Positions 1-64,000 of a stretch of 64,000 nt of DNA are shown one piece after another. The DNA comes from Malacoraja senta. Taxonomy: Eukaryota. Numbering within the stretch: the first letter of the stretch is position 1; each line of letters starts with the position of its first letter. The DNA is taken from assembly GCA_038087875.1 (NCBI GenBank), contig CM075993.1, forward strand, positions 3,164,001 through 3,228,000. The letters run 5' to 3'. Under the pieces are notes generated by a model. The model saw only the letters and a program-made list of their open reading frames with translations, searched no databases and was not told the origin of the DNA. The position numbers and the translations under genes were made by a program.

Positions 1-185
1 AATGGCCTGTGATATAACAATACTATTGGTCATTCTCGTGATTAGCAATGGTTTGAACAGTAACTTTGAACTCCAGTTGATGGAAGCAGGGATATGTCAA
101 ACTTAATGACTCTCTATTCAAAATGATGCTCACACTAGCCGATCATAATATTAAATACACAGTGAATAGACACAAATGCTATTAA

Positions 186-505
186 TAGCCCTGTCCCACG
201 GTACGAGTTCCTTCCAAGAGTTCTCCCGAGTTTGCCCTGATTCGAACTCGGAGATTTACGGTAATGGCCACTCGTCGGTACTCGGGGCTCATGTGGACAA
301 TTTTCATCATGTTGAAAAATCTTCACGAGTCTTCCCATGCTTACCTGCCATTAACGAGTCTTCCCGAGTACCTGCCGTTAGCGCTAAGAGACGTCCCCGA
401 GCTCCGACGTACCCGCTACGTTCATTCTCCGTGCTTACCACGAGTTTGATTTTTGTTAAACTCGGGAGAGCTCTTGGAATGAACTCGTACAGTGGGACAG
501 GGCTA
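186..505. mobile_element. PIF/Harbinger-like MITE, internal type A
   Basis: TIRs TAGCCCTGTCCCACGGTACGAGTTC / GAACTCGTACAGTGGGACAGGGCTA; flanks TAA and TTA; interior matches 2923-3240 and 31397-31715. Confidence 0.85.
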
Positions 506-508
506 TTA

Positions 509-672
509 CTCCCACACTCCAAAGACGTACAGGTTTGTAAGTTAACTAGCGTGGTATAAATATAAAATTGTTCCTACTGCGTGTAGGATGGTGTTAGTGT
601 GCGGGGATTGCTGGTTGGTGCGGACTCAGTGGGCCGAAGGGCCTGTTTCTGTGCTGTATCTCTAAGCTAAAT
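509..672 (+). mobile_element. V-SINE (HE1-like), 3' half
   Basis: CTCCCACACTCCAAAGACGTACAGG...GGGCCGAAGGGCCTGTTTC tail shared with the other copies. Confidence 0.8.
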
Positions 673-693
673 GAATCGGAAACATTCCCACCG

Positions 694-1014
694 ATAGACA
701 CAAAACGCTGGAGTAACTCAGCGGGACAGGCAGCATCTCTGGAGGGAAGAGGAACGGGTGGAGTTGCGGGTCGAGACCCTACTTCAGACTGGGAGTCAGG
801 GGAGAGGGAGACACGGAGATAAGGAAGTGTAGGGTGTAAAAATGAGACATCAAAGGGGATGGAGATCGAGGAACAAGCGTTCAGTCTGAAGAAGGGTCTC
901 GACCCGAAACGTCACCCGTTCCTTCTCTCCAGAGATGCTGCCTGTCCCGCTGAGTTACTCCAACATTTTGTGTGTATTTTCGGTTTGAACCAGCATCTGC
1001 AGTTCCTCCCTACA
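694..1014. mobile_element. Inverted pair of Penelope-like 3' end fragments with hammerhead cores
   Basis: 694-875 on minus and 881-1014 on plus, both matching the 3' UTR that follows the GIY-YIG ORF at 51211-51455. Confidence 0.8.
886..913 (+). ncRNA. Minimal hammerhead ribozyme core (Penelope-associated)
   Basis: CTGAAGA-A-GGGT(CTCG)ACCC-GAAA-CGTC: CUGANGA box, stem II, GAAA, palindromic ACGT stem III. Confidence 0.7.
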
Positions 1015-1284
1015 CATTATACACACAGTGCTTTGCTCAGCCTTGTGGCTATAATCACCCATGGCGTTACACACTGTGTACGATACTTGTTGGTTCAACT
1101 GACGAGCCACAATTAGCACTTCGTCACACAGAGCGTATAATTTTTGCAAACCACCTTTCCAATGGATTGTACTGGGCACGATTCCCACAGCAGCCGTAAT
1201 TGGTAGCTTCTGTGACAAGAACACAACCTCCAATCTGCTCTGAACTCGGCACTTCGCTTGTGAGTGGGAGTGTGATCCGTGTAG

Positions 1285-1696
1285 GTTTAGTTTAGTATAG
1301 AGACACAGCACGGAACCACCGGGTCCACGCCGACTAGCGATCCCCGCACATTAGACAATAGACAAAAGATAATGGGTGCAGGAGTAGGCCATTCGAGCCA
1401 GCACCGCCATCAAAGTGATCATGACTGATCATCCCCAATCAGTACCCTGTTCCTGCCTTCTCCCTTAACACTACCCAACACACACTTGGGACAATTTTTA
1501 CATTTACACCAAGCCAATTAACCTACAAACCTGCACGTCTTTGGTGTGTGGGAGGAAACCGAAGATCTCGGAGAAAACCCACGCAGGTCACGGGGAGAAG
1601 GTACAAGCTCCATTCAGACAGCACCCGTAGTCGGGATCGAACCCAGATCTCTGGCGCTGTAAAGCAGCAACTCTACCGCTGCGCCACCGTGCCGCC
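1285..1696 (-). mobile_element. V-SINE (HE1-like) interrupted by a CR1 3' tail (~1352-1465)
   Basis: On minus: A box TGGCGCAGCGG, B box GGTTCGATCC, V-domain, (CTAAA)n tail. Confidence 0.85.
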
Positions 1697-2080
1697 GTGT
1701 TTCATTGTCACGAAAGGAAACCCACTTGCTTCACTCACAACCATTACTTGTCCACAGTTAACCACCATTTCCAGTCTCCACCCATTCACCATAGACGTCA
1801 CGCTGTTAAAAATTGGAATCGAGGTTTTAGAATGCAACGTGTTGCAAATCTTCAAGTCCACTCCGAGCCATTCAACAGAGGTGAATCCATCTTCAGATGA
1901 GCGTTGTCAAATTATGGTCATTATCTTTACTTGCTATAAGGTGGCAAGAACCTTGATTCATAATAAGTACATATGTGATGGGAGCAGAATTAGGCCATTC
2001 GGCCCAACGAGTCTACTCCGCCATTCGGTCATGGCTGATCTACCTCTCCCCATAACCTTCTCCCCGTAACCCCTGACACC

Positions 2081-2395
2081 CGTGGCACAGAGGCACTGCC
2101 TCGCAGCACCAGAGACCCCGGGTTCGATCCTGACCTCGGGCGCTGTCAGCGTGGAGTTTGCACGTTCTCCCTGTGACCACGTGGGTTTCCTCCGGGTGCT
2201 CCCGGTTTCCTCCAACGTCCCAAGGACGTGCGGGTTTGCGGCTTAATCAGCCCACTGTAAATTGCCCCCTAGTGGGTAGGGAGTGGATGAGAGAGTGCGA
2301 TAACATAGAACTAGTGTGAGTGAGTGATCGATGGTCAGTGTGTGCTTGATGGGCCGAAGGGCCTGTTTCCATGCTGTGTCTCCAAACTAAACCTA
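2081..2395 (+). mobile_element. V-SINE (HE1-like)
   Basis: B box GGTTCGATCC, V-domain GGAGTTTGCACGTTCTCCC...GGTTTCCTCCGGGTGCTCCCGG, CR1-shared tail. Confidence 0.85.
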
Positions 2396-2730
2396 ATCGT
2401 ATTGGTCTGTTTCATTGTATCTGGATCTCACCATATTTGTGCTACTCTTGATGTGACTTGGCTTCATAATTTCATGGAGGAGAGCAAAGTCTGGAAATTA
2501 ATCCGTAGTCCACACGGAACGTTGACGAGCTAGATTTGGAAAAATGGCCGCAATGTTTGGAAATTCTTTGGAGCATGTTGGCCGGTGTGGGCAAGTTGGG
2601 CCGAAGGGCCTGTTTCCGCGCTGTATCGCTCTATGATTCTATGACCACTGACCCAAACCTCACCTCATCTCTCCATGTCCTCCTGACCTGTTGAGATGTT
2701 CCGGCACTATTTGTGTGTCTTTTACTGTAA

Positions 2731-3240
2731 AGGGCCTGTCCCACTTTCACCACCTAACTCACCACCTTTTTCACTCGTGGACATTTTTCATCAGGCTAGA
2801 AAAAACGCCCCGACCTACTTGATGCCACGAGTACCTATGTCCAGCATCACGGCCTGCTACGACCTCGTGATGACCGTGCTGCGAGTATGAGTCAAGGGCA
2901 AACTCGGCAGAGGTCTGAATAAAGGGCCTGTCCCACTGTACGAGGTAATTCAAGAGTTCTCCCGAGTTTCCCCTGATTCGAACTCGGAGAATTACGGTAA
3001 TGGCCGCTCGTAGGTACTCGGGGCTCTCGTGGACATTTTTCAACATGTTGAAAAATCTTCACGAGTCTTCACGAGCTTACCGCGTTTCCCGAGTACCTGC
3101 CGTTAGCGTTACGAGCCGCTAAGAGACGTCCCCGAGCTCCGACGTACCAGCTACGTTCATTCTACGTGTTTACCACGAGTTTGATTTTTTTTAAAACTCG
3201 GGAGAGCTCTGGAATGAACTCGTACAGTGGGACAGGCCCT
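2731..3240. mobile_element. Composite Harbinger-like MITE: type B left part (2731-2919) plus complete type A (2923-3240)
   Basis: Two left TIRs AGGGCCTGTCCCACT, each preceded by TAA; one right TIR AGTGGGACAGGCCCT. Confidence 0.8.
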
Positions 3241-3906
3241 ACAACCAGCATGTGCAGTTTCTTGGCCTGTTTCCGCGCTGTATCACTATGTGACTCTATA
3301 ACTCCAATTCCAATTGATAAAACCTGCCCATCGCCAGCCATTGTGTTCTTCAAGGTTGGGAAACAGTTTAAGTTTGGTTGCTGTCAGGGTAATGGACGTG
3401 TACGAGAGGAACGTTGAAAGCTGACAGCTTCCTCCCATTGTACACGCTGCCTTTCACTTCTTGGAGAGGGATTCAAAGCAATGCATTATTGAAGCTCGGA
3501 TAAACCTTGACAAAAGGCTTCAGCACAATGCCTTTTGCTATGTGTGTGTGCCCAGAGCTATGTGTGTGTTCAGAGCGCTGTTTCCCCACATTTTTAATGT
3601 CAATTCTCCAGCTGTCAAGTCAAAGACTGCGGGAACTAGACAAAGCACACAGCACTGGAGAACAAAGTTAATAGAAAAATGTATTGGTCGATCAAGCCAA
3701 AGGGAGCTTTTAAAGGGCTATTGTCAGGGAGAACTATTGGCTTGCCAGCTAAATGAACTGCCCATGTTACACAACACAGTATATTAACGTCCATTACTTT
3801 CCCAAGCCACCATGGCTTCTGGTTGAATCTGGTACTTGTCCTTCTTCCTGCATTGTTCCTCATGTTTGATATTACTTCTGTTGCTCGTATCTGCAGAGAC
3901 GTTCCC

Positions 3907-4265
3907 TTGGACAGGCTCGATGCAGGAACAATGTTCCCCGATGTTGGGGGAGTCCAGAGCCAGGGGTCACACAGCTTAAGAATATGGGGCAGGCCATTTC
4001 GGACTGAGATGGGGAAAAACTTTTTCACCCAGAGAGTCGTGAATCTGTGGATTTCTCTGCCACAGAAGGCAGTGGAGGCCGATTCCCTGGATGTTTTCAA
4101 GAGCGAGTTAGATTTAGCTCTTAGGGCTAACGGAATCAAGGGATATGGGGAGAAAGCAGGAACGGGGTACTGATTTTGGATGATCAGCCATGATCATATT
4201 GAACGGCGGAGCAGGCTCGAAGGGCCGAATGGCCTACTCCTGCACCTATTTTTCCATGTTTCTAT
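3907..4265 (+). mobile_element. CR1 LINE 3' fragment (ORF2 C-terminus and 3' UTR)
   Basis: LDRLDAGTMFP...FFTQRVVNLW...GYGEKAGTGY* and TTTCTATG-like tail; a second CR1 tail follows at 4268-4369. Confidence 0.9.
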
Positions 4266-4949
4266 AGGTTATTGATTGGGGACGATCAGCCATGATCACA
4301 ATGAATGGCGGTGCTGGCTCGAAGGGCCGAATGGCCTCCTCCTGCACCTATTTTCTATATGTTTCTATGAGATTTTTAGTGTAGGAAGGAACTGCAGATG
4401 CTGGTTTAAACCAAAGATAGACACAAAGTGCTGGAGTAACTCAGCGGGACTCACAATGTGATTATACAGAGCTGGCGTATCATTGAACAGAGCAATATCA
4501 GTTTTGCGCCAACGTGCGGAACAGCACCATACAACTGGAAGAGCAATGAAAATCAATTTCCCTCTTTTAACCTGAAGACAAATTCAAATTCCTCTCAGTA
4601 AATACAGCCCTGCTGGCAATGCTCTTCGATGGTTTTGAAACATGTAACAAGGCAGGCATGTAACTAACGTTCCAGATTCTCAGAAGCTCAACGTCACGAG
4701 CTGCTGGCCTATTGCCAGAAGCCGCATTGGAAAGCCTTAAAGCAACAAAAAAAAAATCGGAGTGTTTTCCTTCGAATATCAAAAGCCTGGCTTAAATCTT
4801 CTCCAACCAGCAAGCCAATGATTGAAGCAATTGCCACCAACTGGGAAGTCGGACATTTGATTGGGATTGTTACTTGAACAATACAACTAGGTTATATAAA
4901 AGTGCATGAATGCTTGACAGAAATGGTTCTGTTAGATCATTAATATATT

Positions 4950-5253
4950 CTCATCCCGGAAGGCTGGCTGCGTCCTGGGGGCGGAGATGGAGGGATTCAC
5001 GGGAGGTTGGTCTTGGAGGGGGCGGATGCTCCTCAAACTGCGGAGCATCCTGGACACTACAGCTCACCCCCTCCATGTCGCACTGGTCAAGCTGAGGAGC
5101 ACCTTCAGCCACAGACTGGTTCCACCAAGATGCAGCACAGAACACCACAGGGGATCCTTCTTCCCTGTGGCTATCGAACTGTACAACTCCTCCCCCTTCT
5201 GTCGTGGGGAGACTGACTTCCCTCCCACCTCCCCCCCCCCTATTGTATCGTAT
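4950..5253 (+). mobile_element. Rex1/Babar LINE 3' fragment
   Basis: KLRSILDTTAHPLH...STFSHRLVPPRCSTEHHRGSFFPVAIELYN; related copy at 55725-56003. Confidence 0.75.
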
Positions 5254-5514
5254 AATATCCATAGCATCAGCCATGATTCAAATTTAACAGCAGTGTAGAC
5301 TTGATGGGCCAAATGGCCTAATTCCGGTCCTATGGCTTATGAACTTAGGATCGGGCAGCGACGAACTGGGCCCTGCTGCCCAGCCACATCCATGCACGAC
5401 CATGACACTTGGCACCATAACAAGATTTAAAACATTTGAACAACATTTGGACAGGTACATGGATAGGAAAGGTCTGGAGAGATATGGGTCAAACACGAAC
5501 TGGTGGAACAAGCG

Positions 5515-6412
5515 TAGGTCATAAGGTCATAAGTGATAGGAGCAGAAATCGGCCATTCAGCCCATCAAGTGTACTCCGCCATTCAATCATGGCTGATCTA
5601 TCTCTCCCTCCTAACCCCATTCTCCTGCCTTCTCCACATAACTGACACCCGTACTAATCAAGAATCCATCTATCTCTGCCTCAGAAATATCCATTAACTT
5701 GGCCTCCACAACCGACTGTGGCAAAGAATTCCACAGATTCACCACCCTCTGACTAAATGGATGGATTTAAGAGAGAGTTAGATAGAGCTCTAGGGGCTAG
5801 TGGAATCAAGGGATATGGGGCGAAGGCAGGCACGGGTTATTGATTGGGGACGATCAGCCATGATCACAATGAATGGCAGTGCTGGCTCGAAGGGCCGAAT
5901 GGCCTCCTCCTGCACCTATTTTCTATTTTTCTAAAGAAATTCCTCCTCATCTCCTTCCTAAAGGAACGTTCTTTTATTCTGAGGCTGTGACCTCTGGTCC
6001 TAGACTCTCCCACTAGTGGAAACATCCTCTCCACATCCACTCTATCGAAGCCTTTCACTATTCTGTACGCTTCAATGAGGTCCCCCCTAAATCTTCTAAA
6101 CTCCAGCAAGTACAGGCCTAGTGGCATCAAACGTCTCATCATATGTTAACACACTCATTCCTGGGATCATTCTTGTAAACCTCCTCTGGACCCTCTCCAG
6201 AGCCAGCACATCCTTCCTCAGATATGGTGCCCAAAATTGCTCACAATATTCCAAATGGGGCCTGACCAGTGCCTTATAGAGCCTCAGCATTACATCCCTG
6301 TTTTTGTATTCTAGCCCTCTTGAAATAAATGATGGCATTGCGTTAGCTTTCTTTACTACCGATTCGACTTGCAGATTAACTTTTTTGGGAATCCTGCACC
6401 AGCACTCCCAAG
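5515..6412 (-). mobile_element. CR1 LINE 3' fragment with a nested opposite-strand CR1 piece (5758-5930)
   Basis: [28 protein letters not shown]...ALERVQRRFTRMIPG; nested insert flanked by CTAAA duplication. Confidence 0.9.
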
Positions 6413-6749
6413 TGTAGATGGGGGATCTTGGTCAGAATGGGCAAGTTGGGCCGAAGGGCTGCATGACTCCTTGACTCTATGACTTACCTACATTAAGGAG
6501 AAGCTGGAGACTGCAGATGCTGGAATCTTGACCAAAGCACAAAGTGCTGGAGGAACTCAATGGGTCAGGCAGCATCTGTGGAAGGAAAAGTACAGGTGAC
6601 GTTTTGGATTGGGATTGGATTTGGGTCTGAAGAAGGGTCCCGATCCAAAACATGGTGCGTTCATTCCGTCCACAGATCCTCCCTGACCTACTAAGTTCCT
6701 CCTGCACTTTCTTTTTTGGCCTTATCTACGCTAATCCTACTGGTCTCCA

Positions 6750-7110
6750 AACATTTCTTAAGGGACTGGACAGGCTAGATGTTTCCCCATGTTGGGGGAG
6801 TCCAGAACCAGGGGTCACACAGTTTAAGAATAAGGGGTTGGACATTTAGGACTGAGATGAGGAAAAACATTTTTCACCCAGAGGGTTGTGAATCTGTGGA
6901 ATTCTCTGCCATAGAAGGCAGTGGAGACCAATTCACTGGATGTATTCAAGAGAGAGTTAGGTACAGCTCTTTGGGCTAAAGGAATCAAGGGATATGGGGG
7001 AAAAAGCAGGAATGGGGTACTGATATTTTCTGATCAGCCACGATCATATTGAAATGCAGTTACTTGATGGGCCAGACGGCTAATTCTGCTCCTATCACTT
7101 ATAACCTATG
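6750..7110 (+). mobile_element. CR1 LINE 3' fragment
   Basis: KGLDRLD...GESRTRGH-like sequence and CR1 3' UTR. Confidence 0.85.
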
Positions 7111-7131
7111 ATCTTATGAAGGGCCTGTTTC

Positions 7132-7350
7132 CATAGAAACATAGAAAATAGGTGCAGGAGGAGACCATTCGGCCCTTCGAGCCAGCACCGCCATTCATTG
7201 CGATCATGTCTGATCGTCCCCAATCAATAACCCATGCCTGCCTTCTCCCCATATCCCTTGATTCCACTAGCCCCTGGAGCTCTATCTCTCTTAAATCCAT
7301 CCAGTGATTTCGCCTCCACTGTCCTCTGTGGCAGGGAATTCCACAAATTC
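7132..7350 (-). mobile_element. CR1 LINE 3' fragment
   Basis: CATAGAAACATAGAAA tail and 3' UTR matching 19077-19495. Confidence 0.85.
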
Positions 7351-7358
7351 CTCCATGC

Positions 7359-7489
7359 TGTTTAAGAAGGAACTGCAGATGCTGGAAAATCGAAGGTAGA
7401 CAAAAGTGCTGGAGAAACTCAGCGGGTGCAGCAGCATCTATGGAGCCAAGGAAATAGGCAACGTTTCGGGCCGAACCCCTTCTTCAGAC
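7359..7489 (-). mobile_element. Penelope-like 3' terminal fragment with hammerhead core
   Basis: Reverse complement of the 51328-51455 type terminus. Confidence 0.8.
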
Positions 7490-8229
7490 ATGGTCTGCAA
7501 TGCATTGCATCGTTGCGATCTATTTGCCCTTCGAACAGGAAACAGTTAACGGAATAGTCAGCTCAAGTGTCTGAAACTGCATTGGATTATAATTGGAATT
7601 CTCTTCCAATTCAGGACCAAGTGAGCTGATGGTGGGTCACCCCTGGGATCCCGCCTGTCACTACACATTTAAGAAATTAGCTCCAAAATATCCAGTCCGT
7701 CAAGCCTCATATAAATACGTTAGATTTCTTGTTAATTAGCAAGAAAAATGCCCTTGCATTATCATACTCAAACCGACAACTCTCACTCCCTGCAAGAACT
7801 GACCACTTATCTTTACCCAAACTTCCATCGTTGCTGTCTTATCCCCTCAGAAACAAAAGTACCGCCAAATATAAAATTCACTGTTTTGCCTTAGGGGTGG
7901 TTATTTAGAAGGATATTGATTGAATATGGATCTGGTGTTGTTTAGACTGTGTAGCAATTTCACTTCCACTTGTGAAGTGCCTGCTTCTGCCTTTGTACGT
8001 TCAGCTCCAATTTGGTCAATAAGCCATTAATATTTCAATAATATTGTTGCAGGTCTGTGCTGCTTTTCTGTGCATTGTGCGGGATGTCAACTTCCCCTCT
8101 CACACATATGAGATATTGATTTTAAAACCGGTCTTTTAGTGCACGAAATAGGCCATAATTCACGCGTCCCAGACAGTCGAGCATAAGGGACCATCAACTC
8201 TGGAGTTCTATGCTGAAACGTTTCGCTGC

Positions 8230-8602
8230 TATGAAAGGCTTGGATAGAGTGGATGTGGAGAGGATGTTTCCACTAGTGGGAGAGTCTAGGACCAGAGGTC
8301 ATAGCCACAGAATTAAAGGACGTTCCTTTAGGAAGGAGATGAGGAGGAGTTTCTTTAGTCAGAGGGTGGTGAATCTGTGGAATTCTTTGCCACAGAAGGC
8401 CGTGGAGGCAAAGTTAGTGGATATATTTAAGGCAGAGATAGATAGATTCTTGATTAGTGCGGGTGTCAGAGGTTATGGGGAGAAGGCAGGAGAATGGGGT
8501 TAGGAGGGAGAGATAGATCAGGCATGAATGAATGGTGGAGTAGACTTGATGGGCCGATTGGCCTAATTCTGCTCCTGTCACTTATGACCTTATGACCTTA
8601 TG
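8230..8602 (+). mobile_element. CR1 LINE 3' fragment
   Basis: KGLDRVDVERMFPLVGESRTRGH...WNSLPQKAVEA...GYGEKAGEWG*; (TTATGACC)n tail. Confidence 0.9.
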
Positions 8603-9536
8603 ATCAGCTGTCCCATCATATTTTCAGAAGAAATCTCATCAATCTGAAACATGAATTCTATCTGTGGAGGCCGAGTCAATGGATTTGTTTCGCTGTTTGC
8701 TTTGTAGTCACCTTCTCCCAGCTAACAATGATCTACTCTACATTTTTCTTGATCTGCATCTCTTTTAATCTCCTTGAGAAAGAATGTGTGACGTTTCGGG
8801 TCGAGACCCTTCTCCAGACTAAGAAATCCTTGGTTTCCTCCCACATTTTGGGGTTAAAGATAATCTATCTCTGCCTTAAATATATCCACTGACTTGGCCT
8901 CCACAGCCTTCGGAGGCAAAGAAATTAGATTTATTTTTTAATTTTGCCCTGCAGGTAACAGATTGCCTTGCCCAAAAATCGTGAATGATTGCTGATTTTA
9001 GTGACTGGCACGGTGCAATAACCTCCGCAATCTTTCTCATAACAGCAATTATAATTGGAATCACACCGGCTACAGAGATGTATATTTGCATTGTAGCCTT
9101 TCTCAACCTCAGGGGTGTCCGACATGCTTTACATAAGAACATGAGGAGTTGGAGCAGGAATAGGCCAACCAGCCCCTCGAGCCTGATCCGTCATTCAATG
9201 AGATCAAGGCTGATCTGATAATTGGCCTTGACTTTGCATTCCTGCGGGCTCCCTCTACACTCGAATCCCCTGAGATCCTAAACTCAGTCTAAATCAGTCT
9301 GGAACAGACTGAAAAAAACAAAGACGTTGTGTCTCTCAACAAAGTGGTTACGGGGAGAAGGCGGGAGAATGGGGTTAGGACGGGAGTTAGAATGGGGTTG
9401 GGAGAGATAGATCAGCCATGATTGAATGGCGGAGTAGACGTGATGGGCCGAATGGCCTAATTCTGCTCCTATTCCTTATGACCCACAGCTCTCTGAGATA
9501 GAAAATTCCAAAGGTTCACAACCCTTCAAGAGAAGA

Positions 9537-9657
9537 GGGCGGCACGGTGGTGCAGCGGTAGAGTTGCTGCCTTACAGCGAATGCAGCGCTGGAGACCCGG
9601 GTTCGATCCCGACTACGGGTGCTGTCTGTACGGAGTTTGTGCGTTCTCCCCGTGACC
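9537..9657 (+). mobile_element. V-SINE 5' part (tRNA-derived head)
   Basis: GGCACGGTGGTGCAGCGGTAGAG...GGTTCGATCCC. Confidence 0.8.
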
Positions 9658-9910
9658 TCTCTTTTTCCCCTCTCTTTCTGTCTTTCTCTGTCTTTCTCTC
9701 ACTCTCTCTACCTCCTTCTCCCTCCTCCTCTCCCTCCCCCTCTCCCTCTCCCTCTCCCTCTCCCTCTCCCTCTCCCTCTCCCTCCCCTCCCCTCCCTCTC
9801 TCTTCCTCCCTCTCTTCCTCTCTCTCTCCTTCTCCACCTTTCCCTTTCCCTCCCTCTGTCTCTCTCTCTCTCTCTGTCTATTTCTATCTCTCTGTTCATT
9901 CTCTCTTCCA
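9657..9910. repeat. CT-rich microsatellite, (CCCTCT)n and (CT)n
   Basis: Direct reading: polypyrimidine tract of about 250 bp. Confidence 0.95.
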
Positions 9911-10523
9911 CCTGTTGCTCTCTGCCGCTCACGTGGCCTCCCCCCACCTACGTCCCTCTTTGCATGTCAGTCACACACACTCCACTCATTATATTCCCTG
10001 TCTTACGGCAACCTTTTTATTTTAATGTCAACAAAATCTTTTTTTTTTAAAATTCAGATAAATTAAATCAGATATGAATCAGACTGTGATGGAACGAATG
10101 AGTACTGAAGCATAAGTAAGATAATATTATGCGGAGACGAGGCCTACATAATCATTAGTAATGCTGGATAGAACTGATTATAAGAAATAAACTTGATTAA
10201 CATATTATTATTTCAGTAGCACTTCAGGCAATGGGCTGCTAGAATCGGCCTTTAATTCATATTTTATACCATGTTGTTGACACAAATGTGCCACCAAAGC
10301 TTAATCCAGCACTCCTCTGAAATAAATCTCCACACATATAGCAAGTTAGTTGCTTATTAACCCTTTAGTTTAGAGATGCAGCGTGGAGACAGGCCCCCTC
10401 GGCCCACCTAGTCCTTGCCAGCCATCGATAACACATTCACACTGGTTCTATGTTATCCCACTTCCTCATCCACTCCCTACACACTTGGGGCAATTTACAG
10501 AGGGCCAATTAACCTAAAATCAG

Positions 10524-11040
10524 TGTAAGAAAGAACTACAGATGCTGGTTTAAATTGAAGGTAGACACAAAATGCTGGAGTAACTCAGCGGGACAGGCAG
10601 CATCTCTGGAGAGAAGGAATGGGTGGCGTTCCGGGTCGAGACCCTTCTTCAGACTGATGTCAGGGGGGGCGGGGCAGAGATAGAATGTAGTCGGAGACAA
10701 TAAGACTAGTGGGAGAACTGGGAAGGGGAAGGGGATGGAGAGAGGGGGAAAGCAAGGGCTATCTGAAGTTGGAGAAGTCAACGTTCGTACCGCTGGGGTG
10801 TAAGCTGCCCAAGCGAAATATGAGGTGCTGTCCCGCCAATTTGCGCTGGGCCTCACTCTGACAGTGGAGGAGGCCCTTCCCAGTTCTCCCACTAGTCTTA
10901 CTGTCTATCTTTGTCCCGCCCCCTCCCCTGACGTCAGTCTGAAGAAGGGTCTCGACCTGAAACGTCGCCCATTCCTTGTCTCCAGAGATGCTGCCTGTCC
11001 CGCTGAGTTACTCCAGCATTTTGCGTCTATCTTCGATTTA
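10524..11040. mobile_element. Penelope-like 3' fragment (minus, 10524-10866) plus inverted partial copy (plus, 10876-11040)
   Basis: Minus strand encodes QSEAQRKLAGQHLIFRLGSLHPSG (GIY-YIG C-terminal region); inverted pLTR-like duplication; hammerhead cores on both arms. Confidence 0.85.
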
Positions 11041-11329
11041 ACCTAAAATCTGCACATCTTTGGGAAGTGGGAGGAAACCGGAGCACCCGGAGGAAAGACT
11101 ATTAAACACTAAAGCCCTCAAATAGGCTCTGAACTACATATACAAGGGGGCATTCTTTTTATGTTTATGACTTTGCACTTTTATTATTTGTTATATATAT
11201 ATATATACCGCACTTTTTATTGTTTATTATTGTTTTACGTGGTACTATCCAGCCGTGGTGGATGTTTATGTTAAATTTCATTTTATGCACCTGTGTGTGT
11301 ATTATTGCTTTTCACTTAGTATGGCTGTA

Positions 11330-11556
11330 TTTCAACTCTCTGCCTCAGAGGGCGGTGGAGGCCGGTTCTCTGGATACTTTCAAGAGAGAGCTAGATAGGG
11401 CTCTTAAAAATAGCGGAGTCAGGGGATATGGGGAGAAGGCAGGAACGGGGTACTGATTGGGGATGATCAGCCATGATCACATTGAATGGCGGTGCTGGCT
11501 CGAAGGGCCGAACGGCCTACTCTTGCACCTATTTTTCTATGTTTTCTGTTTCTATG
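11330..11556 (+). mobile_element. CR1 LINE 3' fragment
   Basis: NSLPQRAVEAGSLDTFKRELDRALKNSGVRGYGEKAGTGY*. Confidence 0.9.
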
Positions 11557-12104
11557 CTTCTTAGAAAAAGTTAAATTCCCATGTCAAAGCTCATGAATTA
11601 CAAAGATAATCCTCACCCATGAATCCTCATAAGAGACATAGGTGCAATATTCTCCTTCAGTTTCCAACATGAATTATTTGCCTGTCCTGCCTTATTAATG
11701 AACCTTCCCTGCGTTGTGTAATCATATTAGTCACGTTGAGTATCAATATCACACCACTTCACTTTAGTTCAATATTAATCTAATTACATTGAATACCTCT
11801 GCCATATACCCTGTGTGTTAAGAAGTCGGTGCTCCTGTGCAAGGCAGTATCATCTTTCAACAGAGGAATTCTACTGACGAAACCCTAATTGAGATCATTA
11901 ATAAATATTCTGTTTCGCAGCAATTCCCCAACCCAATTGCATGGGGATTTTACTGGTCATCGCAATCAAAATGAAACCATTACCGTTACTAACATCCTTT
12001 TTTTTCTTAATTAACAGGCCAATTAATTATCTAAATTACAATCACCTACCTGACAGAATATTTAGCCAAAAAATCCCTAGCTTATAAACCTCATCAAATC
12101 TTCC

Positions 12105-12233
12105 GTGGAGAGTAAAGAGGTTCTTCTGCAGTTGTATAGGGCTCTGGTGAGACCACATCTGGAGTATTGTGTCCAGTTTTGGCCTCCGAATTTGAGGAAG
12201 GACATCCTTGTGATTGAGGCAGTGCAGCGTAGG
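12105..12233 (+). mobile_element. CR1 ORF2 fragment running into the assembly gap
   Basis: [24 protein letters not shown]...IEAVQRR. Confidence 0.85.
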
Positions 12234-12433
12234 NNNNNNNNNNNNNNNNNNNNNNNNNNNNNNNNNNNNNNNNNNNNNNNNNNNNNNNNNNNNNNNNNNN
12301 NNNNNNNNNNNNNNNNNNNNNNNNNNNNNNNNNNNNNNNNNNNNNNNNNNNNNNNNNNNNNNNNNNNNNNNNNNNNNNNNNNNNNNNNNNNNNNNNNNNN
12401 NNNNNNNNNNNNNNNNNNNNNNNNNNNNNNNNN
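12234..12433. other. Assembly gap (200 N)
   Basis: Run of exactly 200 N, probably a placeholder length. Confidence 0.99.
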
Positions 12434-14308
12434 TTTAATTTAAAGCTGGAGTTTGTTCAGGTTTGCTCTTAACGTCACTTTTCAGACACGATGATGTAGA
12501 GAGATAAAGAACCATGAATAAAAGATTTGCAAAACTCTCCACATCACCGTCTATATCTCTCGTTTCCCTTATTCCTAACCAGTCTGAAGAAGGGTCTCGA
12601 CCCAAAACGTCACCCATTCCTTCTCTCCGGCGATGCTGCATGTCCCGCTGAGTTACTTCCGAGCTTTTTGTGTCTATCTTCAGTTTAAATCAGCATCTGC
12701 AGTTATTTCCGACGCATTTCGTCTGCTGGAGTAACTCAGCTGGTCAGGCAGCTCCTCTAGAGAAAGAGGGGGGGTTGCCGTTTTGGGTGTCTGAAGAAAG
12801 GTCCTGGCCCGAAACATCACCTATCCATTTTTCCCACAGATGTTGCCTGACCCGCTGAGTTACTCCAGCACCCTGTGCCTATCTTTGGCCCGAAACGTCA
12901 CCCATTCCTTCCCTCCAGAGATGCTGCCTGTCCCGCTGAGTTACACCAGCAAGATGCTACCTTAGCGAGCGGCCAATATTGAAGTCTAGGCAGGTGGATC
13001 TAGCTGAGTGACTGCACAGTCTAAAAAGCTCCAAATTAGTCTGACTGAAAGAAAACACAGCTAATTTTCAATCGAAATACCAAATTCTTGCAAAATAATG
13101 ACGGTTTCATATTTAATATGTTCTATCCAAGGGATTGAGATATAAATCACCTTATAATTGAATTACTTCATGTAGACAGAAATTATTCTAACAGTAAAAG
13201 AAGGGACTTAAGGAAATCTTATTAACTTAATGATATCACATTAAGAGCCAGTTGCATGAATACATTTATCCAGATTATAGACTTTGTCTTGTTTACTGCA
13301 GAGATTTAAGACATCAAATCCAATAAGCCTTGAGTTTATTAATTGGTATCAAAAGCAGAGTTTATGTGGCAATGCGTTAGTTCACCTTTGTGTCTCGCGG
13401 TGTCAAAGTTGTAACGTTATCAATCACTCGATCACTGGGCAGTCACGGTGGCGCAGCGGTAGAGTTGCTGCCTTGCAGAGCCAGGGCCCCGAGTTCGATC
13501 CTGACCACGGGTGCTGTCCGTACGGAGTTTGTACGTTCTCCCCGTGAGTTTTCACTGAGATCTTCGGTTTTCTCCCACACTCCAGAGACAGGGCCTTAAG
13601 GCCGCAACTCTACCGCTGCGCCAGCATGCCGTGTGACTCTCTGACATTGAGAAAGATTGAGACAGAGGCAAAGGCAGGTAGTTGAGATTCTAACCCACAG
13701 ATGCAAGACCCACTAAGGGAGACAGGCAGGCAGGCAAAGCTTCGAAAGGAACACACCCTCCGGCTGAATGGTGGAAGTGGCTCAGCCATTTTAATGATTA
13801 GAATTACTCATATGCAAATCAAACGTAGCTGTGATTTGAAGAGCCAACACCTGAAGTCACATTTTTAATCTAGTTTAACTTAAAAAATTGGAATAATTAC
13901 CTGGTTTAGACGAATATTATCTTAAACGACAGAAAGTGCCCTTTATTTCACTGCAGTGGCAATTTGGAAGCACTGATTTAATATTCTACCCCCAGGATTT
14001 TCAGTAAAGTCTCGTTTTTTCAGTACTCTGTACCACAAAACCTTTCTCACAGAAAGTGCAGAGCTGATCTTTCAACAGAACTTGCCACAGCTCTGGGGAT
14101 TAAGTTTAAAGTTTCCGCTCAATTTAATAAGTAATTGGAAAACTTTATTTTTTTCAACAAACCCCCCCCCCCACATCCAACGAACGCACAGTTTAAACAA
14201 TAATGAGGACCCTCAATGTACACACACCTTTAATATTTTTTAAATGAAAATTATTCTTTACTCTCTCCCACCTCAGGATGATCTTGGAAGATTGCCATCT
14301 CTGTTCCT

Positions 14309-14622
14309 GTTTAGTTTAGAGATACAGCGCAGAAACAGGCCCTTCGGTCTACCGGGTCCATGCTGACCCGTGATCCCCGCACACTAACACTACCCTACAC
14401 ACACACGAGGGACAATATTACATTCATACCAAGCCAATTAACCTACAAACCTGCACGTCTTTGGAGTGTGGAAGGAAACCGAAGATCTCGGAGAAAACCC
14501 ATGCAGGTCACGGGGAGAACGTACAAACTCCGGACAGACAGCGCCCGTAGTCGGGATCGAACCCGGGTCTCCGACTCTGCAAGCGCTGTAAGGCAGCGAC
14601 TCTACCGCTGCGCCACCCTGGC
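14309..14622 (-). mobile_element. V-SINE (HE1-like), near full length
   Basis: Head, V-domain and (CTAAA)n tail on minus strand. Confidence 0.85.
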
Positions 14623-15796
14623 CCCCCCCCCCGTGCTAACCAGTCACCAGAAAGACAATCCATGATTACAATCGATCCATTTACAGATAAACAGCTTGGT
14701 AAAATTGTAAATTGTCCCGAGTGCTTGTAGGATAGTGTAAGTCTGCGGGGATCGCTGGTCGGCGTGGAGTCGGTGGGTCAAAGGACCTGTTTGGTTTAAA
14801 ACGTCAAATTCAACCACGTCAGGCATCATTCCGCAGTGTTCCTGCTCGATGTATAAAATGGGAGGGTGGAGAGAATACTAAATCCAATGTACCACAGCAG
14901 AGAAATATTTACACTGAGTTTGTTGATGAGAATGAGTAATTATGTCACAGCTCAGCAGAGGGATCACCTACCTGAGGCAAGTAAAAACAAGCACATCTTG
15001 GCTGATTTAGCATTCAACAAGTATACAGTGGAAGAATTCTTCTGTGGCTGTGAATTGTTATTAAGGAGTCAACAATCCATTCTGTCGCACTTGTTTCTGT
15101 GCCCTATCTCTGAACTAAACCAAACTAAAACTGTACATACATGATCAAAGGTTATGGGGAGAAGGCAGGAGAATGGGTTAGGTGGGAGAGACAGATCAGC
15201 CATGATTGAATGGCAGAGTAGACCTGATGGGCCGAATGGCCTAATTCTACTCCTATTCCTTAACCAGCTCTTCTGCCCACAAGATAGACACAAAAAGCTG
15301 GAGTAACTCAGCGGGGCAGGCAGCATCTCTGGAGAGAAGGAATGGGTGACGTTTTTGGACCAAGACCCTTCTGCAGACTGAAGATAGGATTGTGGGAAGA
15401 ATTAAATAGGTTTGGTGCTTGATGGTTGGCATGGACTATGTGGGCCGAAGGGCCTGTTCCTGCTGCTTGCCTCGATGGCTGTATCTAAATTCAATCATAA
15501 CAAGATGGACAAAATAACCAGAGAAATAGGTCTCGACCCGAAACGTCACCCATTCCTTCTCTCCAGAGATGCCACCTGTCCCGCTGAGTTACTCCAGCAT
15601 TTTGTGTCTATCTTCAGACCAAGTAGAGACCGTGGGTTTCCTTCCCTGAAGAAGATTAGTGAAGTGGTTGGTCTTTGAGCGAAGATTCAGTCATTTGTTT
15701 GTTCCTGCTACTGAAGATCCTCATTTTAGATGGCTATAATCGCTTGAATTTAAATTCCACAAACCCCACATGGGAGTTCAAATTCAACTTCTACCT

Positions 15797-16275
15797 TCTA
15801 TCCATGTACCTAATTGCTTCTTAAACGTTGCGATAGTCCCAGCCTTACCTACCTCCTCCGGCAGCTTGTTCCATACACCACCGCCCTTTGCGTGAAAAAA
15901 TTACCCCTAAGATACCTATAAAATCCTTTCCCCCATTACCTTAAACCTATGTCCTCTGGTTCTCGATTCCCTACTCTGGGCAAGAGATTCTACCCAATCT
16001 ATTCCCCTTCTTCTCCTTCTTGCGTATGGCGTGGACAGCCTAAAGTTGCAGGACAACTTGTTCTATTTGATCTTATTTGACTGTGCACGCCAGGTTGATT
16101 GCATTCGTCGAAACAGGGCGGACCACGTGAAGGTTGCAATCTCCCACCCAATCTATTCCCCTCGTGATTTTATACACCTCCGTAAGATCACCCCTCATCC
16201 TCCTGCGCTCCAAGGAATAGAGTCCCAGCCTACTCAACCTCTCCCTACAGCTTAGACCTGGCAAACATTCTTGTA
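15797..16275 (-). mobile_element. CR1 3' fragment interrupted by an HDV-ribozyme SINE
   Basis: GLSCRERLSRLGLYSLERRRMRGDL; CR1 resumes after the TSD. Confidence 0.85.
16009..16149 (-). mobile_element. ~135-bp SINE-like retroelement with 5' HDV-like fold (copy 1)
   Basis: TSD AATCTATTCCCCT (15996-16008, 16150-16162); AAG-type tail; matches 41771-41903 and 48139-48270. Confidence 0.85.
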
Positions 16276-17116
16276 ACTAAAACGTCTCGTAAATCTTCCA
16301 CCCAGTCTATTCCTCTCATGATTTTATTCACACAATTTTATTCCCACCAACAGCCCAGTTGCAGCCGAGGTTTGTAAAGAACCCGAGGCTACGCCGCTGT
16401 AAGCAGCTATCAGTCGGGGACTGGCAGCGGTCTACCATCTTTGTCTGACATCTTTGGAACACGCTGGGACACATCAGGCAAAGCGCACCGCTGTAATCAG
16501 CTCCCCCCAGTTACGCTAATATTCCACACTTAACACTGCCGCTGGTCAAAAGGAATACGAACATGCTCGAAAAACAAACTGGGGAGATTTTTGCCATTGA
16601 CAGTGAGTTACTGTTATTCTCCCTCTCATATGAAGGGGTCATAACTCACTTGCACCAGTGGCAGTGGTGAATGATGAGAGCCTTTTGTATTTCACTGTAG
16701 TGAAGGAACACCTGCAACTTACAGTCTCCGATGAAATATAATTCACTGGATCGTTCCGATGGGTTTCTTCCTGAATCAGTCTGAAGAAGGGCCTCGACCC
16801 AAACGTCACCCATTCCTTCTCTCCAGAGATGCCGCCTGTCCCGTTGAGTTACTCCAGCATCCCACTAAATGTTGCCTCTCCTTATACTTCTTCAGTCTGA
16901 AGAAGGGACCTGGTTCGAAACAGCGCCTGTTCAGTCGCAAACTTGGCCCATATCCCCTGAAATGTCGCCTGACCTGTCCCACCTGCCCACATCCCTCTAC
17001 ACCTTTCGTATCCACGCACCTGTCCTTCAGTCTAAGTAGTCAATTAGCCCTCCAATTCATCCTTGGGATGTGGGAAGAAACTGGAGCTTGGGCTATTTTG
17101 AAAGTACCTCGTTCTA

Positions 17117-17655
17117 TCATAGAGTCATAGAGTGTGGAAACAGGCCCTTTGGCCCAACTTGCCCACACCGACCAACATGTCCCATCTACATTAGTCCCAC
17201 TTGCCCATATCCCTCTAAACCTGTCCTATCCATGTACCGATGAAATGGTATACCCATAGATGCTGCCGCACCCGCTGAGTTTCTCCAGCACTTTTGTCTA
17301 CAATCCATGTACCTGTCCAATTGCTTCTTAAACGTTGCAATAGTCCCAGCCTCAACTACCTCCTCTGGCAGCTTGTTCCATACACCCACCACCCCTTTGT
17401 GTGAAAAAGTCACCCCTCAGATTCCCATTACATTTTCCCCTGCTTCACCTTAAACCTATGCCCCCTGGTCCTCGATTCCCCTACTCTGGGCAAGAGGCTC
17501 TGTGTGTCTACCCGATCAATTCCTCTCATGATTTTATACACCTCTATAAGATCACCCCTCTTCCTCCTGCGCTGCAAGGAATAGAGACCCAGCGTACTCA
17601 ACCTCTGCCTGTAGCTCACACCCTCTAGTCCTGGCAACATCCTCGTAAATCTTCT
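17117..17655 (-). mobile_element. CR1 3' fragment with a small Penelope-end insert (~17256-17301)
   Basis: RRFTRMLPGLEGVSYRQRLSTLGLYSLQRRRKRGDLIEVYKIMRGIDRVD. Confidence 0.85.
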
Positions 17656-19076
17656 AGCCGATCTAATGATTTGATTCACTTGATTTTATCATTCAGATCT
17701 GCTCTACGAGATTACCAGCCATTTGGCTGGGGAGAGTTGCGCACAGCTAATCCTGTGTGGCTCTGCCTCCATATGGTACACAAGCCTTCCTTGGATAACA
17801 CTAAGTGGTGCTGCCAACTTGAGTGATGTTGCTGATTTACATCTTAGCATCTCTTGTGGACTCATATCTGAGCTCTCGTCGCTCTTCTGACTGGGCCTCT
17901 CGGCAAGGGAGGTAGCGCCTTGCCAAGCAAGTTACTCAGGAAAAGAGTTTCCATCGTTGACCCGCTGGCGCTGATGAGGAATTGTCCTGTAATCATTCTG
18001 CAGTTGCAATGCCAAGGAGTTGGGTTTTGGTCGATTATTGCCGCGTGCTTTGTGGAACGCTGCAGCGAGAGGCTTTTGGTTTCGCACGCTGCCCAACCAA
18101 ATCAGGCTGTGCTGAACATGAATACAGTCAAGACTTCAGAATGAAGAATGGTCCCGACCTGAAACATCACCTATCCATGTCCTCCAGAGATACTGCTTGA
18201 CCTACTGAGTTACTCCAGCACTTTGTATTTTACTCAAGGTTCCCCGGGATCTGCAGTTGTAGATTAGTATGGGTGTCAGGGGTTGTGGGGAGAAGGTAGG
18301 ATAATGGGATTAGGAGGGAGAGACTGATCAGCTTTGATTCAATGGCGGAGTAGACTTGATGGGCTAAATGGCCTTTGTTCTGCTCCTATCACTTATGACC
18401 TTATGCACAGTCCTACAGCACAGAAGCAGGGCCTTCAGCCCAACTCATCCACGCTGAACGAGAAACCACATATAAGCTAGTCCCATTTGTTCGTGTTATG
18501 CCCATACCTTTAGTTTGGTTTAGTTAAGAGATACAGCGTGGAAACAGGCCCTTCGGCCACCGTGTCCGTGCCAACCAGCAATCCCCGCACACTAACACTA
18601 TCCTGCACTCACTAGTGACAATTTACAATTATACAATGGGGTTAGGAGGGAGAGGTAGATCAGCCATGATTGAATATTGGAGTTGACTTGATGGGCCGAA
18701 TGGCCTAAATCTACTCCTATCACTTATGACGTTATGACCTTATGAACTAGGCTGTTGGTGGGAGCTAGACAACAGTGTGGTACCAACCCTTTGCAATCAA
18801 TCAATGAAGATTGTGGGGAGAAAAACTGGTGCAATTTATATTCATGGTAGATCACGTCTATTGACTTTGAAAGAACTAGCAAGCTGCGTGTGTCTGGAGA
18901 TTGGAGCTGTTCAGAGATGCAGGGTGAAGCTGGCCAAATATCTTTAACTTGCTTCGAGCATTTTATTGTTGTGTCAGGATGATGCAAAACCTACTGCTGT
19001 GAGGTTTCTTTTATTGAAATCCTTGGTAAAATGTGTTTGAAAAATGGTAAATGGAAGTCCTACTAATCGAGCCTTT

Positions 19077-19495
19077 AGAAACATAGAAACATAGAAAATA
19101 GGTGCAGGAGGAGGCCATTTGGCCCTTCGAACCAGCACCGCCATTCATTGTGATCATGGCTGATCGTCCCCAATCAATAACCCGTGCCTGCCTTCTCCCC
19201 ATATCCCTTAATTCCACTAGCCCCAAGAGCTCTATCTAACTCTCTCTTAAATCCATCCAGTGACTTGGCCTCCACTGCCCTCTGTGGCAGGGAATTCCAC
19301 AAATTCACCACTCTGTGGGTGAATTTTGTTTTTCTCACCTCAGTCTTAAATGCCCTTCCCTTTATTCTAAGACTGTGGCCCCTGGTTCTGGACTCGCCCA
19401 AGATTGGGAACATTTTTCCTGCATCTAGCTTGTCCAGTCCGTTTATAATTTTATATGTTTCTATAAGATTCCCCCTCATCCTTCTAAACTCCAGA
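19077..19495 (-). mobile_element. CR1 3' fragment
   Basis: MRGNLIETYKIINGLDKLDAGKMFP...GYGEKAGTGY*; (TTTCTATG)n tail. Confidence 0.9.
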
Positions 19496-19539
19496 AGCTC
19501 AAGTTAATAAGCTCGTTAAGCTGCTAAATCACGGTTTCA

Positions 19540-19782
19540 ATAGACAACAAACAATAGGTGCAGGAGGAGGCCATTCGGCCCTTCGAGCCAGCACTGCCAT
19601 TCATTGTGATCATGGCTGATCGTCCCCAATCAATAACCCGTGCCTGCCTTCTCCCCATATCCCTTGATTCCACTAGCCCCTAGAGCTATATCTAACTCTC
19701 TCTTAAATCCATCCAGTGATTTGGCCTCCACTGCCATCTGTGGCAGGGAATTCCACAAATTCACAACTCTCTGGGTGAAAAA
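19540..19782 (-). mobile_element. CR1 3' fragment, very similar to the neighbouring copy
   Basis: Same 3' UTR as 19077-19495, with an ATTGTCT-type tail. Confidence 0.85.
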
Positions 19783-20082
19783 CATTGGATAACATAGAAC
19801 ATGGTCTCCCAGTTTGATTTGGTGATGATTGAAATGGAGAGGCCGGTTATAATGTTAAAATGGTGTCGGAAGAAGTGACTGCATGCTGTAGGGATGTAGG
19901 CAGTGATTTAGGGACAAATTCACCATGACAGGTTAACCCAACCAGCATGGCCACAACCCGAAACGTCACCCGTTCCTTCTCTCCACAGATGCTGCCTGTC
20001 CCGCTGAGTTACTCCAGCTTTTTGTGTCTATCCTCGGCGTAAACCAGCATCTGCAGTTCCTTCCTACAGAACAGGTCTTAGG

Positions 20083-20370
20083 GTTTAGTTTAGAGATACA
20101 GCACGGAAGCAGGCCCTTCGGCCCACCGAGTCCGCACCCACCAGCGATCCCCACACACTAACACTATCCTACACACACTAGGGACAAGTTTTACATATAT
20201 TCCAAGCCAATTAACCTACAAACCCGTACCTCTCGGAGAAAACCCACGCAGGTCACGGGGGGAACGCACAAACTCCGTACAGACAGCACCCGTGATCGGG
20301 ATCGAACCCGGGTCTCCGGCGCTGCAAGCGCTGTATGGCAGCGACTCTACCGCTGCGCCACCGTGCCACC
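20083..20370 (-). mobile_element. V-SINE (HE1-like)
   Basis: Head with A/B boxes and tail on minus strand. Confidence 0.85.
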
Positions 20371-21246
20371 CCGGGCTGTGGGAGGGAGCAAGAGCACCCA
20401 TGAAGTGACAGGAGGTGCTGAACGTGCGAACTCCACGCTGGGAGCAGCCGAGCTCAGGATCGAACCTGGGTCGTCGAACCTACGAGGCACCATCTTTCCC
20501 AGCTGTGCCGTGCCGCCCAATGCTGGGTTGGCCTGGGGGCATCTGCAAACATTTTTGTTTATTTTAATGGTTAAAGTCTTTTCATTGTTATTGTCAGTTT
20601 GTGATTACCATTTTAATTACAGCACAGGTTGAAGTACATTTGGTGGCTATTTCCTCTGCTAAAGCGCTCTATTAGAGTTAATTGTTTCCATCCAAGTGTG
20701 GCATCCATCAGCTGCGATTGTAGTCGGAGCTGCAGAGAGGTAAATACAATGGGTTTTTCTCCCAGTCTCATTTTTAAACTGATTAATGGACTTTTTGTTG
20801 ATTCAGAAAATGAAGGAGAATTCTGGCAAAGTTTGTCACAGCAGTGGATTAAGGTGGCGATGGAACAAAGGAATTAAGAGCAATTGGACATTTTAGCAAA
20901 GACAATGTCTTTGTTGTGTTCTTGTTGACTTATAATAACTCATTGGTCTCATCGATTCTCAAAGATGCAACCCCATGCTATTCCCCCCTAGAGAGCTAGA
21001 TAGGGCTCTTAAAGATAGCGGAGTCAGGGGATATGGGGAGAAGGCAGGAACGGGGTACTGATTGGGGATGATCAGCCATGATCACATTGAATGGCGGTGC
21101 TGGCTCGAAGGGTCGAATGGCCTACTCCTGCACCTATTGTCTATTGTCTATTTCCCCCCCAGTTCCCTTGTTCTCTCTCTCAACTCCTCTTCGAGTCCTT
21201 CCTTGCCTCAAATCTAAATGAGGGGAGGTTTACAATAAATAACAAA

Positions 21247-21550
21247 GGTGGCGCAACGGTAGAGTTGTTGCCTCACAGCGCCAGAGACCCGGGTTCGATC
21301 CCGACTACGGGTGCTGTCTGTACGGAATTTGTACGTTCTCCCCATGACCCGCGTGGGTTTTCTCCGAGATCTTCAGTTTCCTCCAACACTCCAATGACGT
21401 ACAGGCTTGTAGGTTAATTGGCTTGGCATAAAAATGTTTTAAAAATTGTTCCTAGTGTAGGATTGTGATAGCGTGCGGGGATCGCTGGTCGGTGCGGACT
21501 CGGTGGGCCGAAGGGCCTGTTTCCGTGCTGTATCTGTAAACTAAACTAAC
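21247..21550 (+). mobile_element. V-SINE (HE1-like), full length
   Basis: GGTGGCGCAACGGTAGAG...GGTTCGATCCC...(CTAAA)n. Confidence 0.9.
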
Positions 21551-22480
21551 CTAAGAATGTCTTTGAGATGCGGGAGGAAACTGGAAACTGGAGCACCCAG
21601 AGGAACATCAGGAGATAACATCAAAGATAGACACAAAATGCTGGAGTAACTCAACGGGACAGGCAGCATCTCTGGAGAGAAGGAATAGGTCGAGACCCTT
21701 CTCCGGGTTAATGAGAAGTACTGGAGAGGAGTGTGGATTGTGATCGACAATAGACAATAGGTACAGGAATAAGCCATTCAGCCTTTCAAGCCAGCACCGC
21801 CATTCAATGTGATCATGGCTGATCATCCACAATCAGTACCCCGTTCCTGCCTTCTCCCCATATCCCCTGACTCCGCTATCTTCAAGAGCCCAAGCAGGAG
21901 AGACGGCTGCAAAATTGGAGCAGGCTGGGAAATCTCTCTTAATACCAGTGAGGGTTGAAAAAAAAACTCTCGAAGCCTTGCTTGTGGTTGTCAGGCACGA
22001 AAGAAAATAATTCAAGATCAAGTGCGAAGTTGATCAGGCTAAGTTATTCCTAAAGGATTGCCTGCCGATGTTGGGATGGGTTGGAAACTGCGGTCGGGAC
22101 AGAGTTTCAATGCTGTGTTTGTAGAGTGCTCAGTTTACCTTAGAGCTATTCCAGTCTCTGGCACTAGAAAGGAACATTCACAACTGCATCTGTGTCCCCT
22201 CCAGCTACGGCAGCAATGTCAGGCAACAGTCGGGTTATGTTTTTTAATTCCATCTGTTTACAAATCCAAATGTTCCACGGGGCGGAAGGGGAACGGAATG
22301 TCGTTGTTAGACACACAAGATGCTGGAGGAACTCAGTGGGACAGGTGGAGGGAATCTCAGGGTGGAAGGAATGGGTGACGTTTCGGGTCGAGACCCTTCC
22401 TCAGGCTGGGATATTGTTCCAACTCGTTTCGGCTCTGTGACAAGCCTGCTATCGTGGCCAAATAGACTGCACCGGGATAT

Positions 22481-22695
22481 TTTAAGAAGGAACTGCAGAT
22501 GCTGGAAAATCGAAGGTAGGGTGCAGCAGCATCTATGGAGCGAAGGAAATAGGCAACGTTTCGGGCCGAAACCCTGAAGGAATAGGCAACGTTTCGGGAC
22601 GAAACCCGGAAGGGTTTCGGCCCGAAACGTTGCCTATTTCCTTCGCTCCATAGATGCTGCTGCACCCGCTGAGTTTCTCCAGCATTTTTGTCTAC
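22481..22695. mobile_element. Palindromic composite of Penelope-like termini
   Basis: Inverted hammerhead halves joined at ACCCGGAAGGG; flanked by CCGGGATAT duplication (22472-22480, 22696-22704). Confidence 0.75.
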
Positions 22696-23215
22696 CCGGG
22701 ATATGTTAATGTGCTTTTATCTATAGTATTGCGGGATCTGATGGTATTATTTTGACCTGAGCATGCAAGACGAAGCTTTTCACCGTACCTCGTGTATACA
22801 TGACAATAATAAACTGAGAGCTAAATGGGGTGGTGTTCTTGCATTACAAAGAGTGACTTTGTGAGCTCATATTATAACCTGAAGCTAACCATTCAGCTCT
22901 GTAACTCATCCCCTGTCCCACCAGAAACTGTGGGAATGTCAGGAGGGAGCGGGAAGGGAAAACCACTCAACTCCCAACACTGTATTCAGGTGATAGGAGC
23001 AGAATTGGGCCTTTCGGCCCATCAAGTCAACTCCGCCATTCAATCATGGCTGATCTATCTCTCCCTCCCAACCCCATTCTCCTGCCTTCTCCCCATAACC
23101 CCTGACACCCGTACTCATCAAGAATCTATCTATCTCTGCCTTACAAATATCCACTGACTTGGCCTCCACAGTACGTTCTCCCTGTGACCACGTGGGTTTT
23201 CTCTGGCAAGCCTAC

Positions 23216-23418
23216 TTTCTAGTGCCACCCGGGCGCGGACCTAACCCCGGAAAAGGGGCAGGCAGCCGGCTCGGGCAGAGCCCTCTTCCGCCTGGCGCCG
23301 TGACTCGCGGAAGGCCAGCTTGGCCAGGCCCAGGAGCCTGCCCCACCCAACCAGGACATCTTCGGCCCGGCCCTCTCCCCTACGCACAGGGTGTCCAAAG
23401 ATGAGGGTGGTGGGTAAA
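23216..23418 (-). mobile_element. Tx1-clade (L1-like) LINE ORF2 C-terminal fragment
   Basis: PTTLIFGHPVRRGEGRAEDVLVG..LLGLAKLA..SRRQA..GCLPLFRG resembles vertebrate Tx1 ORF2 C-termini; GC-rich island. Confidence 0.7.
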
Positions 23419-23618
23419 CAGACCCGCATTGTCTGCCTGTCCCACCGTTTGAATTTTCTTTGCCATTTTTACCAGCTGGGCTGGAGTGACCTTTGTACAG
23501 TTTCCAGCTCATTACATCTCTCCTCAGCCTTTTGATAAGTGTTTCCAGGCCATTACACCTATTAGACCCGGCCTGTCGACAGTCGTTAGCGCAAGTGAAC
23601 TCTTGACCCCTCCACGCT

Positions 23619-23935
23619 AGACACAAAGTGCTGGCGTAACTCAGCGGGACGGGCAGCATCTCCTGAGAGAAGGAACGGGTGACGTTTCGGGTCGAGACCC
23701 TTCTTCAGACAGGTTGGGGATAAGGGCGCCGAGAGATATAGACGGTGATGCCGAGAGATAAAGAACAATGAATGAAAGATGTGCAAAAAAGTGACGATGA
23801 TAAAGGAAACAGGCCGTTGTCAGCTGTTTGTTGGGTGAAAATGTGACTTGGGTGAGGGAGGGATAGAGAGAGAGGGAATGCCGGGGCTACCTGAAGTTAG
23901 AGAATTCAATATTCATACCACTGCCCAAGGGAAAT
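23619..23935 (-). mobile_element. Penelope-like 3' fragment with intact hammerhead core (23681-23708)
   Basis: Homologous to 58965-59385; perfect CTGAAGAAGGGTCTCGACCCGAAACGTC on minus. Confidence 0.8.
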
Positions 23936-24709
23936 ATGAAATACTAAATATGAAAATTTCTGGGACAACTATGTTGAACCAAAGGACACAAAGTTCTGGA
24001 GTAACTCCGCAGGTCAGATGGCATGAATATCTCTGGGCGAGCATCTTCACCCGACATCAGTCTGAAGAAGGGTTTCGGCCCAAAACGTTGCCTATTTCCT
24101 TCGCTCCAAAGATGCTGCTGCACCCGCTGAGTTTCTCCAGCACTTTTGTCTACCTGTCTGAAGATCTGTCCTGGACCCGGCACATAGATGCAGTCATATA
24201 CGCAGCCCATCTACGCCTCCACTTCCAGAGATGATTGGACAGGTTTAGAGGAATTTAGAGGGATATAGATCAAACTCATGCTGGTGGGACTAGTGTAGAT
24301 GAGACATGTTGGTCAGTGTTGGCAGGTTGGGCTGAAGGGCCTGTTTCTACACTGTATGACTCGACAAGACTCGGAGGAGATTCAGTCTGAAGACAAATAC
24401 TCTCCTGAACAACAGGGGGAGAGATGAGAGCATATACAGACTGGTTGCATCACTCCAAAGACATGCAGGTTTGTAGGTTATTTGGCTTCTGTAAATTGTA
24501 AATGGTCCTTGGTGTGTAGGATAGTGCTAGTGTACACAGTAGTCGCTGGTCAGTTTCCACACTGTATCTCTATAGTCTAAAGTCTCAACAGGCCCACAAA
24601 GAAATGTGTAGGAAGGAACTGCAGATGCTGGTTTAAACCGAAGGTAGACACAAAATGCTGGAGTAACTCAGCGGGACAGGCAGCATCTCTGGAGAGAAGG
24701 AATGTGTAA

Positions 24710-24905
24710 AGGGCCTGTCCCACTTGGCGGTTGTTTCTGCGAATGCCACGTCATTGACTGACGTATCAGGGTCGCCGAAAGATTGCGACACTTGAGGAAA
24801 CGCCGCGCGTCAATACGTCGTCACGCCGGGACTTTTTCGGTGACCTGATACGTCAGTCAATGATGCCGGCAGTCGCCGAAAAAATCGCCAAGTGGGGCAG
24901 GCCCT
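24710..24905. mobile_element. Harbinger-like MITE type C inserted in a Penelope terminus
   Basis: TIRs AGGGCCTGTCCCACTTGGCG / CGCCAAGTGGGGCAGGCCCT; flanks TAA and TGA; host repeat resumes after it. Confidence 0.85.
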
Positions 24906-25340
24906 TGACCTTTCGGGTCGAGACTGAAGAAGGGTCTAGTTGTCTACCTTTGGGCCACAATGTCCATGTCGAATATGGTGTCAAGTTAAACTAATCTCCT
25001 CTGCCTGCACGTGGTCCATATACCTCCATTCCCTGCATCTCCACGCACCTGTCCAAAAGCCTCTGAGATACCACTATCGTATCTGCCTCCACCTTTAGTC
25101 CTGGCAATGCGTTCTAGACATCCACTACCCGCTGATAGATTTAGAAGAAAGGCAGGTGGAGATGAGTGAAGTATTGATAGACTGGTTTCAACAGACAATA
25201 GACAATAGACAACAGGTGCCGGAGGATGCCATTTGGCCCTTCGAGCCAGCACCGCCATTCAATGTGATCATGGCTGATCATCCCCAATCAGTACCAGTAG
25301 CCCACCCTGAGTCCCATTACATGCCCAATGAACCCACTCA

Positions 25341-25720
25341 ATAGACAATAGACAATAGGTGCAGGAGTAGGCCATTCGGCCCTTCGAGCCAGCACCGCCA
25401 TTCAATGTGATCATGGCTGATCATCCCCAATCAGTACCCCGTTCCTGCCTTCTCCCCATATCCCCTGACTCCGCTATCTTTAAGAGCCCTATCTAGCTCT
25501 CTCTTGAAAGTATCCAGAGAACCTGCCTCCACCGCCCTCTGAGGCAGAGAATTCCACAGACTCACCACTCTCTGTGAGAAAAAGTGTTTCCTCGTCTCCG
25601 TTCTAAATGGCTTACCCCTTATTCTTAAACTGTGGCCCCTGGTTCTGGGCTCCCCCAACATCGGGAACATGTTTCCTGCCTCTAGCGTGTCCAAGCCCTT
25701 AACAGTCTTATATGTTTCAA
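25341..25720 (-). mobile_element. CR1 3' fragment with intact reading frame
   Basis: IETYKTVKGLDTLEAGNMFPMLGEPRTRGH...GYGEKAGTGY*; (ATTGTCT)n tail. Confidence 0.9.
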
Positions 25721-25827
25721 TATGTTTCGCCAAAAGGTTCAGTGGGAAACCAAGAAAAATAGTTAATTGAAAACTAAAGCAGATTTGTTAAAAAATGGAG
25801 CATTCTGAGCCTTTTTTAATATTTAAT

Positions 25828-26112
25828 TAGTTTAGTTTAGAATTACAGCTCAGAAACAGGCCCTTCAGCCCATCGAGTCCGTGCCGACCAGCGATCCCCG
25901 CACACTAACACTATCCTACACCCACTAGGGACAATTTTTACATTTACACCAAGCCAATTAACCTACAAACCTGTACGTTTTGGAGTGTGGGAGGAAACCA
26001 AAGAGCTTGGAGAAAACCCACGCAGGTCACAGGGAGAACGTGCAAACTCCGCGTCTCCAGCGCTGCAGTCGCTGTAAGGCAGCAACTCTACCGCTGCGCC
26101 TCTGTGACCGCC
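25828..26112 (-). mobile_element. V-SINE with internal deletion
   Basis: Tail, V-domain and partial head on minus strand. Confidence 0.8.
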
Positions 26113-26234
26113 CTAAGGTCACATGGATATTATGTTTCCATGTTAGATCGGGCTGACGTTATAATAATGTTACAGGTGGTTTATTACTGAAGGGTGTCAC
26201 TGGCTTGGTGCATCAACTGCACATATATTTGAAG

Positions 26235-26992
26235 AACATAAGAGGAATAGATCGGGTAGATGCACAGAGTCTCTTGCCCAGAGGAGGTGAATGGTGGACT
26301 AGAGGACATAGGTTTGAGGTGAAGGGGAAAAGATTTAATGGGAATTTGAGGGGTAACTTTTTTCACACAAAGGTTGGTGGGTGTATGGAACAAGCTGCCA
26401 GAGGAGGTAGTTGAAGCTGGGTCTAGCCCAACGTTTAAGAAACATGGATAGGACAGGTTTAATAATAATAATAATAATAATAAATTGTATTTATGGGTGC
26501 CTTATACATAAGTCTCAAGGACACCTTACAGAGTTTAACAAGTAAGAAACATATAATCGGAGTAAAATAAATTATAAAGACATCACCAATACACAAATTA
26601 AAGACAGAATTCGATCCAAAGACACACAAAAAAAATAATCAGAAACACAATGTGAAGAGAGAGCAGCGGCAGCTAAACCGCGCCAGCGTCCACTCTCCCT
26701 TCCGACCGCCATCTTGGACACAGACTAAAATAGACACTACATACAAAAATCATCCCCCGACAATGGTTACCACTGTGGGGGAAGGCACAATGTCCAGTCC
26801 CCATCCCCAGTTCTCCCAAAGTCAGGCCTATTGAGGCCTCCGCTATTGCCTCTACGGAGGCCCGATGTTCCCGAGGTTTGGAGGGATGTGGATCTAATGC
26901 GGGCAGGTGGGACTAGTGGAGCTGGGACATGTTGGCCAGCTTGGGCAAGTTGGGCCGAAGGGCCTGTTTCCACGCTGTATCACTCTATGACT
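26235..26992 (+). mobile_element. CR1 3' fragment interrupted at 26461-26873
   Basis: RGIDRVDAQSLLPRGGE..TRGHRFEVKG; 3' UTR resumes after the AGGTTT duplication. Confidence 0.8.
26461..26873 (-). mobile_element. Non-coding retroelement with L2-like 3' end and (ATT)n tail
   Basis: TSD AGGTTT (26455-26460, 26874-26879); AAGGTGTCCTTGAG 3' motif on minus; (AAT)7. Confidence 0.65.
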
Positions 26993-27282
26993 GTAACAAT
27001 GGTTGCAGTAGATTGGGATTGCACAGAGCCTGTTTACCACAAGCAGAAGCTAAGGCTGGTTTTAGCTCCTATTAATCATACACCCGACCTAATCAATCTT
27101 TGGTGTGGAAAAAAGCTGTCACAACAAGTGCTTACCGTAATGAACAAACCATTACAAGCTGCCTCTGTGTTTCCATTGTACTGGAGGATTAAGTTCACAA
27201 TAGCCATTACAATTGCCTGTTGAGATAAAATGTTCAGTCAACAAATTAACGTTGTGTCGCAGAGAGATGGTAGCTCGTGCAA

Positions 27283-27797
27283 TTTAGTTTAATTTGGAGA
27301 TACAGCGTGGAAACAGGCCCTTCGGCCCAACGAGTCTGCACCGACCAATTACTCCCGCACATTAAAGGGCCTGTCCCACTTGCCGATTTTTTTCGGGGAC
27401 TGCCAGCGTCATATCAGGGTCGCCAAAGGATTTTGAAGGTTTCAAAATCCAGCGGCGACAAAAGAAAATGTTGCGACACTTGAAAAAACACCGCGCGTCA
27501 ATACGTCATCACGCCGCGAATCTTTCGGTGACCTGATACGTCAGTCAATGATGCAGGCAGTCGCCGAAAAAATCGGCAAGTGGGACAGGCCCTTAAAACT
27601 ATCCTACACACATTTACATTTACACCAAGCCCATTAACCTACAGACCTGTACGTCTTTGGAGTGTGGGAGGAAACCGAAGATCTCGGAGAAAACCCACGC
27701 AGGTCACGGGGAGAACGTACAAACTCCGTACAGACAGCACCTGTAGTCGGGATCGAACCCGGGTCTCTGGTGCTGTAAGCGCTGTAAGGCAGCAACT
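27283..27797 (-). mobile_element. V-SINE split by a Harbinger-like MITE
   Basis: SINE sequence continuous across the MITE at a TAA. Confidence 0.85.
27366..27593. mobile_element. Harbinger-like MITE type C
   Basis: TIR AGGGCCTGTCCCACTTGCCGATTTTTT; perfect TAA TSD (27363-27365, 27594-27596). Confidence 0.9.
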
Positions 27798-28319
27798 CTA
27801 CTGCTGCGCCACCGTGGCTGTCTGCAATGGTGTAAAATCAACATTCCTGGTGCACAGTAGATTTTACACGCCTTGGTGTTGAGGTGAAAAAGTCTTTTGG
27901 CACACTTCCCTCCATCTGTAAGGCCATTGAGTATAGGAGTTAAGATGGAATGTGTCGGAAGGAACTGCAGATGCTGGTTTAAACCGAAGATAGACGCAAA
28001 ATGCTGGTGTAACTCAACGGGACAGGCAGCATTTCTGGGGGAAATTTCTGGGTGACGTTTTGGGTTCAGACAGGGCAAGCTACAGATGGAAAGGTCTCAA
28101 CCCGAAACGTCACCTATTCCTTTTCCCAGAGATGCTGTCTGACCCGCTGAGTTACTCCAGCTTTTTGTGTCCAACTTCAGGTAAGAGATGATCTCAGGCA
28201 GCGAGGTTTCCTGATGGGCCAATGTCCCTGTGCCTCGAGGACCATAATAAACCTGCACCTACGTGTAGCGGAGAGGAGAATGCAGAGCAACGCAAATGCC
28301 GCAACATCCCTGGAAACAT

Positions 28320-29035
28320 GGTCATAAGGTCAGAAGCGATTGGAACAGAATTAGCCCATTCGGCCCATCAAGTCTACTCCACCATTCAATCATGGCTGAT
28401 CTATCTCTCCCTCCTAACCCCATTCTCCTGCCTTCTCCCCATAACCTCTGACACTCGTACTAATCAAGAATCTGTTATCTCCGCCTTAAATATATCCACT
28501 GACTTGGCCTCCACAGCCGTCCGCGGCAAAGAATTCCACAGATTTACCGCCCTCTGAGTAAAGAAATTCCTCCTCATCTCCTTCCTGAAAGAACGTGCTT
28601 TAATTCTGAGGCTGTGACCTCTGGTCCTAGACTCTCCCACTGGTGGAAGCATTAGGCAGTATTACATGCTGTGTTAAAAAGTTGCCCCTCAGGTCCCCTC
28701 TAAATATGTTTCACTGAGGTCCCCCCTCATTCTTCTAAACTCCAGCGAATACAGGCCCAGTCCCGACAAACGCTCATCGTAGGTTAACCTACTCATTCCT
28801 GGGATCATTCTTGTAAACCTCCTCTGGACCCTTTCCAGAGCCGGCACATCCTTCCTCAGGCAGCTTGTTCCATACCCAAAACCACCCTTTGTGTGGAAAA
28901 AGTTACCTCAGATATGGTGCCCAATGTTGCTCACAATATTCCAAATGCGGCCTCACCAGTGCCTTATAGAGCCTCAGCATTACATCCCTGTTTTTGAATA
29001 CAAGCCCTCTCGAAATAAATGCTAGCATTGTGTTT
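28320..29035 (-). mobile_element. Rearranged CR1 3' region
   Basis: Homologous to 5515-6412, with short inserted pieces of another CR1 subfamily. Confidence 0.8.
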
Positions 29036-29060
29036 CACATACCCTTTCCTCATCCTCTCC

Positions 29061-29494
29061 TTCTTCTTAGGCCCCCTTTGGTCATGGCTGACCATGGGTG
29101 TCTCCAGGGTGCTATTCCCTATATGGAGGACGCCTGTGCGTGACTTTGTTTAACGTGGGGAGACTGGTGCACAGACAGCCACCCCACAGTCCTTGACAGA
29201 TCTGGGTCAGGATCCAGTGGCATGGAGTCCAAGACGACCGGAGACCCTTTTCTGCTGCAGCCTTCATCCGCCTTCCTAGCCATTGTGACGCTCCACTAAG
29301 GTCAGCCATCGTCCTCCGCCTGTTCCACCGTTGACGTCTTGGTTGGATTGCTCTTTGTCAGAGGCCAGACCTCCCCCTCGACCGTACCACCATGGATGGC
29401 CCTACCAGGAGCATAGCTCCAGACGGCATCGCTCTCAGGATCTCAGGACCGCACAAGCTTCTCCTCCACGACAAGGTGACAATCCACGGAGAAG
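29061..29494 (-). mobile_element. Non-autonomous RTE-type element (5' UTR-like) with HDV-like 5' fold
   Basis: TSD TCCTCTCC (29053-29060, 29495-29502) inside CR1; AAG tail; 5' GGATTGTCACCTTGTCGTGG resembles RTE/BovB-type 5' ends. Confidence 0.75.
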
Positions 29495-30215
29495 TCCTCT
29501 CCACATCCACTCTATCCAAGCCTTTCACTTTCCGCTCGTCGTGATATAACACTACGGTGCTACAACAAGAGAAAGTTGGCATCCGCACTTAAAAAATTAT
29601 GATGTACAAAGAATTCCCTCCGCTCTGCACCAAGAGGTCATCACAATTTAACCTGCAACTTTTCAAATCTGACACATAATCCATGCACATAAATCATGTA
29701 CGAGTCCTATTATTTCTTAATTATCTCTTTGTATTCAGACACATGCTCTGTATGCCACAGCGACTACTGACTGACTCATCTGAGATTTACAGGTCAGCTT
29801 CCTCTTTAGTCAACTGGTTTACATATATTACAAGCCGCCAGGCACTAATAGCACAGTCAATCTTCTTTACCATGTATAATTCCGTTTGCTCGCAGGGTGT
29901 GAACCCGTTGTACGTCTCCGCGAACCCCACCGCGGCAAGCAGATCCATCAAAAGTGAACGGAAGATTATTAAACAATAGAGCAACACACACACACACACA
30001 CAACAAAATGCTGGGGTAACTCAGCGGGACAGGCAGCATCTCTGGAGAGAAGGAATGGGTGACGTTTCGGTGTCGAGACCCTTCTTCAGACCCGGGGTCT
30101 CGACCTTGTCCCACTGAGTTACTCCAGCATTCAATAGTTCTGAGAGCTGCCTTTATTCAGACTAGTGGAGGGCAGTCCCACACATCCGGGCGGGACACGG
30201 TGGCAAAGCGGCAGA

Positions 30216-30874
30216 CTTACTTACTTACTTAAGGGCCTGTCATTTGCGCGTAATTTACACAACATCATTTACGCGCCACGACGCGCGCGCCCCAGGGTTT
30301 TGGGATGTACAAAATCTTCGTGCGCCATCTGCGTGACGCGCAAATGACACCTAAGTGGGACAGGCCCTTTACTGACTATGATGCCTCCTGGCATGTAGGG
30401 CAGCAAGGAAGGTCCTCCACTCCTGTCTGTTCTGGGCTAGCTTCTGGACACTACCCCAGGTCAGCTCCATTGTTTTCATTTCCTCCTCTACAGTTCGACG
30501 CCAGGTGGTTTTGGGTCTCCCTCTTTCCCTTTTCCCTTCCGGTGTCCAGTGCAGGGCTATTCTTGCGATGCTGTCTGGTACATTCATCCTAGCATCTGTC
30601 GATAGCCCTGGAAGTCCATCACGCCCAGTAGTGTTGATTCCATCAGTTTCTGTTTCCGTCACATATGTGTTTTACGAGACAGGGTTGTTAGTCCTGTACT
30701 CAACCCCCAACCTGGAGGACCAGTGGATCGATCGCTCTTCGTCTCGCCTCTACCCTTCCACCTGTCCAGCATGGGAGACCCTAACAGGAGACGAATCTCC
30801 CGCTGGCATAGCTCTAGGGGTCACTGAGATACACAAGCTCCCCGACCACGACAAGGTTGCAATCCAATGGGGAG
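30216..30874 (-). mobile_element. Bipartite RTE derivative (5' UTR fused to ORF2 C-terminus), (TAAG)n tail
   Basis: ALHWTPEGKRERGRPKTTWRRTVEEE...LAQNRQEWR is an RTE C-terminal motif; TSD AGCGGCAGA (30207-30215, 30877-30885). Confidence 0.85.
30232..30368. mobile_element. Short Harbinger-like MITE type D in the RTE tail
   Basis: AGGGCCTGTC...GTGGGACAGGCCCT with TTA TSD on both sides (30229-30231, 30369-30371). Confidence 0.8.
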
Positions 30875-31396
30875 GCAGCGGCAGAGTTGCTGCCTTACAG
30901 AGCTTGCAGCGCTGGAAACCCGGGTTCGATCCCGACTACAGGTGCTGTCTGTACGGAGTTTGTACGTTCTCCCCGTTACCCGTGTTACCTCCAACACTCC
31001 AAAGACGTGCAGGTTTGTAGGTTGATTGGCTTGGTGTAAATGTAAATTGTCCCTAGTGTGTGTAGGGTAGTGTTAATGAGCAGGGATCACTGGTCGGTGC
31101 GGACTCGGTGGGCCGAAGGGCCTGTTTCCACGCTGTATCTCTAAACTAAATTAAACTAAACTAAACACCCTTACAGTGCCCTACGGGAGGGGGGATTGAG
31201 AGATGGGTCATTTATTTATTGTAATAGAAACATAGAAACATAGAACCATAGACAATAGGTGCAGGAGTAGACCATTCGGCCCTTCGAGCCAGCACCGCCA
31301 TTCAATATAATCATGGCAGATCATCCCAAATCAGTACCCCATTCCTGCTTTTTCCTCATATCCTTTGATTTCTTTAGCCCTAGGAGCTAAATCTAA

Positions 31397-31715
31397 AAGC
31401 CCTGTCCCACTGTACGAGGTAATTCAAGAGCTCTCCCGAGTTTAAAAAAAACAACAACTCGTGGTAAGCACGTAGAATGAACGTAGCGGGTACGTCGGAG
31501 CTCGGGGACGTCTCGTAGCGGCTCGTCACGCTAACGGCAGTTACTCGGGAAACGCGGTAAGCTCGGGAAGACTCGTGAAGATTTTTCAACATGGTGAAAA
31601 ATGTCCACGAGAGCCCCGAGTATCTACGAGCGGCCATTGCCGTAAATCTCCGACTTCGAATCAGGGCAAAACTCGGGAGAACTCTTGAATGAACTCGTAC
31701 AGTGGGACAGGGCCA
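31397..31715. mobile_element. Harbinger-like MITE type A inserted in a CR1 3' end (31223-31731)
   Basis: TIRs GCCCTGTCCCACTGTACGAG / CTCGTACAGTGGGACAGGGC; host CR1 ...AATCTAA|CTCTCTCTTGAAA. Confidence 0.85.
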
Positions 31716-32054
31716 TTCCTCTCTCTTGAAAGTAGAACTAAAGTTAGAAAACTTCTGCAAGGAAAGACAAAACTCCAGTGAAGGTGAAGGTGTCCAAGCT
31801 CCCGCTCTGATTTAATTCCCAGGGCAAAGAGTCATGCCAGAGAGCAGTGTTGTACACAAAGTGGACAAGAAATGGGAAAAACATTTACGCTTATACTAAA
31901 AGGTCAGTGGCATTCACTTGCTACATCCCCACAGCTTCGACAACACTTAACCAAGGTGCGAAAAGCTAACATCCTCCTCTGGTTACCTCAGAGCAGCTGA
32001 GAAGCCGGGCTAACAAATGCCATGAGGGGAAAATACATTTAAAAATAAAGAAAT

Positions 32055-32418
32055 ACGTTTTCAAGAGAGAGTTAGAGATAGCTCTTAGGGCTAATGGAAT
32101 CAAGGGATATGATTCAGCTCTGACAATTCACAGTTTAAGAATAAGGGGTCGGCCATTTAGGACTGAGACGAAGAAAAACTTTTTCACCCAGAGAGTTGTG
32201 AAACTGTGGAATTCTCTGCCACAGAAGGCAGTGGAGGCCAATTCACTTGATGTTTTCAAGAGAGTTAGATAGAGCTAACGGAATCAAGGGATGTGGGGAG
32301 AAAGCAGGAACGGGGTACTGATTGTGGATGATCAGCTATGATTATATTGAATGGCAGTGCTAGCTCAAAGGGCCGAATAGCCTGCTCCTGCACCTATTGT
32401 CTATGTTTCTATGTTTCT
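32055..32418 (+). mobile_element. CR1 3' fragment with internal duplication
   Basis: TTTTCAAGAGAG...GGAATCAAGGGAT appears twice; TTTCTATG tail. Confidence 0.8.
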
Positions 32419-32872
32419 AAATGATTTATGAGCTGCGTTTACCACAATGAGAATGGGAGTGGGAGACAGAACTGTATAAAGAAGGGAACTGTTAGCCTCC
32501 AAAGGAGAACTGAGGGGCCGAACAGCCTTGAAGAAGGGTCCCAACCCGAAACGTCACCTATCCATGTGATATGATACGAAAGAACTTTATTTATCCCAGG
32601 AGGGAAATTGTTCTGCCAACACAAGATACGTGAAACATGAAATTAAAGTGACGAGTGGAAAGTCCAGGATTGGGGATGTACAAAAATTGGGGAGGGGGTG
32701 GTGGGAGGGGGGGGGGGAGGGGAGTCATTCTACCCTTCTCTTGACGAGGGACAGCTTCTTTCCAGATGTGATCAGGCAACTGAACCGTCCACGTATCAGC
32801 TAGAGTGTGGCCCTGACCTCCCATCTACCTCATTGGAGACCTTTTGAACTATCTTTGAGTGAGATCAAAGCT

Positions 32873-32900
32873 CTGAAGAAGGGTCTCGACCCGAAACGTC
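32873..32900 (+). ncRNA. Minimal hammerhead core (Penelope terminus)
   Basis: CTGAAGAAGGGTCTCGACCCGAAACGTC, identical to 886-913 and 37968-37995. Confidence 0.65.
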
Positions 32901-33774
32901 GCCCATTCCTTCTCTCCAGAGATGCTGCCTGTCCCGCTGAGTTCCTCCAGCATTTTGTGTCTATCTTCACTGTACCTCAGTACAAGTGACAACAATGAAC
33001 TAAAAACCAAACTGGGAAACACTCTGAACTTAAAGGGAGAAAGCGTATGGAACTTCCAGCAGGTCTGTGGAGAAAACCGTTTAAGTCTACAGTCTGATCT
33101 CAAATCCCAAGACCGAAGGTAGCTCGTAGTTTGTATTTATTCTCTCCAAGAGTGCCTCTGCAACCCTCACCATCTCTCTTCATCTACAACCTATTGCTTT
33201 CCCCCTCATGTCCTTGTCCCATTAAACAAATCAATGCTGTTCATGTCCAACACTCCTAGAGTCGTTGAGCTTTAACCAAATGAGGTACAACCCTTAAAGA
33301 CTGTGTCCATTTTAAATGGAAACAAAATCAATGTGGGAGCAAACTTGTATTTGGCATCTCTGAGGCTGGTATTGAGAGGTCTGGATTAATCACTCCAAGA
33401 TGAAAGTTCCAATCCTCTCAGAAAACAGAACGGAAGTAATCAAACAAATCGAGGATCAATAATGAGTGGGAGTGCTGGATTGTTATTGAAATCCTGCTGA
33501 TTTTAGTTTAGTGTAGTGTACAGACATCACCCGTAGTCAGGATCGAACCCGGGTCTCTGGCGCTGTAAGGCAGCAGCTCTACCGCTGCGCCACCGTGCTG
33601 CCCTTTACACTTTGCCCCTCTCACCTTCAAACATCGCATATTCCTTCTCTCCAGAGATGCTGCCTGACCCCACTGAGTTACTCCAGCATTTTGTGTCTAT
33701 CTTCTGTGTAAAGCAGCATCTGCAGTTACTTCCAACGCCATGAATCCCATTCAATTTCACAGGGGGGAAAAAAT

Positions 33775-34135
33775 CATAGAAACATAGAAACATAGAAAAT
33801 AGGTGCAGGAGTAGGCCATTCGGCCCTTCGAGCCTGCACCGCCATTCAATATGATCATGGCTGATCATCCAACTCAGTATCCCGTACCTGCCTTCTCTCC
33901 ATATCCCCTGATCCCCTTAGCCACAAGGGCCACATCTAACTCCCTCTTAAATATAGCCAATGAACTGGCCTCAACTACCCTCTGTGGCAGAGAGTTCCAG
34001 AGATTCACCACTCTCTGTGAAAAAGTTTTTCCTCATCTCGGTCTTAAAGGATTTCCCCCTTATCCTTAAGCTGTGACCCCTTGTCCTGGACTTCCCCAAC
34101 ATCGGGAACAATCTTCCTGCATCTAGCCTGTCCAA
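33775..34135 (-). mobile_element. Young CR1 subfamily 3' fragment
   Basis: Nearly identical to 43227-43702 and 48267-48626; (TTTCTATG)n tail. Confidence 0.9.
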
Positions 34136-34811
34136 TCAAAGCGTAAAACTCTTATCAAGGCAACAAAATATCATCGATGGGTGGTGCGATTCTTCAGCGT
34201 GTTACCTCAATAATTTATACCCGATAACTGGGAGGCTTTGATAAAAATGTCCTCATTTTCTGGAGAGAAAATATTGCATTGATAATTTTTAATCAGCATT
34301 AAATTGGAAGCTTTGTTTCTGAGCAAGCACTTTAAAAAAAAAATAATTAATTTGAAACGTGTAAGTAGTATTTGCAATTATCATGTTCACGAAATGTCGT
34401 GACATTAATTTCTTCAGTGATGTTCGACAACAGTTACAGCCACTTCCATAGCCTGCGGCCATGAACAAAAAGATTACAAAATTAAATATACATTTTCTTT
34501 TTTTAACATGTAACAAGTTACTCCGCTCATTAATGTTTGTAATCAAAGGTGATTTTTTTTCTCCATTCCCACGGTGCGTGACATTCTGATCTATAATAAT
34601 GCCCGAACTGGACATTTTACTGCTATTGGAAATTAAATGGGCCTGTACTCGCTGGGGTTCGGAAGAATGAGGGAGGGGGGGGGGGGCCTCATTGAAACTT
34701 TCCAAATCGTGAAAGGCCTGGATAGAGTGGATGTGGAGCGGATGTTTCCACTGGTGGGAGAGTCTAGGACCAGAGGCTCGCATGGCCTGAGAATTAAATG
34801 ACGTTCCTTTA

Positions 34812-34905
34812 ATGGAGCAGCACCTCTTATTTCGCTTGGGTAGTTTACACCCCAGCGGTATGGACATTGACTTCCCCAATTTCAGGTAGTCCCTGCTTTC
34901 TCCCT
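34812..34905 (+). mobile_element. Penelope GIY-YIG C-terminal fragment inside CR1 (34640-35205)
   Basis: EQHLLFRLGSLHPSGMDIDF. Confidence 0.75.
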
Positions 34906-35334
34906 CTTTCCCGGCTGTGGAGGCCAAGCCCGTGGATATTTTGAAAGCGGAGATAGACAGGTTCTTGATTAGTGAGAATGAATGAATACTTTATTGTCGC
35001 ATGTGACGAGTCACAGTGAAGTTCTTTGCTTGCCTACACAAGGTATACAAATAGTCACCACATAAAGGGCGCTGATAAAGCTACAAAGTGTCAACGATTC
35101 TGGAGAAAAGGCAGGAGAATGGGGTTGAGAGGGAAAGAGATATCAGCCATGATTGAACGGTGGCTAGACTCGATGGGCTGAATGGCCTAATGCTGCTCCT
35201 TTGAATTGTCAACTTATGAAATTATTTTACAGTCAGTCATTGCATCTAGCTCTGAATTGAATGTGCAGCTAAGAGTGCTTGGTTAAAGGTCTCACTGAGG
35301 TCGGGTCTGTTAGACAGGCAGGATGCCAGCGCTT

Positions 35335-35730
35335 AGTCAAGTCAAGTCAAGTCACATTTATTTATATAGCACATTTAAAAAAACAACTCTCGTTGGCCAA
35401 AGTGCTTTACATTTGTTATAAGAATAGCACAAACAAAACAAACTACATACATATATACACGTAGCCCTCACTCAGAGGACGTCAGGAAAGGCTTGGGAGT
35501 ATAGATAAGTCTTTAGTCTTGACTTAAAGGAGTCGATGGAGGGGGCAGTTCTGATGGGAAGGGGGATGCTGTTCCACAGTCTAGGAGCTGCAACCGCAAA
35601 GGCGCGGTCGCCCCTGAGCTTATTCCTAGACCGTGGGATATTCAGCAACCCCAAGTGGGCTGATCTGAGGGGCCTGGAGGTGGAGTGGTGGGTGAGAAGA
35701 CTTTTTATGTAGGTGGGGGCAAGCCCATTG
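35335..35730 (-). mobile_element. L2 LINE 3' fragment
   Basis: GLAPTYIKSLL...RPLRS...GDRAFAVAAPRLWNSIP...FKSRLKTYLY; (CTTGA)n tail. Confidence 0.9.
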
Positions 35731-36609
35731 CAAACCCATTGCATAACCACCAGTCGCATGGTACTGCTTAGGGTGGTACAGTGGCACAGCTGGTAGAGCC
35801 ACTGCCTCACAGCACCAGGTTCGATCCTGACCTTGGGTCCTCTCTGTGTGGAGGTTGCACGATCCCCCTGCGACCGCGTGGGTCTCCTCCGGGTAGCACC
35901 GGTGGTCAGGATCGAACCCGGGTCCCTGACGCTGTGGGGTAGTAACTCTACCGCTGCGCCTCCGTGCCAGTGGGATGTTCTGCTGAAGAAGGGTCCTGAC
36001 CCAAAAAAACGTGACCCAGCCCTCCTGTCGTTGGGATGCTGCACGTCCCGCTGCGTGTGTCGGGGATGGTGACGGGCGGCACGGCGCGGAGGAGACGTCC
36101 CTGCGGCATTCTCTGTGAAGAAGGAGAATGGAGCTCCCTCCCTGTCCCTCCTCACCAGACCCAGTCCCCGCTAACCTCACATTATCACACAGGGATGCAA
36201 ATCAGCACTGCATGCGGCATGAGATAGCGCTTTTAAATGTCAGCTCAAAGATCTGAATTTTTTAGTCGTTATTATTTCGACAAGCTCGTCCCAGGGAGCA
36301 TTCAATTTGCATAGCGTTCGGAGAAGCAGGATAATTCTTCATCTCTTCCCCTGCAACTGAATTGGAATTTCTACTAAATTCCGTCCTTGTATTTCTCATT
36401 AGGAACTGTCACTCTTGTTACTTGGCATAACTACTGATAAGGTATGTTATTTGCCACAGGGTCGAAGGGGGGGGTCAGCTGGCTGCGAGGCCGTGATCAT
36501 ATCGTGCATACAGATAACAGCAAGGCCTTCGATGATGCGTTGAAGTAGTCAGCTGGGGAACCAAATTGTACCATTGTTCTGCTTATTGACCTAACATACG
36601 ACGGCACAG

Positions 36610-36981
36610 GGCCTGTACTCGCCAGAGTTTAGAAGAATGAGGGGGGGGGGGCCTCTCATTGAAACGTGCCGAATAGAGAAAGGCCTGGATAGGCCTTTAA
36701 GAATAAGGAGTAAGCCATTTAGAACGGAGACGAGGAAACACTTTTTCTCACAGAGAGTGGTGAGTCTGTGGAATTCTCTGCCTCAGAGGGCGGTGGAGGC
36801 CGGTTCTCTGGATACTTTCAAGAGAGAGCTAGATAGGGCTCTTGAAGATAGCGGAGTCAGGGGATATGGGGAGAAGGCAGGAACGGGGTACTGATTGGGG
36901 ATGATCAGCCATGATCACATTGAATGGCGGTGCTGGCTCAAAGGGCCGAATGGCCTACTCCTGCACCTACTGTCTATTGTC
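36610..36981 (+). mobile_element. CR1 3' fragment
   Basis: FFSQRVVSLWNSLPQRAVEAGSLDTFKRELDRAL..GYGEKAGTGY*. Confidence 0.9.
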
Positions 36982-37415
36982 TAAGTAAGTAATTAAGTAA
37001 GTAAGTAAGTTTATTGGCCAAGTATTCACATACAAGGAATTTGCCTTGGTGCTCCGCCCACAAGTAACAACATGACATACAGTGACAGTTGCGAATGACT
37101 CAGAAAACACTAAGACATTAATGATAAAACACCATTGATCAAGCATGTGAACCAACAAAATACCAGATCAAAGGGAGGCCACAGATTTTTGGCTGTTGAG
37201 TAGAGCAACTACTCGTGGATAAAAACTGTTTTTATGTCTGGCTGTGGCAGCTTTGACAGTCCGGAGTCGCCTTCCAGAGGGAAGTGATTCAAAGAGTTTG
37301 TGGCCAGGGTGAGAGGGGTCAGAGATGATCTTGCCCGCTCGCTTCCTGGCCCTTGCAGTGTACAGTTCGTCCTCAATGGAGGGAAGGTTGCAGCCAATAA
37401 CCTTCTCTGCTGACA
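36982..37415 (-). mobile_element. Rex1/Babar LINE 3' fragment
   Basis: AEKVIGCNLPSIEDELYTARARKRAGKIISDPSHPGHKLFESLPSGRRLR...NSFYP; (CTTA)n tail. Confidence 0.85.
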
Positions 37416-40400
37416 AGGAAAACATGAGAACAGGCCCTTCGGCCCACAATGTTTGTGCTGAGCATGTTGGCCAATTCCTATCTGTCTGCACATAACACAT
37501 ACCCTCTGTTCCCTGAACATCCATGTGCCTATCTAATGGGTCCTGAAATGCCACTATCGTATCTGCTTCCACCACCACCCCCAGCAGCGCCTTCCACACA
37601 CCCACCACCCTCTGTGTAAAATAACTTGCCCGCACATCTCCTTGAAACTTTTTGTATTTGGAGTGTGGGAGGAAAGTGGAGATTCCAGAGAAACCCCACA
37701 CAGGTCACGTACAAACTCCGTACAGACAGGACCTTTAGGTCAGGTTCGAACCCGGGTCTCTGGTGCTGTGAGGCAGCAACTCTACCGCTGCGCCACCGTG
37801 CATTAAATGTGATTGTAATGAAGCCACAAGGAACTGCAGATGCCGGTTTATAAAGAAAAGCCTCAAAGTGCTGGAGTAACTCAGCAGGTCAGACAGCATC
37901 TGTGGAGAAAAGGAATAGCTGGTGTTTTGGGTCGAGGCCCTTCTTCAGAGAGGTCTGAGACTCCAGTCTGAAGAAGGGTCTCGACCCGAAACGTCACCCA
38001 TTCCTTCTCTCCAGAGATGCTGTCTGACCCGCTGAGTTACTCCAGCACTTTGTGCCCTTCTCTTCGATGCCGTGGTGAAGGACACCAACAGTCTGACATT
38101 ATAACAGAAATAATTGCAGTGAGAAGCCACACAGAGTGCGACTTCACCCCAGTAAATCCGCCAGAATGTCGTGGCCTTTCATCAATTAGTGATGCAGAAG
38201 TTGTATGAAAAATGATAGCGAAAAAAAAAAATATTCAAAAAAAAACCTCTTCAGAAATGTCATGTTGCTTCCAATTTACAGTCATGACAAATGTTAGGTT
38301 TTGCAATTTAAAATAAACCAACCTTCTTGGAATTATCAGCTTTCTACAAAGAGCGAATGACTGTCTGATCTGTCTGGCAGGCACTTCCAGTTGCCACTGC
38401 CCACTCGTTTTGTTCATCAGAGAACTTCCAGCATCTGAATCATTGACAAACAAAAGCAGTTCTCTCTTTGGCTGTCAATGGGTGCAAGGTGTAGCACTGA
38501 TGGGTAAACGGTACATCTGTGGAGAGCCAACGGTTTTGAAGTGAACATAAAACAGGCAGAGAAACAAAGGCACAATGAGACGCAGTAACTCAGCGGGTCA
38601 GGCAGCAACTCTGGGGGACATGGATAGGTGACGTTTCGGGTCGGGACCCTTCTTGAGACTCGGAAATCTGAATCTGAAGAAGCATCCCAACCTAAAACAT
38701 CACCTTTAGTTAAATTTAGTTTAGTTTAGAGATACAGCGCGGAAACAGGCCCTTCGGCCCACTGAGTCCGTGCCGACCAGCGATCCCCACACATTAACAT
38801 TACCCTACGCACACTTTTACATTTGTGTGTAGGGACAATTTTACAAGGGACAAGGGACAATTTTACATTTGCACCAAGCCAATTATGTCTTCATGGCCTC
38901 TAGTAGTAGACGTCATAGCCTCAGAATTAAAGTACGTTCCTTTAGGAAGGAGATGAGGAGGAATTTCTTTAGTCAGAGGGTGGTGACTCTGAGGAATTCT
39001 TTGCCACAGAAGGCTTATGGAGGCCAAGTCAATGGATATTTCTAATGCAGAGGTAGATAGATTCTTGATTAGTGCGGGTGTCAGGGGTTATGGGGAGATG
39101 GCAGGAGAATGGGGTTGAGAGGGAGAGATAGCTCAGCCATGATTGAATGGTGGAGTAGACTTGATGGGCCGAATGGCCTAATTCTTCTCCTATCACTTCT
39201 GAACCTATGAAATCAATAGTCATACCACTGGGGGGCATAAGCTGCCCAAATATGAGGCGCTGTCGTATGAGATAAGTCTTGGCATCATGTCCAGCACAGA
39301 CTGTGTGGGCCAAAGGGCCTGTTCTTATGCTGTACTGTTCTATGTTTGCTGTTCTATCCCAAGCTCTCCACTCCCATTACCCAGTCTGAAGAAGGCTCCT
39401 GACCTGAAACGTCACCTGTCCGTCGGTTGGGGCAACGGTCGATGAAGGCGCCGACTGACAGGCAGGGACGGACCACATTGGGAGTGTGGACCCCGCTGTC
39501 GGGGGGAAGGAACGATGGGGACCCAGCCTGGGGGGGACCTCTGTTAGGGGGGGGGGAGAACTAAGGAGGACCTGGCGCGGGGGTACTTGTTAAATACCCT
39601 GCATGTGGCTTGTACACTCTGGAATTTAGGATGAGAGGGGACCTTATTGAAACATAGAAGATTATTAAGGGTTTGGACATTGGCTATTTTTAAGAGCCCT
39701 ATCTAGCTCTCTCTTGAAAGCATCCAGAGAACCTGCCTCCACCGCCCTCTGAAGCAGAGAATTCCACAGACTCACCACTCTCTGTGAGAAAAAGTGTTTC
39801 CTCGTCTCTGTTCTAAATGGCTTACCCCATATTCTTAAACTGTGGCCCCTGGTTCTGGACACTCCCAACATCGGGAACATGTTTCCTGCCTCTTTTTGCG
39901 TCTATCTTCGGTTTAAACCAGCATCTGCAGTTCCTTCCTCCACATTCAGGTGGTGGTTTGTGGTTTGGGGCAACTTTAAGGAACACAAACGGCCGCCACT
40001 CATCAAAGCAATGAATTGGAATTGGGAGAATTTGATCTTTAATATAAAGCACAGTGTGACTTCCGAACAACACTTCAGTACCCGCTGTGACTTTGTGCAG
40101 TGTTTATCTGTTTTAAAGTCATTCACCAAGGGTCTCCAAGGTAAATGCTGGCAAACTCCGCTGTGGTGCGCAATCAATCAATTCCCTTTCGAAAATTAAC
40201 ATTTTGTCTGAAAAATTTGAAAACAAGATTTCAACACACTTTCAACAGCAAAAGACTTTGAAACACATTGACATTTGTAATGTGGAAAGGTGAGAAAAAT
40301 CAGATGTTGGAATCTCGAGTAGAAAAAACTGCTGGAGGAGCTGTTGGATTCACACAAAGGGTGTATGGAACGAGCTGCCAGAGGAGGTAGTTGAGGCAGG

Positions 40401-40553
40401 GACTATCCCAACGTTTAAGAAACAGTTAGACAGGTACCTGGATAGGACAGTTGTGGAGGGATATGGACCAAACGCGGGCAGGTGGGACTAATGCAGCTGG
40501 GACATGTTGGCCGGGGTGGGCAAGTTGGGCTGAAGGGCCTGTATCCACACTGT

Positions 40554-40814
40554 CTTCTTCTTCTTTCGTGTGGCGTGCACAGCCTAAAGTTGTTGGAGTT
40601 GTTGTCTGAAGAAGGGTTTCGGCCCGAAACGTTACCTATTTCCTTCGCTCCATAGATGCTGCTGCACCCGCTGAGTTTCTCCAGCATTTTTGTGTACCTT
40701 CGATTTTCCAGCATCTGCAGTTCCTTCTTTAACAACTTGTTCTATTTGATCTTTGTGCACGTCGAGGTGATTGCATTATTCGAAACAGGGCGGACCACGT
40801 GAATCTTCCACCCC
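40554..40814 (-). mobile_element. HDV-ribozyme SINE (copy 2, degraded) interrupted by a Penelope terminus (~40604-40733)
   Basis: TSD TCCACACTGT (40544-40553, 40817-40826); P2/P3 partly deleted. Confidence 0.8.
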
Positions 40815-40957
40815 TTTCCACACTGTAACACTCTATGACTCTAACTCAGCGGGTCAGGCAGCATCCGTGGAGGAACGGAGTCTACTACAGTCTGAGGAAG
40901 GGTCCCGACTCGATATCTTGTCAGTCCGTTTCTCTCCACTGCTGCCTGACCTGCTGA

Positions 40958-41260
40958 GTTTAGTTTAGTTTAGAGTAACAGCGCGGAAACAGGCCCTTGG
41001 GCCCACCGAGTCCGCGCCGACCAGCGATCCCCGCACACTAACACTATCCTACACACAATAGGGACACATTTACAATTCTACCTAGCCGATTAGCCTACAA
41101 ACCTGCGCGTCTTTGTGGAGTGTGGGAGGAAACCGGAGCTCACAGAGAAAACCCACGCAGGTCACAGGGAGAAGGTACAAACTCCGTGCAGACAGCGCCC
41201 GTGGTCAGGATCGAACCTGGGTCTCTGTCGCTGTGAGGCAGCAACTCTACCGCTGCACCC
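40958..41260 (-). mobile_element. V-SINE (HE1-like)
   Basis: Tail, V-domain and head on minus strand. Confidence 0.85.
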
Positions 41261-41770
41261 AACACCCTGTTATTTGTAATCAATGTTCAAAAAGTGGCAG
41301 GAATTGCGGACTTTTATTGTTTTGAATTGATGGAGGAACTGAAATTCAATCACATCGCCTTGCTTTTTAAGCATTGCACAACCAACATTGATTTTATTTT
41401 TCGAGAGCGAGCTGCAATAGAGATTGTTTGCTCTTACACCACTCGGAGTGTTCAGCCAGGCATTGTGTGTTGTGAGTCATCCACAGCCACTGGTGGAGAT
41501 GCTGCCAGACAGCGCCAGAGACCCGGGTTCGATCCTGACTACGGGTGCTGCCTGCACATTCTCCCCGTGACCATGTGGGTTTTCTCCCACACTGCAAAGA
41601 CGTGCAGGTTTGTAGGTCAATTGGCTTCTGTAAAATAGTAAATAGTCCCTAATGTGCAGCAGAGTGTGTGTGCATGTTGGTCATTGTGGAGGAAGGAACT
41701 GCAGATCCTGGTTTAAACCGGAGATAGACACCAAAATCTGGAGTAACTCAGCGGGACAGGCAGCATCTCT

Positions 41771-41903
41771 TCTTCTTCTTCTTGCGTATGGCATGCACAG
41801 TTGTAGGACAACTTGTTCTGTTTGATCTTATTTGATTGTACGCCGGGTTGATTGCATTCGTCGAAACAGGGCAGACCACGTGAAGGTTGCAATCTCCCAC
41901 CCC
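41771..41903 (-). mobile_element. HDV-ribozyme SINE (copy 3) inserted in a Penelope terminus
   Basis: TSD GCAGCATCTCT (41760-41770, 41904-41914); (AAG)n tail. Confidence 0.9.
41850..41903 (-). ncRNA. Candidate minimal HDV-like ribozyme
   Basis: P1 GGGGTGG/CTGCCCT, P2 GATTGCA/TGCAATC, P3 ACC/GGT, L3 TTCACGT, J4/2 CGAA. Confidence 0.75.
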
Positions 41904-43226
41904 GCAGCATCTCTGGAGAGAAGGAACGGGTGACGTCTCAGGTCGGGACCCTTCTTCAGGCTTGCCCCGCCCCCCCCCACCCCCACTCCCCTCCCCAATC
42001 TTTGCACATCCCCAATTCTTTCCACTCGTCACTTTAATTTCATGTTTCACGCATTTTGCGTTTTTATGACAGTTGGCAGATCAATTTAATAAAGTTCTAT
42101 CGTATCGTATCGTAGTGATCAGGTCGTCCTTTCCAGGTGAAGGTGCGGGCCTAAAGGGTCTGTTTCCATGTTAAATCGCTAGGCTAAACTAAACTGAGCC
42201 CAGGTGGTGGGATGGACAAAGACCCCAATGCAGCAAGCACGGCACAATGCATGTGTCATAGAAATATAGAAACATAGAAAATAGGTGCAGGAGTAGGCCA
42301 TTCGGCCCTTCGAGCCAGCACCGCCATTCTATATGATGTGTGTGCTAAAACAAAGCAAGAATTTTATTGTCCTATCAGGGACACATGACAATAAAACTCT
42401 CTTGAACTCTTGATCATGGCTGATCATACACAATCAGTACCTGCTTTCTCCCCATATCCCTTGATTCCGTTAGCCCTAAGAGCTCTATCTAACTCTCACT
42501 TGAAAACATCCAGTGAATTGGCCTCCACTGCCTTCTGTGGCAGAGAATTCCACAAATTTACAACTAACTCTCTGGGTGAAAAAGTTTTTCTTCGTCTCAG
42601 TCCTAAATGGCCTAGCCCTTATTCTTAAACTGTGAATTCTCTGAACTCACTGCTTTCAGGGCAGTAGCACGCTGTCGTAAAACCCCCAGGCTGGGAGTCG
42701 CTAAATTATTCAAGGGTCAATTGCGAGAATTATGGTGTTGAGATTTTCTCCTGATTTCTATGTAGTCATGAAGAAATATTGATGTGGAAAGTGAATTGCA
42801 GCCACAGGCCGCAATTATGCAGCTTTAAGGCGAGGCCAAATAAAACGCACCGCTGATTTCATGTTAATTTTTCCTGCGCTTTTTTTCTGTGATCCATCTG
42901 TTGGAAGTGAACGGTGGAAAAAAAAAATTTCCCGCCATCAATTGGTATTGCGGTAAGATTGGACTCGCACAGGTCATGGGGAGGACGTACAAACTCCGTA
43001 CAGACAGCACCCGTAGTCGGGATCGAACCCGGGTCTCTGGCGCTGTGAGGCAGCAGCTTTCTACCGCTGTGCCACCATGCACTAAAAATGTGATTTATAA
43101 TGAAGCCACGAGGAACTGCAGATGCTGGTTTATAAATTAAAAAAAGACACAAAGTGCTGGAGTAACTCAGCAGGTCAGGCAGCATCTCTGGATAGGTTGC
43201 GTTTCAGATCAGAACCCTTCATCTGT

Positions 43227-43702
43227 CATAGAAACATAGAAACATAGAAATTAGGTGCAGGAGTAGGCCATTCGGCCCTTCGAGCCTGCACCGCCATTCA
43301 ATATGATCATGGCTGATCATCCAACTCAGTATCCCGTACCTGCCTTCTCTCCATACCCTCTGATCCCTTTAGCCACAAGGGCCACATCTAACTCCCTCTT
43401 AAATATAGCCAATGAACTGGCCTCGACTACCCTCTGTGGCAGAGAGTTCCAGAGATTCACCACTCTTTGTGTGAAAAAAGTTCTTCTCATCTCGGTTTTA
43501 AAGGATTTCCCCCTTATCCTTAAGCTGTGACCCCTTGTCCTGGACTTCCCCAACATCGGGAGCAATCTTCCTGCATCTAGCCTGTCCAACCCCTTAAGAA
43601 TTTTGTAAGTTTCTATAAGATCCCCTCTCAATCTCCTAAATTCTAGAGAGTATAAACCAAGTCTATCCAGTCTTTCTTCATAAGACAGTCCTGACATCCC
43701 AG
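43227..43702 (-). mobile_element. Young CR1 3' fragment with uninterrupted ORF2 C-terminus
   Basis: PGMSGLSYEERLDRLGLYSLEFRRLRGDLIETYKILKG...GYGEKAGTGY*. Confidence 0.92.
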
Positions 43703-44394
43703 GAGAAGGAGTCTGATTATAAAAAGGCACATATCCAACTTCATTGCATTTCGGTGTCAAGTCATTGCTGACTCGGTCACTGAAGTCCGCGTGGAAGTAG
43801 ATGGGATGCACCTTAACCTGAGGCTGTGGGAAGCACAGGGGGAAGAGCAATCTCCAACATCAACGTGCGCACGGCCAGATCTTAGTACATTATTTGAGAT
43901 GGTGTCAAATCCTATCTTATAACGGCGCTGTGAAGTGCAAGGTGGTGAATGTAGGCAGCCGGTGTTTCTGAATGTGCATCGTAGAGATGATCCACCGGAT
44001 TCTTTTTGGGGAGTTTTAATGAATCTGAAGCACGGGGAATGCGAGCACTCAACATCACAGTTTGGGCGAGATGAAAATGGAATTAAGGCGTCAGGCAGTG
44101 ATGGAATGTGAAACTGCTAAAGCAATTGCGAGCGGGTACGGAGACGTTGTGACCTTTAGTCATGCATGCTCCTGGATTGTACTCCTAACAGATACAAGGC
44201 GACGGTTCGACATAGAAACACTGCAGGCGTTTGGGCAGGTGAGGCTCCTGCTTAGTACAATGGGAGCCGCAAGATTTTTGGTTTTGTTTCTTGTCGTCAC
44301 GTGTACCGAGGTACCGTGAGAAGCCTTTGTTTGCAGGAAAGACCACACATGAGTACAATCAAGCTGTCCGCAGTGCACGGATAAAGGATAAAGG

Positions 44395-44762
44395 TTGACA
44401 AAAATGCTGGAGAAACTCAGCGGGTGAGGCAGCATCTATGGAGCGAAGGAATAGGTGACGTTTCGGGTCGAGACCCGGAAGGGTCTCGACCCGAAACGTC
44501 ACCTATTCCTTCACTCCATAGATGCTTCCTGGTCTCGACCCGAAACGTCACCTATTCATTCGCTCCATAGATGCTTCCTGGTCTCGACCCGAAACGTCAC
44601 CTATACCTTCTTCAGACTGATATGGGGGGGGGGAGGGGGGGGGGGGGGACGGGAAGAAGAAAGGAAGAGGCGGAGACAGTGGGCTGTGGGAGAGCTGGGA
44701 AGGGGAGGGGAAGGAGGGAGAAAGCAAGGACTACCTGAAATTGGAGAAGTCAATGTTCATAC
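44395..44762. mobile_element. Palindromic/tandem Penelope-terminus composite plus minus-strand 3' UTR
   Basis: GTTTCGGGTCGAGACCCGGAAGGGTCTCGACCCGAAAC palindrome followed by ~50-bp tandem units. Confidence 0.75.
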
Positions 44763-45192
44763 ATCATTTAGTGCAAGACAAAGTCCCGAGAAAGTCCAAT
44801 TCTTAAAAGTGTACAAGTTCATGACGGGGAATAGATTGGGTAAATACACAGCCTTTTGCCCAGAGTAGGGGAATCGAGAACCAGAGGGCATAGGTTTAAG
44901 GCGAAGGGGAAAAGATTTAATGGGAATCTGTGGGGTAACTTGTCTACACAAAGGGTGGTGGGTGTATGGAACGAGCTGCCGAAGGAGGTAGTTGAGGCAG
45001 GGACTATCATAATGTTTAAGAGACATTTGGACAGGTACATGGATAGGAAAGATCCCAACCCAATCTGTCTCTTATCCATGTCCTCCACAGATGCAGCTTG
45101 GCTCTCTGGGTTTTTGTTTAGTTTAGAGATACAGCGTGGATACAGACACTTCGGCCCACCAAGTCCGCGCCGACCAGCGATCCCCGCACATT

Positions 45193-45717
45193 TAATAATA
45201 ATAATAATAATAATAATAATAGATTTTATTTACATAGCGCTTTTCAGGACTCAAAGTCGCTTTACATTGAGAGTCAGGAATAAACAAAACAAAATAGAGC
45301 AGTAAGACAGAGGGGAGGGGAACATGGGACTAAGGGTATGCAGAGGTGAAGAGATGGGTCTTGAGGCGGGACTGGAAGATGGTGAGGGACTCAGAATTTC
45401 GGACCGGTTGTGGGAGGGAATTCCAGAGCCTGGGAGCTGCCCTGGAGAAGGCTCTGCCTCCAAAAGTGCAGAGGTTTGATTTCGGAGTGGAGAGGAGACC
45501 AGCTGATGTGGATCTGAGGGACCGTGAGGGTTGGTAGGGGGAGAGGAGGTCAATGAGATAAGGGGGGGGGCAAGTTGTTGAGGGCTTTGTAGGTGAGGAC
45601 CAGGATTTTGTAGGTGATCCGGTGGGAAATGGGAAGCCAGTGTAGTTCTTTGAGAACTGGGGTGATGTGGTGCCAGGATTTGGTGTGGGTGATGAGTCGG
45701 GCGGCTGCATTCTGGAA
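45193..45717 (-). mobile_element. L2 LINE 3' fragment inserted in a V-SINE (45115-45872)
   Basis: FQNAAARLIT..HITPVLKELHWLPI..RITYKIL then a frameshift, RAFSRAAPRLWNSLP; (TTA)n tail. Confidence 0.9.
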
Positions 45718-45882
45718 ATTTACACTATATCCACACACTCGGGGCAATCTATATTTGTACCAAGCCAATTAGGAAGTTAGCCTACAAACCTGTACGTCTT
45801 TGGAGTGTGGGAGGAAACCGGAGCACCCGGGGAAAACCCACGCAGTCACAGGGAGAACGTACATACTCCAAACAGTTATAAT

Positions 45883-46398
45883 TGCTGCCTCACAGCACCA
45901 GAGACCCGGGTTCGATCCTGACTACGGGTGCTGTCTGCACGGAGTTTGTACGTTCTCCCCGTGACCTGCGTGAGTTTTCTCCGGGGGCTCCGTTTTCCTC
46001 CCACACTCCAAAGACGTGCAGGTTTTTAGGTTAATTGGCTTGGTATAAGACAATAGACAATAGGTGCAGGAGTAGGCCATTTGGCCCTTCGAGCCAGCAC
46101 CGCCATTCAATGTGATCATGGCTGATCATCCCCAATCTGTACCCCGTTCCTGCCTTCTCCCCATATCCCCTGACTCCGCTATCTTTAAGAGCCCTATCTA
46201 GCTCCCTCTTGAAAGCATCCAGAGAACCGGCCTCCACCGCCCTCTGAGGCAGAGAATTCCACAGAATTTACACATAAGTGTAAATAGTCCCTAGTGTGTG
46301 TAGAATAATGTTGGTGTGCGGGGATCGCTGGTCGGTGCGGACTCGGTGGGCCGAAGGGCCTGTATCCAGGCTGTGTCTCTCTAAACCAAACTGAACTG
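45883..46398 (+). mobile_element. V-SINE interrupted by a minus-strand CR1 3' piece (46048-46265)
   Basis: SINE head and tail flank a CR1 3' UTR. Confidence 0.8.
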
Positions 46399-46863
46399 AA
46401 TACACAGATTGACAGTAACACCATAATTATGCAAGAGCGAAGAAACTTAAGGGGCCTGAAATGTGGTGAGGACAGTGATTGATGGCGCTGTACGGTTCGC
46501 CCCTGCCCTGATTTCCTTCATTACACAGTCGCATTGCCTTTATTTACTCGATGATTAGAATGACCTGTGTCTCGGGTGAGGATCTCACCATGCCTGGTTT
46601 AAGATGAATTAGCCTTCCAACGCATTGCAGAATGCCTATGGAAATGCACGATATAAGACAATTTTTTGCAACTCCTTTCCTGCTTATCATTTAACGCAAA
46701 TCGTCAAAGTGCAAGAGGAAATGTTAGCCGCACACGAGATCGGTGGTGCATAATGTCAAACATTAATGCTAGATCTCTGGGGAGGAACAGAAAATGATTA
46801 AACAGTCAATCTACACATGAACCAGAACAGATGTGGAATTATTTTAATTTGTCCGATGGGCAC

Positions 46864-46901
<38 letters not shown>

Positions 46902-47259
46902 TCCCTCATTCTATCCATCATTGTGTTGTGTATCTGCCAGCGTTTCACCTGTTTGTTCAAGAGGTGCAGGATGGGGAGAAGTTGAAATGTCACCGTGTAT
47001 CTTTTCAGGAGCTGGCTTTCTCCAGGAGCAGGCAGTACAGAGTGTGCAGGAAGGAATTGCAAGTGCTGGTTTAATCCGAAGATAGACACAAAAAGCTGGA
47101 GTAACTCGGCGGGACAGGGCAGCATCTCTGGAGAGAAGGAATAGGCGACGTTTCGAGTCGAGACCCTTCTTCAGTACAGAATGTTTAGGGGCGGAACAGT
47201 GGCGCGGCGGTAGAGTTGCTGCTTTACAGCGCCAGAGACCCAGGTTCGTCCCTGGCTTA

Positions 47260-47589
47260 TGGGCCTGTCCCACTTACGCGGCTTTTTCGGCGACTGCCGG
47301 CACCCGTCACAGGTCGTTGCAGGTCGCCGAAAATGTTCAACATGTTGAAAATCCAGCGGGGACCAGAAAGACGCCACGACTCTTTGGGCGACAGAGGAGA
47401 CGACTCACGACCATACAGGCGACATGTCGCAGGGTGAAGCCTGTACGGTCGTGAGTAGTCGCCCAAAGAGTCGTACCTTCTTCTGGTCGCCGCTGGATTT
47501 TCAACATGTTTAAATTTTTAGGCAACCTGCAACAACCTATGACGGGTGCCGGCAGTGGACGAAAAAATCGCGTAAGTGGGACAGGCCCA
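47260..47589. mobile_element. Long palindromic Harbinger-like MITE in a V-SINE (47190-47841)
   Basis: TIR TGGGCCTGTCCCACTTACGCG; arms complementary over most of the length; flanks TTA/TAA. Confidence 0.88.
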
Positions 47590-48138
47590 TAAGGGTGCTG
47601 TCTATACGGAGTTTGCATATTCCCCCCCGTGACCTGCGCGGGTTTTTCTCCGTGTGCTTCGGTTTCCTCCCACACTCCGAAGACGTGCAGGTTTGTAGGT
47701 TGATTGGCTTCTGTAAAATCAAAAATTGTTCCTAGTGTGTGTATGTGTAGTATAGTGTTAGTGTGCGGGGATCGCTGGTCGGTGCAGACTCGGTGGGCCG
47801 AAGGGCCTGTTTCCGCGCTGTATCTCTAAACTAAACTAAACAATATTGTGTGACAGCACAATGTGACCGTATCCCTCCAACCTGTCCTATTCATGTACCT
47901 GTCTAACTGTCTCTTAAGCATTGGGATAGTACCTGCCTCAACTACCTCTATTCCTATTAAATCTTTTCCCCTTCGCCTTAAACCTATGTCCCCTTGTCCT
48001 CGATTCGCCTACTCTGGGCAAAGGTCTCTGTGCATCTACCCGATCTATTCCTCTCATGATTTTATACACCTCCATAAGATCCCCCTTTATCCTCCTGCTC
48101 TCCAAGGAATAGAGTCCCAGCGTGCTCAACCTCTGCCT

Positions 48139-48192
48139 GGGGTGGGAGATTGCAACCTTCACGTGGTCCACCCTGTTTCGACGAATGCAATC
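48139..48192 (+). ncRNA. Candidate minimal HDV-like ribozyme (54 nt)
   Basis: P1 GGGGTGG(48139-45)/CCACCCT(48168-74) with G1-U wobble; P2 GATTGCA/TGCAATC; P3 ACC/GGT; L3 TTCACGT; J4/2 CGAA with putative catalytic C48182. Confidence 0.8.
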
Positions 48193-48270
48193 AACCTGGC
48201 GTTCACAAATAGAAGATCAAACAGAACAAGTTGTCTTACAACTTTAGGCTGTGCATGCCATACGCAAGAA
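48139..48270 (+). mobile_element. HDV-ribozyme SINE (copy 4), tail interrupted by young CR1 (48267-48626)
   Basis: TSD AACCTCTGCCT (48128-48138, 48633-48643) within an older minus-strand CR1 (47868-48810). Confidence 0.88.
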
Positions 48271-49911
48271 ACATAGAAACATAGAAACATAGAAAATAGG
48301 TGCAGGAGTAGGCCATTCGGCCCTTCGAGCCTGCACCGCCATTCAATATGATCATGGCTGATCATCCAACTCAGTATCCCGTACCTGCCTTCTCTCCATA
48401 CCCCCTGATCCCTTTAGCCACAAGGGCCACATCTAACTCCCTCTTAAATATAGCCAATGAACTGGCCTCAACTACCCTCTGTGGCAGAGAGTTCCAGAGA
48501 TTCACCACTCTCTGTGTGAAAAAGTATTTTCTCATCTCGGTCTTAAAGGATTTCCCCCTTATCCTTAACTGTGACCCCTTGTCCTGGACTTCCCCAAAAT
48601 CTTCCTGCATCTAGCCTGTCCAACCCCATAAGAACCTCTGCCTATAGCTCAGACCCTCTAGCCCAGGCAACATCCTCGTAAATCTTCTCTGCACCCTTTC
48701 CAGCTTGACAACATCTTTCCTATAACATGGTGCCCAGAACTGAATGCAATACTCTAAATGCAGCCTCACTAAAGTCTTATACAACGGCAACATGACCTCC
48801 CAACTTCCATACTTCTATCTCGACTTTAGACTTTAGAGATACAGTGTGGAATAAAGCACTTCAACCCACTGAGTTTGCGCCAACTAGCTATCACCTTGTG
48901 CACTAGCACTATTCCACATTTTGATTAGTAAGGGTGTCAGGGTTTATGGGGAGAAGGCAGAAGAATGGGGTTGAGAGGGGAAGATTTATCAGCCATGATT
49001 GAATGGCGGAATAGACTTGATGGGCCGAATGGTCTAATTCAGCTCCTATAACTTATTAACTGGGGACAATTTACAGAAGCCAATTAACCTACAAACTTGA
49101 ACTTCTGTGGAATGTGGGAGGAAAACTGAGCACCCAGAGAAAGCCCACACAGTCCCGGGGAGAATGTATAAACTCCATGCAGATAGGATCGAACCGACGC
49201 GCCTGGCGCTGTAAGGCAGCAACTCTACCGCTGCGCCACCGTACTGAGGAAAAATCTATTCAGGCAAAGGATGGTGAATCTTTGGAATTCTCCTCCTTGG
49301 CGGTGCTGAGGAGGTTCAGTCCCAGCTTGTACTGAAAATAGCGATCGATAAACCTCAATATTCAAGGAATTATTATAGAGAATGTTTAGGATTATGGCAA
49401 CAAGATCAAAGGTCAGCCACGATCTTATTGAAAGTCAGAGAAAGTTTGATGGGCCAGTTCCTGCTCATTTCCCTCCTGTTCTTGTGTGTCGAGAATTCAG
49501 CCTCTACTCCCTTGACAGGTCGAAATGCAAAATAAACAGTGGTATTTGTTGGGTATGAATTGAAATTGCAGTCTTATCTACTTCTTTCAGGAGGATATAA
49601 TTGGTTGCAATATTCTATTTGAAGTGCCCAGAGTTCTGGTCAATATTTCTCCAAAGGTGTTTTCACAAAAAAAACAAAAAAAATCAAGGACTTTTATAGA
49701 TGTTTGTACTTTCTGGCTTGGTACAAGTTAAAGCTGCAACGGTAGTTACACAACAAAATGGCTTGTGTCTCATTCCCTTCATCCATCAGTCTCACTGACA
49801 AACATTGGCTGCCCGCCTGCATTTTAACATCTTCATCAATCTTGTCAAACACTGCCAGGGCTTTACGCTGTTCCGTCTCCGAGAACTCCTCCACCTCGAC
49901 ATCGAGAGATC

Positions 49912-49944
<33 letters not shown>

Positions 49945-50084
49945 GCCCATGCACACCTCCAACCCTCTCTCCCTCCCCATTTAATGGTTCCGTCACACAA
50001 GGCCATCTGAAGATGGCGCGGAGCCTGGCGACTCTTTGCGTGCTGGTCCGAGAGGAGGATCTACTGTCATTCCATACAGTTAGT

Positions 50085-50572
50085 GTCATAGGGTGATACA
50101 GCGAGGAGACAGGCCCTTCGGCCCAACTTGTCCACACCGGCCAACATGTCCCAGCTACACTAGTCCCACCTGCCCGCGTTTGGTCCTTATCCCTCCAAAC
50201 ATGTCCTATCCATGTACCTTTCTGACTGTTTCTTAAACATTGTGATAGTCCCTTCCTCAACTACCTCCTCTAGCAGCTCGTTCCATACACCCACCACCCT
50301 TTTAATGAAAAAGTTACTCCTCAAATTCCTATTAAATCTTTTCCCCTTCACCTTAAACTTATGTCCTCTGGTCCTCGATTCACCTACTCTGGGCAAGAGA
50401 CTCTGTGCGTCTACCCGATCTATTCCTCTCATGATTTTATACACCTCGATAAGATCACCCCTCATCCTTCTGCGCTCCAAGGAATAGAGTCTCAGCCTGC
50501 TCAACCTCTCCCTGTAGCTCAGACCCTCTAGTCCTGGCAACATCATCGTAAATCTTCTCTGTACCCTCTCCA
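50085..50572 (-). mobile_element. CR1 3' fragment
   Basis: MERVQRRFTMMLPGLEGLSYRERLSRL..GDLIEVYKIMRGIDRVDAQSLLPRVGESRTRGH. Confidence 0.9.
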
Positions 50573-50834
50573 TCTTGCCCTCCTCTTTCAAATCTCTTTC
50601 CTACCTGCAAATCCAGCACCGTTTTCATTTGCTCACTCCTTACCTTTCCCTTCGCTCTGACTATTGTGCTTGCGTTTGACTTGATTGTCTTTCTACATCG
50701 AGTTATCTGATTTGTTTGTTGGCATCTATCATAGATTCCCCTCAACCTCTGGAGTTGTGGAAGAAACAATCCAAGTCTGTCCAACCTCTCCTTGCAGCTA
50801 CTACCTCCTAATCCAGGGAGAATTGAGAATCAGC

Positions 50835-51455
50835 AAGAGATGCAACACTTGTCCCTTCACCTCCCCCCTCGACTCCATTCAAGGACCCAAGCAGTCGTTC
50901 CAGGTGCGACAGAGGTTCACCTGCATCTCCTCCAACCTCATCTATTGCATCCGCTGCTCTAGATGCCAGCTGATCTACATCGGTGAGACCAAGCGGAGGC
51001 TTGGCGATCGTTTCGCCGAACAACCAACTTGACCTCCCAGTGGCTCAGCACTTCAACTCCCCCTCCCATTCCGTATCTGACCTCTCTGTCCTGGGTCTCC
51101 TCCATGGCCACAGCGAGCAACACCGTAAATTGGAGGAAATGCACCTCATATTCCGCTTGGGCAGTCTACATCCTGGGGGCTTGAACATTGAATTCTCCCA
51201 ATTCTGTTAGCCCTTGCTGTCCCCTCCCCTTCATCAGCCCTCTGGTTGTCTCCTCCCCTCCCCCAGCCCTCGGGCTCCTCCTCCGCCTTTTTCTTTTTTT
51301 CCTTTCTTCTCCCCACCCCCGATCAGTCTGAAGAAGGGTTTCGGCCCGAAACGTCGCCTATTTCCTTCGCTCCATAGATGCTGCTGCACCCGCTGAGTTT
51401 CTCCAGCATTTTTGTGTACCTTCGATTTTCCAGCATCTGCAGTTCTTTCTTTAAC
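50835..51455 (+). mobile_element. Penelope-like retroelement 3' fragment: GIY-YIG endonuclease remnant, 3' UTR, hammerhead core (51328-51355)
   Basis: RCNTCP...FTCISSNLIYCIRCSRCQLIYIGETKRRLGDRFAE, frameshift, PVAQHFN..H...RKLEEMHLIFRLGSLHPGGLN. Confidence 0.92.
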
Positions 51456-51462
51456 AGAATTG

Positions 51463-51991
51463 AGGGCCTGTCCCACTTGGACGACCTAATCCACGAGTTT
51501 AGAAGACCCTAGACGTGTTGAAAAAAATGTCAAGGTCGTGTTGACTCGCCGAAGTAAAAGACCTCCTACGACTATGCCTACGACCTCCTACGCCCCCCCC
51601 TTGATCTCAGTCTTCCACACCTAAGACCAACTACGACTAGCTACGAGTGGAAAATTATCACATGATAAAATGATGTCATGTTTGCATTTTTTTGTCTCGG
51701 GCCAGTTACCGACCTACGACTACCATCACGGCCTACTACGACCTACCTACGACCTACCTACGAGTAAAAAAGTATCGAGATTTTCCATACCGACCTTTTT
51801 TTACTCGTGGACATTTTTTATCGGGCTGGAAAAAACGCCGCGACCTACTACTTGAGGCCACGAGTTGGCGGAGACCGCTCACAAGCATGAGGAAGAGTTA
51901 CGAAGACCTCCTACGACCTCGTGGCGACCATGCTGCGAGTATGAGTCAAGGGCAAACTCGCCAATTAGGTTGTGAAAGTGGGACAGGGGCT
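51463..51991. mobile_element. Long Harbinger-like MITE (type B related)
   Basis: AGGGCCTGTCCCACTT...AAGTGGGACAGGGGCT; repeated CTACGAC motifs; right part matches 62865-63094. Confidence 0.8.
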
Positions 51992-52399
51992 TTAGTGCAC
52001 TCGATGGCTCTGTGTGTGTCCAACTCATTGACCTTGGTGTGACAACAAGAACAGTGACTACAACGATAACACCACCTTGTAGTCTCTTGGTCCTGAAATC
52101 ATCCTCCAAGGTCATCCCATCTTCCCAAAAGCACAATCCCCCAAATTGGACACAATGTACCACCTAACCAGAGACAGACACAAAAAGCCGGAGCAACTCA
52201 GTAGGGCAGGCAGCATCTCTGGAGAGAAGGAATGGGTGAGGTTTCGGGTCGGGACCCTTCTACATGTTAGACACAAAGTGCTGGGGTAACTCCGCGGGTC
52301 AGGCTGAGTTACTCTAGCACTTTGAGTCTTTTTCTTTGTAAACCAGCATCTGCAGTTCCCTGTATCTACTTTAGTTTTTTTGGGGGGTTGGTTTAGTTA

Positions 52400-52806
52400 G
52401 TCATACAGCTTGGAGACAGGCCCTTCGGCCCAATTTCCCCACGGCGACCAACATGTCCCAGCTATACTTGTCCCACCTGCCCACGTTTGGCCCATCTCCC
52501 CCCAAACCTGTCCTGTCCATGTACCTGTCCAATTGCTTCTTAAACTTTGCAATAGATCCTGCCTCAACTACCTCCTCCGGCAGCATGTTCCATACACCCA
52601 CCACTGAAGTTTTACCCCTCAGTTTCCCCCTTATCCTTAAATCTATGCCCTCTGGTCCTCGATTCCCCTACTCTGGACAAGAGACACTGCGCGTCTACCC
52701 GATCTATTCCTCTCATGATTTTATAGACTTCTATAAGATCACCCTTCATCCTCCTGCGCTCCAGGGAATAGAGTCCCAGCCTACTCAACCTCTCCCTACA
52801 GCTCAG
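52400..52806 (-). mobile_element. CR1 3' fragment
   Basis: LSCRERLSRLGLYSLERRRMKGDLIEVYKIMRGIDRVD. Confidence 0.85.
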
Positions 52807-54272
52807 TTTATTATTTCCACGTGTACCGATGTACAGCGAAAAGCTAAGCAGGTTAGTCAGTTCTAAAATTAAAATCATCAACATAGTAGAACACAAAATA
52901 GAAAACCTCATGCTCAACATCTGAGCTATCTTCAATGAAGCTGTGTAATATAAATCAAATGTATAATTTAAAACCAAGGCTTTGTACTCCGATGAGGAAT
53001 ATGGTGGCTTTGATATCTAAAATACAATGACATTGATGTTATTAAACTTGCATCAATGCCTTTCTGCACACAAATAACGATTACAAAAAAATCAAATGCC
53101 AACTATGTTGTTAGATACATCTATTAGCTACGCACAGCCTTTGTTACATTCTGCTTTGAAATTATCTCTTTTCTTCATTCAAAGTATTTCCACAGTTCAC
53201 AAGCAAAGAGTGACATTTTAAATATCAGGAGTAAACCTCTGGAGTTCCAAAATGTCAAAAGAGAAATGGTTGAAGGTATATAGCTGGGAACATTTAATGT
53301 GTAGGAAAGAACTGCAGATGCTGGTTTAAATCGAAGGTTGACACAAAATGCTGGAGTGACTCAGCGGGTGAGGCAGCATCTCTGGAGAGAAGGAATGGGC
53401 GCCGTTTCAGGTCGAGACCCTTCTTCAGAGATTTAATGTTGGAAGAATGTTCCCAATCCAGGGGAAAAAAATTCTTGGTGCATTTTTGATTTGAAAGGAA
53501 TAGTGTTTGCTCCATTTTTCTGCAGCGTTCTCACCTTATGCCTAATTTTTTAAGTCATAATGAAGAAATATCTGTCCACACACATCACCCCTTCCCAGCG
53601 CCACGATATGCCAAAACACGCCTTAGACCATCAATTACTTTAATAGCGCAATCACTGTGGTAATTATATGAGAAAGGGCAAACTATGAGCAAATAGCAAG
53701 ATTTAAATGGATAGAGGACAATAAGTACTTGGGTAGTTGATTACCGAGATTAATTCTAGCCATGGAGGAACACTAATGTCCATCTGACAGAACAGGTGGC
53801 CCAAAATAACATTGGAAAGAAGCTACAAGGAACTCTATCTTAAAAGAACGTCCTTTAATTCTGACCGCGTTGGACTTGGTTTCCGCGCTGTATCTCCAAA
53901 CTAAATTAAACAAAACTAAACTAGGTAACTATAATAGTGCAAAAACCGAAGTCTATAGTGCAACCGATAACACATTCCATTGAAGATTATAGTTGCTGAG
54001 GTTAGTATTGTGCAGTGTTCAAGTGCCTGATGGTTGCTGGTTAGTTACATATATTCTTATATTAGTGTAGTTTAGTTCAGTTTAAAGATACAGCGCGGAA
54101 ATAGGCCCTTCGGCCCACCGAGTCCGCGCCGACCAGCGATCCCTGCACATTAACACTACCCTACAGACACTAGGGACAATTTACATTTATACCAAGGCAA
54201 TTAGCCTACAAACCTGAGCGTGGGAGGAAACCGAAGATCTCGGAGAAAACCCACGCAGGTCACGGGGAGAAC

Positions 54273-54502
54273 CAGGGCTGTCTTAACGCATGGGCCCGCT
54301 GGGCAGTTGCCTGGGGCCCCACGAGCATAGGGGCCCCATGCTAAACTATGTATTGTAGAATGTAATTGTAGAACATGAAAACGGAGAAGAACATCGCAAG
54401 TACATGACGGCATATTTGATTTGGCATAAAGAAACTGGAAGTGTAGGGGCCCCAGTGCACTGCTTTGCCCGGGGGCCTATAAATGCTGTTAAGACAGCCC
54501 TG
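54273..54502. mobile_element. hAT-superfamily MITE inserted in a V-SINE (54066-54583)
   Basis: 15-bp TIRs CAGGGCTGTCTTAAC/GTTAAGACAGCCCTG; perfect 8-bp TSD GGGAGAAC (54265-54272, 54503-54510). Confidence 0.92.
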
Positions 54503-55174
54503 GGGAGAACGTACAAACTCCGTACAGACAAGCACCCATAGTCATAGTCAAGATCGAACCCGGGTCTCTGGCGCTGTGAGGCAGTGTATATATATATAAT
54601 CAATATTTTAATCTGCATTTTGATAGGCAGGTTAAACTGCAGCAAGTAGCAATGTCATTGTTCCCTTTGAACAATGAAAACTAAACACTCCTGTTCTTGA
54701 ACATAAATAGGCCATGATGATTTTAAAATGGCAAACTGAGTAATTTGAAGAGAGCGTATTTATACTTTAGATATAAACATTGCCTTGCATGAGTTCAACC
54801 CAAGAGCATTCCCATTACTGAACATTGATACAGCATGAAATTAGATTTTAATGTACTCTCTTCTTAACGTGAATTTTGTAAATGAATTTACCGATTGTCA
54901 GCATGTGAGATTTGAGAACATGAATAATTAAACAATGCTGCAGTTTAAAAAAAATATTTAATTGGTTGTAAATGAATTAGTAATGATTGGTGGGGGGAGA
55001 AATTAGTAATTCCTGTTAAAGTCCATATTTAAAGGAAAACAAAACCTCTCTTGCAACGTTGCTCGAAATGAGCTGAAAGGTTTGTCAGAATCTCACCCAC
55101 AGCCAGTAGCTTGCCACTAGCACAGTAGAAGGGAGGAGAAGTCTTTCGATTAAAGGCTAGCATGGTGGCATAAG

Positions 55175-55480
55175 GAGCAGCACGGTGGCGCAGCGGTAGA
55201 GTTGCTGCCTTACAGCGCTAGAGACCCAGGTTCGATCCTGACTACGGGCATTATTTGTACGGAGTTTGCACGTTCTCCCCGTGACCTGCGTGGGTTTTCT
55301 CCGAGATCTTCGGTTTTCTCCCACACTCCAAAGATATGCAGGTTTTTAGGTTAATTGGCTTGGTGTATGTAAACTGTCCCTAGTGTGTGTAGGATAGAGT
55401 AAATGTGCGGGAATCACCGGTCGGTGCGGACTCGGTGGGCCGAAGGGCCTGTTTCCGCGCTGTATCTCTAAACTAAACTA
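55175..55480 (+). mobile_element. V-SINE (HE1-like), full length
   Basis: A box TGGCGCAGCGG, B box GGTTCGATCC, V-domain, CR1-shared tail, CTAAACTAAACTAA. Confidence 0.92.
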
Positions 55481-55724
55481 AGAAATAGCAGGAGGGTTGA
55501 TTGATCACTCATTCCCTCTCATGGCTTTTTCACCACCGTGGAAGTTAGTAGCAGAGTGGAGCAGCAGGTTGAACTGCTACCTTGCATCTGCAGAGACCTG
55601 GGTTCAATCCCAACCTCAGCTGCTCTCTGTGGAGCTTGCATTCTTTTAGGGACCGCGTGGATTTCCTCTGGGTGCCCCGGTTTCCTTCCACACCCCACAC
55701 ATTTAAGTTGGTTGGTTAAGTAGG

Positions 55725-56003
55725 CTGCGCAACTTCAGCAACAGACTGGTTCCAAAATGCAGCACAGAACGCCACAGGAGATCCTTCTTCCCTCTGGCTA
55801 TCAAACTGTACAACTCCTCCCCCTTCCGTCGTGGGGTAGACTGAGATTAACTCCACCCCCCCCCCTCCTCCCCCATTCTTTGCACATCCCCAATCCTTTC
55901 CACTCGTCACTTTAATTTCAAGTTTCATGTATTTTGTGTGTTTTATGACTGTTGGCAGATCAATTTCCCTCCTGGGATAAATAAGGTTCTATCGTATCGT
56001 ATC
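55725..56003 (+). mobile_element. Rex1/Babar 3' fragment with (ATCGT)n tail
   Basis: Similar to 4950-5253; 3' UTR also at 41980-42113 and 32567-32710. Confidence 0.75.
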
Positions 56004-56589
56004 ACAATCTGCCACTGTAAATGAACACAATCGAGCCATACAAATAGGTAGGGCAAAATAAAAAAAGAATGTAGAATATAGTTGTGCTGAATTTCAGCGC
56101 AGAGTTTCAGTGAAAAAGTTCAATGTCCATAGTGGGGTAGGTTGGAAGATCTACACCCTAGTTTATGAGGGGACCGTACAGAAGTCTGATAAAGGAGGGG
56201 AAGAAGTTGTTCCTGGATCTGATTGTGCGCGCTTTCAAGCTTTTGTATCTTGTGGCTGACGGGAGAGGGGAGTAGAGGGAGTGACTGGGGTGAGTAAGGT
56301 CCGAGATTACTTGATTTCTTGAAGAAGGGTTTGCACCCGAAAGGCCACCTAATCCTTCTCCCCAGAGATGCTGCCTGACCCCTTGAGTTACTCCAGCGTT
56401 TTTTTATGTCCATCTTCGGTGTACACCAGCATCTGCAGTTCCTTCTGGCCCGCTGAGTTACTCCACTTTTCTCTATCCTTGATTACATTGGCCGCTGTAG
56501 AACTTTGGCAAGTAACTGCGGACCATTCATAGCCACAGAATGGCTTTACAGCTGGCGTGGATATTTAAGGTGGTAACTATTAGGAGCAG

Positions 56590-56837
56590 ATGAGCGCATT
56601 CGATCCAATTTGAGCTACCAGCTACCAAGACAGAAGTGTACAGCAATTCATTCTTCCCCCGCACAATGCAAGCATGGAATAGTCTTCACCCTACTATAGT
56701 TACCCCACCAGACACAACTAAATTTAAGGTAGCTCTTTATCTCCAAGAACCTGGACTTTTTTGCTTAAGTCCATCCTCCACCACCTCCAGTTTAAATTCC
56801 ATTTGGAATGTTTTCGGAGGACCAGGAAACCAAGAAC
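56590..56837 (+). mobile_element. CR1-group (Daphne/Crack-like) LINE 3' fragment
   Basis: YSNSFFPRTMQAWNSLHP...KFK motif; CCAGGAAACCAAGAA end. Confidence 0.55.
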
Positions 56838-57527
56838 TAAGTCTCTAGTGCAGCTAATAATGAACAGGGAAATAGTTCTGAACACAGGGAAATAGGTCTG
56901 CAGAATGCTACTGAACAATGTTTTATCAATTTTACATTCAAATGTGATCAATAAAATGCAGGGTGACTACGGGCTGTGTGTAGCTCACTCGGACTAATGG
57001 AATAAATCCAAAAACAGCAAACAAATAATCTATCGAATAGCTATGCCACCATCATTATAGTTCCTTGGATACATTAATAATGTCCCTAAGGCCCATTCAC
57101 ATTCCCAAGTCTTTTTATATTCTCAATACACAATCCTAAATGGTTGTCACAAATCTGCTCAAATTGATTTTAAAAATGGATTAATTGGGGGGTGGATGTG
57201 TGAAAAACATTCCTCAATGGCTGCAGAAGAGTCAACCTGTTTTAAACATAAAATCCAATCAATTTCCATGGATTCTTCCCAATGGGTTGGCTTAAGTAGG
57301 GACTCCATTGTAAATCAACACAGATAGATTTAACCTTGCAAATGTCACGGACTCCAGAGGTGGTTAGGGAACAAATCGCCCTTTAGGGATTGTTCTGCAG
57401 GACATTTTTCACCCAGGTAATCTGAAATTATTATTTTTATTAATGCTCTGGAGCAGGAATGGAAAGCAGTCAAAATGACCGCAAAGCTTTAACGCAGCAA
57501 AGGCACGTCAAGGTGTCTCCCGGTAAC

Positions 57528-57996
57528 AGATACAAAAAAGCTGGAAAAATCGAAGGTAGACAAAAATGCTGGAGAAACTCAGCGGGTGAGGCAGCATCTC
57601 CGGAGAGAAGGAATGGGTGACGTTGCGGGTCGAGACCCTTCTTCAGGCTATCTTTCATTCATTTGTTCTATATCTCTCTATAATCACCATCTATATCTCT
57701 TGGGTAGACAAAAATGCTGGAGAAACTCAGCGGGTGAGGCAGCATCTCTGGAGCGAAGGAATAGGTGACGTTTCGGGTCGAGACCAGGAAGCATCTATGG
57801 AGTGAAGGAATAGGTGACGTTTCGGGTCGAGACCATTCCGGGTCTCGACCCGAAACGTCACCTATTCCTTCGCTCCATAGATGCTGCCTCACCCGCTGAG
57901 TTTCTCCAGCATTTTTGTCTACCTTCGATTTTTCCAGCATCTGCGGTTCTTTCTTAAACATCTATATCTCTTGTTTCTCTTTCCCCTGACTCTCAG
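57528..57996. mobile_element. Palindromic/tandem Penelope-terminus composite
   Basis: Inverted termini joined at TTCCGGG; shares the GACCAGGAAGCATC junction with 44395-44600. Confidence 0.75.
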
Positions 57997-58640
57997 TCTG
58001 AAGGGGAGATGCAGGTAAAACCTTCATCGTTCATAGTTTAATGAGGTACAGTGAAAAGCTTCTCCGTCAGTGGAAGGACTATACACGATTACAATCCAGC
58101 CCATCTATAGTGTACAGAAGATAGCCACAAAAAGCTGGAGTAACTCAGCGGGACAGGCAGCATCTCTGGAGAGAAGGGATGGCTGACGTTTCGGGTCGAG
58201 ACCCTTCTTCAGACTGAGAGTCAGGGGAGAGGGAAACGAGAGATATAGACGGTGATGTAGAGAGATGCAGAACAAATGAATGAAAGTAACAATGATACAG
58301 GAAGCAGGCCATTGTTAGCCGTTTGCTAGGTGAGAACGAGAAGCTGGTGCGAGACCTGGAACGTCACCCGTTCCTTCTCTCCAGAGATGCTGCCTGACCC
58401 GCTGAGTTACTCCAGCTTTCGGTGTCTATCTTCGGTGTAAACCGGCATCTGCACTTCCTTCCTACACCTCCCAGTAATGTTACTCAAAGACAAATAAACA
58501 CCTCGCCCTGTTGATAAGTCAGCTGAGCAAAAGCAAAAGCTCGGTCATGGCTTAGAACTGAACAAGCGACGGAAGGAGAGGGGGGTAGCGATGGAACGGT
58601 TTGGGGAGGGAATTCCAGAGATTAGGATCTCATCAAAAGT

Positions 58641-59385
58641 AGACTGGGCGATCGTTTCGCAGAACACCTTTAACCTGAAGGTGAACTACCTTTAAGGCAG
58701 AGATAGATAGATCCTTGGTACACAAAAATGCTGGAGAAACTCAGCGGGTGCAGCAGCATCTATGGAGCGAAGGAAATAGGTAACGTTTCGGGCCGAAACC
58801 CTTCTTCAGACACATCATAGATAGATCCTTGATTAGTACAGGTATCAGAGGTTATGGGGAGAAGGCAGGAGAATGGGGTTAGGAGGGAGAGATAGATCAG
58901 CCATGATTCAATGGCGGAGTAGACTTGATGGGCCGAATGGCCTAATTCTACTATTCCTTATGATCTCAGTCTACGTGGACCTACCTGATCTCCTGGTTGC
59001 CCATTCCCCTTCCCATTCCCACAGACCTTTCAGTCCTGGACCTCCTCCATTGTCAGAGTGAGGCTAAAAGCCAATTGGAGGAACAGCACCTCATATTTCG
59101 CTTGAGCAGCTTACAACCCAGTGGTATGAATATGATTTCTCTAACTTCAAATAACCCCGGCATTCCCTCTCTCTCCATCCCTCCTCCACCCAAGTCGCAC
59201 CAGCTTCTCGTTCTCACCCAGCAATGGCCTGCTTCCTTTATCATCGTTACTTTCTTGCATATCTTTCATTCATTTGGTCTATATCTCTCTTCATCACCGT
59301 CTATGTCTCTCGTTTCCCTTTGCACTGACTCTCAGTCTGAAGAAGGTTCCCGACCCGAAACGTCACCCATTCCTTCTCTCCAGAG
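58641..59385 (+). mobile_element. Penelope-like GIY-YIG 3' fragment interrupted by CR1 (58689-58963), itself interrupted by a Penelope terminus (58718-58811)
   Basis: RLGDRFAEHL at 58641-58670, then DLSVLDLLHCQSEAKSQLEEQHLIFRLSSLQPSGMN; ATAGATAGATCCTTG duplicated around the inner insert. Confidence 0.8.
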
Positions 59386-59619
59386 ATTGTTGACTGTTTT
59401 CCCCGGTTTTAATAGTTTTGAAATGTCTCTGAATGTCAGAGACATTTAAAAACCATTAAAATTGAGATTAACAAAGTAATTATTCCAAAAAAAATTAATC
59501 ATTAACTAAGGGAACATTAAAACACTTATGAATAATTAAAGACATTAAGCTAAAGCAAGATCTTTAAAAAAAAAAACAAAGTTAACGACTTGCCCTCTGA
59601 TTCCTAAATATGTCGTCCT

Positions 59620-60015
59620 GATAAGTTCAGAAGTGATAGGCCATTCGGCCCATCAAATCTACTCCACCATTCAATCATGGCTGATCTATCTCTCCCTCCT
59701 AACCCCATTCTCCTGCCTTCACCCCATAACCTCTGACACCCGTACTAATTAAGAATCTATCTATCTGCCTTAAATATATCCACTGACTTGGCCTCCACAG
59801 CCTTCTGAGGCAATAAATTCCACAGATTCACCACACTCTGACTAAAGATATTCCTTCTCATCTCTTTCCTAAATGTATGTCCTTTTATTCTGAGCTGTAT
59901 CCTCTGGTCCTGGACTCTCCCACTAGTGAAAACATCCTATCCACATACACTCTATCCAGGTTTTTCAATATTCGGTGAGTTTCAATGTGGTCTCCCTCTC
60001 ATCCTTCCAAACTTC
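59620..60015 (-). mobile_element. Older CR1 3' fragment
   Basis: Diverged match to 5515-6100. Confidence 0.8.
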
Positions 60016-60164
60016 ATAGACTATGACACTAGGTCTCCACAGAAATAAAGGAAATTCACTGGACAGAAGGAGGTTCTTCGGCCCATCTTGTGCATGCTAT
60101 CTCCTTTGGCTTGTACATATACAACCATATGTATGGAAATAGTATGGACCATAATTTTGTCCCG

Positions 60165-60794
60165 AAGATAGACACAAAATGCTGGAATAACTCAGCGGGT
60201 CAGACAGCATCTCTGGAGAGAAGGAATAAGTGATGTTTCGGGTCAAGACCCTTCTTCAGTTTCGACCCAAAACGTCACCTATTCCTTTTCTCCGGAGATG
60301 CTGCCTGACCCGCTGAGTCACTCCAGCATTTTGTGTCTATCTTCGGTGTAAACCAGCATCTGCAGTTCCTTCCTGCCGATATGGAAATGGCAGATAAACA
60401 CAAAATGCTCGAGTAATTCAGCGGGACAGGCAGCATCTTTGGAGAGATGGAATGGGTGACGTTTCGGATCGAGACCCTTCTTCAGTCTGGGGGGGGGGGG
60501 GGGGGGGGTCAGGGGAAAGGGAAACGAGAGGTATAGACAGAAATGTCGAGAGATACAGAACAAATGAATGAAAGATATTTGTTAAAAAGTAACGATGCTA
60601 AAGGAAACAGGCCATTGCTAGCTGTTTGCTGGGTGAGAACGAGAAGCTGGTGCAACTTGGATAGAGAGAGGGGGAATGCAGGGGTTACTTGAAGTGAGAG
60701 AAATCAATATTCATACCACTGGGCTGTAAGCTGCCCAAGCGAAATATGAGATGCTGTTCCTCCAATTTGTGTTTAGCCTCACTCTGACAATGGA
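60165..60794. mobile_element. Penelope-like 3' fragment (minus, 60387-60794) with an adjacent inverted terminus pair
   Basis: HCQSEAKHKLEEQHLIFRLGSLQPSGMNIDFS; poly(G) tract at 60489-60508. Confidence 0.85.
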
Positions 60795-61524
60795 CATGTT
60801 GGTATGTTGGTCGGCAAGGAGGAGTTGGGCCGAAGGGCCTGTTTCCCTGCTGTATTGCTCCAAGCCTCTGTGGTATTCTTTCTACGCCATGCAGATTCGC
60901 TGTTGTACTCACATCTGGTGAACAGATCTGAAAGCCTCATTGCCGATACCCGCGACAGTAATCCTCTCCTCCTCGATTCATATTCAGGTGTTGGAATAAT
61001 TTTAATTTCAACGAAACCCTTGCTGCTCGCAATTTTAACTTTTAACACCAGTCATTCAATCATAATTAATGTAAGGTGCTCTTGGACAGATGTAAAACAT
61101 TTTAACAAGAACTTATAAATCAATTAAGCTCTAATATAATTTTATGGCGCTTATTCCGCCTGTCATTATTTTGACAAACCAATAGCTAAGGCTTAGTAAT
61201 ATATTCATTTTACACGTCTCCCAGTTTGGGGAAAGCCTGAGAGAAATGTTAACACAACACGTTCAAAATAGAACAAGTTCCTTCAACAATGTAGCTCTCG
61301 CTCGGCGAGACAGGTTAGAAAGATTGTCTGACCCCTTCACCTGCCATTCATCTGTCAGAGTATTGAGTGTAGAAGTTATATAAGACATCGGTGAGGCTGC
61401 ATTTAGAGTATTGTGTGCAGGAAGGAACTGCAGATGCTGGTTCAAACCGAAGATAGACGCAAAATGCTGGAGTAACTCAGCGGGACAGGCAGCATCTCTG
61501 GAGAGAAGGAATGGGTGAAGTTTC

Positions 61525-62452
61525 GTAGATACATAGAAAATAGGTGCAGGAGTAGGCCGTTCGACCCTTCGAGCCAGCACCGCCATTCAATGTGATCATG
61601 GCTGATCATCCACAATCAGTACCCCGTTCCTGCCTTCTCCCCATCTCCCTTGATTCCCCTAGCCCGAAGAGCTCTATCTAACTCTCTTTTGAATGCATCC
61701 AGTGAATTGGCCTCCACTGCCTTCCGAGGCAGAGAATTCCACAGACTCACAACTCTCTGGGTGAAAAAGTTTGTCCTCATCTCAGTTCTAAATGGCCTAC
61801 CCCTTGTTCTTAAACTGTGGCCCCTGGTTCTGGACTCCCCCAACATCGGGAACATGTTTCTTGCATCTAGCCTGTCCAATCCCTTAATAATCTTATATGT
61901 TTCTATAAGATCCCCTCTCATCGTTCTAAATTCCAGTGAATACAAGCCCATGCGCTCCATTATTTCAGCATATGACAGTCCTGCCGGGAATTAACATTGT
62001 AATCCTATGCTGCACTCCCTCAATAGCAAGAATGTCCTTCCTTAAATTTGGATACCAAAACTGCACCCAATACCCCAGGTGTGGTCTCACCAGGGTCATG
62101 TACAACTGCAGAAGGGCCTCTTTGCTCCTATACTCAAATCCTCTCATTATGAAGGCCAACATGCCATTCGCTTTCTTCACTGCCTGCTGTACCTGCATGC
62201 TTACTTTCATTGACTGATGAACAAGGACCCCCAGATCTCGTTGTACTTCCCCTTTTCCTAACCTGACACCATTCAGATAATAATCTGCCTTCCTGTTCTT
62301 GCCACCAAAGTGGATAACCTCACACATTATACTGCATCTGCCCACTCACCCAACCTATCCAAGTCACCCTGCATCCTCATAGCATGCTCTGCACAGTTCA
62401 CACTGCCACCCAGCTTTGTGGCACCTGCAAATTTGCTGATGTTACTTATAAT
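61525..62452 (-). pseudogene. Longest CR1 ORF2 remnant (RT C-terminal half), inactive
   Basis: ISKFAGATKLGG (FADD catalytic motif degenerated), QGDLDRLGEWA, CEVIHFGGKNRKADYYLNG...RDLGVLV; frameshifts. Confidence 0.9.
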
Positions 62453-62713
62453 TCCTGGTCGAGGTTTCGGGTCGAGACCCTTCTTCAGACTGAGAGTCAG
62501 GGGAGAGGGAAAGGAGAGAGATATAGACGGTGATGTAGAGAGATACAGAACAAATGAACGAAAGATATGCAAAAAAGTAATGATGACAAAGGGAACAGGC
62601 CACTGTTAGCTGTGTGCTAGGTGAGAACGCCTACAGATAATGAGACTCAACGAGGCGACTCTGACGGTGGGGGAAGGATGGAGGGAAGGGGGGGGTGGTG
62701 CAACAGTTACTTG

Positions 62714-62800
62714 CTCACCCTCCCCCTGGTCATAACAGGGACGGAGTCCCCTAAGTCATAAACCTTTCACCCCATCAGCCGTCGCATACAACACATAATT
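62714..62800 (+). mobile_element. Penelope internal ORF fragment
   Basis: Degenerate NRDGVP..TFHPISRRIQHII, typical of the PLE region upstream of GIY-YIG. Confidence 0.55.
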
Positions 62801-62864
62801 CTGCACTTTCTGTACCCCTTCCAACATGACAACATGGTGCCCAGAACTGAACGCAATATTCTAA

Positions 62865-63094
62865 AGGGCCTGTCCCACTTTCACGATCGAATTCACGACC
62901 TTTTTTACTCGTGGACATTTTTCATCATGCTAGAAAAACGCCCCGACCTACTTGATGCCACGAGTACCTACGACTAGCATCACGGCCTGCTACGACCTAC
63001 CTACGACCTCCTCGTGACGACCATGCTGCGAGTATGAGTCAAGGGCAAACTCGGCAGAGGTCGTGAAATAGGTCGTGAAAGTGGGACAGGCCCT
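62865..63094. mobile_element. Harbinger-like MITE type B
   Basis: TIRs AGGGCCTGTCCCACTTTCACGA / TCGTGAAAGTGGGACAGGCCCT; perfect TAA TSD (62862-62864, 63095-63097). Confidence 0.92.
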
Positions 63095-63563
63095 TAAATT
63101 GACACAAAATGCTGGAGTAACTCAGCGGGACCAGCAGCGTTTCTGGAGAGAAGGAATGGGTGACGTTGTATCTCTAGACTGACTTCCTACACTTGTAGGC
63201 AATCGAGGCAGGTCGGTTCGGCTTGACTGAGCAAACTTACTTCGCCAAAGGGAGCCTCCAGGTGCTTGTTTACTGAAACCTGGGTGATCTCAAACATGCA
63301 GACAAAAAGATAATCTGCCATTTGGTACTTCTTTAAAGAATCTTTGTACCCTGAGGTGGGACCCCGTTTTAGGGGAGAGAGCAGGTTGGGAAAAGAGATT
63401 TTAAGCGGGCTCAATAAAACCATATTGATCGCACTGCATAAATATTTATAATAAACATATATATTTTTTAAAGACCTTGGTTTACAAAGGTAACTAAAGC
63501 TTCTCTGCTTGCTGACGCTATCTTTCTGACGGATTGATGATTGGCTCAAATTAGTCTTTGACA

Positions 63564-63870
63564 GGTGGCACAGTGAAGCTGCTGCCTCACAGCGCCAGAG
63601 ACCTGGGTTCGATCCTGACCACGGGTGCTGTCTGTACAGGGTTTGCACGCTCTCCCTCTGTCCACGTGGGTTTTCACCGGGTGCTCTGGTTTCCCCCACC
63701 CCACATTCCAAAGACCTACAGGTTTATAGGTTAATTGCCCTCTGTAAATTGCCCCCAGTGCCCCAAGCACGCAAAACCGAGATAACTGGTGTGTGGTGAT
63801 CGCTGGTCGGCACGGACTCGGTGGGCCGATGGGCCTGTTTCCACAATGTGTCTCGAAACTCAACTAAAAC
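63564..63870 (+). mobile_element. V-SINE (HE1-like)
   Basis: GGTGGCACAG..GGTTCGATCC..V-domain..GGGCCTGTTTCC tail. Confidence 0.8.
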
Positions 63871-64000
63871 TCTCAAGAACTTGGATTCATTTCAAGAGTC
63901 AAGAGTGTTTTATTGTCATATGTCCCGGATGGGACAATGAAATTCTTACTTGCTGCAGCACAACAGAATATGTGAATATGTAAACATTGGACATAACGGG

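Follow-up and report, generated by a model that had tools for sequence, protein, structure and literature searches.

The 64,000-nucleotide stretch of DNA analysed here (the window) holds four copies of an element of about 135 nt whose 5′ end was described in a first-pass annotation as an HDV-like ribozyme, raising the question of what the element is, where its ribozyme-like head came from and how it is copied.

Four copies in the window and the family in the genome

All four annotated copies were recovered by blastn, copies 1 and 3 being 91% and 88% identical to copy 4 and copy 2 appearing as two pieces. The claim that each copy has its own target site duplication (TSD) also held: 13 nt in copy 1 (17 nt if overlap with the first bases of the element is counted), 10 nt in copy 2 and 11 nt in copies 3 and 4. 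That of copy 4 is displaced because a younger repeat of 362 nt sits in its tail. Features are given below in window coordinates.

48128 to 48138, forward strand: 5′ TSD of copy 4, 11 nt, abutting G1 (from the 48127 to 48633 joint)
48139 to 48192, forward strand: predicted HDV-like fold of copy 4 (descriptor parse, weak Rfam HDV match and cross-family covariation)
48193 to 48236, forward strand: remaining part of the LINE 5′ UTR (ending near nt 70–80) and a rearranged A-rich linker of copy 4 (alignment to LINE 5′ ends)
48237 to 48270, forward strand: last ~34 nt of the LINE in copy 4, with final codons and a TAG stop, then a short 3′ UTR that ends in CATACG and the start of the AAG tail
48271 to 48632, reverse strand (taken from its tail repeat): younger, unrelated repeat of 362 nt in the tail of copy 4
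48633 to 48643, forward strand: 3′ TSD of copy 4, displaced by the nested insertion
41771 to 41903, reverse strand: copy 3, complete fold, G1 next to an 11-nt TSD (41760–41770 and 41904–41914)
16009 to 16149, reverse strand: copy 1, starting at G2, 13-nt TSD, G1–U pair lost
40554 to 40814, reverse strand: copy 2, broken fold with a deletion of ~7 nt, 10-nt TSD (40544–40553 and 40817–40826)

A 505-nt skip from 48127 to 48633, as predicted by the 11-nt TSD of copy 4 (48128–48138 and 48633–48643), was present in contigs from three of four public runs; these contigs probably come from other copies of the host repeat. The nested repeat at 48271–48632 is 94–95% identical to window 43227–43600 and 33769–34135. 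In copies 3 and 4 G1 adjoins the TSD as annotated, and copy 2 carries an insert of ~138 nt at about 40594–40731. A tRNA scan of the window gave no tRNA and, in agreement with the earlier description, the element has neither A nor B box and no coding frame apart from the last codons of a LINE. No tRNA, 7SL or 5S head with internal boxes was found, so the element is not a classical Pol III SINE. A search for host genes in 144 of the 186 non-repeat frames of the window gave one weak match below cut-off and thus no gene to which read-through transcription could be tied.

Some other observations concern the window itself. A run of 200 Ns (an assembly gap) starts at 12234, and a 21-nt reverse-strand match to P2–P3 of the predicted ribozyme (30844–30864, E 0.006) is either an old fragment or a chance match. 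An abundant palindromic repeat was seen at 728–942, 22549–22639, 57701–57921 and 40594–40731; a hammerhead-core regular expression matched nine times on the forward and ten times on the reverse strand, Rfam returned only miRNA-type hairpin matches below gathering, and the repeat is possibly Penelope-related.

A ribozyme-core pattern of 22 fixed bases has 5,586 exact matches in the 1.94-Gb genome, which sets a lower bound on the number of copies in the family. A 28-nt pattern for the 3′ end gave 2,692 exact matches, and the reversed control of each pattern gave none, which excludes a chance origin of the element. Thirty loci were then drawn from the 3′-end matches alone (the first 30 listed), avoiding bias towards any particular 5′ end; they comprised 28 short elements, one truncated LINE and one stub, and as L084 and L085 are a local duplicate, 27 of the 28 short copies are independent. 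The 5′ end lies at G1 in 23 of the 28 and at G2 in three more (26/28 for either). A TSD of at least 8 nt was present in 24 of the 28 short copies as against 9 of 870 mismatched pairs, and it abuts the start of the element in 23 of the 25 short copies that have a TSD. None of the 28 has a shared extension 5′ of G1, routine extension being a feature that the first-pass annotation had counted against its reading.

The predicted ribozyme fold

In copy 4 the predicted fold has a P1 of 7 bp opening with G1–U36 (48139–48145 with 48168–48174), a J1/2 of 2 nt, a P2 of 7 bp (48148–48154 with 48186–48192), a P3 of 3 bp (48155–48157 with 48165–48167) with L3 UUCACGU (48158–48164), seven nucleotides of J1/4 and L4 standing in for P1.1/P4 (48175–48181) and a J4/2 of CGAA (48182–48185); C48182 is the predicted catalytic residue and the cut is predicted 5′ of G48139. 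Several defining features of HDV-like ribozymes (PMC4908430, PMC6326823; here and below, papers are cited for those portions of their text that were available) are thus present: a P1 of 6–7 bp, P2 of ~7 bp and P3 of 3 bp in nested pseudoknot order, a G1–Y pair (G1–U36) at the predicted cleavage site, which coincides with the 5′ end of the element, the conserved U, C and G of L3, and a catalytic C followed by purines in J4/2. A strict HDV descriptor applied to both strands of the window matched at copies 3 and 4 only. The fold as first described therefore stands for these two copies and not for the others: copy 2 is broken because ~7 nt of P2/P3 are lost and ~138 nt inserted, and copy 1 starts at G2, so that its position 1 is a U unable to pair.

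The P4 stem is missing, 7 nt separating P1 from the catalytic C, which fits the minimal subclass without P4. P1.1 could draw on a single C22–G37 pair accompanied by U21/U38, which is also the arrangement in the consensus for CPEB3. A G37–C44 pair could compete with it and would close a UUCG loop, a possible misfold that involves the catalytic C44 and is of a kind avoided by designers of minimal ribozymes (PMC6326823). Rfam gave 20.3 bits for RF00094 (gathering 50) and 15.9 for RF02682 (gathering 44), both below gathering, and no ribozyme family at E ≤ 1 in the whole window; the MFE fold lacks P1, the program being unable to model pseudoknots.

The P1 variants of the copies had been read as conserved pairing, a reading that did not survive, as CCACCCT is the ancestral state of the LINE and CTGCCCT is CpG decay of CCGCCCT. 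Covariation in P1 among the copies was rejected: in 31 copies, including one misaligned and one partly deleted, only 19 of 41 substitutions at paired positions keep the pair, and 12 of the 19 fall on a single CpG (positions 31/32), with 7 keeping and 20 breaking the pair elsewhere. All pairs and core bases are intact in 16 of the 31. Among the 100 matches listed, hand counts of the states at this CpG were CG 58, CA 30, TG 7, TA 3 and AG 2, the catalytic C is kept in 94, and the common variants of J4/2 alter only its second position (G 55, T 26, A 9, C 4, also by hand). Selection on the catalytic C was not apparent among the copies either, its CpG showing 5 C>T and 9 G>A changes against 8 and 15 at the neighbouring CpG (hand count, same 100 listed). 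We propose that short copies decay mostly neutrally once inserted.

Comparison was extended to relatives, namely 80 metagenome loci encoding related proteins and totalling 642,452 bases. A relaxed HDV descriptor gave nine matches, all on the sense strand and within 500 nt upstream of an ORF (8,141 bases at 18 loci), and none in the other ~634 kb. The nine matches represent about six LINE families. In the alignment of the nine heads, 92.8% of cells are paired and 13 of 17 pairs have changed on both sides, with none of 500 shuffles equalling this and slid controls reaching 32–51%, although this set was chosen by a pairing descriptor and it is therefore the position upstream of the ORF, and not the pair counts, that constitutes independent evidence. 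Five metagenome LINEs and L095, a full-length LINE of the genome under study, have a TSD that ends 0–3 nt ahead of the start of the ribozyme (0–1 nt in the five alone); a TSD was sought for one further metagenome LINE, L118, and none was found. Descriptors in which the catalytic C was changed to A, G or T matched the same ribozymes in a shifted register and are invalid as a control. The spacing from P1 to the catalytic C is 16–26 nt in the relatives parsed as against 7 in the LINE and short element of this family. A further related LINE head, at L106:~420–560, folds by eye in HDV fashion with a long hairpin in L3 and is missed by the descriptor. The original claim of an HDV-like 5′ end is thus well supported by the G1/G2 starts, by descriptor matches at the 5′ ends of relatives and by compensatory changes across six LINE families.

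The partner LINE and the origin of the element

A LINE with both ends of the element, of the kind for which the first-pass annotation had proposed a search, was found at L095 and L091. It is ~2.8 kb long and comprises the 54-nt HDV-like fold, ~50 nt more of 5′ UTR, one ORF, a 3′ UTR of ~25 nt and an AAG tail. The ORF encodes APE, RT and a C-terminal Cys/His motif and lacks RNase H. L095 is an uninverted ~2.8-kb copy in which a single TSD of 10–11 nt surrounds head, ORF, shared 3′ end and AAG tail, and L091 is a second full-length copy whose first ~215 nt are inverted. Both are broken by stops and frameshifts, and no intact driver was found among the copies read. At L070 an ORF with the Cys/His motif ends in codons, stop and 3′ UTR that are the last ~34 nt of the element; the 3′ part of copy 4 is 94% and 85% identical to the 3′ ends of L091 and L095, respectively, and the L070 translation agrees. 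The fold core is present in seven of ten LINE 5′ ends read, six of the seven with CUAA in J4/2, the predominant form in the LINE and that of the Rfam HDV consensus. The LINE 5′ region gave 24 matches in the genome and its 3′ region 481 candidates; set against thousands of short copies, the 24 matches give a ratio of short elements to full-length LINEs of more than 200 to 1. In at least five of the 24, judged by strand, the 5′ part is inverted relative to the body, as in twin priming.

Homologues of the LINE protein are single ORFs of ~1,000 aa with APE and RT. L091 and L095 align along the entire 1019 aa of P0005, which has Exo_endo_phos and RVT_1, and RNase H was found neither in P0005 and P0124 nor in the Pfam lists of the 120 homologues listed. 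Vingi is defined as compact, with APE and RT encoded in a single ORF and, in contrast to Ingi, no RNase H (PMC13708176). In an RT tree built without Vingi-labelled rows or an Ingi reference, the LINE groups with P0005 within a clade holding an Anolis carolinensis RT, and this clade is separated from the two-ORF LINE of the same genome (100/100). These data suggest that the partner LINE is Vingi-like, in support of an early guess at an Ingi/Vingi-type partner. The accompanying guess about the type of 3′ end is borne out in that CATACG or CACACG followed by a microsatellite recurs in many related metagenome LINEs. A search for a solved Vingi structure found none, the nearest being L1 and R2 proteins.

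The two-ORF LINE, obtained from a PF14529 search (L031–L060) and which we take to be I/Nimb-like, was rejected as partner, with no match to the element in its 30 loci. It has open frames of up to 1,277 aa and many near-identical copies and is apparently young. As a separate observation, the protein encoded at L070:1310–1501 is 85% identical over ~53 aa to a protein of the eel Synaphobranchus kaupii and 86% to another record (P0003, P0004), and the best genome pieces of the LINE protein reach 75–88% to the eel protein. Horizontal transfer is a possible explanation if the host is a cartilaginous fish; other repeats of the window presumably resemble those of cartilaginous fish.

The element keeps the first ~70–100 nt of this LINE and its last ~34 nt. 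Its head is nearly identical to the LINE 5′ end over 60–85 nt, and that sequence is contiguous with the ORF in L095, L096 and L100. In one subfamily (L084/L085) the 5′ UTR persists as far as TTGACC, a motif also found at the end of the ORF in L097, so that a deletion between the two would have removed almost exactly the ORF. In the common subfamily the linker is changed and the middle ~25 nt align poorly with the LINE 5′ UTR. The 5′ end, the 3′ end and the tail are those of the same LINE, an ORF is absent and TSDs vary in length, as in bipartite LINEs. We put at about 95% the probability that the element is a bipartite, internally deleted derivative of the Vingi-like LINE of the same genome. 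The earlier view of it as a SINE is therefore upheld as to the ribozyme head and mobilisation by a LINE and abandoned as to independent birth, the ribozyme being the LINE's own 5′ end.

The 3′ half of copy 4 (48193–48270) can form a long hairpin that joins 5′-UTR-derived and 3′-end sequence, with fold z-scores of −1.5 to −3.9 in six genome copies and a derived, stem-extending base as the majority state. Long-range pairing of the LINE 5′ UTR with the 3′ end found no support (p 0.03, 0.06 and 0.61 in three tests, with 31 of 294 body windows pairing equally well), and the hairpin of the short element is a lead only.

Under the proposed mechanism, a deletion at the shared TTGACC, seen in one subfamily and presumably made by a jump, would have brought the last codons next to the end of the 5′ UTR, and the common subfamily would have changed its linker afterwards. 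The ribozyme would free the element RNA just before G1 from any host or neighbouring transcript, giving a uniform 5′ end without a start site of its own. The LINE protein, acting in trans, would bind the common 3′ end and use target-primed reverse transcription to copy the ~135-nt RNA, each insertion acquiring a TSD of 9–13 nt and a new AAG tail. The short length would make copies nearly always full, thus placing the ribozyme in each and producing the more than 200-to-1 excess. Mobilisation in trans is suggested by the shared ends and the like TSD sizes, and the mechanism as a whole, including the ribozyme cut and copying in trans by the LINE protein, is considered likely.

An internal Pol II promoter, or a dual promoter/ribozyme like Pr77 of L1Tc, would also account for the uniform starts, as a fixed start site would likewise yield copies beginning at nt 1 and read-through would be unneeded. 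Pr77 of L1Tc and NARTc is both promoter and ribozyme (PMC3383444, PMC8256844), and bipartite LINEs have been described as transcribed by Pol II under the control of their 5′ regions (Kojima 2018). A promoter alone sits poorly with a head whose sequence varies freely over six families while the fold and catalytic-core bases are kept, although a dual role is still compatible; overall we regard a promoter-set 5′ end as possible but rather unlikely.

The P4-less head might alternatively have ceased to cleave, being kept from an active ancestor as a structural 5′ cap or protein-binding site. The short spacing from P1 to the catalytic C compared with the relatives and the possible G37–C44 misfold are in keeping with this, as are R2 ribozyme folds, which protect 5′ ends (PMC13708176) and bind R2 protein (PMC6765202). 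Every core base is nevertheless kept in both LINE and short element, the common J4/2 variants hit the second position only, the exact end at G1 still needs some process, and HDV-like ribozymes lacking P4 are active (PMC10879173, PMC6326823). Loss of cleavage is thus improbable and the head probably cleaves itself, a prediction made from sequence. An independent SINE that took its ribozyme head from elsewhere and only its 3′ tail from the LINE would account for the poorly aligned middle ~25 nt of the common subfamily but is scarcely credible given the near identity of the head to the LINE 5′ end over 60–85 nt, the 5′ UTR kept in L084/L085, the lack of tRNA and A/B box, and the single TSD around head, ORF and tail of full-length L095.

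Possible relation to CPEB3 and comparison with other ribozyme-headed elements

The bipartite design is already known from flies and trypanosomes. In R2 SIDEs (short internally deleted elements) of Drosophila, a 5′ HDV-like ribozyme is fused to the 3′ end of a parental non-LTR retrotransposon (PMC3414825). Like the element described here they have no ORF, and they are copied in trans, as is proposed for it; they are rare, site-specific in rDNA and dependent on an RLE-type driver, whereas this element is dispersed in thousands of copies of ~135 nt with an APE-type driver. NARTc, RIME and SIDER (L1Tc/ingi, trypanosomatids) resemble the present element in having an Ingi-related driver, a ribozyme at nt 1, dispersal and a bipartite structure, according to the text available; their Pr77 is 77 nt long with tested promoter activity, whereas the present head is 54 nt long, without P4, in an animal genome and a predicted ribozyme. 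Non-autonomous internal-deletion derivatives of Vingi-1_EE in hedgehog share the presumed driver clade and bipartite origin (PMC5786205). The same source, in its available text, lists six clades that bear ribozymes, Vingi not included.

The minimal drz-Mtgn-1 and theta ribozymes likewise lack P4 and have a short J1/2 and a catalytic C first in J4/2; nearly 99% of minimal HDV-like ribozymes are in Caudoviricetes, and the accessible text reports none from the human, mouse and protist genomes screened (PMC10879173). Theta ribozymes follow tRNAs in phage, whereas this head starts a eukaryotic retroelement in a window without tRNA. Literature searches turned up nothing on this family or on ribozymes of Vingi elements, although Repbase, Dfam, patents or supplements could already hold either. 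Ribozyme heads of Vingi-like LINEs, and a retroelement of vertebrate type that carries a ribozyme lacking P4, appear to be undescribed.

The CPEB3 ribozyme (RF00622) has the identical L3 UUCACGU, J1/4 GU, J4/2 CGAA, a 2-nt J1/2 and a single C–G P1.1, and differs in its other stem sequences, its full P4 and its single-copy state; the window element scores nothing on RF00622. A closer match comes from one locus, L151:3617–3689 (the same locus as L152 and L153). The Vingi-like LINE there is full-length, and its head reaches 55.6 bits with RF00622, above the gathering score of 35. Counted from G1, 35 of 37 bases agree with the CPEB3 consensus, as do all 9 at the 3′ end, and the agreement extends to stems that are otherwise freely variable; against the human CPEB3 sequence printed in PMC5984629 the figure is 34 of 37. 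The head begins one nucleotide downstream of a 12-nt TSD, and the RT groups with the anole protein. As other families differ freely in the stems that match CPEB3, shared ancestry with CPEB3 is likelier than convergence, though so much conservation across so great a distance would itself call for an explanation. A trace of Vingi is present in the human genome (PMC5753468), and neither literature searches on where CPEB3 came from nor the available text of PMC10919898, PMC8256844 and PMC8233481 pointed to a LINE origin. We see an even chance for the wider proposition that the Vingi-like clade starts with HDV-like ribozymes, that this family has a working P4-less head and that another lineage was the source of CPEB3. 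If true, the CPEB3 ribozyme would descend by exaptation from the first ~70 nt of a Vingi element inserted long ago, an origin that the L151 match makes testable, and the present element would be one of the smallest self-processing retroposons.

Vingi is in development for RNA-only gene insertion, with the native 5′ UTR kept and about a quarter of insertions truncated (PMC13708176), and the ~135-nt element offers a natural definition of the cis sequences required by a Vingi-type protein (first ~70–100 nt and last ~34 nt). The available text of PMC5786205 suggests that clades with 5′ ribozymes are those that give rise to bipartite non-autonomous LINEs; the family supports this and adds the one of the four clades for which no ribozyme was listed there. 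With this family, minimal P4-less ribozymes would extend beyond gut phages to thousands of copies in a genome of vertebrate type, and those lying in introns on the sense strand could cut pre-mRNAs.
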